From Eledone cirrhosa (taxonomy: Eukaryota): DNA of 64,000 bases. The translations under genes and the position numbers were made by a program. Location of the stretch: positions 174,716,001 to 174,780,000 of the forward strand of contig OZ024742.1 of NCBI GenBank assembly GCA_964016885.1, read 5' to 3'. Positions 1 to 64,000 of this stretch are shown one piece after another. Numbering within the stretch: the stretch's first letter is position 1; each line of letters starts with the position of its first letter. The notes beneath the pieces are model-generated. The model was not told the DNA's origin, ran no database searches, and saw only the letters and a program-made list of their open reading frames with translations.

Positions 1-416
1 CACAGTAATAGAGAAGACCCGCCTTACCTAAGTACAAAGTGAAACCTACTACAGTCAGTAGGCACCTCGTACAAAATACGCCCCCGTCCCACTACCCCCA
101 CCCCATCCACACCACCTATTTCAATGTAAATTATGTTGGTACCACAACATCCAGCCCGAAACAAATGAGGTCGCGTAGGTGTCACGACAAAAAAACACAC
201 AGTCCACGCTGTAATGTGGCCGTGTAGGTAACACGGTAAAAACCTATTTCCAAATTGTAAATATGGTTGGTGTTAGGAAGGGCATCCAGCCGTAGAAAAC
301 CCGCCAGACAGTCCTATGCGAGCAAGACAACCACTCTTGCCTCAAGTGGGAAAGCTCCCGTCCAAACCCATGCAAGCGTAGAAAATGGACGTTAAACGAT
401 GATGATGATGCTGATG

Positions 417-422
<6 letters not shown>
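1..422 (+). mobile_element. RTE-clade LINE, 3' end (last ORF codons, 3' UTR, (GAT)n tail)
   Basis: Closely matches 52230-52770, which follows the RT ORF (cagtaatagagaagacccgccttacctaa...ggacgttaaacgatgatgatg); ends in (gat)n followed by (ta)n. Confidence 0.9.
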
Positions 423-449
<27 letters not shown>

Positions 450-1659
450 CCCAACTTGTAGAAAACTTATAATGAAACAATTGTTTGGAAAGAGAGATAT
501 ATTTTAACTTTAATTATATCTCATATAAAATAATACAACTGGCTTTCCACAAAATACATATAGTTAGCACCCCAAACACTTAAATTGGGTTTATACTAAC
601 GTATAACCTAATGTTTGTTGAGTGAGATGGTTACCAGTCGGAGTTTAGCTTAAAGCTATCTCTGTTATTGTATTAAATATTTTACTCTTGATTTGGCCAG
701 AGATTTTATTTCCAGGTACCTTATAAACTTGACTTTCCGTATTTATTGCTGTTATGAGATATTGTTTTTTTTTTTGGGGGGGGGGTATACGTTCTCTGTT
801 TTTAGCCTCAGAAAATATCTATATGCGTACATTTATTTATTTTTTAAATTAATTGAGTTCTTAACACGCGAAATTAATATTGGTTCTGAAATAACTAATT
901 AACTCGCGTGTATTAAATATTTTACTCTTAATTTGGCCAGAGATTTACATTCCCAAACGCCTTTAAAGCGTAACTTTCCGTATTTATTACAGTTGTGAAG
1001 TGTGGTTGGTTTTTAGGTATTCACTTCTCTGTTTTTAGCCTAAGAAAATATCTATCTGCGTGTGTAATTAATACACGCATACATTTATTTTTTTAAAATT
1101 AATTGAGTTCTTAACACGTTGGATTGATAATGTTTTTGAAAAAACTAATTAACCCAAGTGTATATTATTTTATTTTTCTCGTGACTAGTGGTTGTCTCCC
1201 TTTTCCACTTCGTGACGCTATGATACTTCCTCAGTCAAAAGACTGCTGGAATTTCAAATTTGGCGGTCATTCGATGCGTGAAGGGACAACTTAACAGACA
1301 CGAAAATTAACTGCGGTAAGAAATGTTTTCTTATATCAAAGTTTAATGGGCTTCCACTGAAGATTTATAAGTGCCCACCTAAATATATTCTTACATGAAA
1401 ATGTGAGGCTTCTACATAAACTGGAAACATTCTCCCAACTTGTAGAAAACTTATAATGAAACAATTGTTTGGAAAGAGAGATATATTTTAACTTTAATTA
1501 TATCTCATATAAAATAATACAACTGGCTTTCCACAAAATACATATAGTTAGCACCCCAAACACTTAAATTGGGTTTATACTAACGTATAACCTAATGTTT
1601 GTTGAGTGAGATGGTTACCTGTCGGAGTTTAGCTTAAAGCTATCTCTGTTATTGTATTA

Positions 1660-1664
<5 letters not shown>
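450..1664. repeat. Unclassified ~1.2-kb element with 231-bp terminal direct repeats and an internal ~240-bp tandem duplication
   Basis: 450-680 and 1434-1664 are near-identical (one difference seen, ttaccag/ttacctg); ~670-905 resembles ~910-1155; (TA)n on both sides. Confidence 0.85.
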
Positions 1665-1950
<286 letters not shown>

Positions 1951-1954
1951 TTTG

Positions 1955-2175
1955 TGAAGGCGTGTGGCCGAGTGGTTAGAGAATTGGATTTCTAATCGTG
2001 AGGTTGTGAGTTCGATTCCCGGACAGGGCGATGCGTTATGTCATTGAGCAAGACACTTTATTTCAGGTTGCTCTTTCTACCTGCAGTTGCGACCGATAGG
2101 GAGTACTAGCGATTGGAAAGACCAACGGAAACGTTTTTTCCTCGGTCCGATTTGACGAAAGTCGATCGACTGTCG
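1955..2175 (+). mobile_element. tRNA-derived SINE with CORE-like segment
   Basis: Pol III A box tggccgagtgg (1965), B box gttcgattcc (2010), then gtcattgagcaagacactttatttca. Confidence 0.8.
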
Positions 2176-2191
2176 ATATATATATATATGT

Positions 2192-2520
2192 ATTTCATTT
2201 CATTTTACGTCCGCTTTTCCCTGCTTTCAAGGGTGGGACGGGAACTGATTCTGGCTTGATATCTACAGCTGGATGCCCTTCCAAACACCAAACTTACTTA
2301 CAGTGAGTGCTGTTTTTTCCCGTGGCGCGTCCACGACAACTTTTCTGTGGAATGATAGGGCCCCCAGACCTATCATCTCATTTCTACAGCTGAGTAAACT
2401 GGAGCAATGTGAAATAAAGTGTCTTGCTCAAGGAAACAACACATCACCTGGTCTGAGAATTGAACTCACAAGCTTTCGATTGCAAGGCCAATGCCCTAAC
2501 CATTAAGCCATGTGCCTCCA
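2192..2520 (-). mobile_element. tRNA-head/CORE-like SINE with RTE-derived 3' tail
   Basis: Reverse-complement copy of 17071-17458; A/B boxes, ccttgagcaagacacttt segment, tail matching the RTE 3' UTR at 50080-50340. Confidence 0.85.
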
Positions 2521-2616
2521 TATATATATATATATACATATATGTATATATATATATATATATACATATATGTATATATGTATATATATATATATATACA
2601 TATATGTATTTATATA

Positions 2617-2655
<39 letters not shown>
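2521..2655. repeat. (TA)n microsatellite
   Basis: Direct reading. Confidence 0.97.
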
Positions 2656-3010
2656 GAATTTTTTAATATAAGGAACTTGTTCTTTGTTTTTATTCATTGT
2701 TTTTATTAATTTATATATATATGTATATTATTCTGCCCATGGTATTTATTTATTGGTATGAACAGTAAAATGTTTTTTTAAAATTCTCATCAGAGCACAT
2801 TTACCAGAACATGGCTACTTTTGCCGTGGGATCATGTGTTGGGGAGAGGGGGTTGGACAAAATATGCCTAACATTAAAAGTTCATTTATGAAGTAGAATC
2901 TTTACAATAACCACAACAAGAATCTCTTGCTTAAAGACAATAAAAAAGTGATACACTATTTTGAAGAATTACTAGGAACAGATTTATGTATGTATGAATC
3001 TATGTATGCA

Positions 3011-3043
<33 letters not shown>

Positions 3044-3475
3044 GCATACACAATGCTTGTCAACATGAAAGAATGAGTGTTAAATGATGATGGATGATAC
3101 ACACACACACACACATACACACACAACCACACAAATATATCCTTTTTCACTCTTGCAATAATATTAAACTATATCATCATTATCATTGTATGAATGTGAG
3201 AGGAAATATATTTCCTATTACTCAACAATGAGTAATGGCATTTTAAGAAAGATGTTGCGATTGAGTTTGGCTGTCATTGTATTCTAGACATAGACATATA
3301 TATTATATTATTAATCAGCTATTTCTGGATGATTGGAAGCAAATCATGTATCAATATATATATATATATTTTTACACATATACATATCTGAAATCATCAT
3401 TTAATGTCAGTGTCTCCTATAAATATACTTATCTATCCCTCCATCTATTTATATATACATATATAGTTGTATGTA

Positions 3476-3519
<44 letters not shown>

Positions 3520-3943
3520 ATATGGCTGTTGCTTTAATGCTATGCTAGATTTTGCTGGCATTTATTTTCACATTTTCTATTGTAATTTAATTTGTAAAGT
3601 ACTGTTCTACTTAATGCATTATAAATTTTATAACATTTTAAAACATTTTCTTTTCAATTTGACATGTTATACTATGCATAAGAGTAAATAAATATGTAAG
3701 AGATTGCTTCCTTTGTATTCATCTAAATTTAATATTAGTTTTATTTTATTAATAGCTGACGAATCAATACTGATAATTCAGCAATACTGTAAATAATGAA
3801 TAATTTTATTTACAAATATATGAGTATGATGTAGCTGTGTAGAAGTAAAAATATATATTAAAAGTGTACTAAATGGCAGTGAAATGATAGTTGGAGTTTA
3901 AATATATATAACAATATCTATGTAACATTGTGTGTGTCTGTCA

Positions 3944-4130
3944 TAGGGCAGTGAATTGGCAGTATCGGTAGAGGGTTGGACGCCATGCTTTCTAGCATAG
4001 TTACGTCCCTTTACGGTTTGAGTTCAAATCCCGCTGAGGTTAACTTTGCCTTTCATCCTTACGGGGTCGATAAAATAAAGTACCAGTAATGTACTGGGTA
4101 ATTGCTGGCCTTGTGCCTAAAGTAGAAACA
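3944..4130 (+). mobile_element. tRNA-derived SINE, family A (Meta-domain-like gcctttcatcc...gtcgataaa...gtaccag)
   Basis: A box tggcagtatcgg, B box gttcaaatcc; exact 17-bp TSD attgtgtgtgtctgtca (3927-3943, 4131-4147); many other copies in the window. Confidence 0.92.
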
Positions 4131-4284
4131 ATTGTGTGTGTCTGTCACATGAAGAAATGCATTCAAATATTTTTTATTAGAACTCATGGAATACAAATAT
4201 AACAGAAAATGTTCTGACTTGCTCTATCAACAGTGTGTCAATCTCCCCTTCTCTCTGTATATTTATTTGTGTGTGTATGTGCAT

Positions 4285-4337
<53 letters not shown>

Positions 4338-4704
4338 TGCAAACTCTGGTAAGAATAGTGCAATCGCTTGTCAGATTCTAATGTGTGATGCTCAGATATG
4401 GATTTTCAAGCCTGCTAGAGACTTTCACTCCTTCGCACATTGATGACAACTAAGGATCTCCCTGACCTCAGATCTTGCATCAGGTTGCCTGTGAATCTTC
4501 ATGATAGCGTGATCAGAGTTCACTGATTCTCTTTGAACATGACTGCGACTGTGACTCATGAGACAAGATTTACTCAAGCAAATCTTTCCACACACACACA
4601 TATATATATATGCAAAAGGCAAACGGAAATAACAAAGCAAATGACACTGTACATGAAGAAATATATCATTAGTTATATATATATATATATATATGTATAT
4701 TGAT

Positions 4705-5400
4705 ATACATTGGGAGTGTCATGCTACCAATAAAAATACATGCACCTGTTGGTTTTCACTTCAATTTATGAACTTCCAGCTGGTTAGTTTTATAACCAGA
4801 TGGTTGGTTATTTGTTTATTTTCAAAGATCTTTCAACACACAATCTGTGACCTCCTCGGTGACTAATTTGGTATTTCGTATCTCACCATCTTGTTTTTGT
4901 GAGCTATGAGCTGTGTGCTGTGTACTTGGGATGTGCATGCATTATATCCATGTGTGTGTTCTTTTATTTATATATTTATTTACTAGTCACTAGTTAGTTT
5001 TTATCTGTACGTGTCTGGTATGTTTTATTAGTTTGGTTCTCATGTATCTCTGTATATTTTTATCTTGTCCTTAGTTACTATGTTGTGAGATTGTTGCTGT
5101 TTTTTCATGTTTTCTGTTTATTTTTGGTTGGAGTTTGTTTATCTTTGGTCTGTTCTGTGTGTAGATATGATTTTTATCTCTATGTTCTCTAGTGTGTCCC
5201 TATGTTCCATTCTAGCATGTTGGTGGAGTACTGGTAAGTTTTCCCCATCTTGGAGTTCTCACCAGTGTTCATTTATCCTTTCTCTTATGCTACAGGCCAT
5301 CTCGCTATGTATTCCTGCTATGTAGATGACATCTTTATAGTAGTTAAAACACCCCCACTGGAGAACATTCAGGAATGAGAAAGGATCACCATGGAGCATA
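4705..5400 (-). mobile_element. Penelope-like element, inverted 3' portion (GIY-YIG end plus pseudo-LTR)
   Basis: Diverged reverse complement of ~6100-6605; translates to ...SIRERINEHW, matching IGEMIKEHW of the + copy. Confidence 0.75.
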
Positions 5401-6605
5401 TCTAGCAAATAAAAAATTCCATCAACCAGAGTATTAAAGTTACCGTAGACTACCCAACCAAACACCCCAAACATAAACTACCTGTACTAGAATCAGAATT
5501 CTGGTTAGAAACCATTAGCAATAAAACATAAATCCTCCATTCACATTTTACCAAACACATAATATCCAAGTACATAATCCACTGAAACTCAGCCATTTCA
5601 GATAATGTGGAAATCCACATACTAATTACGAACTTAGCAAGAGAGATGAAAAATGTGTCCCACATGTGGGATCTTAAAGAAATATAGACACACATGCAGT
5701 TCTCTGACTACAATCTGGGAGACAGGATAAGGGTGTATAAAGGAGCAAGGGTGAAATGAATATTATAGAAAATGATGTGAATAGGATAGAAAGAACTAAG
5801 AAGACAAATAATATCAACTCATAGTATGACAGTTACAAATACCAGAGTGTAATGTTCATTAATACAACCCCCAGAGGCAAACTATCATACAGATTTTGAA
5901 GGGCTCTAGAGAAATTAAAATTGAATATCAAGGTAGTAGAAAAAACGTTTCCCTATAAAAGTAGAATGTACCCTTTTGAAAAATCTCACTGCATTGATAG
6001 AAAATGTGTAGTCTGCAGGTTAAGCCCACAAATTAAGTGTAAATCTAGGAATGTAGTATAAAGCATAAGATGAACAGAGAGACAGTGTAGGAATAGTAAC
6101 ATGACATACATTGGTGAGACAGCTCATATCATAGGGGAAATGATAAAGGAACATTGGTGAGAATTCCAAGATGAGAAAAACTCATCAACCAACATGCCAG
6201 AATGCCAACACTAGAGAACATTGAGATAAAAATTCTATCCATTAATAGAACAAATGCAATGCTCTGGCAGATTACAGAAGCAGCAAACATAAATGAACCC
6301 CAACCAAAATTGAAAAAACAAACATGAGTCGAATAGCAACAACCTAACAACGTAATAACTAAGGATAAGATAAAGATATACAGACATACAAAAACTAAAC
6401 TAATAAAACAAATTAGACACACAAGATAACAATGAAAGCAGCTACTGATGAGGACACAGAATGTGTGATGAAAACATTTAATGACAATCAACAACTAAAC
6501 AACCATCCAGTTATTAAACTGACTGAGAAATTATAATAATGAATTGTTGTAAAGCCCAACAAGTGCATGTGTTTTTATTGGGAGCATGACTCCACCAAAG
6601 TATAA
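5400..6605 (+). mobile_element. Decayed Penelope-like retroelement: RT C-terminus, GIY-YIG endonuclease, 3' pseudo-LTR
   Basis: Manual translation with stops: SIKVTVDYPTKHPKHKLPVLE.., then CVVC...CKSRNVV*SIR*TERQCRNSNMTYIGETAHIIGEMIKEHW; degenerate hammerhead core ctgatga at 6445; flanked by (TA)n. Confidence 0.82.
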
Positions 6606-7579
6606 CTATATATGTATATATATATATATATATTTATTTTCAAAAATGTGCTTTGCTACAATCTGGTGAAGAAACTGAATACCATTTATTCCATTTGTAA
6701 AGCAATATGTTATTTATGAATATTTATAGTGACTGAAGAACTATGTTAATATGGTTGGACTTGAGAAAGTGTCAGAGTGCAAATAAACTTAAGGCAGTGA
6801 CAAATTGGCAGAATTAATATTTATTCTGGCACTTTCTCTTCTGAGATCAAATCCTGCTGTGATTTAATCCGTTGCCTTTATTAACTCTTAACATTCTGTA
6901 CTGCATGAAACAACATTAGCACATTAGCAATTTATTCTTGAAAAGTATAAAACAGTACTATGACTGCATCACATTAAATATTAAATTCTTTATACAAAAT
7001 TGCACAATCTGTCTACTAGTAAAGATACTATAAAGATTTTAATGAACAAACCTAGTTTGAATAATTTCTACTAAATCATTACAGGATGTTCAGAATTAAC
7101 ATCATCAACTAGTCCTTGAATGCCTATAGCAGAGTCCACTCAGTGCTGTTTTGTACTTTTCAAGAATGTCTTTCTCTGTAGTTCGGTGTGGTTTGTCAAT
7201 TCAGATGTTTATAATATCCATTTTAGTGGATAGTCTGTTGTAAAAATTTGCAGGAAACTAAAGTAAATATTTTAATATTTAACGTGATGCAGTCATAGTG
7301 CTGTTTTGAAGAATGGGTTGCCAATCTGGTTTCATGTGGAACTGTACATTAAGAGTTAATAGCCATAAATTGTTCAAAAGAAAAAAAGGAGAAAAATAGC
7401 AAGAAAAAAATAAACAAGAAGAAAAGCAATTTGCTATTCTGCTTGTAAATCGCTGATATAAAACATTTTGACTTTTTAGTTTCAGTGATTTCAATTAATC
7501 AATCAAACCATATGAAGAAAAAAAAGAAAACCAACTTTTTTTGTTGGAAATGGAGAAACGAGAGTAATGGTGCATAATT

Positions 7580-8030
7580 ACAGATGATGATTGTGATGGT
7601 AATGATGGTGATGGCAAAAATATTTATGATTGTGATGGTGGTGATTGGGATGATGATGGTGATTGTATGATGGTGTTGGGGAAGATGGTTATGATTGTGA
7701 TGATGATGGTGATGATGATTGTGATTACAATGATGAAGAGGAAGCTGGTTATGATTGTGATGGTGATGATGATAGTGGTGATTCTAATGATGATGATGAT
7801 GAGGAAGATAGTGAAGGTGGTGATGATTGGTAGTAGTAAAGGTGGTGGCAGTGGTAATAGATGTAATGGTAGTGGTGGTAGTTGCAATGGTGGTGGTAAT
7901 AATAGTTGTAATGGCAGCATGGTGTTAGTTTTAATGGTGGTGGGAGTGATGTTTGTAATGGTGGCTGTAGTGATAGTTGTAATGAGGTGGGAGGCATGGG
8001 TGTACTATTGTAATGGTGGTTGTGTTGGTT
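7580..8030. repeat. Degenerate (GAT)n/(GGT)n trinucleotide low-complexity tract
   Basis: Direct reading. Confidence 0.9.
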
Positions 8031-8504
8031 CGCATATATTTTCCTTACACTAATGTATTTAATGTTTTTTTTTAATATCAGTATTTTATTTTATATGACA
8101 TGAGATTAGTAAGCGACTAAAGGTAATACATCTTCAGAATTTGATAACAAATGCTTAGAAAGAAAAACCTATTTATTGTGTAATATATATATTATTATAT
8201 ATATATATTCTTTACGCATTATTTTAAAAGATATGCTTTAAAACGGTATTATGAAAGTGACTTGAGATATTAATGATAACACTTTTTTAATTAATCCTTA
8301 TGGCTATAAAATGAACTGCCATTACTTTAAAGTACATTAGCATATATTTTTAAATGCTTACTAATCAATATATATATATATATATATATCACCATCATCA
8401 TTTAACAATTGCTTCCTGATATATTTTGAAAAATATTTTTACTAGATTCAGTTATTTGAGTGTGGCCAAGCTGTGGCATTGCTTATATATATACATTTAA
8501 TGCA

Positions 8505-9370
8505 TACCTTCATTTAACGTCCATTCTTCTATGCTAAAATGGGTTAGGCTAGTTGCCCTAGTTTGAGACAAGCCAGATCAGATGACTGCATCTTGCTCAT
8601 ACAAAACTGTTTTGGGCTTGGTTTCTATGGCTGGATGTCCTTCCTAATGCCAACAACATTTACACTTAGGACTGGGTGCTTTTTATCGTTTCACCAAAAT
8701 GACCACTCTACAGTGTGGACTGCGAATGTTATTGTCATGTCACTAACACAGCCACTTTAGAGTGTGGATTGGGCAGTGGTGTGGGGAAGGTGCATATATG
8801 TAGGGTGGGGCACAAAGCTGGTGAAGTGTTGGATGTTAGGATGTGTGTGAAGGGTGGAGTGATATGACGTGGGTGAAGAGTGTAGTATTAAGATGTGGGA
8901 GTGTTGCATACTAGAGACCACTAGGGCTATGCTTCAATCCATGGGATTGAAGCATTCAGGTATTCTGCAGTACTATATGATTCCAGAGATTCTCATCCTG
9001 TGTCATCATCGTTAAAGAGATGCAATTGTTTAAGATCAGTTATTATCACCTCATCCCAAGCTTTCCTAAGTTTCCATCAATTATGGGTGCTCTGCAGCTT
9101 TTTTTATACAGCTGCCATCCTTCATATGCATAACATGTCTATACCACTGCAATCTACTTTCCTGCACACTGCATCTGATCCCCCTTATGCCCAGTCTCTC
9201 TCTCAGTTCTTTTATGCTTTGTCATTCATATATATTACTATCATACATCCATCAGAGCATACAAGCTTAATTTCTTTCCAATCTTCGTAGGTCTTATGCA
9301 TGCAGTGCCTAGTTCTCTCTGCCATGTGGCATTGCTGCTTGTATACATGCATCATACCATCTGCCCTTGT
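8505..9370 (-). mobile_element. Decayed RTE LINE 3' fragment
   Basis: Reverse complement resembles the RT C-terminus (51830-52250) and the 3' UTR (ggctggatgtccttcctaatgccaac). Confidence 0.8.
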
Positions 9371-9484
9371 GTAGCTAGACTAAAAGTACTAGAAGTTCAT
9401 GTGAGTAGGCCTACCTAGCTCTACAGTCTCTCTGCTCTTATTGAATACATAAAAACTATTTGTCTTAGAAGCTTACATTATTTA

Positions 9485-9866
9485 TAGGGATTGGCGGGGC
9501 ATTGGCAGTATCGGTAGAGGGTTGAACACCATGCTGTCTAGCATAGTTATGTCCCTTTACAGTCTGAGTTCAAATCCCGCCAAGGTTAATTTTGCCTTTC
9601 ATCCTTACAGGGTCGATAAAATAAAGTACCAGTAATGTACTGGGTAATTGCTGGCCTTGTGCCTAAAGTAGAAACAATTATTTATAGGGATTGGCAGTAT
9701 CAGTAGAGGGTCGGACGCCATGCTTTGACGCATAGAATTACGGCCCTTTATGATCAGAGTTCAAATCCCGCCGAGGTTAACTTTGCCTTTCATCTCATGG
9801 GGTCGATAAAATAAAGTACCAGTAATACACTAGGTAATTGCTGGCCTTGTGCCAAAAGTAGAAACA
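9485..9866 (+). mobile_element. Head-to-tail dimer of SINE family A
   Basis: Two copies (~9485-9676, ~9685-9866) separated and flanked by attattt(t)atagg. Confidence 0.9.
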
Positions 9867-10049
9867 ATTATTTTATAGGTGTGTAGACAGACTTGTCATA
9901 ATGTTGTCACTGCTTTCATGTCTATGTTGAAGTGTTTCTTCTTTGACAAATTAATAGTTTATGTGGTATAATTTGAGGATCCATCATTACTGGTAGATTC
10001 ATATTTATTTTTTTAACAGCCTAGTGTAACATTTGCTGTGTTAATATTA

Positions 10050-10480
10050 AAATAATGAAATATATGTAGTGGGATTTCAAGTAGGCTGGCAAAGAATGGA
10101 GGTTTTATAAGTGGTCATTGCACAGGCAGAGTAAGTCACAAGAACTCACAGGATACTAGTTCCTTTAAATGCCTCCATGGCTCAGTAGAAGTAGTTGATA
10201 GTTTCTCTTATTTTGGCGACCGAATTAGCATTGGAGGTGAGTGTTCAGAAATTACAGTAGCTAGTGGAAGAATTGAATAGAGAAAGTGCAGGGAACTACT
10301 ACCACTACGAGCCACAAAATGTTTTTTTCCTCCAAACGAAGAGCAGATGGTATGATGCATGTATAAGAACAGCAATGTAATGACACTTGGGCAAGAAATT
10401 AAGCTGGCATACTTGGATGGATGTAAAATAGTAATATACACAAATGGCACAGCATAAATGAACTGAGAGAGAAACTGTGC
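10050..10480 (+). mobile_element. Highly decayed RTE RT fragment
   Basis: Similar to 51660-51990 (gtagaagtagttgatag...ggcgaccgaattagcattggaggt). Confidence 0.7.
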
Positions 10481-11344
10481 ATGTGTGAAAGAGTTTGTGT
10501 CTCTCTATATTGATCAGTGTGTATTGTAGTGAAGAGTTATGTGCCTCTATATCAAAAGTTTAACTAAGCAATTCTAATAACAGACTTGATAAAAAGAATA
10601 CCATAAAAATATAGGCATTGAGTTATCAATGAAAACTCTTCAGGATGTTGCTGCAGCATAGCCACAACCAGAGGTTGAAATCAGTAAATGCATAGCAATC
10701 AAGTATTAGTATCGATTCTTCCTCTATATTTCCTTCTCACTTTCTCTACCACTCTCACTTTCCTTCTTTGGAAAGAGGGGCATGGGCTCTGCCAGAATTT
10801 TCAAATCCATAGGACATACTCTGTTACTAAAGCATCAGGAATTATGGATCTCTACATACATTCATTTCTCAGGCTAAAAGATTACATCTTGCGTCTATAT
10901 ATGCAATCCTTTCCCTGTCACATTCTATTGATGAGCAGGTGTGATGTATCAAGTATAATGGTTCTACATTGTGGCAATGGACAATTTGTGATGTAAGGTG
11001 AAATCAACAATATTCTCAGTACAGGGAATGGAATTGAAACATTAGTTCATATTGATCAAATTAAGAATATACAACTGGAAGCATATGAATGTAATAATCA
11101 TGAAATAAGTGAGATGGTGATAGTGCCAAATAATAATGGTAGTACTTCATTAAATTTGTGAAACACAAATGTTGATGTTAACATGAATGAGAATGATCAA
11201 ATAAGTGGTGAAAATATCATTAGAAGTGTCGGTTCCATAATACATTTTAGGAACACATGAAGAAAATGATTCCTCTAGCTAAACTTATATTATTTTCATA
11301 TAATATATATCATATATACCAAAGTCATAAAATATTATATAAAT

Positions 11345-12030
11345 CATCATCATCACCATCACATGTCCATTTTTGCAAGAGTTGTCCCACTCTGAGACAA
11401 ACCAGATCATATGACTGTGTCTTGCTTATACAGAACTATTCCTGGCTTGGTTTCTATGGCTGGATGTCCTTCCTAATGCCAACCACATTTACAGCGTGGA
11501 TTAGGTGAATTTGCCATGACACCTACACTACCACTTTACAATGTGTGCTGGGGTGGGGGATGTACATGGGTATTGGAGAGGTAGATCTTAGGTGTAGCAC
11601 TTATCTTGTGAATGGTGGAGGTGTAGGGCCATGGATGAGGGATATGGGTGGAGTGTTAAGATGTGGAAGGTGTATGAAGGGTGGGGGTAGTGCATATAAG
11701 ATGTATGCTTCAATCCATCTACAGGGGAAGGTGGGTCTTCTTTTTTTTATTACATAATGCCTGAGATATCATTGCCTTTGAGAGGTGCAATTGTGCAAGG
11801 TTAGCTTATATCACCTCATCCAATGTCTACCTTGACTTCCTACACTATAACTTCCATCAACCTTGAACCCTCTGCCCCTTTTTATACAGCTGTCATCCTT
11901 CATATGCATCACATGTCCATATCAATACATTCTCCTCTCCTGCACATTGCATCTGATTCCTCTTATACACAGTTTCTCTCTCAGTTCATTTATGCTTTAC
12001 TGTTTATGTATATTACTATTACACATCCAA
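11345..12030 (-). mobile_element. Decayed RTE LINE 3' fragment
   Basis: (cat)n tail, 3' UTR motif and RT C-terminus on the minus strand; similar to 8505-9370. Confidence 0.78.
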
Positions 12031-12153
12031 TTAATTACAAATAAATATTACCACAGTATTTACAAATAATTTCAATAGACTGAAAGATAAATAAATATAT
12101 ATTGAAACCACAAATTAATTTTGATTTATCAAATATACACAGAAAACTAATAT

Positions 12154-12418
12154 TTGACCTTTATCATACCAAACAGCCTGAAACCATCCCTGAAGATATG
12201 ATATAATTCTGTTTGCTTGTTTTGTTAAAGTGCGTATATTTATCTAAGAACCTTCCACCATGATTTTATGCAAGACCTTTAAAGTTATGTTCCAAACACC
12301 AATTTAATTATGAGGAATTTAGTTATACTAAATCCTTTCAAATACTTGATTATTTTCAAATGGATTTGGAAATCAGAAGCAGTATATTTAATTAAAAATA
12401 TGGAAATGAATGGGTTAA
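12154..12418. mobile_element. MITE of ~220-265 bp with TTAA-CCC-type ends (piggyBac-like termini)
   Basis: Ends ttgacctt...gggttaa; internal similarity to 15110-15333, 23101-23511, 24834-25049, 27385-27648, 55733-55984. Confidence 0.55.
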
Positions 12419-14379
12419 AATATTATAACGTGGAGCACCAAACAAAAACATTTCTTTTGTTTTTCAAAAATTGATAAATATTTGTGTCTTAGTTATAAGA
12501 TGATTAAACTTAGATTTTGAAAATATTTCTCCATAGTGTATAGTAAACTTCATAAAGGCTTCAAAACATTCTACTTCCACAAGGAGTGTAGCTTTTCTTA
12601 TTGTTGTGATTGATATGTTTGACATGTTTGAAGGATATGCTTTTACAATCCAAGATCAGAGAGAGCTACAAAATATTTGATACATAAAAGCCTCAAAGCC
12701 ACAAAGTTGTGACAGGAAATATTGACCGTTTCACATTTCTTTCTGGAACATAACATGTAGCAGCAACAGCAGCAGCAATAGCAGCAACATCTGCCCTGAT
12801 CTATCTTCAAAAGTATTGCTTTTCTCTCAAGTATGATGTTATTGATAATAAAATATACAATGCCATTCCAAGGAAAATGTTAGCCAGAGGTAAGTGTGAA
12901 AGATATCACTTATTCAGAATTTCTCCAAACCTTTCAATATAAAGAATATTGGAGAATCATTTCACTGAGAACTAGTTGCGATTTATTCAAACAATTATAG
13001 CTAACATTGTCATAGTGAATTTTGGAAAGCAAAAAATCTCTGCTTTTAGTGAATTCAGCTGCTCAACAGAAGTAAACATCTATTTCCAAGGTGAAGGTAA
13101 AGAAGGAACAACAACTAGTAGCAGAATCAGAACCTATTTTTATCATCACTATTTTTCCTTCCTTACATGGGTTGAATGGATCTTTCCTTATCCTTCCATT
13201 CATCACAGATTTTCATCAACTTCACTATGAAATTCAGTGATCAGCTTTCACAATCTTTTCCTAGGCCTTCCTTGGCCTCCTACTGTAGCTCCCTTCCACT
13301 GCGATTTCTTGGCACTTCCTGTGCTAAAAAGTAAATCAATAACAAATGTGTCATATAAAAAGTAAAAGCTATGCACACTCCTTCAAATATATACTACAGC
13401 CGTGAACACTGGTGTTCATTAACTTTAAGGAAACCACAAGCATTCACAGCATTACTGTGAGTGTTTGTGAGGCTGAGGTGCAGGAACAACCTTGATGAGC
13501 ATCACCTTAAGTAAGATGAGCAACAAAAAACTTTCTTTATCAAAGGCCCAGCCCAGTGAATGTTTCCAAATGCCATTGGTTGTAAACAGGCAATTCACCA
13601 ATAAAATATATCAGTAATTTATTCAATTCATCTATGGATGAAGTAACCATCACCTCTTTTGAAGTATGCAGGATGTGTAAAGGTTTGAAAACATTACTGA
13701 AAGTGGGATCTTTTTTGAAACATCTACCTCTTATCTTAACTGATTTGTTCTTGTGCCATGTCATCAATTTTCATCTATTTTTTTCATACATTAAACATCT
13801 AAAGTAGAATGAAGATTTTAAAATAAATTTAATGTTTAGTACTTTTAAGATTTTTTTTTTTTCCTTATTCATTTAACAGAAATTGTTATTCAATCTAAAG
13901 TATTTCACTTTAGAATACATTTGATTTTGTTTTCCCTTGTAAAACGTGCATCCATAGAAAACGTGCCAACCAAAGGATTAAGAGAACTGTCTAGCTTTTG
14001 TCAGAATCAAGACAACCTTCTAGAGCGGGTGCCATTTAAAAATCACTTCAATCATTCTGAAGAGAGAGAGAGAGAGAGAGTGCAGGAACATAAGTGAGAT
14101 GAGAGACCCCCCCCCACACACACACACATACATACAACAACCTGTCTGAGAGATCTAATTGATCCACTTAGACAGTGACTACCCATTGAAACCTCTTTGT
14201 TGGGCAAACATACCATAAATGGTAATGATGATAACATCAGTGATGGAGAACAAATGAAAACATTTTAGAATTATTAGGATTTTTGATCCCTCTGTTTTCC
14301 CCCGCCTCCAGCAGCGCAATGTCTGTAACCCAGGCCCAACCCCTACTGATGCCTTTCGAAAACCAAGTACACTGAGCAC

Positions 14380-14800
14380 CTTAGTGCTGTAATGAGGGAA
14401 TGCTGCTACTGTGATAAATGCACCTAGTCAATCTTGGAAGGTGGCAGTGCTGGTGCCATAACAAAAGCATGGACTTAATCCATCATATATGGTGGTAGTG
14501 CCAGAGTTATGCACCAAAAAGCACTCAGTCCATGTAAGGTAGTAGTGCTACAGCCATGTTAAAATGTCCCCAGTACATGTTGTGAAATAGTTAGTGCTAG
14601 GAAGGGTATCCAACCATAGAAGCCATGCTCCCAGTACACATGATGTGGTTGGTGTTATGAAGTGCATCCTGCTGTAGAAACCAAGCCATAACAAAGCATG
14701 CAAGCAAGATCTTGCCACTTGACTGGTCTGGCCTCAGCATGTGACAGCCATCTAAGTCAGACAAGTATGGAAAATAGACATTAAACAGTGATGTTCATGA
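14380..14800 (+). mobile_element. Old RTE-type 3' UTR remnant
   Basis: gtggttggtgttatgaagtgcatcctgctgtagaaacc and tail gtatggaaaatagacattaaacagtgatg. Confidence 0.6.
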
Positions 14801-16559
14801 TTTGTGTTCCATTATTTCTAAATAAAAAAGTTTAGAACATTTTTATCAGACTATAGTTTTTGAATTATTGACGGACAAAAAGCCCATACAGTTATAAATT
14901 TGTTGTGTATTTCTGCTTATCTCTATATGAGCATACTAATGTAATAGATGCAGCCAATTAAATGCTTTAGAGCAACTCCTATGGCTTTCACACCATACTA
15001 GCAGATAGCATATAAAATGTCAGTTTTGTATCAACCAATCTATTACATTGAAGAAATATTACTAGGTCATAGATTTAACATTTTTGTGAGAATATTTATT
15101 ATAAAATACATAGCCCATGTTTTTTAACAATGTCGAAAATATTTAAATTGGATGGATTTTGTAATATAATTAACTTCCTCATTATCAAGCTGGTGTTTGG
15201 GACATCATTTATTAAAAGGTTCTTACATAAAATTGTGGAAAGTTTTAATTTAAATATGAACAATTTAAGAGGAGCAATTTTGTATCATAAAACCAGGGGT
15301 GGTTTCAGGTGATATTGATATGAAAAGAGTTGTGATATATCATATTCATCATTATCACCTTCATTTAACATCCACTTTCCCTGCTAGCAAGGGTTGGAAG
15401 GGTTGTTGGCAGACTAGATATTGACCGCACAGTAGGCTAGAAACTTGCATCTTACTTATGTTTCTGCACACAAAGGAGCACTCAGATGGGCTGGTGATCT
15501 GTGACTCACTACTATCCTGTGCAATACCAAGTGCAGTTTATCATGACACCAGCACTATTGAGGGTGTCATATTCTTGACACAACTGAAGAAGCCTTTCAA
15601 TCCTTTGTTTGGCAGGTTTTCAATGGCTTGATGCCCTTCCAATCACCAACTATTTCACACAGTATCCAGTCACATTACAATATAATCTATTTCAATCTAC
15701 TGAGCTGAAAACAGTAATTTTAAGACCCCTACTAAATGCATGCTAACTAGAAAAATTTAATAAACGTAAAGGGATAAGAATACAAACAAAAGGTTATTAC
15801 TAGTTACCTTAATTTTTTTTGTTTTTTATAGTTGTAAACTTCATTTTGTAAAGATCTATTGCTGTATTTAAGGGCAGATTTAGACCTTAGGTTATTTGTT
15901 TGTTTGTTTTTTACTTGGGGTGGGAGTGGGTGGGTTCTCATACACAAAACATTAGAATATGCACAAAACCCCTAATTTTGCCTATGAAAGTCAGTTGGTG
16001 CAAGTAATTGGAATTGAAAGGTCATATATACAGGTATAAAATTCAAAATATCTAACCACTCTCATTTTACGCCCACGTGCGACACTCAAATGTGTTCACC
16101 AGGTTGGTGCAGTCCAAGAACAGATATATCAGAGAGACATCATCTTGCTAATACATCATATATTTGGCACAGTATCTATGGTTAGATGCCCTTCCTAACA
16201 TAACCCATTTAGTGTATTTACTGGGTGCATTTTTTGTGATACCAGCACAACTACTTTACACAACGACATCAAAGATCTTTTATTAGAACATTGTTTCGAT
16301 AACAACCTGATGCTTCTAAAGTTGAAAAATGTTGATGTATTTTGCCACAGGAAGGAAATGAAATACTTCTTGTTAAAAGTATAGTTTCCCCTTGTCAAAG
16401 AGATAAAACTAAAATGTCCAACAGAGGGCACATACATTTCTACAGCCAGCAATTGTCCCATTTGCTCCTCATTTAATCTGGCCCTTGCTGTATTATATAA
16501 GCTTCCAACTTTCCTATAATCAAATTTATCATCAAATTTGTAAGATGTTTTTTATGGAA

Positions 16560-16980
16560 GGATTTGTGACTCTGAGGGACGAGTAGATTGTATGATACTT
16601 GTATGAGAAGTATCAGGTTGCAAGGTAGTAAGATAAGAATAGTAAATGTTGAAGATGTGTGAAGGCTTGAGAAAAACAAATTGAGCATGCTTTGTTTGTT
16701 GTGTAAGTTTAATGTACATAAATGAGAAAACGTGCATGAGATGAGAAAAAATTGAACATAAAAGAAATCATATGTTACATGCAGAGAAGCAGATAGTACT
16801 GGTAAAGATATGAAATGCATATGGATGATGATTGTTCAGTGAAGATGTGCCATGAGTAGTAAGTGGAAGGAAGCAGCTACAGAAGACCAAGATGGTTTTT
16901 AGCAGAGGTGGTGAGAGCTAACCTCAAAACACTGAGTCTCACAAAGATTACAAGGGACTGAGATGCTACACTGGACAAAG
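16560..16980 (+). mobile_element. Highly decayed RTE RT C-terminal fragment
   Basis: agattgtatgatacttgt...gaaggcttgagaaaaac...gtggtgagagctaacctcaaaacactgagtctc, like 26775-27140. Confidence 0.6.
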
Positions 16981-17070
16981 GGGCACTAAAGACAATGGGA
17001 AAACAGGTAGTTTCATCATGTATGCATGTGGTTATATATATATATATACGTGTGTGTGTGTGTGTATATA

Positions 17071-17458
17071 TGGAGGCACATGGCTTAGTGGTTAGAGGAT
17101 TGGCCTTGCAATCGAAAGGTTGTGAGTTCAATTCTCAGACCGGGTGATGTGTTGTTTCCTTGAACAAGACACTTTATTTCACATTGCTCTAGTTTACTCA
17201 GCTGTAGAGATGAGATGATAGGGGCTGGGGTCCCTATCATTCCATTGGAAAGTGGTCGTGGAGGTGCCACGGCAAAAATGCACCCAGCCCAAAATGTAAA
17301 GTGGACGTGTAGGCGCCACGGAAAAAAAGCTCCCAGCACTCACTGTAAATGAGGGCATCACTGTAAAAAGGGCATCCAGCTGTTGAAATCAAGCCAGAAT
17401 CAGTTCCCATCCTACCCTTGCTAGCAGGGAAAAGCAGACGTAAAATGATGATGATGAT
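17071..17458 (+). mobile_element. tRNA-head/CORE-like SINE with RTE-derived 3' tail
   Basis: A box tggcttagtgg, B box gttcaattct, RTE-like tail ending (gat)n; flanking (ta)n-cg-(tg)n duplicated on both sides as a TSD. Confidence 0.88.
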
Positions 17459-17476
17459 ATATATATATATATATAC

Positions 17477-17509
<33 letters not shown>

Positions 17510-17699
17510 GTTATGTAATAAACAAAATAAGACAATTATTCCATTGACCAGTGGTTTCTTAAAAGCATAAAAATTTGCTTTCAATCATCAGAATGAAAAA
17601 ATCCTGGTGTATTTATTGATATTGGATTCTAAAAACAAAAATGCAATCTATATGAAAGTGAGGCTGGAGAAGGAAGAAGGAAAAATAAAATAAAAACAC

Positions 17700-18208
17700 A
17701 AATGCAAACACACACACACACACACACACAATTATATACATACACACATATATATATATATATATATACATACACACATACATACACACACACATATACA
17801 CATATATAAGTGTATATATATACATACACATACATATACACATACATACATACATAAATATCAACATATGCATACATACACATACATATATACAACCACA
17901 CACATATATATACACATATATATATAGAAATATAAATATATATATATGCATACACATACACATACATAGCCATACACACATACATATACATACATACATA
18001 CATACATACACACAATCATACGTATATACACACGTACATACATACACATACATACACACATATATACATGCATACATATGCATGCACAAAATTAGAAAAA
18101 TACACACACCTCTACATCTTCACATATATACACATATATATATACATATATATATACGTGTGTGTATATATATATACATATATACATGTGTATGTGTGTG
18201 TGTGTATA

Positions 18209-18250
<42 letters not shown>
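17700..18250. repeat. Compound (CA)n/(TA)n/(TACA)n microsatellite
   Basis: Direct reading. Confidence 0.95.
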
Positions 18251-18258
<8 letters not shown>

Positions 18259-18400
18259 GGGAAGTGAGGTTCTATACAAAACAGTGGATATAGAGAAAAG
18301 ATGAAGCTGGAAATAGCACGGGAGATATATTTAAGGGTCTGTTTTGCTTTTTTGATTCGTCAAAGTGACATTATTGAAAAGATAATGTTATTACAAAGAT

Positions 18401-18592
18401 AATTGTTTCTATTTTAGGCAGAAGGCCAGCAATTACCCAGTGTATTACTGGTACTTTATTTTATCGACCCCGTAAGGATGAAAGGCAAAGTTAAGCTTGG
18501 CAGGATTTGAACTCAGATCATAAAGGGACGTAACTCTATGCTTCAAAGCATGGTGTCCGACTCTCTACTGATACTGCCAATCCACCGCCCTA
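18401..18592 (-). mobile_element. SINE family A
   Basis: Reverse complement of 3944-4130; present only in the left arm of the palindrome. Confidence 0.9.
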
Positions 18593-18949
18593 GTGTCATT
18601 AAACAGATAATGTTATTAAAAGAGAGGGACAATTCTTTTTAATTTTTTTTTTTTTTTTTTTATGAAGTATATAAAGTATATGAGAAAACTACCAGTTTCG
18701 ATGTATTAGATCCATCTTGTCAAATTCAGTGAAAAAAGTTAATTAAAAAGAGTTGGTAGGAGTAAAGAAAGGTTTAAAATTAAAATCAAAATCGAATGTT
18801 TGAGTAACATTTCTTCCATCATGCTTCCTGAGAAGTTGGCTGGGATTCAGGAAGCATGATAGAAGAACTTTTACTCAAACATTCGATTTTTTTTTAATTT
18901 TAAACCTTTCTTTACTCCTACCAACTCTTTTTAATTAAGTTTTTTCACT

Positions 18950-18992
18950 GAATTTGACAAGATGGATCCTAATACATCGAAACCGGTAATTT
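18950..18992 (+). ncRNA. Minimal type I hammerhead ribozyme motif, U3-A8 core variant
   Basis: gaat-UUGACAA-gaug(gauccuaaua)cauc-GAAA-ccgg-UA-auuu; mirror copy on the minus strand at ~18687-18729. Confidence 0.68.
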
Positions 18993-19854
18993 TCTCATAT
19001 ACTTTATATATAATAACAATATCTTTTATCTTTTTAATAACACTATCTTTGCAATAATGTCCCTTTGACGAACCAAAGAAGAAAATCAGACCCTTAAATA
19101 TATCTCCCGTGCAATTTCCAACTTTCTCTTTTCTCTCTCATTTCATTTTCATTTCATTTCCCGTCCACTTTTCCCTGCTTGCATATATATACGTGTGTGT
19201 GTGTGTGTATATATACATATATATATACATATATATGTATATACACATGTGCCCATAACTCATGTGGAATGGTAAAGAATGTGTAAAATTGATGAGGACG
19301 ATGGTAATTTAATTACGAAAGTAATACTTGCTAGCATAAGAAAGCTATAAGAAATGCCTCTGGTGTATCCAATACTATAAAATGAAATATATATGATTAT
19401 GTTACATGGACACATACTATAATAAGCTGAAATTACTGAAAACAATACTGATACTTTAACTTAAAACAAACATTTTCTCTCCGAAGAGAATATTATAAGC
19501 AATGAAAGCTGGCACCTGTTGTAATACTATAAATTATACACTCAAATACTGTTGGTTCATTCATAAGTTAATCTTTTAATCAATCTCACTTCAACTAGAA
19601 AGTTTTTCCATATATCTTTGTTCATATCTTGAACTTTGAAAATAAGGTAATATATTATTACTTTATGTACTTTGTGATTAATGGTATCATGCTATCCTAT
19701 ATGCCTTCAGGTTAGATTTTTGGGTCATATAGGTTCTTTACAATCAATGGCTACTCCATGGCTATTTCTTTAAAAAAATATGCCAAAAGTTAGATATTTA
19801 ATAAGCTTATCAATCAATATATATACACCAACACAAATCTTTTTAATTTTTTCA

Positions 19855-20060
19855 CATCATTTCATTTTACGTCCACTTTTCCCTACTTGCAAGGGTGGGA
19901 CGGGAACTGATTCTGGCTTGATTTCTACAGCTGGATGCCCTTCCTAACACCAACCTCATTTACAGTGGGTGCTGGGTGCTTTTTTGCCGTGGCACCTTCA
20001 TGACCACTTTGCAGTGGAATGATAGGGACCCCAGTAATCTCATTTCTACAGCTGAGTAAA
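19855..20060 (-). mobile_element. 5'-truncated copy of the RTE-tailed SINE
   Basis: Matches 2192-2400. Confidence 0.82.
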
Positions 20061-20599
20061 ATATATATATATGCAGTCAAATAATGTGTATGTATGAATT
20101 TATATACTCACACCGGTATAGAAACATGTGATGCATATTCATGAATATGCATATATATCCACATACAAAATTGCATTGTTAACATATGAATTCATACACA
20201 CAGACAAAATACATAAATCCACTCGTTATTTTGTAACAGTCCATGCCTCTATAGGTTTAGCTGGCTTCTTATGCAGTTGCATTTCTTAGGATGTATATTG
20301 GGTGTTTTAATGTTAGGTACCTCAGTCCTATTATATAGCCCCATTTAATAAATGTGTAATGCGTATATATGGGTTCATATGCATATCTACATAAAAATTA
20401 GTACAGACATGTGTAGATATGATTTTGTACACACAGTCTATTTCTGATCAATGAATCCTAAAAAAATGGGTTTACTCCTATGTAATGTATTATGATGTTT
20501 AGGAAGATACCATTAGTAGTGTCCCTTTTTGGCACAAAGCTGAAATTAATATCATTGAAGTAAATTTTGTTCCTAATCATTTGTGACTTTGATAACCTT

Positions 20600-21450
20600 T
20601 TCCAACAAAGTTATGCCTCTGAATTTTCACTCGTTAATGAATTTCTAGCAGTCTACCTTCATATCCTTAGTTGTTTTACCTTTATCTATCATACTGCTGT
20701 CAACCTTGATAGCTGGCCCCTCAGTTGACTCTGTTTGGAGTAGGCCTGCTCTCTTCCATACATTCTCTTCTTTCTGCAGTCTCTTGTTCTTGTCATAGTT
20801 GACGATGCTGCTGCTTTGCCAGTCATTGTGTATGACTCATTTCTGTATTACCTGATTAACTATGCAAGTGATTAGTCTGTGCCCCACTCTACTTCAGATA
20901 ATTTACCTATTTTGTCACCATTTCTAACAAAACACACTCTATTCAAATTAATAGATAAATAACATTCAAGGATTATTTTATCATTATTATGTTCGTGATT
21001 TAATATCAATTCTAATATGAAACTATGCTGCTAGAGTTTATTTTGAAATGCATGGGTTTGTTTCATAAATCCAGAATTGCCTTTGACTACATTGGTATAA
21101 AAAAATGTTAATTATATTGGTGACTATTCCTGATGGACTAGCTGCTTTATCGGCATTTATGATCTTAATTGCATCCGCTATATTACTACTACCATCTAGT
21201 GTCTCTGTTGGGTCAACGTGGCCTGAAATCTCTCTCTCTCTCAATGCATTCTTCTCATACAACAACATTAAGAATAAGTGTGCTTTCATAATTCCATATA
21301 CATTTCTACCTCATGGCATCCCAGTTCTCTAAGTACACTGCCTTGCAACACTGAATACATTTGGCATAGTGTTTTCTGGCTGAATGCTTTTCCTGGCAAC
21401 AGTTACTTTACAGTGTGGGCTGAGTGCATTTTATCTTTCCACCTGCATTA
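20600..21450 (-). mobile_element. Highly decayed RTE fragment (linker between EN and RT)
   Basis: ORF 21038-21289(-) NALRERE..VDPTE...DAIK...KAASPSGIV resembles 48500-48650 (NAWEEE..VDP...KAIKDMKTGKATGPSGIA). Confidence 0.6.
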
Positions 21451-22824
21451 GGACTTAAATGTTAGGACTTAACTGTCCCCTCTACATTGTATAAGTTTTT
21501 ATTTAGTTTCAATTTTTTCTTAGGTTGCTTTTGCTAAGGTTTACATGGTCCCTGTCTTTGCCATGCATTTTCTCTATAAAGTTACTCCCATGCTAGAGGG
21601 GTTGCTCTCAGTAAAGTTTACAGAGGCCATAACTTTGCAGTTTCTATGGGAAGTTACTGCTCACCGAGATAATTATCTTGCAGTATTTGAAACGATGAAT
21701 GTCTCCTTAGAGAAATCACATTTTATGTCAACATTTTCTATGCACAATACAATCAACTTGTGATAAATAGAATTGATATCTGAAAAGATAATTGGTAGAC
21801 CTACATATTTGAATAGTCGAATCTGTCCAGAGAGATGATTACTAATTAATTTCACCATTAACATAATTAAGTAATTTAACTATTACAGTAATATGAATTT
21901 CTATACTCTAAATTACAAAATCCTTTTAAAAGTATTATGACATTGTTATTGAATTATCTCCTTACCAACAGGAAATATGTACTTCTATATCATAAATTAC
22001 TTAACTTGTAAGACAATATAAAATAGTCATTTAGATGAAGACCATTTCTCTAAAATTGATTTCAATATTTCTCCCACAATAATAAATTTAACACTAGCTA
22101 ATATACTAAAAGAGTAGCTAATATCAAAGACGTTAAACATGATAAAATTCACCCAGTATACTTTGGGGATGTTGTGTAAGAAAGTCATCTAGCTGTAGAA
22201 ATCATCTCAGAGGTTTGAGAGGACTCGTCATTTGCATCAAGGTCACAGCATCTTCTTCTGTGGTGTTGGTGCCATGTGAAAATACATCTAGTTTACTCAA
22301 TAAACTGGTTAGTGAGAGGAAGGGCATACAGAATGTAGAGATTATTCCAAAAGGTTAGAGCAACCACTTTAGTGCAGATGCCACAAGAATGTTGTTGTAA
22401 AGTGTTTGACATTAGGAAGTGGATCCAACTGCAGAAACCATACCAAAATTGAGTGTATCTGGGTGAGTGACAGTTCCCTGTTCTACCATAGGAACATTAG
22501 CTCATGGTTTGCAATCTCAAGCCAGCATAGAAGAGGAGACATGAAATTATGATGAAGATAAATGTATTTGCTTATCTAATATAATTTACGGTAAATATTT
22601 TCTGTTCTCTAATTTATACAAATTTACATTTTTCTAGATTAGGTTTTAAAAATGCTTAAAATGTTTCCCTACTATATTTCTAATGGAAATCAATCAAATC
22701 ATTTTGAAAATAATCAAGAATTTGGAGGGGCTTGGTAATATAACTAATTTCCTCGTTATTATCCTGGTGTTTTAAGAAAAGTTCCTACTTCAAATCATTT
22801 TGGAAGTTATTTTGATGATGGTAA

Positions 22825-22897
22825 TAATTGTTTCTACTTTTAGGCACAAGGCCAGCAATTACCCAGTACATTACTGGTACTTTATTTTATCGATCCC
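22825..22897 (-). mobile_element. 5'-truncated SINE family A
   Basis: 3' portion only; TSD atgatggtaataat on both sides. Confidence 0.8.
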
Positions 22898-23100
22898 AAT
22901 GATGGTAATAATGAAGGCAATGGGAATGATCAGGAATTTTGGATTGTAGTTGATATTTGTGGCAAGGGGTAGGGAAAAGATCAAAAGAACATGAAATGAA
23001 AATGTAAATTTAAAAACAGAAATTATTTTAATCCAGCCTGTACATTCTCTGGAACTTATAACAACTACTTCTATCTCCACAAAGCCTCATCAGTTCTCCT

Positions 23101-23511
23101 TTAACTCTTTTGATACCCAACAATCTGAAGCTACATTTATTTCTATGATACAAACCACTTTATTTTAGAGTATTATTATTTATCAGAATAACTTCCATCA
23201 TAATTTTATGTGAACACCATTTTTAACATATTTTAAACATTAGAACATTGAGAAAGTTATATCATGAAACCTTCATAAATCTTGATTATTTTCGAATGTT
23301 TTGAAAATTATAGGCTTAAACCTTTCATTCCATGTGTCTGAAACTGACTTAGACTCTATGAAACAAAAACTCTTATTTTAGAGGATATCTATTTAAATTA
23401 AAATTTTCCAACATAATATTATGTGAGCCATATGTAAATCTCTCAAAACGTTTCATTAATTAATTAAAATAAGAGTGAATTTCATTGAAAATACAGTAAC
23501 ACAAGGATTAA
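23101..23511. mobile_element. TTAA-ended MITE family, two adjacent copies
   Basis: ttaactcttttgatacc... and ttaaacctttcattcc...ggattaa; similar to 12154-12418. Confidence 0.5.
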
Positions 23512-23909
23512 TGGCCAAATATCTGTGCAACCTGCTTGTCAGTAGCATTGTATATTCCAGGGTTGCTCAACATGGAACATTTTAATATCTGTAGGTGTTG
23601 TAATTCCACTAGTCTATGCAAGTAACTGACCCTAAAGATGAAGTTTTAATCCTCAATCCCTCTGTGTGAAATCTTCTGATAACATGTGCAACAGTTCATT
23701 TAATCTTTACAATAATATTCACAACACCGAAATTGATATTGACACAGGAGTGGATGTGTCATTAAGGAGATCACTTTGCAACCATGTGCACATTTCTAGC
23801 AACATAACTTTCTCATTACTAACCTCGCATTTGGAACATAATTTAACAAAGGTTCTTACATAAAATTATGAAGAAATCTTTTTAGATAAATATTAGTTTT
23901 TTCCCTTAA

Positions 23910-24693
23910 AGGAAGGGCAGATTGAATGATGCATGTATATGAACAGTAATGCTACATTATAGTAAGACCTGGGCACTGTGTGAAGAGGATCTGTGAAGAT
24001 TGGAAAGAAATGAATCCTGCATGCTCCGATGGATGTGTAATAGTAATATACACAAACAGTAAAGCGTAAACAAACTGAGAGAGAAATTAGGCATAAGAGG
24101 GATCAGATGCAATTGCTAGAGAAGAGATTGCACTGATATGGTCATGTAATGCGTATGTGGAGTGACAATTGTATAAAAAGGTGCAGGGTGATCAAAGTTG
24201 ATGGAAGACCTCGGATGAGGTGATAAAAGCTGACCTTGCACAATTGCATCTCTCAAAGAAGATGACACAGGATCAAGATATTTGGCATTATGCAGTAACA
24301 TTATGCATGGACTGAAACATACATGTAGTAGGCACCTCTTATACTTCCATTCCCCAACACCCACCCATCCACTTCTGTTCACACTACCCTTAGACTGTAA
24401 AGTTGTGAGGTAGGTGTCACAACAAAAATCACCCTGCCTACACTGTAAAGTGGTTGTGTGTCGTGACAAAAAGCACTGGGCCCACACTGTGAAACAGTCA
24501 TGTAGGAGTCATGACAAAAAAACCACCTAACACACACTATAAATGTGGTTAGCACCAGGAAGGTTCATCCAGAAGTAGAAACCAACCCCGAAACAGTTCT
24601 GAGCAAAACACACTTATCTTACCATACATTCCTCAAATAGGATAACCTGTCATGCTAGCGTGGAAAGTGGACTTTAAACAATGATGACGATGA
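23910..24693 (+). mobile_element. Decayed RTE LINE 3' fragment
   Basis: RT C-terminal similarity (gaagattggaaagaaatgaatcctgcatgctccgatggatg), hairpin-repeat UTR, (gat)n tail. Confidence 0.85.
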
Positions 24694-24833
24694 TAAACAT
24701 GACAAACATCTTTATATCATAAAGACTTGGTCGTTCTCAAGTATTTGGTGTCAAAATGGTTAAACTCTTAATTTCCATCATTTAGATCCCCTGCAGAACA
24801 ATATGCTAGTTGATATAAAGATTGGTTAATTGT

Positions 24834-25049
24834 TGAACTTTTCGTTACCAACCTATCAAAAACTACCTCTGGTTCTATGAAACAGATTTTGTTTTTAAAG
24901 GGTTTGTTTTTAAATTAACATACTCCTACATAATTTGACAAATACCATTTTAGTAATGAAATAATTAATCGTTTTAGTAAATCTCTCAAAATACTTCATT
25001 GATTTGAATATAGTGTATTTCATAAGAAATATAGGCACGAAAGAATTAA
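24834..25049. mobile_element. TTAA-ended MITE family copy
   Basis: Similar to 23101-23511 and 12154-12418. Confidence 0.5.
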
Positions 25050-25820
25050 GCAGTTTAACAAGTTAGTGTGATTTCAATCCCAAGGTGAGTGTAATTATAT
25101 ATGAATTAGTTTATGTGGAACAAGCAAGTGACATCAGAAGTAACATAACTACTACAAGGATATTCCTGACATCGACAATGGAATGAGAACAATTTATCCC
25201 TGTGATTTCAGTAGGGGTTGGTAAAAGTACCAAATATGAGGATAACAAGCAAGATGAGGGCAACATCATCATCTAATGCATGTTTTACATGTTGGCATGG
25301 GTTGGACAGGTTGATATAGATTGGGACTATATGGCTTGGAGAGACTTCCTATTGATTATGTTTATATTTGGCATGGTTTTTGATGCTTTTCCTAATATTT
25401 TAGAGAATGGACTGGGTGTATTTTATTGAGGTGCCAGCACTACTATTAAATAGTTTGCTGGATACATTTTATTGTAACGTCAACACTTGGGAGGTTATCT
25501 TATGTTTGGTCAAATAGAAGAGTCCTCTCTACTTTATATTGACTATGTTCAATTTCCCACCAATTGACTGAGTATACATGATGCTTTTTATCATTACACC
25601 AACGTTAGAGTGGTTGTGTTATGTTTGGCTAGACTAAAGAGAATTCTTTACCCTATATTGACTCCATGCAACCACTTGTCTGAATAAATCAGTCTAGAAT
25701 ATTTCCCATTTGTTTTACTAGTCTACGAATTCTAGCAATTAACCATTTCTAAAAAAATTCATGCTGCCCTGTTTTCTTGCAACAGTCAAAATATTAACTA
25801 TTTCATAATATTCAATAATA

Positions 25821-27186
25821 ACATTGATGGATCAGGTTGTGGAAGTGGCAGAAAGGATATTACTGCAACTAATTAGAGAAAGGGGGTTTTGTGCCTGGGA
25901 AAAGTACAACGGATGCCCTCTTCTTAGTGAGACAACTACAAGAGAGGTTCTTAGAGAAGAATAAGCCACTATACTTAGCTTTTGTTGACCTAGAGAAGGC
26001 CTTTGATAGGGTACCCCAATCTGTCATCTGGTGGTCCCTAAGGAAACAAGGTATTGAGGAATGACTTGTGAGAACAGTCCAAGCTTTGTACAGAGGTGCT
26101 GTCAGTAAAGTGAGGGTAGGAATGAAGTTTAGTGAGGAATTCCAGATACAAGTAGGAGTACATCAGGGTTCGGTCCTCAGCCCACTCTTGTTCATTATAG
26201 TCCTCCAAGCTATAATAGAGGAGTTTAAAACTGGCTGCCCATGGGAACTTCTCTATGCTGACGATTTGGTTCTTATAGCAGAATCAGTAGAGGAGCTAGA
26301 GAATAAATTCTGGCTATAGAAACAGCAGTTGGAATCAAGAGAACTGAGAGTAAAAATAGCTAAGACAAAAGTGTTGATAAGTAGAAAAGAGGACAAAAAT
26401 CTGATTCCGCCAGGGAATGGCCATGTTCGATATGTAGAAAAGGAACTGCATAAATTCTATAAAATGTACACAATGCAGATATTGGGTACACAAGAGATGT
26501 AGTGGGATAGCAGGCAACTAACAGGTAGGGAAACATACGTATGCAGTAGATGTATAGGGAAATTTGACAGTAGAAGTTGCAGTGATAGACATATTTTTCA
26601 AATGCAGGTAGGATCTATAGAAGTGGTTGATAGCTTCTGGTACCTAGGTGATCAGATTAGCATGGGAGGGGGATGTTCCGAGGCCATAGTATCGAGAATA
26701 AAGACAGGTTGGGAGAAGTTTAGGGAGCTGCTTCCTCTTCTGACAAAGAATTTCTCCCTCCGTACGAAAAGCTGGTTATATGATGACTGTGTGAGATGCG
26801 CGATGCTGTATGGTGGTGAGACATGGGCAGCAACTGCACAGGATATGCGACGGCTGGAGAGAAATGAAGCAAGCATGCTCCATTGGATGTGTAATGTCAA
26901 TGTACGTGAATGACCAAGCATGGATGAGGTGAGAGAGAAACTGTGTAAAAGAGGGATAAGTTGTAGTGTGTGGGAGAGAAGATGGTATGGTCATGTCATG
27001 CGCATGGAGGATGACCGCTGGGTAAAGAAGTGCCAAGAAATGCTGGTAAAAGGAAGACACACTAGAGGAAGACCATGAAAGACATGGCCGGAGGTGGTGA
27101 GAGCGGACCTCAGATCGCTGAAGCTCTCAGAGGTGATGATGAAGGACTGTGACAAGTGGGAAAGTGGACGTAAAATGATGATGATG
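25821..27186 (+). pseudogene. RTE LINE reverse transcriptase, 5'-truncated and frameshifted
   Basis: AFVDLEKAFDRVP, GVHQGSVLSPLLF, LLYADD, FWYLG motifs; stops and frameshifts; 3' UTR mostly deleted; (gat)n tail. Confidence 0.93.
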
Positions 27187-27384
27187 AACATTGTCATAAT
27201 GAGCAGCTTAACCTGCAAGATCCTATAATGGTTTAGCAGGAAATACTAAAAACAATTTTGTCAATTCAACTGTTTATAATACTTGCAGACAGATCGTGGA
27301 GAAAATCTGCAATTAATATAGTACTGCTTTGTACTGTTCAGAATTGTCTTGCTAATATGGTTTGATGCCGTAAAAGACATTGGT

Positions 27385-27648
27385 TTAAGCCTTTTGTTGC
27401 CCTATTTTGAATGAATATCAGGACTATGATTTTTTAAATCAATTTGAAAATAATCATGAATTTAGAGAGATTTAATAATATAATTATATTTCTCAATTTC
27501 TCAATATTAAACTGTTGCTTGGGATATAAAGGTTTTTATATAAAATTATGGTGTAAGGTTTTTTAGATGAATGTAAACACTTTAAAATAAACAGCTTTTT
27601 GTCAAGGAACGAGGAATAGTTTCAAACAGATTGGTATCAAAAGGGTTA
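27385..27648. mobile_element. TTAA-ended MITE family copy (opposite orientation)
   Basis: ttaagcctttt...ggtatcaaaagggtta. Confidence 0.55.
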
Positions 27649-28529
27649 TTGTCATCCTTTGGATGTAATTAGTTCAGCTATTATTATATTCAAAATATGT
27701 GAATGCATAAAACATCCCAAGTATTTTGTGTATTTGCTGTTGCATGAAAATAGAATTGAAAATGATATTTTAAGTGCAAGGTGTTGCCAGGTAAGAGAAT
27801 TCTTTCATTAAAATGTTTTAGTATTTTTGTTTCTTTGCATTTGTAAATATTTCGTGAAGTTTTAAATTGTGTTAATTTAGCTTCAAACCAATGCTGTTAT
27901 CTTCATCAGACATACTTCAAATTACACATAACTAATTTCATGCTTGAATGTAATGGAACAAAGCTTAATACAAGAATTAATTTGAAATTTTCCTGTTTTT
28001 AAGTTATTTCTTTTCGGGTGCTATTGTTTGTAATTTGCAAAAGTTCCTTGTTTTATTTATTTTAATTACAACATATTTAAAATTGTGATTCATTCTTTTT
28101 TATCATAAACTCTTCAATTAATTTTAATTGTTGGACTAAGTTATATGATTCTCACTGCAATTAATGTTCATTATAGTAGAAGATATAAATTGAATTGAAT
28201 TGAAAGTTATACCATAGGAAAGAACTTTGTCAGAGTAGGTTAGAATATCCTGACAAATTTTGTATTTCTCACAGGTTGTTCAAATAATTGTTTTATAGCT
28301 AAATGCCATTCCTAATTATAATTATTAAACTATCTGAGTAATCTTACTATGTATTTTTTTCAAAAGAAAATCTGATAAAAATTTGTAATTAGTAATTGCC
28401 TGTCGTATAATCAAACAGGTCAACTAACAAGATATTAACTGATATGAGTAATCGCAGGTTGATAGAATTATGAAAAATAAAACAAAAACAATATTCTATT
28501 CGAATAACATCAATACTCATACATCATCA

Positions 28530-29250
28530 ATCTTCATCATCGTTTTATGTCCATTTTTTTATGCTTGCATGGGTTGGATGGATCTTCTCCAGCACAGTTT
28601 CCAACCACTCCCTGCATTTTTTTTCTTCTCCTCTCTGTGGTTCAGTATTTTTAGTTCAGCTCTAACCACTTCTGCCCAGCTTTTTCCCAGTCTTCCTACA
28701 CCACAGCCTCCTACTACTTGGATCTGATGGCACATCTTGACTCATTGATTATCATCCATGCCTGTACAGTTTTCCCTTTTGCACAACTCTAATTTCTCTC
28801 ATTTCCACATTTTCTCTTTGATCATCTGTTCTTTGCCATTCATGCACATTAAAATTACACATTTAAAGAAGAATACTTGTGTCATTCTTTTCCTGCGATT
28901 TCTTGTCCTCCACATTCACTTCCTATGCTGCACTGCCATGCATGCAATATTGCATTTTTATTGCAGTTGTCCTTCAATGTACCCTTTGCTCAGAGAGAAA
29001 ACACTTTTGTTGTCAACAGATATAGCAGTTCCCTAAATTCTTTCTATCCTCTCATTATTGTAGCTACTATACTTTCAGAGCAACCCCTCCACTGCTAATT
29101 AGGTCACATAGGTAGTAGAAGCTATCAGCTACTTATAATAAATCCTTCCCAGGATTAAAAAGAGTTTACTAATTCTTTTCTACTTATCATGCATGGCCAC
29201 TTCCCTGATTGGATCAGAGCCATAACTGTTTTCCTACTTACTAGGGTTTC
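28530..29250 (-). mobile_element. Decayed RTE RT/3' fragment
   Basis: Reverse complement resembles 26400-27186. Confidence 0.72.
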
Positions 29251-29524
29251 ATAACTTTATAAGTATACAATTGTTATTGTTGTTAGTAGGTTACACAGAA
29301 GATACAGTTGGACTTACAGAAAAGAGCTGGATCTACAGAAAAACTTAAAAAGATATAGTTATACAGCAATAATTTAACAATACAAACACCAATAAAATGA
29401 AGTCTATGAATTGCTCAGAGAGTTCCCGTGATATGATTAAGATTTTCTATTACATAGGTGATCTAATTATTGCTAATAATGGTGGCTGTAGTAAACATAC
29501 AATTACTAGTGCAGTATAGCTTAA

Positions 29525-29680
29525 GGTGGGTGGCCACTTGGCAGAGTCATTAGAATGTCAGATAGAATGTTTTATGGTATTCTTTCCAGCTCTCTGCTCT
29601 CTGAGTTCAAATCCTGCTGAGGTCAACTTTGCCTTTTATCCTTTCGAGGTCGATATAAAGGTACCAGTCTAGTACTTGAG
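29525..29680 (+). mobile_element. Older SINE related to family A
   Basis: gagttcaaatcctgctgaggtcaactttgccttttatcctttcgaggtcgat. Confidence 0.75.
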
Positions 29681-30974
29681 TGAATTCTTCCACTATATCT
29701 CTTTCTTATTTTCCTCTCTTTCACTTTCTATCTTTCTATGGAAGATATCTGCTGTACTCAGGCCTGGAGATGGATGGATTCCATTAGGCATAAAAAGGCC
29801 CAAGAAAGGCTGTATGTCAATATGACACTCGTACAACTCTATCAGAGTTACAGGACCATACATATCTTATGGTTAGGGTATGGAGCATGGCAATATTGTA
29901 GTAGTGCATAAGATTTCAAAATGGAGTATATATGCTATGCAATATAATAATAACTTTGTTATATTATGGTGGGGGCATGAACTTTTTTTTTATTTTCGAA
30001 AAAATGAAATAGGATGTGGAACAAAGAGTGTTGAGAAACTCTGTACTAAAGCTGATCAAAGAGTTAATGTTTTTGTTGGTAAAAATGGGTGTATTATCAG
30101 GGTGCAATCACTAACTCTTCACACTGAGTACTGGGAGCATTTTATAGTGGCACCAGCATTACCACTTTAGAAAGTGTACTGGGTGCATTTTACCATGGTG
30201 CCAATACTAAAATGCAATCATACAATGTAAATGTAGCAAACTAACTGAATGAATATTATTTGTATGAGAACTATTCCAAAGAAAATGAGAAGAATAGTGA
30301 GATTACATCAGTATGTTTTTATTTAGAAGTGAAATAATGAACTTAATGGCTTGTTCAACACTTGACTGCATTAGAAAATCGATTTTTATTCAATTATTCT
30401 CTTACAGGTTTCAATCATTTGACTTTGGCCATGCTGGTGTACTGCCAAGATGGAACTTAGTCAATTATCTCAAACCCAGAACTTATTTGTTCTAGTCTGG
30501 TTCTTATATTATTAACTTTTTTTCTGTGCTGCACGTTACACAGGAATGTATATCCATAATAAAATAATGAATTCTAACTGGTGAAACTTAAGTCTAACCT
30601 AACCAAATTCTTATTTTATTTTATTACTTGTATTATTTATTGTCTGTGATAGTTAAATTACAACATAATCAAATGAGATATCTGAATTGCAATAAAATGT
30701 CAACAACCTATATTGTAATAATTCTACTGTATATTTTTTCTGTCTGTCACACACAAACATTAAAACCTCACAAAATCATTCTAAAATGTTTATTTAGAAT
30801 CTATGAAATACAGTTAAAAGTAAGACAAAAACAGTTAAAATGTTAAAATAAATTATTTCCTTCATGCCCCAAATCAGCATTCTTTGACAATAGTACTTTC
30901 TCTCTCTCTCTCTCTCTCTCTCTCCCAAGAGAGAGACTTGCCTTCACATGGACACAGGCTGAAATTAAAGCATA

Positions 30975-31390
30975 CAGACACACATATATATATATATGCA
31001 TATAGTATGCACAACCCCTCCCATACATCTCTCATGAGGACAGGTTGTAGCATACACCAAGGGAAGCCTCCAGTCCACACTATAAATTAGTTTTGATGGC
31101 AACATGACAAAAAGTGGCCAGCCCAGTCTGTAAAGTGGTCGTGATGGTGACATGGCAAAAAAGACGCAGCCCACACAGAAAAGTGGTCATGTAGGTATCA
31201 TAACAAAAAGCATCCAGCCCACACTGTAAAATTGTTGTGTAGGAGGCACGACAAAAATCACCATAGAAACAAAACCAGAAACAATTCTGTCTGAGCAAGA
31301 CACGGTCATCTGACCCAACTTGCCTCAAACAGGATAACCAGTCTAACTCATGCTATCATGGATAAATGGATGTTAAACGATGATGATGTA
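30975..31390 (+). mobile_element. RTE 3' UTR remnant with tandem ~45-bp hairpin repeats
   Basis: Four cagcccacactgtaaagtggtcgtg...aaaaa units and a ggatgttaaacgatgatg tail. Confidence 0.8.
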
Positions 31391-32560
31391 AGTATTATAA
31401 TATGTAAAACTCAAAGCAAACTGGTATATACCTTCCTAGGTACTTGCAATTTCCTGAAGAAAGCTGTTGCTGCAGCCTCACTCACCAGCCATTTGGAAAT
31501 AGATATATACACACAATTGCATATATGCACAAGTCTATATATATATATATATTTATTTTCTCTTTGTAATCAGTTTAAGGGATCTATATATTGGTGAGAG
31601 TCCATTTAATCTAGAATGCTTAATGACTCAATGTCTGAAAGTTTAGGGTGGTTATCTGGCAACTCTGGATCTTGGCTGTGGTGGCTAGTGGGTGTCTTGC
31701 TATCTAGTGACCAAAATCGGAGTATATATTTTGTGTTATGTGGTTAAGGCTTACAAATCTCATTCAAGTTGAGGCATGAGTTTTGATCCTGGGGATTTTT
31801 CTAAATAAGCCACTGACACTATTGAAGAGCCTGCACCTTTTAGAACCATTGAAGTAGGGTCTATGTCTTTCCACTAATTTCTGGCTGATGTTGTAATCAG
31901 TTCAATTCTCTTTCAGATTCTTTAAATGGTTGGCAAGTTTAGTCGGGTTCTTTTTCTTCTGTTTCTGAAATGATGCTAAACAGTTGTTTTAGCATTCTTT
32001 GAACTGTCATTCAGTAGACAGTAACTCTGTTTTACATGCCCTCTCTAGAGGTCACTGACCAAAAATAATACAGGGTAGAGAGGATTATTGAGCCTTGCTG
32101 AGTATATGATATCTTTAGTACTGTTGCTATGACAAAATGTAGCTGTTACACATTGTAGTGCTGGTGCTAAGATAAAAATCCATTTAGCACACTCAGTAAA
32201 TTGGTTTAGCATTTAAGACAGCACTCAGTGATAGTAACCATACCATAATATGGAACGAATGAAAAAAGCATGATATCTGAACTATGTTCTCTTGGACTCT
32301 GGCAACACTTGCAGTCCATGCCAGCATAGAAAGCAGACATAGAATAATAACCATGATGAATATAATCTGCAAAAGTCATCTAGCCAAATAACAAGTGTAC
32401 AGCAAGATCTTTTTCAATTGCGGATGTCATTAGAAACATTATGCAGGACATTGCCTTGCCAGAGAGCTAAGCAAGAACTCATTAATGACATACTCTCATG
32501 GGCACCACGATATAAGTATACAAGGCTTTTCAGTAAAATCTTTCATTGAATACTTTTGTA

Positions 32561-32729
32561 TAGTGCCGGATTTAGGACAAATGAGGCCCTGTGCTAGTTA
32601 AGTTATGAGGAACATTTGAACATTTGAAAAATTCCTTGTGAAAAGTTTTTTTGTCATGAAGATGGGCCACCCTGGCCAATGTGGTCCTGTGTTTAAGCAC
32701 ACCAAAGCCCAATGGTAAATCCGGTACTG
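32561..32729. mobile_element. hAT-like MITE
   Basis: TIRs tagtgccggattta / taaatccggtactg; degenerate 8-bp TSD cttttgta / cttctgca. Confidence 0.72.
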
Positions 32730-33846
32730 CTTCTGCATGGGCATGGACTGTTGTTGTTCTGACCCCACAAATGCAATGCAAGATTGTGGCATATGGTGTA
32801 ATGAAGCCAGACAAATCTGAACAAGTTTGCCCCAGATGATAATTATTCTATTATGTATTAAGCATGTAATGTTTATGTAAGCTAGGCAGTCATTCAAAAT
32901 GAAAATCTAAATATTTTCTTACAAGATACTGTTTTTTTTTCCTTTTTCCTATATACATATACATTCTAAATTAAATAGAGAAATAACTCAGGAAGATGGG
33001 TAATGTGACTCTTGCAATGACAAGAGAAAATGGGGAATAAAACCATATAAAAATTACCCATAAATGCTTGAAACCAAGAAAAATAAACAGGATGTTTGTT
33101 TCTATTGGAAAGTTATTTGAGCTTAAATAATATGGGAAGGTGAAAAATCAATGAAAATGAGTGCTTGACTGGTGGAATGAAAATGTTAGACATGTGCAAA
33201 TAAGAGCTGGGCTGCATTTGCAGCAAATAAAGTTGTTCGACATCATTTCCTGTGATAGATTTGTAACTACAATCAACACCTGAGATAGAATTTTCAATTT
33301 GATGTAGATATTTGGCTTCTGTGGTATTTATTTCTAGTTATTTTAGTTAGTTTTTTTTTATATATAAACACAAAGATCTCTCATAGAAAATATTGCTTTC
33401 TTTTAGATTTTTTTGTTTCTGTATTTTTTTTTCTACATTTATATCCTGCTATAAACTTTGTACTGACAAAGTTTGTATAAGTTCATATGTATTCAGCAAT
33501 GCATGCTGGCTTTGTAAACATTAAGTTGTATTTATCTTTTATTCAGAATAAGGGAAACAAGGGAAACCTTTAACCAAACATGCTGCAAGAGAATGATGAT
33601 AACATTTCAAATATCCTACATACCTCACATCATTTGTTAGGTCATGTTTGCTTTTTGCATGCATGGTTTTTATCATATTAAATATCCATATATACTGAGG
33701 TTAAAAGTTAGACTTTTCAGTTTCCAAATCTTTCTCACTAGCAAAATTATATTTTTGTGGGTGGCAAACCTACCTGAAAAGATATTTTCTATTTCTGCAG
33801 ATGTTTTTGCAGATTTTAATATAAGTTAATTGTCATTTGTCTAGAT

Positions 33847-34165
33847 TGAGGGTCTCAACCTCAAGGACTATTACATCCTAGAGGAGAGGCACAGTGAGCC
33901 AAAAGTGAGATGATTTGGGGGAGATGATTGTCACCAATTATTATGCTAATCTGCAATACAGTTTATATGCTGTCATTCGTATATTCACTTTTATTTTGAA
34001 GTCTGCATTAGATTTGCAGATCAACCTTAATATTGCTGCTGCTGAAAGTGTATGGAAGGTGTGAGGAAAAAATTATGAAGTTTTAGGAAAATATCAGTTA
34101 CAAAAATATTTCTTATATGAAAATAGTTTGGTTGTTGCATGTGGGTGATGTGTTTGAAACCTCTG
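33847..34165. mobile_element. hAT (Charlie-like) non-autonomous DNA transposon
   Basis: Exact 8-bp TSD gtctagat (33839-33846, 34166-34173; NTCTAGAN-type target); TIRs tgagggtctcaac / gtttgaaacctctg. Confidence 0.75.
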
Positions 34166-34599
34166 GTCTAGATAGAGCATAAAACAAAACTTTATCATAA
34201 AACTTTAATTGATAAATTTACCATTTCATGTCTTTGCAAAATATTTGCTGGATGTTGCTTCATGGTTCTGGTAGACAGACTTGTGATTACTCTACCTAAG
34301 AGGATATCATAGGAAATGCACTATAAAAGCCAGTCTAATTCCCTTTGGCCATTCTTATGAGTGACCATCTCCATCCAGTTGGAAACCCAACATGCCTTAT
34401 ATTTTCCTTGATATGGGTTTAATGACAAACCAGTTGGAGAATGGCTGATATTTTGATAACTTGTGTCTTCAACCTATTTGGTAATGGAGCCTGTGTGTGA
34501 TACTGTCTTGCAGTTGATTTGGAGGACTTATCTGAAATATGTAGTGTCTGTACTTTATTGGTAGTAATCTTTATTGGCGTAGATTACTGCACATTGCTC

Positions 34600-34890
34600 C
34601 TAGCATCTATAATTGTGTATTGAATGTTAGTAGATGTTAGATCACTAGATGTTATTGATATCTTAGTATATTTAAGAAGATCTAGATGTGGTTGAGATCT
34701 TTGTATATGTAAAACCTCTAGATAAGGTTTATATTGATGTTAGTCAATGTGAGACCTGTAGATGTTGTTGGTATTTGTTAGTATATCTGAAGCTTCTAAA
34801 TTCGGTTGGTACCGTAGTGTATGTTATACCTCTAGCTGTTGTTGGTATTGATGTTGGTATGTATGAGATGCCTAGTTGTGGCTGATACTG
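34600..34890. repeat. Degenerate ~36-40-bp tandem repeat (~7-8 units)
   Basis: Recurring ctagatgt(t/g)gttg...gtatatgt..acct. Confidence 0.65.
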
Positions 34891-35149
34891 AATCTTTCCA
34901 AATTATTTGAAAATCATTGCCAGTGTCTTTTTATTAGAACTATGATAATGATAGAGATAAAGATAAAGTTTTCTCTAGTTATTATGTTCTAGTCTGTGTT
35001 GATGTTTGTGTTACTTAGCATCTATTTACTAATAAAACGCCTATTATATGGATTTTACAACAGCTGTTCCACTTATAGTCTAATAACTTGATAATTTATT
35101 AATTTCATGTAAACATTGGTGTTCTGTAATCACGTCTAGATGCTTCTCA

Positions 35150-35290
35150 TCGCCTAGTAATCAAGTTGATGGACTCATAAGGACATGGGTTCATTTCCCC
35201 GGCTGAGTGATGCAGTTAGTCCTTGAGCGAGGTACTTCATTTCACATTACTCCAGTCTACACAGCTGAAAATGAGTACTAGTAGAAACAA
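35150..35290 (+). mobile_element. Old CORE-like SINE
   Basis: gggttcatttcccggc...gtccttgagcgaggtacttcatttcacattactccagtctacacagctg. Confidence 0.65.
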
Positions 35291-36317
35291 CCAAGCTCCA
35301 CAACTGATTAGTCTTAAAGCTCCACAACTGATTAGTCTTTCTTACTCTCATCCACTAAGTTTCTATAAGACCAAAATAAGCCTCCATGTTTTGACCAAAC
35401 CAAGTGACGCATCAAAACTATGAATGCAATGAGAAACACACATTTCTTTTTGTATTTAATACCATTTGTCTCATTCTGATATATGTAGTCTTATTTACAT
35501 GACAGTTGTTAACCTATCACTCCAGTGTTTGATCATGCATTTCAAATTTACTTTTTATTGTATATTTGACACCCTTGACATTCAGGTAGCTAAGGAGAGG
35601 TGTTAATTGTATTATTTTGTTTTGATATGTCTTAGTTCAGTAACGTAAGCATAAAAGACCTTTACTATCTAACATGTGTGTACTTCCTACTGAATTCGTA
35701 TAGTTATATGTCTCGTTCAACTTGTATTGAAGTAATCAGTAGTCCACTTTATTGTGGCATTTTGAAAGAAGACCATGTCAAATATTTAGAGATTCAATGT
35801 TGATAGTTTTCCAATAATGTTGTTTGAATCTCACTACTTTTATATTTAATCTAAGATTAGGACACCCTTTTGTCAATGCTATTTTTATAATATCCAGATT
35901 TTTCACTGCTTTAGTTTAAAAATTCAGAGGTCTGGTTTATGTTGACATTTGTGAAATAGAATGGACCTCCATCGATTTTGACGATGAGTGTTCTAGTTAT
36001 TCAATCCATGGACTTGCTTGCTCATGAAATTAATGTTTAAGTGGCTCAGTATGCCACTGAAATGTATGCTTAACTTAATTCTCTGGCAGATTCAGTATGA
36101 CAAAGTGTATGCCAAGACTAGCCTATTGAATTACATATACAGACCATCTGATGGGTTCCCAATAGTTTTCATCAACCCAGTCTCATCCACAAGGCATGGA
36201 TCAACCGTAGGCTATGGTAAATGAAACTTGTTCAAGATGCTATGTAATGAAATACAGAATTTTGCACTCATCATTTTCCTTTTGCTCTTCTTCAAAGAGT
36301 AATTAGCAGTTATGTTA

Positions 36318-36420
36318 TAATTGTTTCTACTTTAGGCACAAGGCCAGCAATTACCCAGTGCATTACTGGTACTTTATTTTATCGACCCCCGTAAGGATGA
36401 AAGGCAAAGTTGACCTCGGA
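36318..36420 (-). mobile_element. 5'-truncated SINE family A
   Basis: Reverse complement of the 3' half of 3944-4130. Confidence 0.85.
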
Positions 36421-36759
36421 ATGATGAAGTGACAGAGTTGTTACAATGTTACATAGAATGCTTTGTGGTGTTTGTTCTCATGCTCGGCACTCTGAATTCA
36501 AATTATTGCTGATTTCAATTGTTCTTACATTCTTTTGAGCTTAATAAAGTATCAAACCAATACTGGCCTTGAATCTTCCTCTACATCTCTCTCCCCCTCC
36601 CCCCCCTCTCACTCTCTCTTTGTAAGAAATTGGCTCTGCAAGTGATTCCCTTGTCTCTAGCAACAGTGAAATGAAGAATACAGTTTATAACACCCAGAAA
36701 AAAGTTATTCATCACCACCACACAAACTTCCCCAACCATTAAGAGATCTATATTAAAAC

Positions 36760-37700
36760 AGGTACACTGTATCCTTGTGCTACTGTGTGTATTAGGGTTT
36801 TCAATAGGTATACTGTATCCTTGTATTGCTGTGTATTAATGTTTAGAATAACTAAACTGCATCCCTTTAATGTTTATCTGGTTTAGAATAGGTACACTGT
36901 ATCCCTGTATTATTGTGTATATCTCGTTTACAATAGGTATAATGTATCCCTATATTATTGTGTATATCTGGTTTACAATAGGTATACTGTATTATTGTGT
37001 ATATCTGGTTTACAATAGGTATACTGTATCGCTGTATTATTGTGTTTATCTGGTTTACAATAGGTATAATGTATCCCTGTATTATTGTGTATATCTCGTT
37101 TACAATAGGTATACTGTATCCCTGTATTATTGTGTATATCTGGTTTACAATAGGTATACTGTATCGCTGTATTATTGTGTTTATCTGGTTTACAATAGGT
37201 ATACTGTATCGCTGTATTATTGTGTATATCTCGTTTACAATAGGTATACTGTATCGCTGTATTATTGTGTATATCTCGTTTACAATAGGTATACTGTATC
37301 GCTGTATTATTGTGTATATCTGGTTTACAATAGGTACACTGTATCCCTGTATTATTGTGTATATCTGGTTTACAATAGGTATAATGTATCCCTGTATTAT
37401 TGTGTATATCTGGTTTACAATAGGTATACTGTATCGCTGTATTATTGTGTATATCTGGTTTACAATAGGTATACTGTATCCCTGTATTATTGTGTATATC
37501 TGGTTTACAATAGGTATACTGTATCCCTGTATTATTGTGTATATCTGGTTTAGAATAGGTACACTGTATCTCTGTATTATTTGTATATCTGGTTTAGAAT
37601 AGGTACACTGTATCTCTGTATTATTTGTATATCTGGTTTAGAATAGGTACACTGTATCCCTGCGTTACTTTGTGCATCAGGGTTTAGAACTGTATCTCTG
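36760..37700. repeat. 45-bp minisatellite, about 20 units
   Basis: Unit aataggtatactgtatccctgtattattgtgtatatctggtttac; 15-aa periodicity in the ORF track; diverged edge units. Confidence 0.97.
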
Positions 37701-38993
37701 TGTTGCTGACTTTCCAGTCTAGAATACGTACACTTTATGCCTGCATGTTAAAAGAGGTATGTAAAAGGGTTGGAACCAGGAAAAGAATCAGGCTGAAAAA
37801 AAGGACCTCAATTCATGGAGTTCACAATGCTAACTCCTGCTTCAGCAGGAAAAATAGTGATTCTTGTAATGTTGATGAATATTAACACATCAAAACATGG
37901 CTTTATCCATTGCACACATTGCAAGCTCTTTGGCCTCTCAAATTACAGCCAGACATTTCCAATAATGAGGTATTTAAATATGGGGAGTAATACTTGTAAG
38001 CATAGATGTATATATTTGAATATGTAGAGTTATAGTTGTATATATTCGATTATATGTAGCTATATTTATGTAAATCATTGTATAAATCATTTACTATATA
38101 GATAAGCCACCGTTTGACATTATTTGACATGGAAATTATATTATGATAATTTGCAGAGGAAATGCTTTCACTCCTTATTGATCTTCTTCCAATGTAAAAG
38201 TTTGTTGATTTGCTTTCTTCATAATAGATTCAGCCATCATCGAAGAAGAATCAACGACTTATTTGAATAACTCAAATATTTGGAGAATATTTCACCTCTT
38301 TTCCCAGTAATGCAATTCATACACATAAATTGTGAAAGTAAGACTTAACATTTTGAGAAGGAAATGTGATGCTATTGGGCAGAAAGAAAGAAATGGAGTG
38401 TGGGGGAGAGGGAAAGAACATGAACTAAAAGATTTCAATGTAGAGCTATTGGAGAAAGAGAAAGAGAGCAAGGGTGGGAGAGAGAGAGAGGTGGGGATGA
38501 AGAGTGCACATAATCTGTGGAAGTAAGACTTAAAATTTGAAGCAGTGGAGTGCTACCAGAGAGAGAGAGAGAGTGAGAAGCTTTTCACTGAAATTCTGCA
38601 CATGATGTTTAGATTGATTTCAATATTAATATTGATTTCCAATATGAACAAATAGTATCTCATTAATTCAGACTACAATAATAATCAATAGTGAAAGTTT
38701 TAGTTCTCCTTTCTAGCATTTATATTGTTGCAAATTAAACTAAATAGTCACTACATTGTTGTCCCTTCAGTCTCTATGTTTACTGATATATCTAATAAAC
38801 AATTGAGGATGCAGCTTGTATGCATGTCTATATTTCTAAATGGTAACATCAATGTTCTATCTATCTATCCATCCATCTCTCTCTCCTGCTCACTTTTTTT
38901 TATCTATCTAGCTAGCTATCTAGATATCTATCTATCTAACTAGCTGTCTATCTAACTAGCTGTCTATCTCACTAGCTGTCTATCTATCTATCT

Positions 38994-41821
38994 GCCTCAG
39001 CACTTGACGGGGGCCATTGTCAACAACAGATGGTGGTACTCTCTCAAGAGGGCAGTTAGATTGGACTAGATAGGTGTTAGTAAAGAATTAGTGTTAGATA
39101 GAAATAAGACCGAAAAGGAACTGGTAGATAAAGTAGAAGAGGCACTTAGGAGTGGCAACGTAGCCAGCATGTTAGCAACGAGAACGGCCTTGGACCAGTT
39201 TTCGACGCAAAGCACGAAGGCTGTGTTGTCAGAAGCAAAATACATGTTCTGGGAAATGAGGGAGCCAAAGCTGTTAGCTGGGCCCGAGTGATGGAGGCGA
39301 AAAGTGGCAACAAGTCTACGATTCGGTCTTTGAAGGACCAAGACGGATGCGTGATATGTGAGCCGAAGCAGATGTGCGCGGCCTTTCAGCGGCACTTTGC
39401 TCAACTGTTCGGGCAGGGCGGCGTGCCGGGAGGGGCTATGGATTTTGGTCCATACAGTGACGGCCTACCGCAACTCTTGGAGAGTGAGGCGAAGTTCTGC
39501 GAAAGGCCAATTTCGGCTGCTGAGATAGGGGACGCGCTGAGCCAATGCGGCAAACGCAAATCTCCAGGTCTTGACGGTCTACCCCACGAATTTTACGTAG
39601 CAATGCCGGACTTGTTCTCCAGTCTCCTGGAAGCGGTCTACTGCAACTGGCAGCAGAACGGGAGAATTCCCAGTTCTGTGACCAAGGGCATTGTCACGTT
39701 AGTCAGGAAGGACGAGAATAAAGGGGATGACATAGGCAACTTCCGGCCCATAACTCTGCTAAACACAGAGTTACAGATTTTGGCTAAGGTGTTGGCAAAG
39801 AGAGTGGCGCTTGTCGTCAAAAACCTGGTGGGAGAAGCGCAGACATGTGCGATCCCAACCAGGTCGATACACAACAACCTCCACCTCATGCGATACATCA
39901 TAGAGAGGGTAGGGTGTAAACCCGGCTTCGGTGGGGCCCTGATCAACTTGGATCAGTCGAAGGCTTTCGATAGGGTTGACCATCGTTACCTGGATGTGGT
40001 GCTCTAGGCGGCAGGCTTCAGACCCGTGTTCAGGAGCTGGATTGCTGCAATACACAGCAGCAACATCTGCTCAAGCATCAAGGTGAACGGCTACCTCTCG
40101 GAGCCATTCCATATCACACGATCCATCCGACAGGGATGCCCTCTCTCCCCCCTTCTGTACGTACTGACTCTCGAGCCACTACTGCGGAGGTTGGAGCTAT
40201 TGCAGGGCATCTCTTTGGAACCAGGCCTGCTAAAAGCGACGTAACAGTAATGGTGTTGAGCACCTCACAAATCGGGGAGGTCGGCACCTTACTGAAGGAA
40301 TACGAAAGGTTCACAGGAGCGAAGCTGAACCGGGACAAATCCGTCGGTTTGCAACTCGGAACATGGAGAAGCAAACCGATGCCTTCCGATGGCATCGTTG
40401 GATGCTGGACGGAAGGACCGGTAAAGCTGCATGGGGTCTGGTTTGGTCCGGACCTCCAGGTGGAGAAGAACTGGAACGAGGTGACGGCCAAAGTGTTTGT
40501 GCTTACCTAGAAGTGGGCAGAGTGCAAACTATCCTTGAAAGATCGAGCAGTGGTGGCAAACACTTTTATAGCATCTGTCATCTACTACTGCTTGACCGTC
40601 GTGCCTTGTCCAGCCAAAACGCTCACCAAAATGCAGCGTGTGCTCTTCCAATTCCTTTGGAAGAAGCGGGCTCCTTTGGTGAAAAGATCCATCTGCTGCC
40701 AACACCCTTCAAACGGAGGGCTGGGGATGCCGTGGCTGACGATGCGCAAAAATGAGCTCAGGCTGCGGCACCTCCACGTATACCTCACCGGACAACCTGT
40801 GTGTCCCCGTTCATGAGGCGAGCATTCCCACGACTTGTCTCACAGACCGAGCTGCAGTCCTGGGTCAAGCAAAGACCGAGGAAAATGGGCGACTGGCACA
40901 TCGAATGTGCTCAGGCACTCACAGCCCTCTGGCAGGCAGACCCGGCGATCAGTGGAGACTCCACTTCGTCATTCTATAGAGGTTTGGTCTGCAGCAAGTG
41001 CAACAGTGCGCTTGGAGAAACTCTAGGCATAGAGGAAGACAAACTGGCCAGTCTGTTTGGTAGAACCTTCCGCCCGGGACCGAATGACAACTTCCAAAAG
41101 TCCTTGGACTGGAGCTCTACCAGTTCGAGACAAGCTCTACAGACATGGGCACCCGGGCAGGGACCCTTCGAAAAAGATCTGTCCGAGATGCGTGCGAGAT
41201 GAGGAAACCGTCGCGCACGCATTTGTACACTGCCCGGGCGTTACCGACCTGTGGGGCTATGTAGAACGACTATTGTCACGGGTGGGACCAATCCAGTTGA
41301 CCACCAAGTCCATTGTCATGATCAAACCGCCACCTACCTTCAAAAACGAAGGAGAGGTGGTTTTCCTATGTGTTATGGCTATGGTGAAAGGGGTTATATG
41401 GTGAACGAGGTTAAAAGGGCTGAGGTCAGACAACTTTCTCTCCGGCCAACAACTGATTTTTTTTTTCAAATATCATTTTGGAAGAAGAATCAGGATGGAG
41501 AGAGAGGTGCTATACCCCAGCACATTTTATAAAAGGTGGGTGAATGTGGCAAAGATGGCCTGAGTGGTTGGGCCTTCTCTCTCTATAAGCCTGTAGGTTG
41601 AGGAAAAAGAGGAAGAGAGGAAGGGAGTACTCACTCTTGGTGCTCCTGGAGATGAGGGTTGAACATTTTTTCGGGGTGTGTACTACCCCTGTGTAATGCC
41701 TCCCCCCCTATTGGGGATTTCAATTGTTATTTTATTAATAGTTTCATTTTCATATACCTGTATGTAAACTCCCCCTTTGCATTTGTCCCCTTCTTTTGTG
41801 CCCTTGTGGCTAATAAAAAAA
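38994..41821 (+). mobile_element. L1-superfamily (Tx1-like) LINE, 5'-truncated ORF2 pseudogene
   Basis: KSPGLDGLP.EFY, NFRPITLLN, LDQSKAFDRVDH, IRQGCPLSPLLY, GGLG.P, C-terminal CPRC..EETVAHAFVHC zinc knuckle; YADD region deleted; aataaaaaa end; GC-rich; (ATCT)n on both sides. Confidence 0.92.
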
Positions 41822-41953
41822 TTTATCTATCTAAAGCAAATAAACCATAAAGAAAGAAAGAAATATATCTATCTAGCAGCCTATCTATCTATGTATCTGC
41901 CTGGCTGTATCTTGATCTATCTATCTATCTATCTATCTATCTATATTTATCCA

Positions 41954-42275
41954 CCCCAGTAAATTTACTGAAAGGTGGGTGAATGAAGCGAAAATGGCCC
42001 GAGTGATTGGGCCTTCTCTGTTTATAAGCCTGTAAGTTAAAGAAGAGAGCAAAAGTAAGAAGGGAGCACTTGCACAACACGCCCATGAAGTTGAGGGTTG
42101 TTCTATCGACAGGGTATTAAACAACCCATTTGTGGCATCTCCCCCCTATTGGGGATTTCGATTGTTATAATTGTTTGTTTTATATTTTTTTTTACACGAC
42201 TGTATGTAAATTCCCCGGCATGTGTCTTTGTATTGTCCCCTTTTCTTGTGCGCCCTTGTGGCAAATAAAGAAATA
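41954..42275 (+). mobile_element. Second Tx1-like 3' fragment
   Basis: Homologous to 41515-41821; exact 16-bp TSD tatctatatttatcca (41938-41953, 42276-42291). Confidence 0.88.
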
Positions 42276-42542
42276 TATCTATATTTATCCAACACACACA
42301 TGTCAGCATGGAAACTGCATGTAAAATGGTGATGGCACACACAGAGAAAAACATATACACACATAATTGTATAAAAAAATATATATTTATATAAATAAAC
42401 GAAATAAAATGAAATTATCAAATGGCAATATAATTCTAAATGTTAATGAATATTAAAGGACATCTATTTGAATAACCTAGAGTTTTTTTTAAAACCGTTT
42501 GATACATATACACACATATCTCTCTTTCACTATGTATATATA

Positions 42543-42577
<35 letters not shown>

Positions 42578-42760
42578 GTGAGTGTATATATTAACGTGTG
42601 GGTTTTTAAATGTGCAATCATATTCATATGAAGTTATGTAAGCAGCAATAATGTGATGGTGTCATGCCAAAAACGTTATGCTATATGGAAAAATAAATTT
42701 AGTGTAAATATTTCTGTGGAGGCTGTATATTCTTTGATATCTTAGATATTCTAATGATAA

Positions 42761-42946
42761 TTGTTTCTACCTTTGGCACAAGGCCAGCAATTACCCAGTA
42801 CATTACTGGCACTTTATTTTATCGACCCCGCAAGGATGAAAGGCAAAGTCAACCTCGGCGGGATTTGAACTCAGATTGTAAATGGACGTAACTATGCTGG
42901 AAAGCATGGCGTCCGACCCTCTACCGATACTGCCAATCCACTGCCT
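42761..42946 (-). mobile_element. SINE family A
   Basis: Full-length reverse copy; TSD tagatattctaatgataat. Confidence 0.92.
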
Positions 42947-43089
42947 TAGATATTCTAATGATAATGTTATTTAAATAAGAACATTGTTTATTAGAATTGT
43001 GTCTTATGATTCTATACTATGCATTTTGCTAGCTGAGAGGTGGATAGATAAGATACTTTAGGTAGTAAGATTAAATGATAGAATTATCA

Positions 43090-44530
43090 AGCTCAGAATG
43101 GTCATAAATAATGGAATGACAATTGTTATCTCTATGTATGTGCAACAATCAGGACTAAAGGTAGAAATATAATGACTTTTTCTATGAGAAACTCTTAAGA
43201 CAAACTTCAACAACAGAAATTAGTGGCTTGATTATTTTGGTTGGTGACATCAATGGATGGCTACTTTAAAGTACATGGTGCTATTGATATGGCTTCAGAA
43301 ATGAAGAGGGATCAAGGTCCTAGAATTTAGTGATGCATGTGACCTAACTATTTGCAACGCTAAGGTCAGGAATTAAACCAGTCACTGGATCACCTATCAA
43401 TTAGTCAAACACAAGTGGCATCACACTCATGACAAATGGAGACAGACACAGGGTTATGAATGCTAAGATCGTTCCTGGAGAAGAATGTACCCATCTCCCA
43501 CCATTAGTTAGTTATCAGTGGCATCAGAATTAGAACTAAATGAAATCAGAATCAGGATAAGCTAGGGAAAGAGTGTATGGAAGGTAAAATAACTTTCTAT
43601 TAAATACATGTTTAGAAAAGCTCTTCATGTTGCCTATCATAAGAGGGGAGAGAAGACAGACACATATAACAGGTGGTTGTTTCAATGGAATAGCTAGCCA
43701 ACTTGAAATCACTGAGAGCTGTAACTGTAGCAAGTTATCAACTAGATAAATAGTTATATGATTGTGGAACAGCTCTGTAGACTGAGCCATTTAAGCTCAG
43801 AGATAGGCATGGAAAGAACAATAAAAGAGAAGCTATAAGATAGGTTTACAGAGTGCATGAAGAAGCTGAAAGCAAGAGTGTTGCTAACGTTATGTAACAT
43901 AAGAACCAAAGTGTTTTTCATAGCAAAGCAGTGTGTCAGTGTGAACCAAATGTTGTTGGAAAAAAATCTGTTTAGTATTCTAAACAGATTTTTTTCCAAC
44001 AACATTTGGTTCACATCACTTCCCTAATGCTCAGAAGAAAAAGGTTTGGAAATATTGTTATGAGAGGTTGATGAATTTGGAGAATGAGTGGAAGGTACGA
44101 CTATTTCATCTCCATTTTGACTTAGTAAGGGGACCAATTATTAAAGGTGAGAGTTACAAGTTCAAAGATTGTTAACAGAGTAACAGAAAACGTAGACTTT
44201 GTATGTAGGAGATGCACAGGGTTAGATTGTAGTAAGAGCCCCAGCGTAATAAACTTTCTCCAGCACCAGAAAAATTCCATAGAAATAGTAGTTGATTGCT
44301 TTTGTTACCTAGGTAACCTAATTAGCAGAGATAGAGGTTAATCTAAAAATATGATAGAAAAAGTGCAAAGAACTATTGTCTCTTTTGACAACAAAAACGT
44401 TTGTCTATGAACAAAAGGCTAGCTTTATGATGCCATCACGTGAAATATGACGTTGCATGGAAGTCAAACATGGGTTCTAAAGGTAAAGTATATGCATAGG
44501 CTGGAGAGGAAGGAAGTGAGCATGCTTTAG
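43090..44530 (+). mobile_element. Highly decayed RTE LINE (EN and RT remnants)
   Basis: Colinear similarity to 47440-47930, 48320-48510 and 51560-51940 (FVCRRC...IEIVVDCFCYLG). Confidence 0.72.
43940..44015. repeat. Perfect 36-bp inverted repeat with 4-nt loop
   Basis: tgtgaaccaaatgttgttggaaaaaaatctgtttag-tatt-ctaaacagatttttttccaacaacatttggttcaca. Confidence 0.97.
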
Positions 44531-44604
44531 CAAAAGAATTGATCTTATAATATTTGTTGTTGTAGTACTAGATAGGCTACAAGCTTTTATTATTATCATT
44601 ATCA

Positions 44605-44882
44605 TCCTTACCGGGTCGATAAAATAAAGTACCAGTAATGCACTGGTTAATTGCTGGCCTTGTGCCTAAGTAGAAACAATTATTATCATTATCATAGGTG
44701 AATTGGCAGTATCGGTAGAGGGCCGGATGCCTTGCTTTTAACGCATACAGTTACGGCCCTTACCATTCTGAGTTCAAATCCCGCCGAGGTTAACTTTGCC
44801 TTTCATCCTTACGGGGTCAATAAAATAAAGTACCAGTAATGTACTAGGTAATTGCTGGCCTTGTGCCAATAGTAGAAACAAT
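44605..44882 (+). mobile_element. SINE family A: truncated copy plus full copy in tandem
   Basis: Both end agtagaaacaatt; attattatcattatcat is repeated at the junctions. Confidence 0.88.
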
Positions 44883-46099
44883 TATTATCATTATCATACA
44901 TCTGCTTTCCAAGCATATGTCAGTGGAATGCTCAGCCACTTACACATTAATTTCATGGGTAGGCTGTCTCATTGATCGAATAACTAGAACAATCATCGCC
45001 AAAACTGATGTAGGTCCATTCCATATCATGAAACATTGGTCTTGTCTCGTCTTATAAAAATAATACTGATTGTTAAAATATAGGAATGTAAATATATATT
45101 TTATAAATGTATTGAATTACAAAAGTAATCATATAAGGACTTACTCATGTATTCATGAAGAGAATGAATGAAAAGGAAATTAAGAATGAAACATAACCCT
45201 TCTAACCATGGAAATTCCTGGCAAAACCTGAGAAAGACAATAAAGAAATTTAATTAGTTGGATTTTTTTTTTTCAATAATAGAGGTGATCCAAAATAAAA
45301 TAATAAAAAAGTGGGGAAAAAAGTTGGTGGTGGGGGGGGGATAATGAAAGCAAAAGAAATAAATGGTTGTTTTTCACAAAAGAAGGGGAAAAATAGTATT
45401 ACTAAAGGTTTTGTGTGTGCATGTGTGTATCTGTGTCTGACTATCAGGTGTGTCAATGATAAATGGTAAAAGGAAAGAAGGACCTTTATTAATCAGTTCA
45501 AAGTTGTAGTTAATATGTCGCAGACAATCTCTTTTTCTATAATTGAAACTCAACAGATTTCAGCAGCAAGATTACACATCTTTTGTTCATATCATTTAAA
45601 GCTTCTCTAAGAAATTGATGTATATTATGTTATGTGTTGATGGGGTATATTTAGTTGTTTATGTATTGGTGTTACTCTCTTCATATATTTATTCTATGGT
45701 TTCACTGATATTAATTCAGCAAATGATCTGCCGATGGCTAGTGAGTTGTACGAACAATGGGAGGTCTTTATTTAGTTTTTGTTATAAGTTTTTTGTTTTT
45801 TTTTTATGCTGATTTTATTGTTGTAAATATGATTTTAAAAATATAACCATCTAGACAAAATGAATGAAATTCTTTTATTCTTTCACTAGTTTCAGTCATT
45901 ACACTGTGGTCATGCTAGGGCATTGCTTGAAGGGGCCTAGTCAATCATACCAACACCAGTATTCATTGTTTTCATGTCTGCTACTTATTTTATTGATCTC
46001 CTATTTCTGATGTGCTAAGTTATAAGACAACATAAACATGCACCCACACACACACATTTATATATATATATATATATAAAAGTATATATATATATATAT

Positions 46100-46215
46100 A
46101 TAAAAATATGAAATCGAAAATGCAACTGGAATCTTATTTTTAAAAAAATATATATATTTATTTGGTTCCTTTACCAGTTTCGCAGTTCTTCTGCTTTTCA
46201 AAAGTAGAGTTGAGA
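46100..46215 (-). mobile_element. Single-arm copy of fold-back element 2 with hammerhead motif
   Basis: Closely matches 53255-53364; the minus strand reads cuu-UUGAAAA-gcag(aagaa)cugc-GAAA-cugg-UA-aag. Confidence 0.85.
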
Positions 46216-46258
46216 TAGAGGGTCTGTGGTTTTTCTCACACACACATATATATATATA

Positions 46259-46492
46259 TATATATAAGTGAGATAGATAGATAGATGTATGGTGGCTGTG
46301 TGGATAGGCAAAGGCATGGCCATGTGGTTAAGAAGTTTCCTGATTCTGTAATGTTGGACAAGTGTTTTCTACTATAGACTTGATTTGAACAATGCTTTGC
46401 AGATGGAAACGTTATATACACATTCATGTAAATGCATGCATAAACATGTAGATGTCTATATATGAATATACATGTAAATAAATATATATATA
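46259..46492. repeat. Left arm of a long inverted repeat (partner 50526-50788)
   Basis: Reverse complement aligns throughout, with scattered mismatches and a ~20-bp indel. Confidence 0.9.
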
Positions 46493-49400
46493 TTCCAGGT
46501 ATCCCTCTATTTCCCAATTGCAAATGTTCCGCTCACACTATTATTGCTGTATTTATCATTTCACTAGCTTCCACAACATGTTTATTTTTTTACCCTCGTT
46601 TTCTTTTCCCTTGTCTCTCTAAGAAGTCATTTACTCTCTTCCTCTCTCTTACACTATTATTAGTGTTGTTGTATTTATCATTTCGCTGTCTCTACGAAGT
46701 CATCTACTCCCTTCAAAATCATAACATTAACATTTCTCCTTGTCTAATATAGGTATTCCTATCGGTTTATTTTGCCATGAGATGCTATAGGCCATGATGG
46801 CTACCTATCTCACAATTTCCCTCCCGCCCGCTCCAACACCACCATAGCCTATTCAACCAATCAAACCTCAGCATGCCCCCCCCCCATTACCAACCCCAAC
46901 AAACTCTGCCATTACTACTACTACCTACCTCTCTCCTCCCCTGTCCCAGCCCCAACACACCCTGCCATTATTACCACCACCACTGTCCTTCTAGCCCTGA
47001 ATTCTTCTACCGTTATGTATGGATGAGCTGAGAATAAATGGAGCAACCCTGAATTAGTAAATGAAAATGAATATGAATCCGCAAGCTACCAAGCACCCAT
47101 GTGAAGCTTCAATTCAGAGACAGGAAGCATACACACACCCCTGCAAAAATCAACCCTTTCCACACGAAAGTTGACAAATGCCCAAAACTCCGAGTTGGTA
47201 CCATTAATGTAAGCACAATGAAAGAAAGGGCAGGAGAAGTCGTAGAGATGCTAGAGTGAAAGGAAATTGACGTATGCTGTGTGCAAGAGACTAGATGGAG
47301 AGGAGTGTCTGCTAGATTCCTTGTAGGAAAAAGTCAGTGCTACAAAGTTTTCTGGGTGGGAAATGATGATGGGATGGGTGGTGTAGGTATCCTACTAGCT
47401 GACAAGTGGCTAGATAAGGTAATCTCAGTGAACAGGGTGAATGCAAGAATCATTAAACTCAGACTAGTCCTGAATAAAACAATTACCACAATAATATCAG
47501 CTTACGCACCCCAATTGGGGTTGCCAGACGAACTTAAGGATAGGTTTTATGAGTCCCTAATGCACACTACTGCTCTAACAAACGACAATGACTTCCTAAT
47601 CATTGCAGGAGATGTTAATGGACATGTGGGTAAACACCGAGACGGCTTCTATAGAGTCCATGGAGGCCATGGGATTGGCACAAGAAATGAAGAAGGATTC
47701 AGGCTTCTAGAATACTGCGATGCCAATGACATGTCGATATGTAACACAAACTTCAAAAACCCGACAACCACATGATCACCTATAGATCAGGGGAGCATTC
47801 TAGTCAGATAGATTTTATCCTCATCAGAGGACATGACAGATTTACGGTCGTAAACACAAAAGCCTTCCCTAGTGAGGAATGTACCTCCCAACATAGCTTA
47901 GTTGTCAGCGACCTCACGGTCAGAACTAGACAAACCTGGAAACAGTAGCCAACCTGGAGAAGAAAGATCTGAAAGCTGAAAGACCCCTCAGCCAGTAACA
48001 GATTTAAAGATATTTTACTCCATGCCTATGACAGTAAAGGAGAACAGATAGAGACATTCATTGTAGAAGAGCACTGGGAGTTCCTAAAAAAACCTACTAG
48101 AGGTGACGGATGAGATCTGTGGCTGGAGTAAGACCTCAAGCAGGAGGAGAGTTACTTGGTGGTGGAACAATAAGGTAGATGAGGCAGTTAAGGCCAAGAG
48201 ACAGGCATGGAAAGAATGGAAGAACAGGGGAAGCAGGGTACATTACATAGAGACCAGGAGGGAAGCTAGGCGACAAGAATACTTAGCTAGGAGGGAAGCA
48301 GAAGATAGAAAATTCAAGCAGGTTTTGCAACGTGAGGACCAGAAACAGGAGGTGTTCAAGATTGTGAGGCAGTGTGTCAGAGAGAATTGTGATGTCATTG
48401 GAGAGAAGTGTATCCGGAATGATAAAGGTGAGCTTGCCCTCACAAGTGCTGAGAAGAAAGATGCGTGGAAGAGCCATTATGAAGATTACTAAATGAGGAA
48501 AATGCATGGGAAGAAGAGATGCTACACCAAGTAGACCCTATAGACAGGGCTAGCAGTACAAGTCAGCAGCGGCGTAGTAAGTAAGGCCATCAAAGATATG
48601 AAGACCGGGAAGGCAACCGGTCCATCGGGTATAGCTGCCGAGATGCTGAAGGCATCTGGGTTAGTATGTCACACTATAACCACACATATTGTTAACCAGG
48701 TAATACTAGAAGGTGTCATACCAAAGGATTGGTGCAGTAGCATCATTGTCAACTGCTACAAAGGTAAAGATAATGCACTAGATAGAGGAAACTATAGAGG
48801 TATAAAGCTGATGGACCAGGTCATGAAAGTATCAAAAAGAGATATAGCACAGTTGATTAGGGACCAGGTGAAACTAGATGAGATGTAATTTGGTTTTTTG
48901 CCAGGAAGATATAAATATATATATAAATATAGAAAACTAGGAGTAGATGAATGGCTTGTGAAAGCTGTACAAGCCATGTATAGGGGAGCAGTCAGCAAAT
49001 TTAGGATTAGAAATAAGTATAGTGAGGATTTTAGCGTACAGGTCATGTCCACCAGGGCTCTATTCTTAGCCCTCTCCTGTTCATCATAGTCCTGCAGGCA
49101 ATAATGGAGGAGTTTAAAACCATATGCCCATGCAAAATCCTGAATCTATGGTAGAACTAGAGAAGAAATTCCAAACTTGGATGCAAGGACTAGAAAGAAA
49201 GGGTCTCAAAGTCAACCTGACAAAGAGTAAGGTCCTTGTAAGTAGACGAGAAAACAGAACCCAGATCCCCTCAGGAAAATGGCCTTGCTCAGTATGTAGG
49301 AAAGGTGTAGTTAGGAACTCCATTCACTGCTCCAAATGCAAACAATGGTTACACAAGAGATGTAGCGGGATCTCAGGAAGCTTAACTAAGAATGTAGGCT

Positions 49401-50340
49401 TCACATGTAGCAGCTGTGCTGGGACAGCAAGCAGCAAACAGCCACAGGAAACAAGTACCACCAAACTCTGGGAGGGCTCCGTAGAATCAGTCAACAGCTT
49501 CTGCTACCTAGGTGACTGAATTAGCAGCGGAGGTGGTGTTCGGAAAGTACAATAACTAGGGTAAGAACGGGATGGAAGAAGTTCAGGGAGCTACTCCCAC
49601 TGCTAGCTGCAAAAGGCTTTTCCCTCAAAATAAAGGCAGACTGTATGATGCATGTATACAAATGGCAATGTTACATGGTAGTGAGACCTGGGCGCTGACT
49701 GTGGAAGACTTACGTAGATTAGAAAGAAATGAAGCCTGCATGCTCCGATGGATGAGTAGTAGTAATACACGCGAACGGCAAAGCAAAAATGAATTGAGAG
49801 AGAGACTGGGCATAAGAGGAATCAAATGCTGTGTGCAGGAGAGGCGGTTGCGTTGGTATGGACATGTGGTGCATATGAAGGATGACCGCGGAATGGGGAG
49901 ACCCAAGAAGACCTGTGATGAGATGATAAAAGCCGACCTTACCCAATTACACCTCTCAAATGTGATGACACATGACCCTGACCTCTGGCGTCACGCAGTA
50001 ATACAGAAGACCCGCCCCCCATGGGTACAAGCTGAAGCTGAAGCATATAGACGATATGCCCTCACACCCTCCCACTGCAAAGTAGTCATGGAGGTGCTGC
50101 GGCAAAAAAGCACCCAGCCCACACTGTAAAGGGAACATGTAGGCGCCACCGAAAAAAAGCACCCAGCACTCACTATAAATGAGGTTGGTGTTAGGAAGGG
50201 CATCCAGCTGTAGAAATCATGCCAGAATCAGTTCCCGTATGAGCAAGACAAGGTCAGCCGACCGGACACTGCCCACAACAGGACAACCCGTCTAACCCAT
50301 GCTAGCGTGGAAGAACGGACGTAAAACGGTGATGATGATG
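46493..50340 (+). mobile_element. Near full-length RTE LINE (APE endonuclease plus RT), decayed
   Basis: VGTINV...VQETRW, SAYAPQ, AGDVNGHVG, GPSGI, NYRGIKL, SFCYLG, RLRWYGHV; stops, frameshifts and internal deletions; (gat)n tail; 5' boundary uncertain. Confidence 0.93.
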
Positions 50341-50525
50341 ATATATATATACATGTATATACATATATATATACATATATATACATATATATACACACAT
50401 CTACATACATATATGTATATACATATATATATACGTACATATATGTATATACATGTATATATATATGAATATACATATGTATATATGTATATATATGTAT
50501 ATATATGAATATACATGTATATATA

Positions 50526-50788
50526 ATATATTTATTTACATGTATATACATATATATACATCTACATATTTATGCATGCATTTACATGTATGTGTATATA
50601 ACTTTTCCATCTACATGGCATTGTTCAACTCAAGTCTATAGTAGAAAACTCTTGTCCAACATTACAGAATCAGAAATATAGTTTTTGTGAAACAAACTCC
50701 TTAACCACATGGCCATGCCTTTGCTTATCCCCACAGCCGTGATACATATATCTATCTATCTATCTATCTATCTATCTCACTTATATAT
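50526..50788. repeat. Right arm of a long inverted repeat (partner 46259-46492)
   Basis: See left arm. Confidence 0.9.
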
Positions 50789-50873
50789 ACTACTTTTCCC
50801 ATCTTGACGTTATAGTCGCATATATGTTATAGAATGCCGTTAGCTTCTTGCTAAAACAATCTCTATACCTCTC

Positions 50874-50907
<34 letters not shown>

Positions 50908-50910
<3 letters not shown>

Positions 50911-52770
50911 TTGATCTAGATGAAATGCAGTTCGGGTTTGTGTCAGGAAAAAGTACCACAGACGCTCTTTTCATTGTACGACAACTACAGGAGAAGTACC
51001 TAGCTAAAAGTAAACCCCTATACTTAGCTTTCGTCGACTTGGAGAAAGCCTTCGACAGAGTCCCCCGTTCCATTATCTGGTGGTCTCTTAGAAAACTAGG
51101 TGTTGACGAATGGCTTGTGAGAGCTATACAAGCCATGTATAAAGAAACAGTCAGTAAGGTTAGAATTAACAACGAATATAGTGAAGAGTTTAGCGTAAAA
51201 GTTGGTGTCCATCAGGGCTCTGTACTTAGCCCCCTACTATTTATTATTGCCCTTCAGGCTATAACAGAGGAGTTCAAGACCGGCTGCCCATGGGAACTCC
51301 TATACGCAGATGATCTAATGCTCATAGCTGAATCAATGACCGAACTAGAGAAGAAATTCCAAACATGGAAGCACGGCCTAGAATCAAAAGGCCTTAAAAT
51401 TAACCTGGCTAAGACAAAAGTTCTAGTTTGTAGGAAAGAAAATATGGCGGCAGTCCCATCTGGGAAATGGCCATGCTCAGTGTGTAGGAAAGGCGTAGGT
51501 AGAAACTCCATTTTATGTCCCAAATGCAAAGTATGGGTGCATAAAAGATGTAGTGGGATCACAGGTAAGCTAACGAAGAACATAGATTTTACATGTGGCC
51601 GGTGCTCTGGTGCAATAAGTAGCAGCAAGTGCCCACAAAATACTAGCTCCTTCAACTGCGCAGAGGGTTCTATAGAAATAGTGGACAGCTTCCGTTACCT
51701 GGGTGACAAAATCAGCAGTGGGGGAGGGTGCTCTGAAAGTACAGTAGCTAGAGTCAGAACTGGATGGAAAAAGTTCAGAGAGCTTATACCACTATTAGCC
51801 GCTAGAGGGTTCTCCCTAAAAATGAAAGGCAGGTTATACGATGCCTGCATACGAACAGCAATGCTGCATGGCAGTGAGACCTGGGCATTGTGTGCAGAGG
51901 ATATACGCAGACTAGAGAGGAACGAAGCTTGCATGCTCCGCTGGATGTGCAATAGTAATATACGTGAACGGCAAAGCATAAACGAACTAAGGAAAAAATT
52001 AGAAATAAGAGGGATCAGATGTTGTTTACTCGAGAGAAGGCTACGTTGGTACGGTCACGTGATGCGCATGAAAGACGACAGCTGTATAACAACGTGCAGG
52101 GCAATAAAGATAGACGGTAGCCACGGAGTAGGCAGACCCAGAAAAACATGGGACGAGCTGATAAATTCCGACCTCACACGCTTACACCTCTCCAAGACAA
52201 TGTCACTGGACCGAGACCTTTGGCGGTACTCAGTAATAGAGAAGACCCGCCTTACCTAAATACAAAGTAAAAACCTACTACAGTCAGTAGGCATCTCTAT
52301 CAAAACACCCCCCCGTCCCACCACCTCCACCCCATCCACACCGCCCCTTTCAATGTACAGTTATGTTGGTCCCACAACATCCAGGCCGAAACAAATGAGA
52401 TCGTGTAGGTGTCACGACAAAAAAACACACAGTCCACGCTGTAAATGTGGCCGTGTAGGCAACACGGTAAAAACCTCCCAGCCCCACACTGTAAATGTGG
52501 TTGGTGTTAGGAAGGGCATCCAGCTGTAGAAAACCCGCCAGACAGTCCACGCTGTAATGTGGCCGTGTAGGCAACACGGTAAAAACCTCCCAGCCCCACA
52601 CTGTAAATGTGGTTGGTGTTAGGAAGGGCATCCAACTGTAGAAAACCCACCAGACAGTCCTATGCGAGCAAGACAACCACTCTTGCCTCAAGTGTGAAAA
52701 CCCCCGTCCAAACCCATGCAAGCGTGGAACACGGACGCTAAACCTGATGATGATGATGATGATGATGATA
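50908..52770 (+). mobile_element. Young 5'-truncated RTE LINE with a ~114-bp tandem duplication in the 3' UTR
   Basis: Starts abruptly after (TA)n, intact ORF, UTR block ~52430-52545 repeated to ~52660, (gat)n tail. Confidence 0.96.
50925..52259 (+). CDS. RTE LINE reverse transcriptase, C-terminal 444 aa (no endonuclease; the start Met is internal), with inserted C4HC3 finger
   Basis: QFGF, AFVDLEKAFDRVP, GVHQGSVLSPLLF, LLYADD, FRYLG, RLRWYGHVMR, GRPRKTW; no stops. Confidence 0.93.
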   Translation: MQFGFVSGKSTTDALFIVRQLQEKYLAKSKPLYLAFVDLEKAFDRVPRSIIWWSLRKLGVDEWLVRAIQAMYKETVSKVRINNEYSEEFSVKVGVHQGSVLSPLLFIIALQAITEEFKTGCPWELLYADDLMLIAESMTELEKKFQTWKHGLESKGLKINLAKTKVLVCRKENMAAVPSGKWPCSVCRKGVGRNSILCPKCKVWVHKRCSGITGKLTKNIDFTCGRCSGAISSSKCPQNTSSFNCAEGSIEIVDSFRYLGDKISSGGGCSESTVARVRTGWKKFRELIPLLAARGFSLKMKGRLYDACIRTAMLHGSETWALCAEDIRRLERNEACMLRWMCNSNIRERQSINELRKKLEIRGIRCCLLERRLRWYGHVMRMKDDSCITTCRAIKIDGSHGVGRPRKTWDELINSDLTRLHLSKTMSLDRDLWRYSVIEKTRLT

Positions 52771-52777
52771 TATAAGC

Positions 52778-52898
52778 TCAGACAGTCCTATACAAGCAGG
52801 ACAACCAATCTTGCCTCAAGTGGGAAAACTCCCGTACAAACCCATGCAAGCGTGGAAGATGGACGTTAAACGATGATGATGATGATGATGATGATGAT
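52778..52898 (+). mobile_element. Extra very short RTE 3'-tail insertion
   Basis: Repeats 52651-52770 with divergence; has its own (gat)n tail. Confidence 0.85.
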
Positions 52899-52899
52899 A

Positions 52900-53213
52900 A
52901 GCTCTTTTTACAAAACGTTTTTTTCAATTTCAGGTAGACGCGCACCATCATCCAATTTTCTAAAAAAACAAGTCATACACAAAACGCCAGCACCAAAAGT
53001 TGTGCAAGAGATGTCAACATGAATGGACCTATTATTTCTATCTAAAGACATTTTTTCCAATTCTATCCCGCCCATCCCCCTTAATCTATTTTATTTCTCA
53101 TTATTTCTTCTGATGAAGGACTAGCGTCCGAAACATAAGCGTTAACCTAATATATACCTTCCCTATACTGTACCGATTGTGTTGTTATTTCTGTTTACCT
53201 TTTACATACATAT

Positions 53214-53215
<2 letters not shown>
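52900..53215 (+). mobile_element. Probable Penelope-like 3' fragment with hammerhead-like motif
   Basis: CUGAUGA-a-ggac(uagc)gucc-GAAAC at 53110-53134; lies between (gat)n and (ta)n; no coding evidence. Confidence 0.5.
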
Positions 53216-53241
<26 letters not shown>

Positions 53242-53248
<7 letters not shown>

Positions 53249-53550
53249 AAAAAGAGATGAAATCGAAAATGCAACTGAAGTCTTATTTTTTTTTTAAATA
53301 TATATATTTATTTGGTTCCGTTACCGGTTTCGCAGTTCTTCTGCTTTTCAAAAGGTGAGTTGAGTCTCAACTCACCTTTTGAAAAGCAGAAGAACTGCGA
53401 AACCGGTAAAGGAACCAAATAAATATATATATTTTTAAAAAAAATAAGACTTCAGTTGCATTTTCGATTTCATCTCTTTTTCTTTATACTTTCACTCGTG
53501 TAGGACACCTCGGTTATTTTTCATTTTGTAAAAAAAAACTCACTTTCTAA
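53242..53550. mobile_element. Fold-back palindromic element 2 (123-bp arms, 1-nt spacer) with 3' extension
   Basis: 53242-53364 and 53366-53488 are reverse complements with 3 mismatches; the extension ends ctcactttctaa then (ta)n. Confidence 0.92.
53375..53412 (+). ncRNA. Minimal type I hammerhead ribozyme motif, U3-A8 core variant
   Basis: ccuu-UUGAAAA-gcag(aagaa)cugc-GAAA-ccgg-UA-aagg; stems I and II fully Watson-Crick paired; predicted cleavage after A53408. Confidence 0.75.
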
Positions 53551-53559
53551 TATATATAT

Positions 53560-54530
53560 TGCGCAGAGGGTTCTATAGAAATAGTGGACAGCTTCCGTTA
53601 CCTGGGCGATAAAATCAGCAAGTGGGGGAGGGTGCTCTGAAAGTACTGTAGCTAGAGTCAGAACTGGTTGGAAAAAGTTCAGAGAGCTTATACCACTATT
53701 AGCTGCTAAAGGGTTCTCCCTAAAAATGAAAGGCAGGTTGTACGATGCCTGCATACGAACAGCAATGTTGCATGGCAGTGAGACCTGGGCATTGTGTGCA
53801 GAGGATATACGCAGACTAGAGAGGAACGAAGCTTGCATGCTCCGCTGGATGTGTAACAGTAATATACGTGAACGGCAAAGCATAAACGAACTAAGGAAAA
53901 AATTAGAGATAAGAGGGATCAGATGTTGTTTACTCGAGAGAAGGCTACGTTGGTATGGACACGTGATGCGCATGAAAGTCGATAGCTGTATAACAAAGTG
54001 CAGGGCAATAAAGATAGACGGTAGCCACAGAATAGGCAGACCTAGAAAAATCTGGGACGAGCTGATAAACTCCGACCTCACACACTTACACCTCTCCAAG
54101 ACAATGTCACTGGACCGAGACCTTTGGCGGTACTCAGTAACAGAGAAGACCCGCCTTGCCAGTAGGCATCTCTAACAAAATACACCCCGTCCCGCCACCA
54201 CCCCCACCCATCCACACCACCTCGTCCTATGTAAAGTTATGTTGGTGCCGCGCCATCCAGGCCGAAACAAATGAGATCGTGTAGGTGTCACGACAAAAAA
54301 ACACACAGTCCACGCTGTAATGTGGCCGTGTAGGCAACACGGTAAAAACCTCCCAGACCCACACTGTAAATGTGGTTGGTGTTAGGAAGGGCATCCAACT
54401 GTAGAAAACCTGCCAGACAGTCCTATGCGAGCAAGACAATCACTCTTGCCTCAAGTGGGACTACCCCCATCCAAACCCATGCAAGCGTGGAACACGGACG
54501 TTAAACGTTGATGATGATGATGATGATGAT
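53560..54530 (+). mobile_element. Young 5'-truncated RTE LINE
   Basis: Nearly identical to 51658-52770, with a +1 frameshift near 53620; (ta)n on both sides. Confidence 0.95.
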
Positions 54531-54537
54531 ATATATA

Positions 54538-54745
54538 TCCCTTTAGTGTTCAAACCGGCCAAAACCAGCCAGAATTCTCTACCTCTTTCTGTTGAAACTG
54601 GCTGTAACTGGTCACTCAAACTGTTGTTAAGGTATTGTTTTCAAAATAAATACTTTCAAAATCTCATAGATTCGATATTATGTGAGGTAAAACCTTTACC
54701 ATTAAAATATAATAGTATATATAAAATAATGTGAATGCTAAAGGA
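54538..54745. mobile_element. MITE with cctttag-type TIRs
   Basis: ccctttagtgttca ... tgaatgctaaagga, in a (ta)n context. Confidence 0.6.
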
Positions 54746-55557
54746 TATATATATATATTTTTTTTTAACTAAAGAAACTAACATTTAATGAATTTTTTTT
54801 GCAAGAGAGAGCAATATGTGTTGAAGAAAAACTATAATTAGTGAATTAAAAATGGATTACAGTTATTGTTGCATTGTATTTTGGGGAAATTGTAGATGTA
54901 CATGGTGTATAAAACATATTTACTACTGCACCACAGTTATAATGGCTTTGCCTGTAACATAATATAGAATATAAGTCTAACAGTTGCCTGATTGTGATAA
55001 CTTTTTGTTGGAGTCACATTAACTCTACTGGACCTAATATTATCATTATCATTTTTATGCTCATATTTATATGCTGGTATGGGTTCAACAGAACATGTTG
55101 GAGCAATTTTATATGGCTGGATACAATCTTTGACTGAAGCAAACAAAAGAATATAAAATTAAAATAAAGAGTAAAACTTCAACAAAAGTATATAAAAAAG
55201 ATATTTCATCTTAATTAATAAAATGGTAATATTTGTAAAAGTAAATGAGAAATCGGTTTTCAATAATTAGACATTGTCTTTGGTAATACGAAGGGTACCT
55301 AGCCATAGAAAAACTGCCAAATAAAAGGTTTGTACGACTCTTCATCTGTGTCAAATATACTTACTAGTGCTGGTGCCATGGTAAATTGGCCATTGTTGAT
55401 CACAGGTAAGCAAGATGCATGCCCATCTCAGAGGTCAATAGTTGTACTTGAGCACTGTCACAGTTTGTGAAGAACTATCCAATCCTCACTAGCAGGAAAG
55501 ATGGATGTTAAATGATGATAATGATGTCTTACAACCAGTAAAATTTCCTTGAGATAA

Positions 55558-55675
55558 TAATTGTTTCTACTTTTGGCACAAGGCCAGCAATTACCCAGTT
55601 CATTACTGGTACTTTATTTTATCGACCCGGTAAGAATGAAAGGTAAAGTTAACCTCGACGGGATTTGAACTCAGA
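55558..55675 (-). mobile_element. 5'-truncated SINE family A
   Basis: Reverse complement match; aatttccttgagataataat-like flank duplication. Confidence 0.85.
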
Positions 55676-55732
55676 TAATAATTTCCTTTAGATAATAATG
55701 TCTATATGTTTTATGTCTTATACTAAAGTTCT

Positions 55733-55984
55733 CAGACTTTTTGTTTTCATATTTCTAATAGAAAACTGCATATGCCTTTGACTTCATTTTGAAAATAACC
55801 CAGAATTAGAAGAGATTTACTAAATGTCTTATTATTTTTCTCATGTTTAGAACATATCATAATATACCTTCTTATATAGAATTATGGTGGAAAGTTTTTT
55901 TTACATATAAATACTTTAAACAAAGATGTTTTCATCCCCTAGAACTAGGTGTAGCTTCAGATTGTTTAATAACAAAAGGGTTAA
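55733..55984. mobile_element. TTAA-ended MITE family copy
   Basis: Ends aacaaaagggttaa; similar to 27385-27648. Confidence 0.5.
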
Positions 55985-57309
55985 ATGTAGGAAATTTAAG
56001 TCTTATGAAATATTTATTTCAGAGATTACAGAGTAATCTGAATGATTTGGTTTGGGCTTACATTAAACTTCACCTATGAAGCTCAATAATACACACATAA
56101 CAAGTATCTTATCAGTGTAATGAAATCACAGACTACAACCATAACTGATATCATCATTTTACATTCGCTTTCCATGCTGGCATGAGTTGGTCATCCCTTT
56201 AGACTAACTTCGACAGATCTAGTTATAGAAGAGCAATCATTAATTTACAGCTTAAGATCTCCAGCTTGTCAAGTGAGGAAGTTTGCATCTGATGCCGATT
56301 TCACCAGATTTTGCCACAGGAGAAAGTCTCTCTGCAGGTTGCATCCCAGATTAGATTTTTTGTATCTGAGAACAGAAACGTTGTGATATCTGTGTGGACT
56401 TTCACGATTTCCTGAATCTAACTACACCATCTCCACATATAATATATTATAAAACAATAAATGAATACACCAAATGCTGCTGAAACAAATGTCTTGAAGG
56501 GAAATAATGTTTGCTATTTGTTTTATTTCTACAAATGCTGATTGTTTTCTTCAAATCCTTATATTTTTTACATCTGTAGATTTGTGTACCAAAGGATTTT
56601 CTTCATTAAATTGTTTTTTCTTTAATTTTTTTAAAATTTAAATTGTTATTCTATACAAGTAATACAATCCTAGTTTATTGTCTCTTCTCTTTTAAGAGTT
56701 GCATGAAAAATGAATTCTTTTGTATTATATTTCAGTAAGTTATTCACTGTGGAAAACAGCTACATGGGGAAATATGAAAAGAACTGTGTAGGGGGGATAT
56801 CAATACAACAAAAAATAGATGTTCATTTCAATATTTTATATTTGTATCATTGATTTACTCTCTGTAATGTCAGATAAAAGTCAAAAAGATAAGCCAAGTA
56901 AAATCATAATTCTAAATGGAGAATAACTTTATATTTTCATGCGAGAGTTTGACATAATAATATGTTGCCAGCTATCAGATTAACTCCTAACATTGTATTT
57001 TCTCTTTCTATGTTGGCATTGGTTGGATGAGTCTTCCATATTGTCTTTATCAGATAGAATAATATGACATTCACTTTTCTAGGCTTGTCTGAAGTTTTAA
57101 ATTAGTTGCCATCATTCAGAACAATTGATGTTTGTCTCTTATAAAGATATATTTAGCAGGGATGTTTTCCATGTTTATTTTACTCTTTTGCTGCTTTCAG
57201 TCATCAGACTGCTCCCATGATGGGGCATCGTCTTGAAGAGATTTAGTCAATTATATTGATCCCAGTACAAGATCTCTTTTTATTGAATCATTAAGTCATG
57301 AAGTATTTT

Positions 57310-58023
57310 GTTCTAATAGGAAGGGAGAACTTTGCATGTAGAGGATACACAGGAGTAATTGAGAGGAAGAGTGCCAATGTTATAAATCTTCTCTAGTCAC
57401 AAGAAGGATCCATAGACGTGGTTGATAGCTTCTGCTATCTAGCTGACTTATTTAGCAATAATGGAGGTTGTGCTGAGAGTATAATAGCTAGAATAAGTAT
57501 AGAATGGAAGAAGTTTAGAGAACTACTCCCACTGTTGACATCAAAAAGTTTCTCCCTATATACAAAAGGATGGCAGTATGATGCCTGTGTGTGGAATGCA
57601 ATGCTGCATGATAGTCAAACATGGGCTGTGACTGCAGGGGACATGCATAGACAGGAGAGAAATGAAGCCACGATGCTTCATTGGAAAGGCAGAGCTTGGA
57701 CAAGCTGAAGGAGAAGCTGGATTTAAGGGGAATCCAAGATGGTGTACAAGAGAGAAGAATACGTTGGTATGGACATGTGATGCACATAGACAATAATTAT
57801 TGGGTGAAAAATACCAGGAGATCCCAGTGGAAGGAAGCTGCAGTACAGTATAACCAAGAAAAACCTGGGCAGAGGTTGTGAGAACTGACCTCAAATCACT
57901 AAGCCTGGCAGAGGAGATGACAAACGAATGTGACAAGTGAAGAGATGCTGTGCTGAGAAGGACCCATATAACCCATGCAAGCGTGGAAAAACACATGTAA
58001 AGATGATGATGATGATGATGATG
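57310..58023 (+). mobile_element. Decayed RTE RT/3' fragment
   Basis: VDSFCYL...WKKFRELLPLL...ERRIRWYGHVM; (gat)n tail. Confidence 0.88.
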
Positions 58024-58579
58024 TCTAACCAATGTATGCAGGTGAAGCCGAGGTTCATCGATGATGATACCTAATATTTAACCCCCTGTTGAAGTGCTTT
58101 AAAGAACTCAAAGGATTATTCTGTAATAAATATGAGATTTGTTATACTTTGGGCAGCTCATGCTAACGCCAAATACACATGCACCAGTTCAGTTTCATTA
58201 TTAGTCAATGGGAAATTGTTTATACTGACAGCAGTATTTTATGGGTACTTTATTTTATCAACCCCAAAAGGATAAAAGGAAAAAATTACCTTGACTGGAT
58301 ATGAATTCAGAATGTAAAGGCTCATAACTAAATGCCACAAAGCAGTTTGTCCATCATTCTTATGATTCTTCTAATCTATTGCCCTTAGTATTGCTCAATA
58401 ATAAAATACAGTAGTAAGAAACTCTTAGAAGGGCTGGACAGCAGAAGGTCTTCAGAGAAGAAACCCCATCATGTAAGTCTATCGGCACTTAACATCTGTA
58501 AAATATTTAACACTACTGTTAGCCAATATTTTAATTCCAACATCCAAATGTTTATTTCTATTATATTTATAGTTTATTA

Positions 58580-58652
58580 TTACAGGGTCGATAAAATAAA
58601 GTACCAGTAATGCACTGGGTAATTGCTGGCCTTGTGCCTAAAGTAGAAACAA
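58580..58652 (+). mobile_element. 5'-truncated SINE family A
   Basis: gggtcgataaaataaagtaccag...agtagaaacaatt. Confidence 0.8.
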
Positions 58653-60912
58653 TTATTTCTGACAATGAGACACTCCAGAGATAAAGTGGTAATAAACGGC
58701 TTCAGTGTACAAGTTTGAAACTGGATACGAACAACACAGACCTGTAACATACTGTTACACAAGAAAACACAATATTCTTGAAAAGTACAAAAATGGAAGT
58801 AGGTATGTTACTGTCAATTGTCACATTGATTTGTCCTCTGGTAAAGGTACTATAAACATTTGAATTAATAAGATTTTAAGAGTTAACTAGACATTGTTTA
58901 AAAATGCAAAATAAAAGCAAAAAAAAATAGATTACCTTCAAAATTAGTCTTTACTCTAATACGTCAGATTTTTACAGTGATATGTTCACTACTCAAAATA
59001 CGCTAAACATTTGTATTAGCATACACATTTTTAGATATTTTCTACTAAATTATTATTGGATGTTGAGAGCTAAGCATACAAGTGATATTAATCACAAAAT
59101 ATATTTTTTCTCCAGTTGGTTTGTAATTGAAGGTGTTAAATTAGCAAAGTCATTAGAGCTTCAAATTAACTTCCTTGGAATTTGTTCTGTCTCAATGCAC
59201 TCTGCTTTCAAATCACACTGAAGTCAACTTTGCCTTTCATTCTTTCAAGGTCAATAAATAAGGTACCAGTTCAGTACTGGTGTCGATTCGTCCTCTATGT
59301 TGCCTCATTCTCTCTCTTCTGTTATTAACCAGGTTTAAATTCATTAATCACACTGTGTGTCAGAATGGAACACCTACAACTCTATAAGGAATTAAGGGCT
59401 CTTTGTTTTCTTCTTTCTTTTCTTTCTTCTGATTTCTAATTTCTAATGTGAAACTGTATAATGTAGTACATTCTCAAATAAGAATTATTTCTTCTTCTCA
59501 CTATCTTTTGGACATTTGTCAGTTCTGATAATGAATGTTCCAGTTATTTGGTCAACAAAATGTTTTTGTTAACTTAACATATAAGTGGCTGAGTATTTTA
59601 CAGACATGTGTACCCATAATGTAATTCTCAGGGAGATCCAGAACGACACATTACAGGTACAGTTTATCTTATGGGCTTTCAAACTGATTCAGTCTGCCAA
59701 ATTTCACTCAATATATGGTAAATAACACTTGTCTAAGATGACCACTAGCAGGATTGAATCCAGAACCTAAGTTAGTAAAATAAACTTTATAAACATTTAA
59801 ATTAATGGGTAATTGACTGAGCATTCCACAGACATAATTCTTAGGAAAATTAATTGTGACACACTGTCCAACGGTGTTGGCCACTTGTATTACTGGTCTA
59901 GTTAATCCAATGGTCAGCAATCAGTTTTAAGCCATGGGTTAACCCCATGGTATGGTAAATGACACTTGTTCAAGATGTTATGGCCAAAACCAAGGACCTC
60001 ATCATGGTTAGGTAGCAAACATTGTAACCATTCAACCATGGTTACAGCCCCAATAATTAACTGTATGTATGTATGGAACTGTAATGACTGATGGAGTTGT
60101 AGGCATGTGACCGGGATACACAGGCATCATAATCCTGGCAGAACCTGTCACTCTTTAGATCTGATTGCAGCTAATATCTCCAAGAAAGAGGAGAGATAGA
60201 GAGAGGGTGGAAAAGAAAAGAATTGATCACAGTATTGTGCTGATACTATTTTATCAACCTCTAAATGATGGAAAGTAATATTTATCATGGAGGGATTTGA
60301 ACTCAGGCACCCAGCTAAATAATATTCTGCCAACTCACTATTATGGTTATTCAAGTAAGGAGAAAAACATTGAGAATGATGGACAAAGAGAAATAGGGAT
60401 AATGCTGAGCTATGTGTTTTATAGTGTTGTCAATGTAACAATCATATCTCCAACAAATTTGCATGCAGGTCCACATCTTTGGCATAAATGAAAAGAACTA
60501 TATATGTATATATGTGTGTGTGTGTATGTACGTATCAACTAAGTTTCTTTTGTGAGCTCATTTTTTGATCTGTACACAAGATAAAAGAATGCAATGAAGT
60601 ACAACAGATACAGTAGCTTAAAAAGTGTCTTGCTTTACAAAGTGGAGTATGTTTTATGATATAAGATGATATAGTGCTTGATCTTTATGACATGCTGCCT
60701 ATAAAAAATACATTTTACACAGTTTAGCCTCTAAGTTTAACACTTTGTTGTCAACATGTTGTTCAAAATTGTATTTATGTATTTTTTTGTCATGGTAATA
60801 AGGTGAACTTCCTACATATTTGCCTGAATACAGATGACTATCAATATTATACAGTGTGAATTAATTTTCCGTTCAATAATATGAGTATTGCTGCATAGTG
60901 ATACTTCACAAA

Positions 60913-61350
60913 CAGGGCCAGATTACAAAAACTAGGAGCCCTGTGCTAAAGAAAATTTGGTTTCAGGTTCATATTGCATCATATTCATCCTTGCAGAAAT
61001 GTAAGAGAAAGTAATATCTAGATTACAGACCAATTCCTCTGTCTGTTCTTATAGGCATTGACTAAGCACAGCATATTAACTCTGAAATAATAGTGTTGAC
61101 CACACTGGCTCCAGAACAATTCCACAGTCTTGCATTACAGGCAGTGACCAAGTACAGTCTAGTAACCACACCGAAATATCATTGTTGTCCATACTGGCTC
61201 CATCAAGACAAACTCGATCTAGTGTTGCTGATAGGTATGTACATATAAAGTCACCAAGTGCACCAATTATATCTAAAATGGGATAGGAATCCCTAGACTA
61301 TGAGGCCCTATCCTGCAGTCTACTTAACCCATTATGTACATCCACCACTG
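60913..61350. mobile_element. hAT-like MITE related to 32561-32729
   Basis: cagggccagatta...gccctgtgcta start, tacatccaccactg end; degenerate 8-bp TSD ttcacaaa / ttctcaat. Confidence 0.5.
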
Positions 61351-61669
61351 TTCTCAATTAAACATGTCTTCAGCTAACAATTTGTCTTACTATTTCTATA
61401 TTTGTGATATAACGTATATCTGTGAACATATATTTGTGTTGTGATATAACATACATTTATAGTTGTTGCATCTTGCAATCATAGTGGTTGTAATATTAAT
61501 TTACTTCACAATTTAGCAAAATAAAAATAAATCTTCATAAAATATGGAAAGCACCTGTTATTTGATAGTTGTCAAATTGTCAAATTGAAGTAGTTTTAGT
61601 TTCTGCCATTACTTAACTTTCATTCATTGCATGGTTTCTGGCTATATAGTTCTGTTTTACTATATGGTG

Positions 61670-62000
61670 CTGTGGAACCAGCATGGTTAAATGTCTGAGG
61701 AGCTCATTTTGCAACCATTATGTCCTGTGTTTCATCCCACTGTGGCATTATGGGCAAATGTCCTTTACCATAGTCTCAAGATGTCCCATGCCTTGTGAGT
61801 GAAATTTAGTTTACAGAAACTTGTTTGGAAGCTTGTTGAATGGATGTCCATCTAATTCAAAGGGCCATTCTTGTCACACACCATTTCATGCAGAATTTCC
61901 CTGAGCATTACATTAAGGGTACACATATCTGTGGAAGGCTGATCCACTTGTTAATTTCATGAGTATGCTGTTGTGTTGACCAAACAACTGGAACACAGGA
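61670..62000 (+). mobile_element. Old tRNA/CORE-like SINE
   Basis: atgggcaaatgtcctttaccatag...; the body resembles the reverse of ~59560-59660 and 44905-45000. Confidence 0.5.
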
Positions 62001-62149
62001 ACACTCATAATCAAATTGACAGAAGTCGATTCCACCATTTAGTACAAATATGAATAAATGTGAATTTACAACACCACATGGAGAGAAACAAACCATGCAT
62101 ACTTTGTTGGGTGTGTGATTTTAGTGTGCATGACTGACATAGCATGAGG

Positions 62150-62440
62150 ATTCTGAAGCATTGTGCATAGATATTTGCACTGGTATAGACATGTGGTGCA
62201 TATTAATGATGATTGCTGGGTGAAGAACTGCAAAGAAATTCTAGTGGAAGGAAGCTTCAGAAGAGAAAGTCTGAGGGAAAACCTGGACTGAAATGGTGAG
62301 AGCTGATCAATTGGTGCTGAAGCTCATAGAGATGATGATGAAGGAATGTAACAAGTGGGGGAAAGCAGTGGTTTAGAAGTTCCATTGAACCCATGCACAT
62401 ATGGAAAAGTAAATGTAAAAGTATGATGAGGATGATAACA
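62150..62440 (+). mobile_element. Decayed RTE 3' fragment
   Basis: Similar to 57750-58023. Confidence 0.72.
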
Positions 62441-64000
62441 AATATACAGAGATATTACATAAAGTTAGTATAATTAGTCAATATTTAAATTTGGTTTCAA
62501 TAAGTTGTCATTACCAGCATCATCATCATTATCCATTTATACTTGCTTTTGATACTGACATATGGTAGATGGGTTTTTACTATCTGAGTCAGTTCTTATT
62601 TAGATAAATATCCTTCTAGATGGTTTGGAAGACTGTCTTGATCATACACTCGAAATTTGGCCAGGTATATTCTGATGGATGTTCCCTTTCACACTAACAA
62701 CTTACCTGTGTACTGTGGTATATTTCATTGTTCCATCAGCACTAGAGAGGCGATCAGGTCCTCAACAAGACTAAAGATCTCTCTCTACCCTACATTCTCA
62801 CCATTCAATTGTCAGTCACTTTGCAGACTGAACAGGTTACATTTTATCATAGTGCCAGCCACCATTAAATTAGAACAGTTGTCTTGCACGTACATGGTAA
62901 AAGAGATACTCTACATATTGTCTCTATTCTTTAAAGGTTCTTCTTTCACTTCAGTTCCCCATGTTCCCTATAGAACATTGAGCAATAAGAGGTCTTTACC
63001 ATGCACAGTCGCAAACTCTGTCATGAGCCTCATCTCTTGCCAGACCAGGCACATGTTTGTCAGATCCTTCTCCACCACTTAAGTTCCTTTTGCTACATAT
63101 AGTGTATTGTGTGGTAAGAGATGTCCACTCAGCTCATGTCCATGTCTGCCAGTTCCAACTTGCTTCCTGCTAGTTTCTATTCAGTAGAAGCTCTCACTGA
63201 TCTCTTTGTAAGTAATGTGTAGCACATGGTCAGGTATCTTCTACCATGGTATTCACTAAAGTATTAAGCCCAGCCTGTTCCATGACATCTTTAAGGTTAA
63301 TTTTTATTTATTGAATGTGTTAAGAAAACATGGTTTAATTAGAAATTAAATTTGATTGAATCCATATGATAATTCTTAGTATATCTTTGGAATATGCAAC
63401 TTTAAACCGTCCTCATCAACAGAAGGTCTTGATATTAATTTAGTATGAATTAAAATCTACATTTAACCTCAAATTGCTATTCTGGTGTGATTGCATAATT
63501 GAGATACAGCCAAAATTATGTAATTAAATAATTGGTAGGCAGATTTTAATATTAATTCTTGAATATCTATACATAGAATGTAAAATTATATTGTAACATG
63601 CTGCTGAGTGTTAAACATTATCTATATTATCTTTCCAAATTCTATCACCAGATTCTTTCCATTTGGTTTTCTGTTTTAGAGTTGTATAATTAATTAACTT
63701 TATATGTCTCTATCATTATCAGCATCATGGGTCTCTTTTCTGTGCGAGCATGGTTTGGAGATGTTGACGTAGTCCACGACTAGACATGTCAGTGATCCAC
63801 ATCTTGCCCATGTTCCATTTTTGTTAGGATTTCTAGAACTGAATGATATTCCTAATAAAACCTAATTTTCAGAGGAGACTAGGTGCATTTTATTATTGCA
63901 CCAGCACTATTGTTTTATATATGTAATTGAGGCAATTTTATTTTCTGACGGGAAATTTTGTGGCTAGAATAAAAACAGTTTGGTCTTATATAGTTTGATC

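Follow-up and report, generated by a model that had tools for sequence, protein, structure and literature searches.

The window analysed here is a stretch of 64,000 nucleotides of Eledone cirrhosa DNA (contig OZ024742.1). At 18292-19136 it contains an inverted repeat in which each arm carries a hammerhead-type motif. The parts of this structure and its borders are:

18216-18250, no strand: (TA)n microsatellite next to the left end, into which the element was likely inserted (from the sequence)
18251-18291, minus strand: 41 nt that extend the left arm at its 3′ end, likely an optional 'tail' of a Penelope-like element (PLE) (from the arm alignment)
18292-18831, minus strand: left arm, 3′ end outward (arm alignment)
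~18399-18600, minus strand: high-copy SINE-like repeat of ~200 nt, in the left arm only (BLAST, six-copy alignment)
18686-18727, minus strand, core at 18723: left-arm hammerhead-type motif (descriptor and alignment)
18832-18846, no strand: unpaired 15-nt spacer at the head-to-head (5′-5′) junction (arm alignment)
18847-19136, plus strand: right arm, 3′ end outward (arm alignment)
18950-18992, plus strand: right-arm type I hammerhead-type motif (descriptor and alignment)
19137-19184, no strand: piece of another high-copy repeat at the right end, obscuring the original junction (window matches, depth)

The original prediction had placed two arms around a 15-nt spacer at these positions, and the alignment agrees with it. 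The inner arms (18668-18831 vs. 18847-19010) match in 156 of 165 alignment columns and the outer arms (18292-18400 vs. 19028-19136) in 97 of 109, an overall identity of 89-95% and a divergence of 5-11%. Both hammerhead motifs read outward, and the arms are therefore joined 5′ to 5′. About 49 nt at 18619-18667 in the left arm are missing from the right. The SINE-like repeat is likewise confined to the left arm, as had been proposed; BLAST found matches to it at 12 further sites in the window, six copies were aligned, and its depth in contigs of a related organism (described below) reaches ~1.9e7. Its flanks show a candidate target duplication of 7 nt, AGATAAT, at 18397-18403 and 18605-18611. 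From A- and B-box-like motifs we would read it, by eye rather than by any tool, as a putative tRNA-derived SINE; ARAGORN found no intact tRNA in 18399-18600.

The flanks of the element as a whole are (TA)n, where a TA target-site duplication would be invisible. The 41-nt extension has no counterpart in the right arm and no other copy in the 64-kb window; the concept of a 'tail', applied to it here, comes from descriptions of PLEs (PMC8557442; PMC3846280). The insertion at 19137 could have removed a right-hand counterpart; the repeat piece there has window matches at 19857-19891 and 2193-2226 and a depth of ~1.1e5 in the related organism's contigs. Since the right-hand junction has been overwritten, the asymmetry of the tail is uncertain for this copy.

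The right-arm motif has the letters GAAT-TTGACAA-GATG(10 nt)CATC-GAAA-CCGG-TA-ATTT, its core starting at 18954. It had been spelled out in this form and assigned to a U3-A8 hammerhead type in the original prediction, correctly, and the left arm carries the same on the minus strand. In the right arm stem I is GAAU/AUUU, the core is U3-U-G-A-C-A8-A, and stem II is GAUG/CAUC with G10.1-C11.1, followed by GAAA. Stem III is the palindrome ACCGGU, and H17 is A18988, the predicted cleavage site. In the left arm, stem I is GAAU/GUUU, the core UUGACAA and stem II GAUG/CAUC, with H17 again A; stem III is ACUGGU, the palindrome being broken by a single change. Both arms contain the type I core (C3/U3-UGAN-G8/A8-A, GAAA and U16.1-H17, with 3 and 8 paired) in the form UUGACAA...GAAA...UA. 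According to PMC3088659, the U3-A8 pair occurs as a covariation in nature and is active in vitro. The right arm and its tail run ~150-190 nt outward from the predicted cleavage site, and the sister family described below is similar, so that in both families the predicted hammerhead sits in a terminal repeat near its 3′ end, as in PLEs. An ATG inside stem II opens just 31 low-complexity codons (18962-19057), with no other sign of coding; the ORF of an Anolis PLE is reported to begin likewise in stem II (PMC11167929).

A strict type I hammerhead descriptor, composed after the motif had been seen, was applied to the 64-kb window and found five loci: 18954 (plus), 18723 (minus), 53379 (plus), 46201 (minus) and 17591 (minus). 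By comparison, 150 local dinucleotide shuffles gave a mean of 0.13 loci (maximum 2), with 0.11 carrying U3-A8 and 0.013 a palindromic stem III. Exact core matches had both stems in one of 43 cases in viral contigs and in none of 14 in prokaryotic contigs. The hammerhead pattern is well above chance, as judged by a descriptor that is post hoc. None of the 126 Rfam matches with E up to 5 was a hammerhead, all being noise such as miRNA models matched through microsatellites; the scan also missed the canonical-core motif at 17591, and it is therefore insensitive here.

That motif (17500-17700, minus strand, core at 17591) is hammerhead-like, with a 7-bp stem I, a 9-bp stem II and a stem III of the form ACCA-C-UGGU, which resembles that of the octopus element Hydra-1_Obim. 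It ends at (TA)n and has no second copy in the window. A minimal-hammerhead-like motif, CUGAUGA-A-GGAC/GUCC-GAAAC, with a stem I of only 2 bp, lies at 53060-53215 on the plus strand (core ~53111), ~100 nt ahead of a (TA)n tract on which the palindrome at 53.3 kb also borders. Elsewhere in the window, a 76-nt near-perfect palindrome (97%) at 43940-44015 has no hammerhead motif, and a tandem array at 36753-37662 (45-bp unit, ~20.6 copies, 90% matches) is open in several frames. Broken LINE remnants occupy 47200-54200, 25800-27100, 39000-41600 and 57300-58100; RVT_1 pieces are found at 25873-26316, and a 449-aa frame at 50910-52259 resembles RVT_1 and PHD clusters, the nearest cluster being labelled Mollusca (two records), in keeping with a molluscan or other invertebrate host.

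The sister family is represented by a palindrome at 53242-53488, with arms 97% identical, (TA)n on both sides, clean junctions and, on just one arm, an extension of ~60 nt. A single change breaks stem I in its left arm (53305-53345), and only the right arm passes the descriptor. A solo arm of this family at 46.06-46.25 kb (motif at 46201, minus) has a longer 5′ end and lies between microsatellites, its 3′ end at (TA)n. Since the family occurs also as a solo arm, one that extends further 5′, the mobile unit was likely the arm, and the inversion was likely made at insertion. Aligned over whole arms, the two families show no significant likeness, 75 of 500 shuffles scoring equally well; their tails show weak homology, with a score reached by 51 of 2000 shuffles. 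The same core is kept in both, and stems I and II are paired by different bases, as the original prediction had observed in claiming covariation across families, although the basis of that covariation is two families in one window. Over eight copies from ~4 lineages, 62 of 64 stem I and II cells pair, with several pair types, three of the eight having been picked for having stems. The extra base typical of minimal PLE hammerheads between positions 9 and 10.1 is absent in all four U3-A8 copies in the window.

Stems I and II, of 4 bp each, can be drawn for the 18292-19136 copy with either a 2-bp or a dimeric 6-bp stem III, yet this is not its favoured fold. Folding energy does not reach the hammerhead in the isolated motif (z +1.1 to +1.2, no better than shuffles), and in a single arm the predicted pairing probability is ~0.04 for stem II and ~0.0001 for stem I. 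The double-hammerhead dimer of this family is predicted at -10.1 kcal/mol vs. -21.8 for the best alternative, which counts against a PLE end. In the sister family the same dimer lies at most 1.4 kcal/mol from the best dimer fold, and at a metagenomic locus, L103, it is the predicted best fold. For a transcript running through the palindrome the prediction is a hairpin of -226 kcal/mol in which the whole motif is paired with its antisense copy and the first stem II pair has a probability of ~1e-21. The pattern is real, but with no Rfam match, folding like that of shuffles and an unfavoured dimer the 18292-19136 copy is a poor folder; it is probably inert.

Contig sets from two DNA-type runs on one sample of a related organism (8% of words shared, compared at 80% likeness) cover every part of the element many times, although the SINE dominates the depth tables, and the element is dispersed in those contigs. 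The outer ~130 nt occur in 16,000-43,000 contigs and the interior mostly in fewer than 3,000, depth not being the same as copy number. Of the right-arm bins the one with the core is deepest, at 2429/2866 contigs vs. 7-337 in the three upstream bins; mirrored left-arm bins upstream of the core reach 770-1660 contigs, and once these are added the peak at the core is only modest. Among the 40 of 73 variants listed, all those within 18954-18992 fall in loop II. In each run two contigs, 18672-18845 and 18680-18838, cover the greater part of the inner left arm and enter the spacer, and none of the contigs listed spans the whole of 18292-19136. No RNA run carrying the element was found among the sequencing runs listed.

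A family-specific pattern gave no match in viral or metagenome contigs. A generic core scan of metagenomes gave at least 120 loci; three of the 120 listed passed the stem filter, about as many as the null rate of 1/57 predicts. The weight of these loci lies instead in a stem I of 7-8 bp in L051 and L103 and in flanks shared by L051, L103 and L136, the last of which failed the stem II filter. In all three a U3-A8/GAAACYGGUC motif is followed by telomere-like repeats of (TCACCC)n/ACACCC type. Reverse-complement telomeric repeats beside hammerheads are described as a mark of endonuclease-less PLEs (PMC8557442), so this motif variant is likely present in PLE repeats elsewhere too, and by their anatomy the three loci are likely Athena/Terminon-type repeats. 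The motif of L051 lies within 700-800 of its contig; L103 (700-950) has a second, 5′-truncated copy ~150 nt upstream. A candidate instance of the same hammerhead-like variant, with 4-bp stems, lies at 680-730 in the AT-rich contig L058, directly upstream of an ORF with no Pfam match. No PLE RT or GIY-YIG domain was found in five ORFs of the short contigs L051, L058 and L103.

We consider it probable that the 18292-19136 structure is an old PLE insertion reduced to two head-to-head 3′ terminal repeats, each with a predicted type I U3-A8 hammerhead. Outside the known LINE remnants, a scan of 138 window ORFs (of 193 candidates) revealed neither a PLE RT nor a GIY-YIG nuclease, so that membership is judged by anatomy, not by protein; on that footing a PLE origin is likely. 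Several observations argue for it. The motif is far above chance and its stems are rare at chance cores. Two dissimilar families keep the core while pairing their stems with different bases. Besides its palindrome the sister family has a solo arm; its 3′ ends lie at (TA)n, and an extension is present on one side. The stretch is dispersed in a related organism, where the right-arm core bin is the deepest; L051, L103 and L136 show the same variant and then telomere-like repeats; the double-hammerhead dimer is near-best in the sister family and best in L103; and two more canonical-core hammerhead-like motifs, at 17591 (minus) and ~53110 (plus), adjoin (TA)n.

Published features of PLEs match as well. 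Inverted 5′-truncated copies, a one-sided tail of 30-40 bp and (TA)n targets are described in PMC8557442, and head-to-head junctions in PMC3846280. Here we find a head-to-head inverted 5′-truncated pair, a solo copy in the sister family, a (TA)n or AT-rich insertion site, and one-sided extensions of 41 nt at 18251-18291, where the far junction is overwritten, and of ~60 nt in the sister family. Of the minimal PLE hammerhead consensus (PMC4209133), G10.1-C11.1 and the palindromic 15.2-16.2/loop 3 are present; the extra unpaired base between 9 and 10.1 is lacking, which speaks against a PLE end, and it is also absent from some published PLE hammerheads, e.g., Chlamys-2_cBra (PMC8557442). U3-A8 hammerheads have been reported in Schistosoma PLEs, with ~1,300 matches and a low, dimer-dependent activity (Cervera & de la Pena 2014, PMC4209133), and the same report describes opposite-strand PLE hammerhead pairs 100-700 bp apart; the spacing here is ~230 bp from core to core. 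The Cercyon PLEs of Schistosoma mansoni share with the present motif the type I form, U3-A8, G10.1-C11.1, a short stem I and a palindromic stem III (PMC4209133). Unlike Cercyon, the present motif has a stem II of 4 bp, no extra base after 9, a CG loop in stem III (ACCGGU) and no ORF attached; in Fig. S3 of that paper the two U3-A8 rows from Schistosoma show the extra base but lack loop 3.

In their head-to-head inverted ends of ~200-300 bp, a possible 30-40 bp tail on one end and a (TA)n target in which a duplication would be hidden, the arms resemble the pseudo-LTRs of endonuclease-bearing PLEs, namely Adineta vaga Penelope (PMC3846280) and Naiad, Hydra and Neptune elements (PMC8557442). Full pseudo-LTR structures differ in that only terminal fragments are present here, and the clade is not assignable. 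The resemblance to Athena/Terminon elements lies in the motif of L051, L103 and L136, whereas in the window the copies lack telomere-like repeats and stop at (TA)n. A comparison with cephalopod PLEs had been suggested. An octopus Hydra-clade PLE prefers (TA)n (PMC8557442), as here; however, in the hammerhead of Hydra-1_Obim the core is canonical, C3-G8, and stem III is ACCA-A-UGGU (PMC8557442), vs. U3-A8 and ACCGGU, and the 3′ ends of Naiad_Obim and Naiad_Ovul in the supplement of that paper are unlike the 18292-19136 arms by eye. The idea that the motif is the missing ribozyme of Naiad elements was rejected: GAAACCGGTA gave no matches in the supplement, where line breaks could hide one, and the ends are dissimilar. 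A 12-nt match of an arm to a coding region there was judged to be chance.

The newness implied by the original prediction did not hold. The U3-A8 core and opposite-strand pairs were reported in 2014 (PMC4209133), and inverted ends and tails in PMC8557442 and PMC3846280; each feature, (TA)n targets and head-to-head ends included, has been published separately. The combination of U3-A8, no extra base, a 4-bp stem II and ACCGGU is absent from the published tables compared, and Lunse et al. or Arkhipova et al. 2017 may list it. No cephalopod U3-A8 family was found in the literature compared; the available part of PMC7151607 is silent on a U3-A8/ACCGGU variant, and that of PMC13282606 catalogues Penelope families in Octopus vulgaris without mention of ribozymes. 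Insertion by an Anolis PLE in vitro is reported not to require hammerhead cleavage (PMC11167929).

Insertion would have begun when the protein of an autonomous PLE, none of which was seen here, nicked the (TA)n tract and reverse-transcribed the element RNA from its 3′ end. Copying would have stopped after ~300 nt, and a second, inverted 5′-truncated copy would have been attached at the 5′ end, so that both 3′ ends faced outward and one of them bore the tail. The arms have diverged by 5-11% and a SINE has entered the left one, presumably later. In an active parent the motif may have worked as a dimer, two copies pairing through ACCGGU into stem III and being cut after A17. The fold-back is probably a by-product of insertion, not a replicating unit. 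The original prediction had seen in it a lineage of ribozyme-bearing fold-back retroelements; two distinct families of likely Penelope-like origin bear out part of this, and the fold-back as the replicating form is countered by the solo arm at 46.06-46.25 kb and by the burial of the motif in the hairpin.

Replication as a palindrome is nevertheless what one alternative would require, namely a dedicated non-autonomous fold-back or retrozyme-like element whose ribozyme frees unit-length or circular RNA. Two unrelated families in one window do share both a short palindromic form and the ribozyme variant, two contigs per run cross from the inner left arm into the spacer, and non-coding hammerhead retroelements derived from PLE ends have been reported (preprint 10.64898/2026.07.22.740005). 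Animal non-LTR retrozymes (PMC7229834; preprint 10.64898/2026.07.22.740005) are also similar in their ~300-nt non-coding AT-rich unit and in a type I hammerhead whose stem II has 4 bp and whose stem III is a short palindrome. As reported, though, they are direct tandem repeats with a hammerhead per unit, in which stem I is usually 6 bp long and loop-loop contacts are made, whereas the copies here are inverted or solo, with a 4-bp stem I for which no extension was found. The solo arm with its longer 5′ end and the predicted read-through hairpin, in which stem II would hardly form, also tell against such an element, and we regard it as unlikely. Still less likely is a MITE or fold-back DNA transposon, mobilised by a transposase, with inverted repeats that contain or have captured hammerhead-like sequence. 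The structure is nearly all inverted repeat and lies in (TA)n, its outer ~130 nt are the deepest, as terminal repeats would be, and MITEs are annotated in octopus (PMC13282606). However, 5′-truncated retrotransposition predicts an outward depth gradient equally, two unrelated families would have to converge on one RNA motif, and a solo arm exists. One-sided extensions of 41 and ~60 nt also leave neither family with symmetric terminal inverted repeats reaching both ends, a point that is weaker for this copy, whose right end is overwritten.

That a real palindrome carries a hammerhead likeness by chance in AT-rich DNA is very improbable. The missing Rfam match, the weak stems, the lack of a folding signal and the post hoc descriptor speak for it, but the palindromic form arises 0.013 times per shuffle vs. 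two independent families observed, and the same variant recurs in unrelated metagenomic repeats. Fold-back sequencing artefacts exist, and no contig listed spans the whole stretch; a sequencing or assembly chimera is nonetheless hardly credible, since 5-11% of sites differ between the arms and two insertions, the ~49 nt and a SINE with a candidate target duplication, set them further apart. The claim that the palindrome is old and genuine is upheld by the same differences.

A bolder possibility, which we think doubtful, goes beyond the old PLE insertion that we prefer: several undescribed non-autonomous PLE-derived families, of a probably cephalopod lineage, may all have fixed a U3-A8/ACCGGU-dimer hammerhead and be copied preferentially as head-to-head palindromes, the antisense arm silencing the ribozyme and making long dsRNA. 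If true, such fixed U3-A8 hammerheads would escape the usual CUGANGA searches.

Existing knowledge of PLEs and hammerheads is unchanged by the present locus. It likely adds molluscan examples to a published ribozyme variant and is of modest importance. Hammerhead censuses that use a CUGANGA core, such as that described in PMC8557442, miss U3-A8 families, and the two sequence-distinct families in this window provide a ready set with which to test U3-A8 dimer cleavage and to find the autonomous partner.

Follow-up and report, generated by a model that had tools for sequence, protein, structure and literature searches.

Dimeric hammerhead ribozymes of Penelope-like elements (PLEs) are reportedly the subject of a 2017 RNA Biology paper. 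Hammerhead cores with a U3-A8 pair, and hammerheads paired on opposite strands, have been in print since 2011 and 2014: PMC3088659 describes U3-A8 covariation in nature and refers to activity in vitro, and Cervera and De la Pena (2014; PMC4209133) describe U3-A8 minimal hammerheads in the Cercyon PLEs of Schistosoma, with opposite-strand pairs and weak cleavage as dimers. As these motifs are presented there, their stem I is short, a palindromic 15-16 segment takes the place of stem III, and there is a G10.1-C11.1 pair; they lie mostly solo or in opposite-strand pairs 100-700 bp apart.

The insertions of PLEs have been characterized in other work. PMC8557442 (Craig et al. 2021) and PMC3846280 report inverted truncated copies, tails, a TA bias, a TATA box and initiator within the repeat, and head-to-head palindromes, together with a proposal of antisense self-priming. 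For the green anole Poseidon element PAc, PMC11167929 describes two reverse transcriptase (RT) start sites that bound a tail, an AT-rich target, extension of both strands, and protein-assisted cleavage that is dispensable. Finally, the animal non-LTR retrozymes of a preprint (bioRxiv 10.64898/2026.07.22.740005) are presented as short repeats with hammerheads, related to PLE terminal repeats.

Here we analyze a fold-back locus in a 64,000-nt stretch of the Eledone cirrhosa genome (the window). The original prediction had taken it for a young, non-coding, Penelope-mobilised family with a U3-A8 hammerhead in each arm, whose cleavage could be switched off by formation of the hairpin. The feature is very probably the terminal repeat of a young, autonomous PLE of Neptune type, inserted head-to-head and 5'-truncated, likely in the ordinary course of insertion; the hammerhead is carried along as a passenger, with cleavage predicted only for a dimer or with help from a protein. 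Copies of this family normally have arms facing head-to-head, a (TA)n target and the tail on a single arm. The fold-back represents a common type and not a new sort of switch, because it is the remnant of an abundant coding PLE with a U3-A8 variant already in print; the implied novelty was overstated, given the U3-A8 cores and opposite-strand pairs of PMC4209133 and the covariation in PMC3088659.

The fold-back locus and its hammerhead motif

The sequence confirms the palindrome: two arms of 123 nt (53242-53364 and 53366-53488) face each other around a 1-nt centre at 53365 and mismatch at three positions (53294, 53295 and 53320). The parts of the locus are given below in window coordinates; L079 is one of the long loci that carry the parent element.

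53206..53245, no strand: long (TA)n tract, left target flank; 3' ends of the family adjoin (TA)n
53242..53364, minus strand: left arm, a 5'-truncated PLE end that stops at the inner 3' end site and has no tail; 95% identical to L079 3668-3789
53318..53355, minus strand: hammerhead motif of the left arm, mismatched in stem I at 53320; sequence and predicted fold
53365..53365, no strand: inversion centre, about 28 nt 3' of the inferred start site; copy mapping
53366..53488, plus strand: right arm, a PLE end in the sense direction; 97% identical to L079 3667-3858, including the tail
53375..53412, plus strand: predicted minimal type I hammerhead motif; sequence, descriptor and cross-family alignment
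53489..53550, plus strand: 62-nt tail, on the right arm only, separating the two 3' end sites; copy mapping, and loose ends in reads at both sites
53551..53559, no strand: right flank, a short (TA)4, beyond which lies a truncated piece of an unrelated LINE; sequence
46095..46240, minus strand: second, solo copy of the same PLE family, from the inferred start site to the inner end site; 90.5% identity

The location between (TA)n tracts holds on the left, where the tract is long; on the right there is only the (TA)4, 62 nt past the palindrome. Both arms lack the TATA box and the initiator, and this copy is probably inert because such promoter-like motifs are missing from its sequence. In the solo copy the hexamer has decayed by one C-to-T change, and a search for PLE ORFs inside the 64-kb window found none. 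The neighbourhood includes two 5'-truncated copies (50908-52900, with an open 449-aa frame, and 53560-54530) of a LINE that has an RT and a PHD-like finger; the copies are 93-97% identical and start at TA tracts. A 45-bp minisatellite of 20.6 copies with 90% matches occupies 36753-37662.

The right-arm motif consists of stem I (53375-78 with 53409-12), the U3-A8 core (53379-85), stem II (53386-98), GAAA (53399-402) and a self-complementary hexamer (53402-07) that stands for stem III, as had been predicted. The predicted cut falls after 53408, with a predicted 3' product beginning at 53409. Descriptor and alignment find the core boxes with a Watson-Crick 3-8 pair, G10.1-C11.1 and the palindromic 15-16 segment all present, A9 adjoining G10.1 directly with no base between. 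Of the two hammerheads expected, one in each arm, only this one is intact: in the left arm one pair of stem I is lost to the mismatch at 53320, and the predicted fold lacks that stem.

Copies were counted throughout the 3.0-Gb genome as exact pattern matches, with reversed patterns as control. A 21-mer of the motif gave 12,631 matches and a 22-mer downstream of it 16,942, each against 0 for the reversed control; the motif is not a product of chance. The motif shares with the Cercyon hammerheads of PMC4209133 the U3-A8 core and the traits listed above. It differs from their description in that source by a stem II of 4 bp instead of 7-8, by the lack of an extra 9/10.1 base, a common trait there that lies outside the descriptor, and by its numbers: at least 12,631 near-identical copies against about 1,300 heterogeneous ones, with U3-A8 dominating this hexamer class.

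With the Rfam covariance models, no hammerhead family was found at E<=10, and only hairpin-shaped microRNA models matched. The monomer has an ordinary folding energy (z -1.18), and its predicted fold pairs U3 with A17. The computed dimer fold reaches -18.9 kcal/mol against -4.7 for the monomer, and full pairing of the hairpin, at -184.8 against -4.7 kcal/mol, would bury the motif. Since the monomer energy is not unusual, the case for the motif rests on its conservation across families.

A U3-A8 pattern that excluded this family's intact stem II gave 3,515 matches, among them a few mutants of the window-motif family, against 12 in the control. These motifs form at least three further families with unrelated stem II sequences, one of them adjoining a PLE endonuclease that has 55-59% identity with ORF2 of the parent element (below). 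In a cross-family alignment all core positions, including the paired U3-A8, are common to families with unrelated stems; stem I of the sister families has just 2 bp and a mismatch. With C3 in the pattern there were 137 matches, mostly point mutants, against 153 in the control. For an identical 3' half, U3-A8 cores come to at least 12,631 plus 3,515, against 137 with C3, and a canonical CUGANGA search would, as foreseen, miss the family and more than 16,000 hammerhead motifs in this genome. The expectation that the core is conserved above its flanks found marginal agreement within the family: A/T-matched variation was 0.92% in the core and 2.01% in the flanks (p = 0.039, one test), a comparison confounded by base composition, loop 2 being as invariant as the core.

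Several related motifs were seen in passing. The window holds another head-to-head pair (18668-19010, 91% complementary) from a different Penelope-type family; it carries U3-A8 motifs at 18950 (+) and 18727 (-) and has about 70% identity with family C loci. Canonical C3-G8 minimal hammerheads with another palindromic hexamer, also in inverted pairs, lie at L019 1948 and 2415 and L073 7823 and 8256. A small family (L270, L272, L275; about 15 of the 100 matches listed in the C3 pattern search) combines a C3 core and an unpaired A8 with a stem II that is longer and leads into the same hexamer. Six copies about 9.6 kb apart at G000:C1:348863669-348911674 have a common U3C change and form a tandem segmental array. 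Within the family itself, two similar-sized subfamilies differ at two bases (L079 3676-3677; window 53374-53375), which shifts the closing outer stem I pair.

The coding parent element

At one locus (L039) the motif continues 1.1 kb upstream into the C-terminus of a GIY-YIG endonuclease. A search with the GIY-YIG peptide returned 10,487 candidates, and 16 of the best 150 scored lie in 775-aa open frames with a mean identity of 98.9%. Copies could in this way be extended to an autonomous RT/GIY-YIG ORF, as had been proposed, and the Penelope link and the youth of the family both stood; the claim of a non-coding family fell, because the motif makes up the terminal repeat of a two-ORF, autonomous element.

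Four of 20 long loci (L073, L074, L076, L079) carry a tandem in which repeat, hammerhead, tail, ORF1 and ORF2 follow one another, the 62-nt tail running straight into ORF1; inverted copies occur at many of the 20. ORF1 has 409-410 codons and overlaps ORF2 in the -1 frame (L079 3853-7316). As a protein of 400 aa it has no Pfam match and only eight database relatives. ORF2 (P0002) encodes an RT followed by a C-terminal GIY-YIG domain in one frame: the GIY-YIG match (E 2.1e-6) is above the cut-off, and the RVT_1 match (E 1.3e-6, 28.7 bits) is 0.9 bit short of the Pfam cut-off of 29.6. Its translation shows a CX4CXXC linker between RT and endonuclease, and a CCHH motif. It has 823 homologues, unnamed or generically named, and no solved structure was matched by sequence.

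These features recall the Neptune elements as described in PMC8557442: an RT, a CX2-5CxxC linker, a C-terminal GIY-YIG with CCHH, a (TA)n bias, partial tandems, an inverted 5'-truncated copy, a tail at one end and a hammerhead near the 3' end. The same source gives the linker and CCHH for both Neptune and Nematis, to which the CX4CXXC form is common. The EN+ PLE traits present also include CCHH with two cysteines between GIY and YIG, and pseudo-LTRs formed by partial tandems. Differences from what that paper describes are a tail of 62 nt instead of 30-40, and an ORF1 without a Pfam match and with its few relatives. On linker, CCHH and (TA)n, the parent, a young and autonomous PLE, would be of Neptune type. 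Two further arrangements were noted: L072 holds two 3.9-kb units, 99.7% identical, each with an inverted stub, ORF2 and 3' end, with a TA tract between them, and L031 240-2411 holds pieces of an unrelated Penelope-like element with RT and GIY-YIG beside a copy of the family.

In 18 of the 19 copies compared, the two ORFs overlap at the heptamer U-UUU-UUA, which we take to be a slippery site, and the Phe-Leu matching it is kept in five aligned ORF1 relatives of the eight found. ORF2 is likely reached by a -1 frameshift, judging from this arrangement; simple folding found no strong hairpin downstream. A figure legend of PMC8557442 allows a frameshifted ORF1 in some PLE types. EN+ PLEs are described as retaining an intron near the promoter, and for this family an intron with its donor at the cleavage triplet and its acceptor in the tail was considered: no precisely spliced genomic copy was found, only two microhomology deletions, and of the donor-like and acceptor-like motifs visible near the promoter the donor is not kept in family B. 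Inside the tail, a pyrimidine tract followed by GTAG or ATAG recurs in three otherwise dissimilar families (window 53470-53503; L095, L098, L106, L121) and resembles a splice acceptor or a protein recognition site.

Origin of the head-to-head arms

To describe the arms we used 100 copies anchored on the downstream 22-mer in the first 26 Mb of contig C1, three of them mis-mapped to a neighbour. Their 3' ends fall at two fixed sites, 62 nt apart, that adjoin (TA)n: 59 arms end at the outer site, 38 at the inner and three elsewhere. Both sites precede a TATA stretch able to pair with (TA)n. Half of the sampled arms belong to head-to-head pairs, and exactly one arm has a tail in 23 of 25 pairs (31 of 35 in a partly overlapping set). 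The first 100 motif matches include 22 with a neighbour on the opposite strand within 5 kb; every one of these pairs is head-to-head, at spacings of 56-3,547 bp; because the spacing differs from copy to copy, the inversion point is not fixed.

At the other end, 51 of the 100 arms begin at L079 3636-3650, around a CA dinucleotide 29 nt 3' of a TATA box. From these motifs and the ends of the DNA copies we infer that the pile-up marks the start of transcription. The predicted cut is spanned by at least 85 of the 100 arms (88 by script, before removal of the mis-mapped ones). The templates were likely sense, uncleaved RNA, because about half of the arms start some 29 nt past the TATA box and at least 85 cross the cut; an unprocessed RNA is likewise the main template of PAc in the account of PMC11167929.

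We propose that transcription would begin in an upstream repeat and pass through hammerhead, tail and ORFs, ORF2 being read by the -1 frameshift. The endonuclease would nick both strands of a (TA)n tract, and the RT would copy sense RNA from both nicks, starting at the outer site for one and at the inner site for the other. Both cDNAs would run off the 5' end of the RNA or stop early, and joining of their ends would give the palindrome. Read-through of the window copy would then yield double-stranded RNA of 123 bp, in which the ribozyme would incidentally be buried. This scheme follows PAc (PMC11167929) in its two start sites bounding a tail, its AT-rich target and the extension of both strands. 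It departs from that description in the target homology, the PAc start sites being not homologous to the target; PAc also has a C3-G8 core and an ORF that starts inside the hammerhead.

The main competitor keeps the same PLE and makes the second arm without a second RNA-primed start: the first cDNA would snap back and prime itself, or an antisense template would be copied, which is the proposal of PMC3846280. We regard this route as possible, if doubtful. It accounts for symmetric junctions with a 1-nt centre, at the window locus and at L171, and fits the near-perfect palindrome equally well. Arms are also more alike within pairs (1.4% difference) than between pairs (2.9%), and the subfamily is concordant in 33 of 35 pairs against 79% expected. 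Such likeness points to a shared source, with which snap-back copying is still compatible. However, either arm may be the longer one, and tail-less arms also stop exactly at the inferred start site, as run-off on sense RNA would have it; two RNA-templated arms are favoured for these two reasons. In PMC11167929, moreover, purified PLE protein uses two start sites on the RNA, cutting and extending both strands.

Possible hammerhead cleavage and the significance of the family

Copies of cleaved RNA are expected to start at the equivalent of window 53409, which is L079 3711. Junction counts at L079 3711, 3712 and 3705 were 105, 33 and 26, obtained with filters that are not equivalent and with 38 of 100 listed being ambiguous TA joins. 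An end-neutral search gave 464 matches; among the first 100 listed, 72 were scripted and 28 (small indels, deletions or duplications) were dropped by eye. Of 40 junctions among the matches listed, two lie at 3701, seven at 3702-3707, 21 at 3708-3711 and ten at 3712-3714. The rise is significant against the upstream side (p = 0.0003; matched AAA runs 13 vs 2, p = 0.007) and not against the downstream side (p = 0.28). A sharp peak of copy ends at the cut, suggested by eye in 11-12 of 45 arms and by the first counts, is not established, the scripted tally of 40 junctions being a broad plateau at 3707-3713. This plateau could equally come from stalling at structure or from microhomology. Scaled up, the excess is estimated at about 1-2% of arms.

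It is worth weighing, as a somewhat unlikely reading, that the hammerhead is vestigial, or a structural or protein-binding site, and cuts nowhere in vivo. The number of arms that span the site, the weak stem I of the sister families and the predicted U3-A17 mispairing would all agree with this, as would the anole element, for which PMC11167929 gives cleavage as dispensable in vitro and saw no RNA ends at the site. Against it stand the full core with its paired U3-A8 in families with unrelated stems, the excess of 3,515 matches over 12, the lower variation of core than flanks in its one test, and the modest excess of junctions at and around the site.

A dedicated, non-coding fold-back family of retrozyme type, mobilised by Penelope and with a hairpin that turns the ribozyme off, is very improbable. 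Short copies are indeed far more numerous than coding ones, the hairpin is very stable, and the retrozyme preprint (bioRxiv 10.64898/2026.07.22.740005) has animal retrozymes derived from PLE repeats. Yet there is no fixed unit, as inversion points vary continuously; the arms match the end of the coding element at 95-97% identity and have no sequence of their own; no tandem array was seen, and the left-arm motif is damaged. Retrozymes as that preprint describes them are tandem, non-autonomous units, unlike the dispersed inverted stub of a coding element found here. Of the proposed off-switch, burial of the motif by full pairing would hold, whereas a regulatory switch is unsupported because the inversion point varies, the arms have drifted and the window copy lacks TATA box and start site; nothing indicates selection on a read-through hairpin.

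An assembly or library fold-back artefact can be dismissed as extremely improbable: the palindrome is near-perfect and its junction is known here from the assembly, but the arms differ at three sites and by the 62-nt tail, half of the sampled arms are in such pairs under a consistent one-tail rule, and contigs from public runs (four runs of one study, possibly of the source sample) contain opposite-strand joints and (TA)n loose ends at the same two sites. Just as negligible is a miniature inverted-repeat DNA transposon or microRNA hairpin, suggested by a long inverted repeat in TA and the Rfam microRNA matches, since these score 71 bits against a gathering threshold of 245, and the arms are unequal, variably 5'-truncated and continuous in sequence with an RT ORF.

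The single locus matters little, being one of thousands of retrotransposon stubs of a known kind. The family, by contrast, is a natural dataset: young, with intact frames, and with copy ends that can be counted genome-wide. With half of the arms in head-to-head pairs, read-through may produce long double-stranded RNA. The family also bears on two questions about Penelope elements, whether inverted arms have sense or antisense templates and whether a minimal hammerhead cuts in vivo. In our literature search, no paper was seen to relate the 5' ends of genomic PLE copies to a start site or to the cut, although subscription papers or supplements may contain such a map or this family. We suggest, tentatively, that the approximately 17,000 arms could be a fossil map of the 5' ends of germline RNA, in which half run off at the start, showing sense RNA to be the template of the inverted arms, with paired priming from two sites, and 1-2% start at the hammerhead cut. 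If true, this minority would give the first trace of a minimal Penelope hammerhead cleaving in vivo, in this case one with a U3-A8 core.
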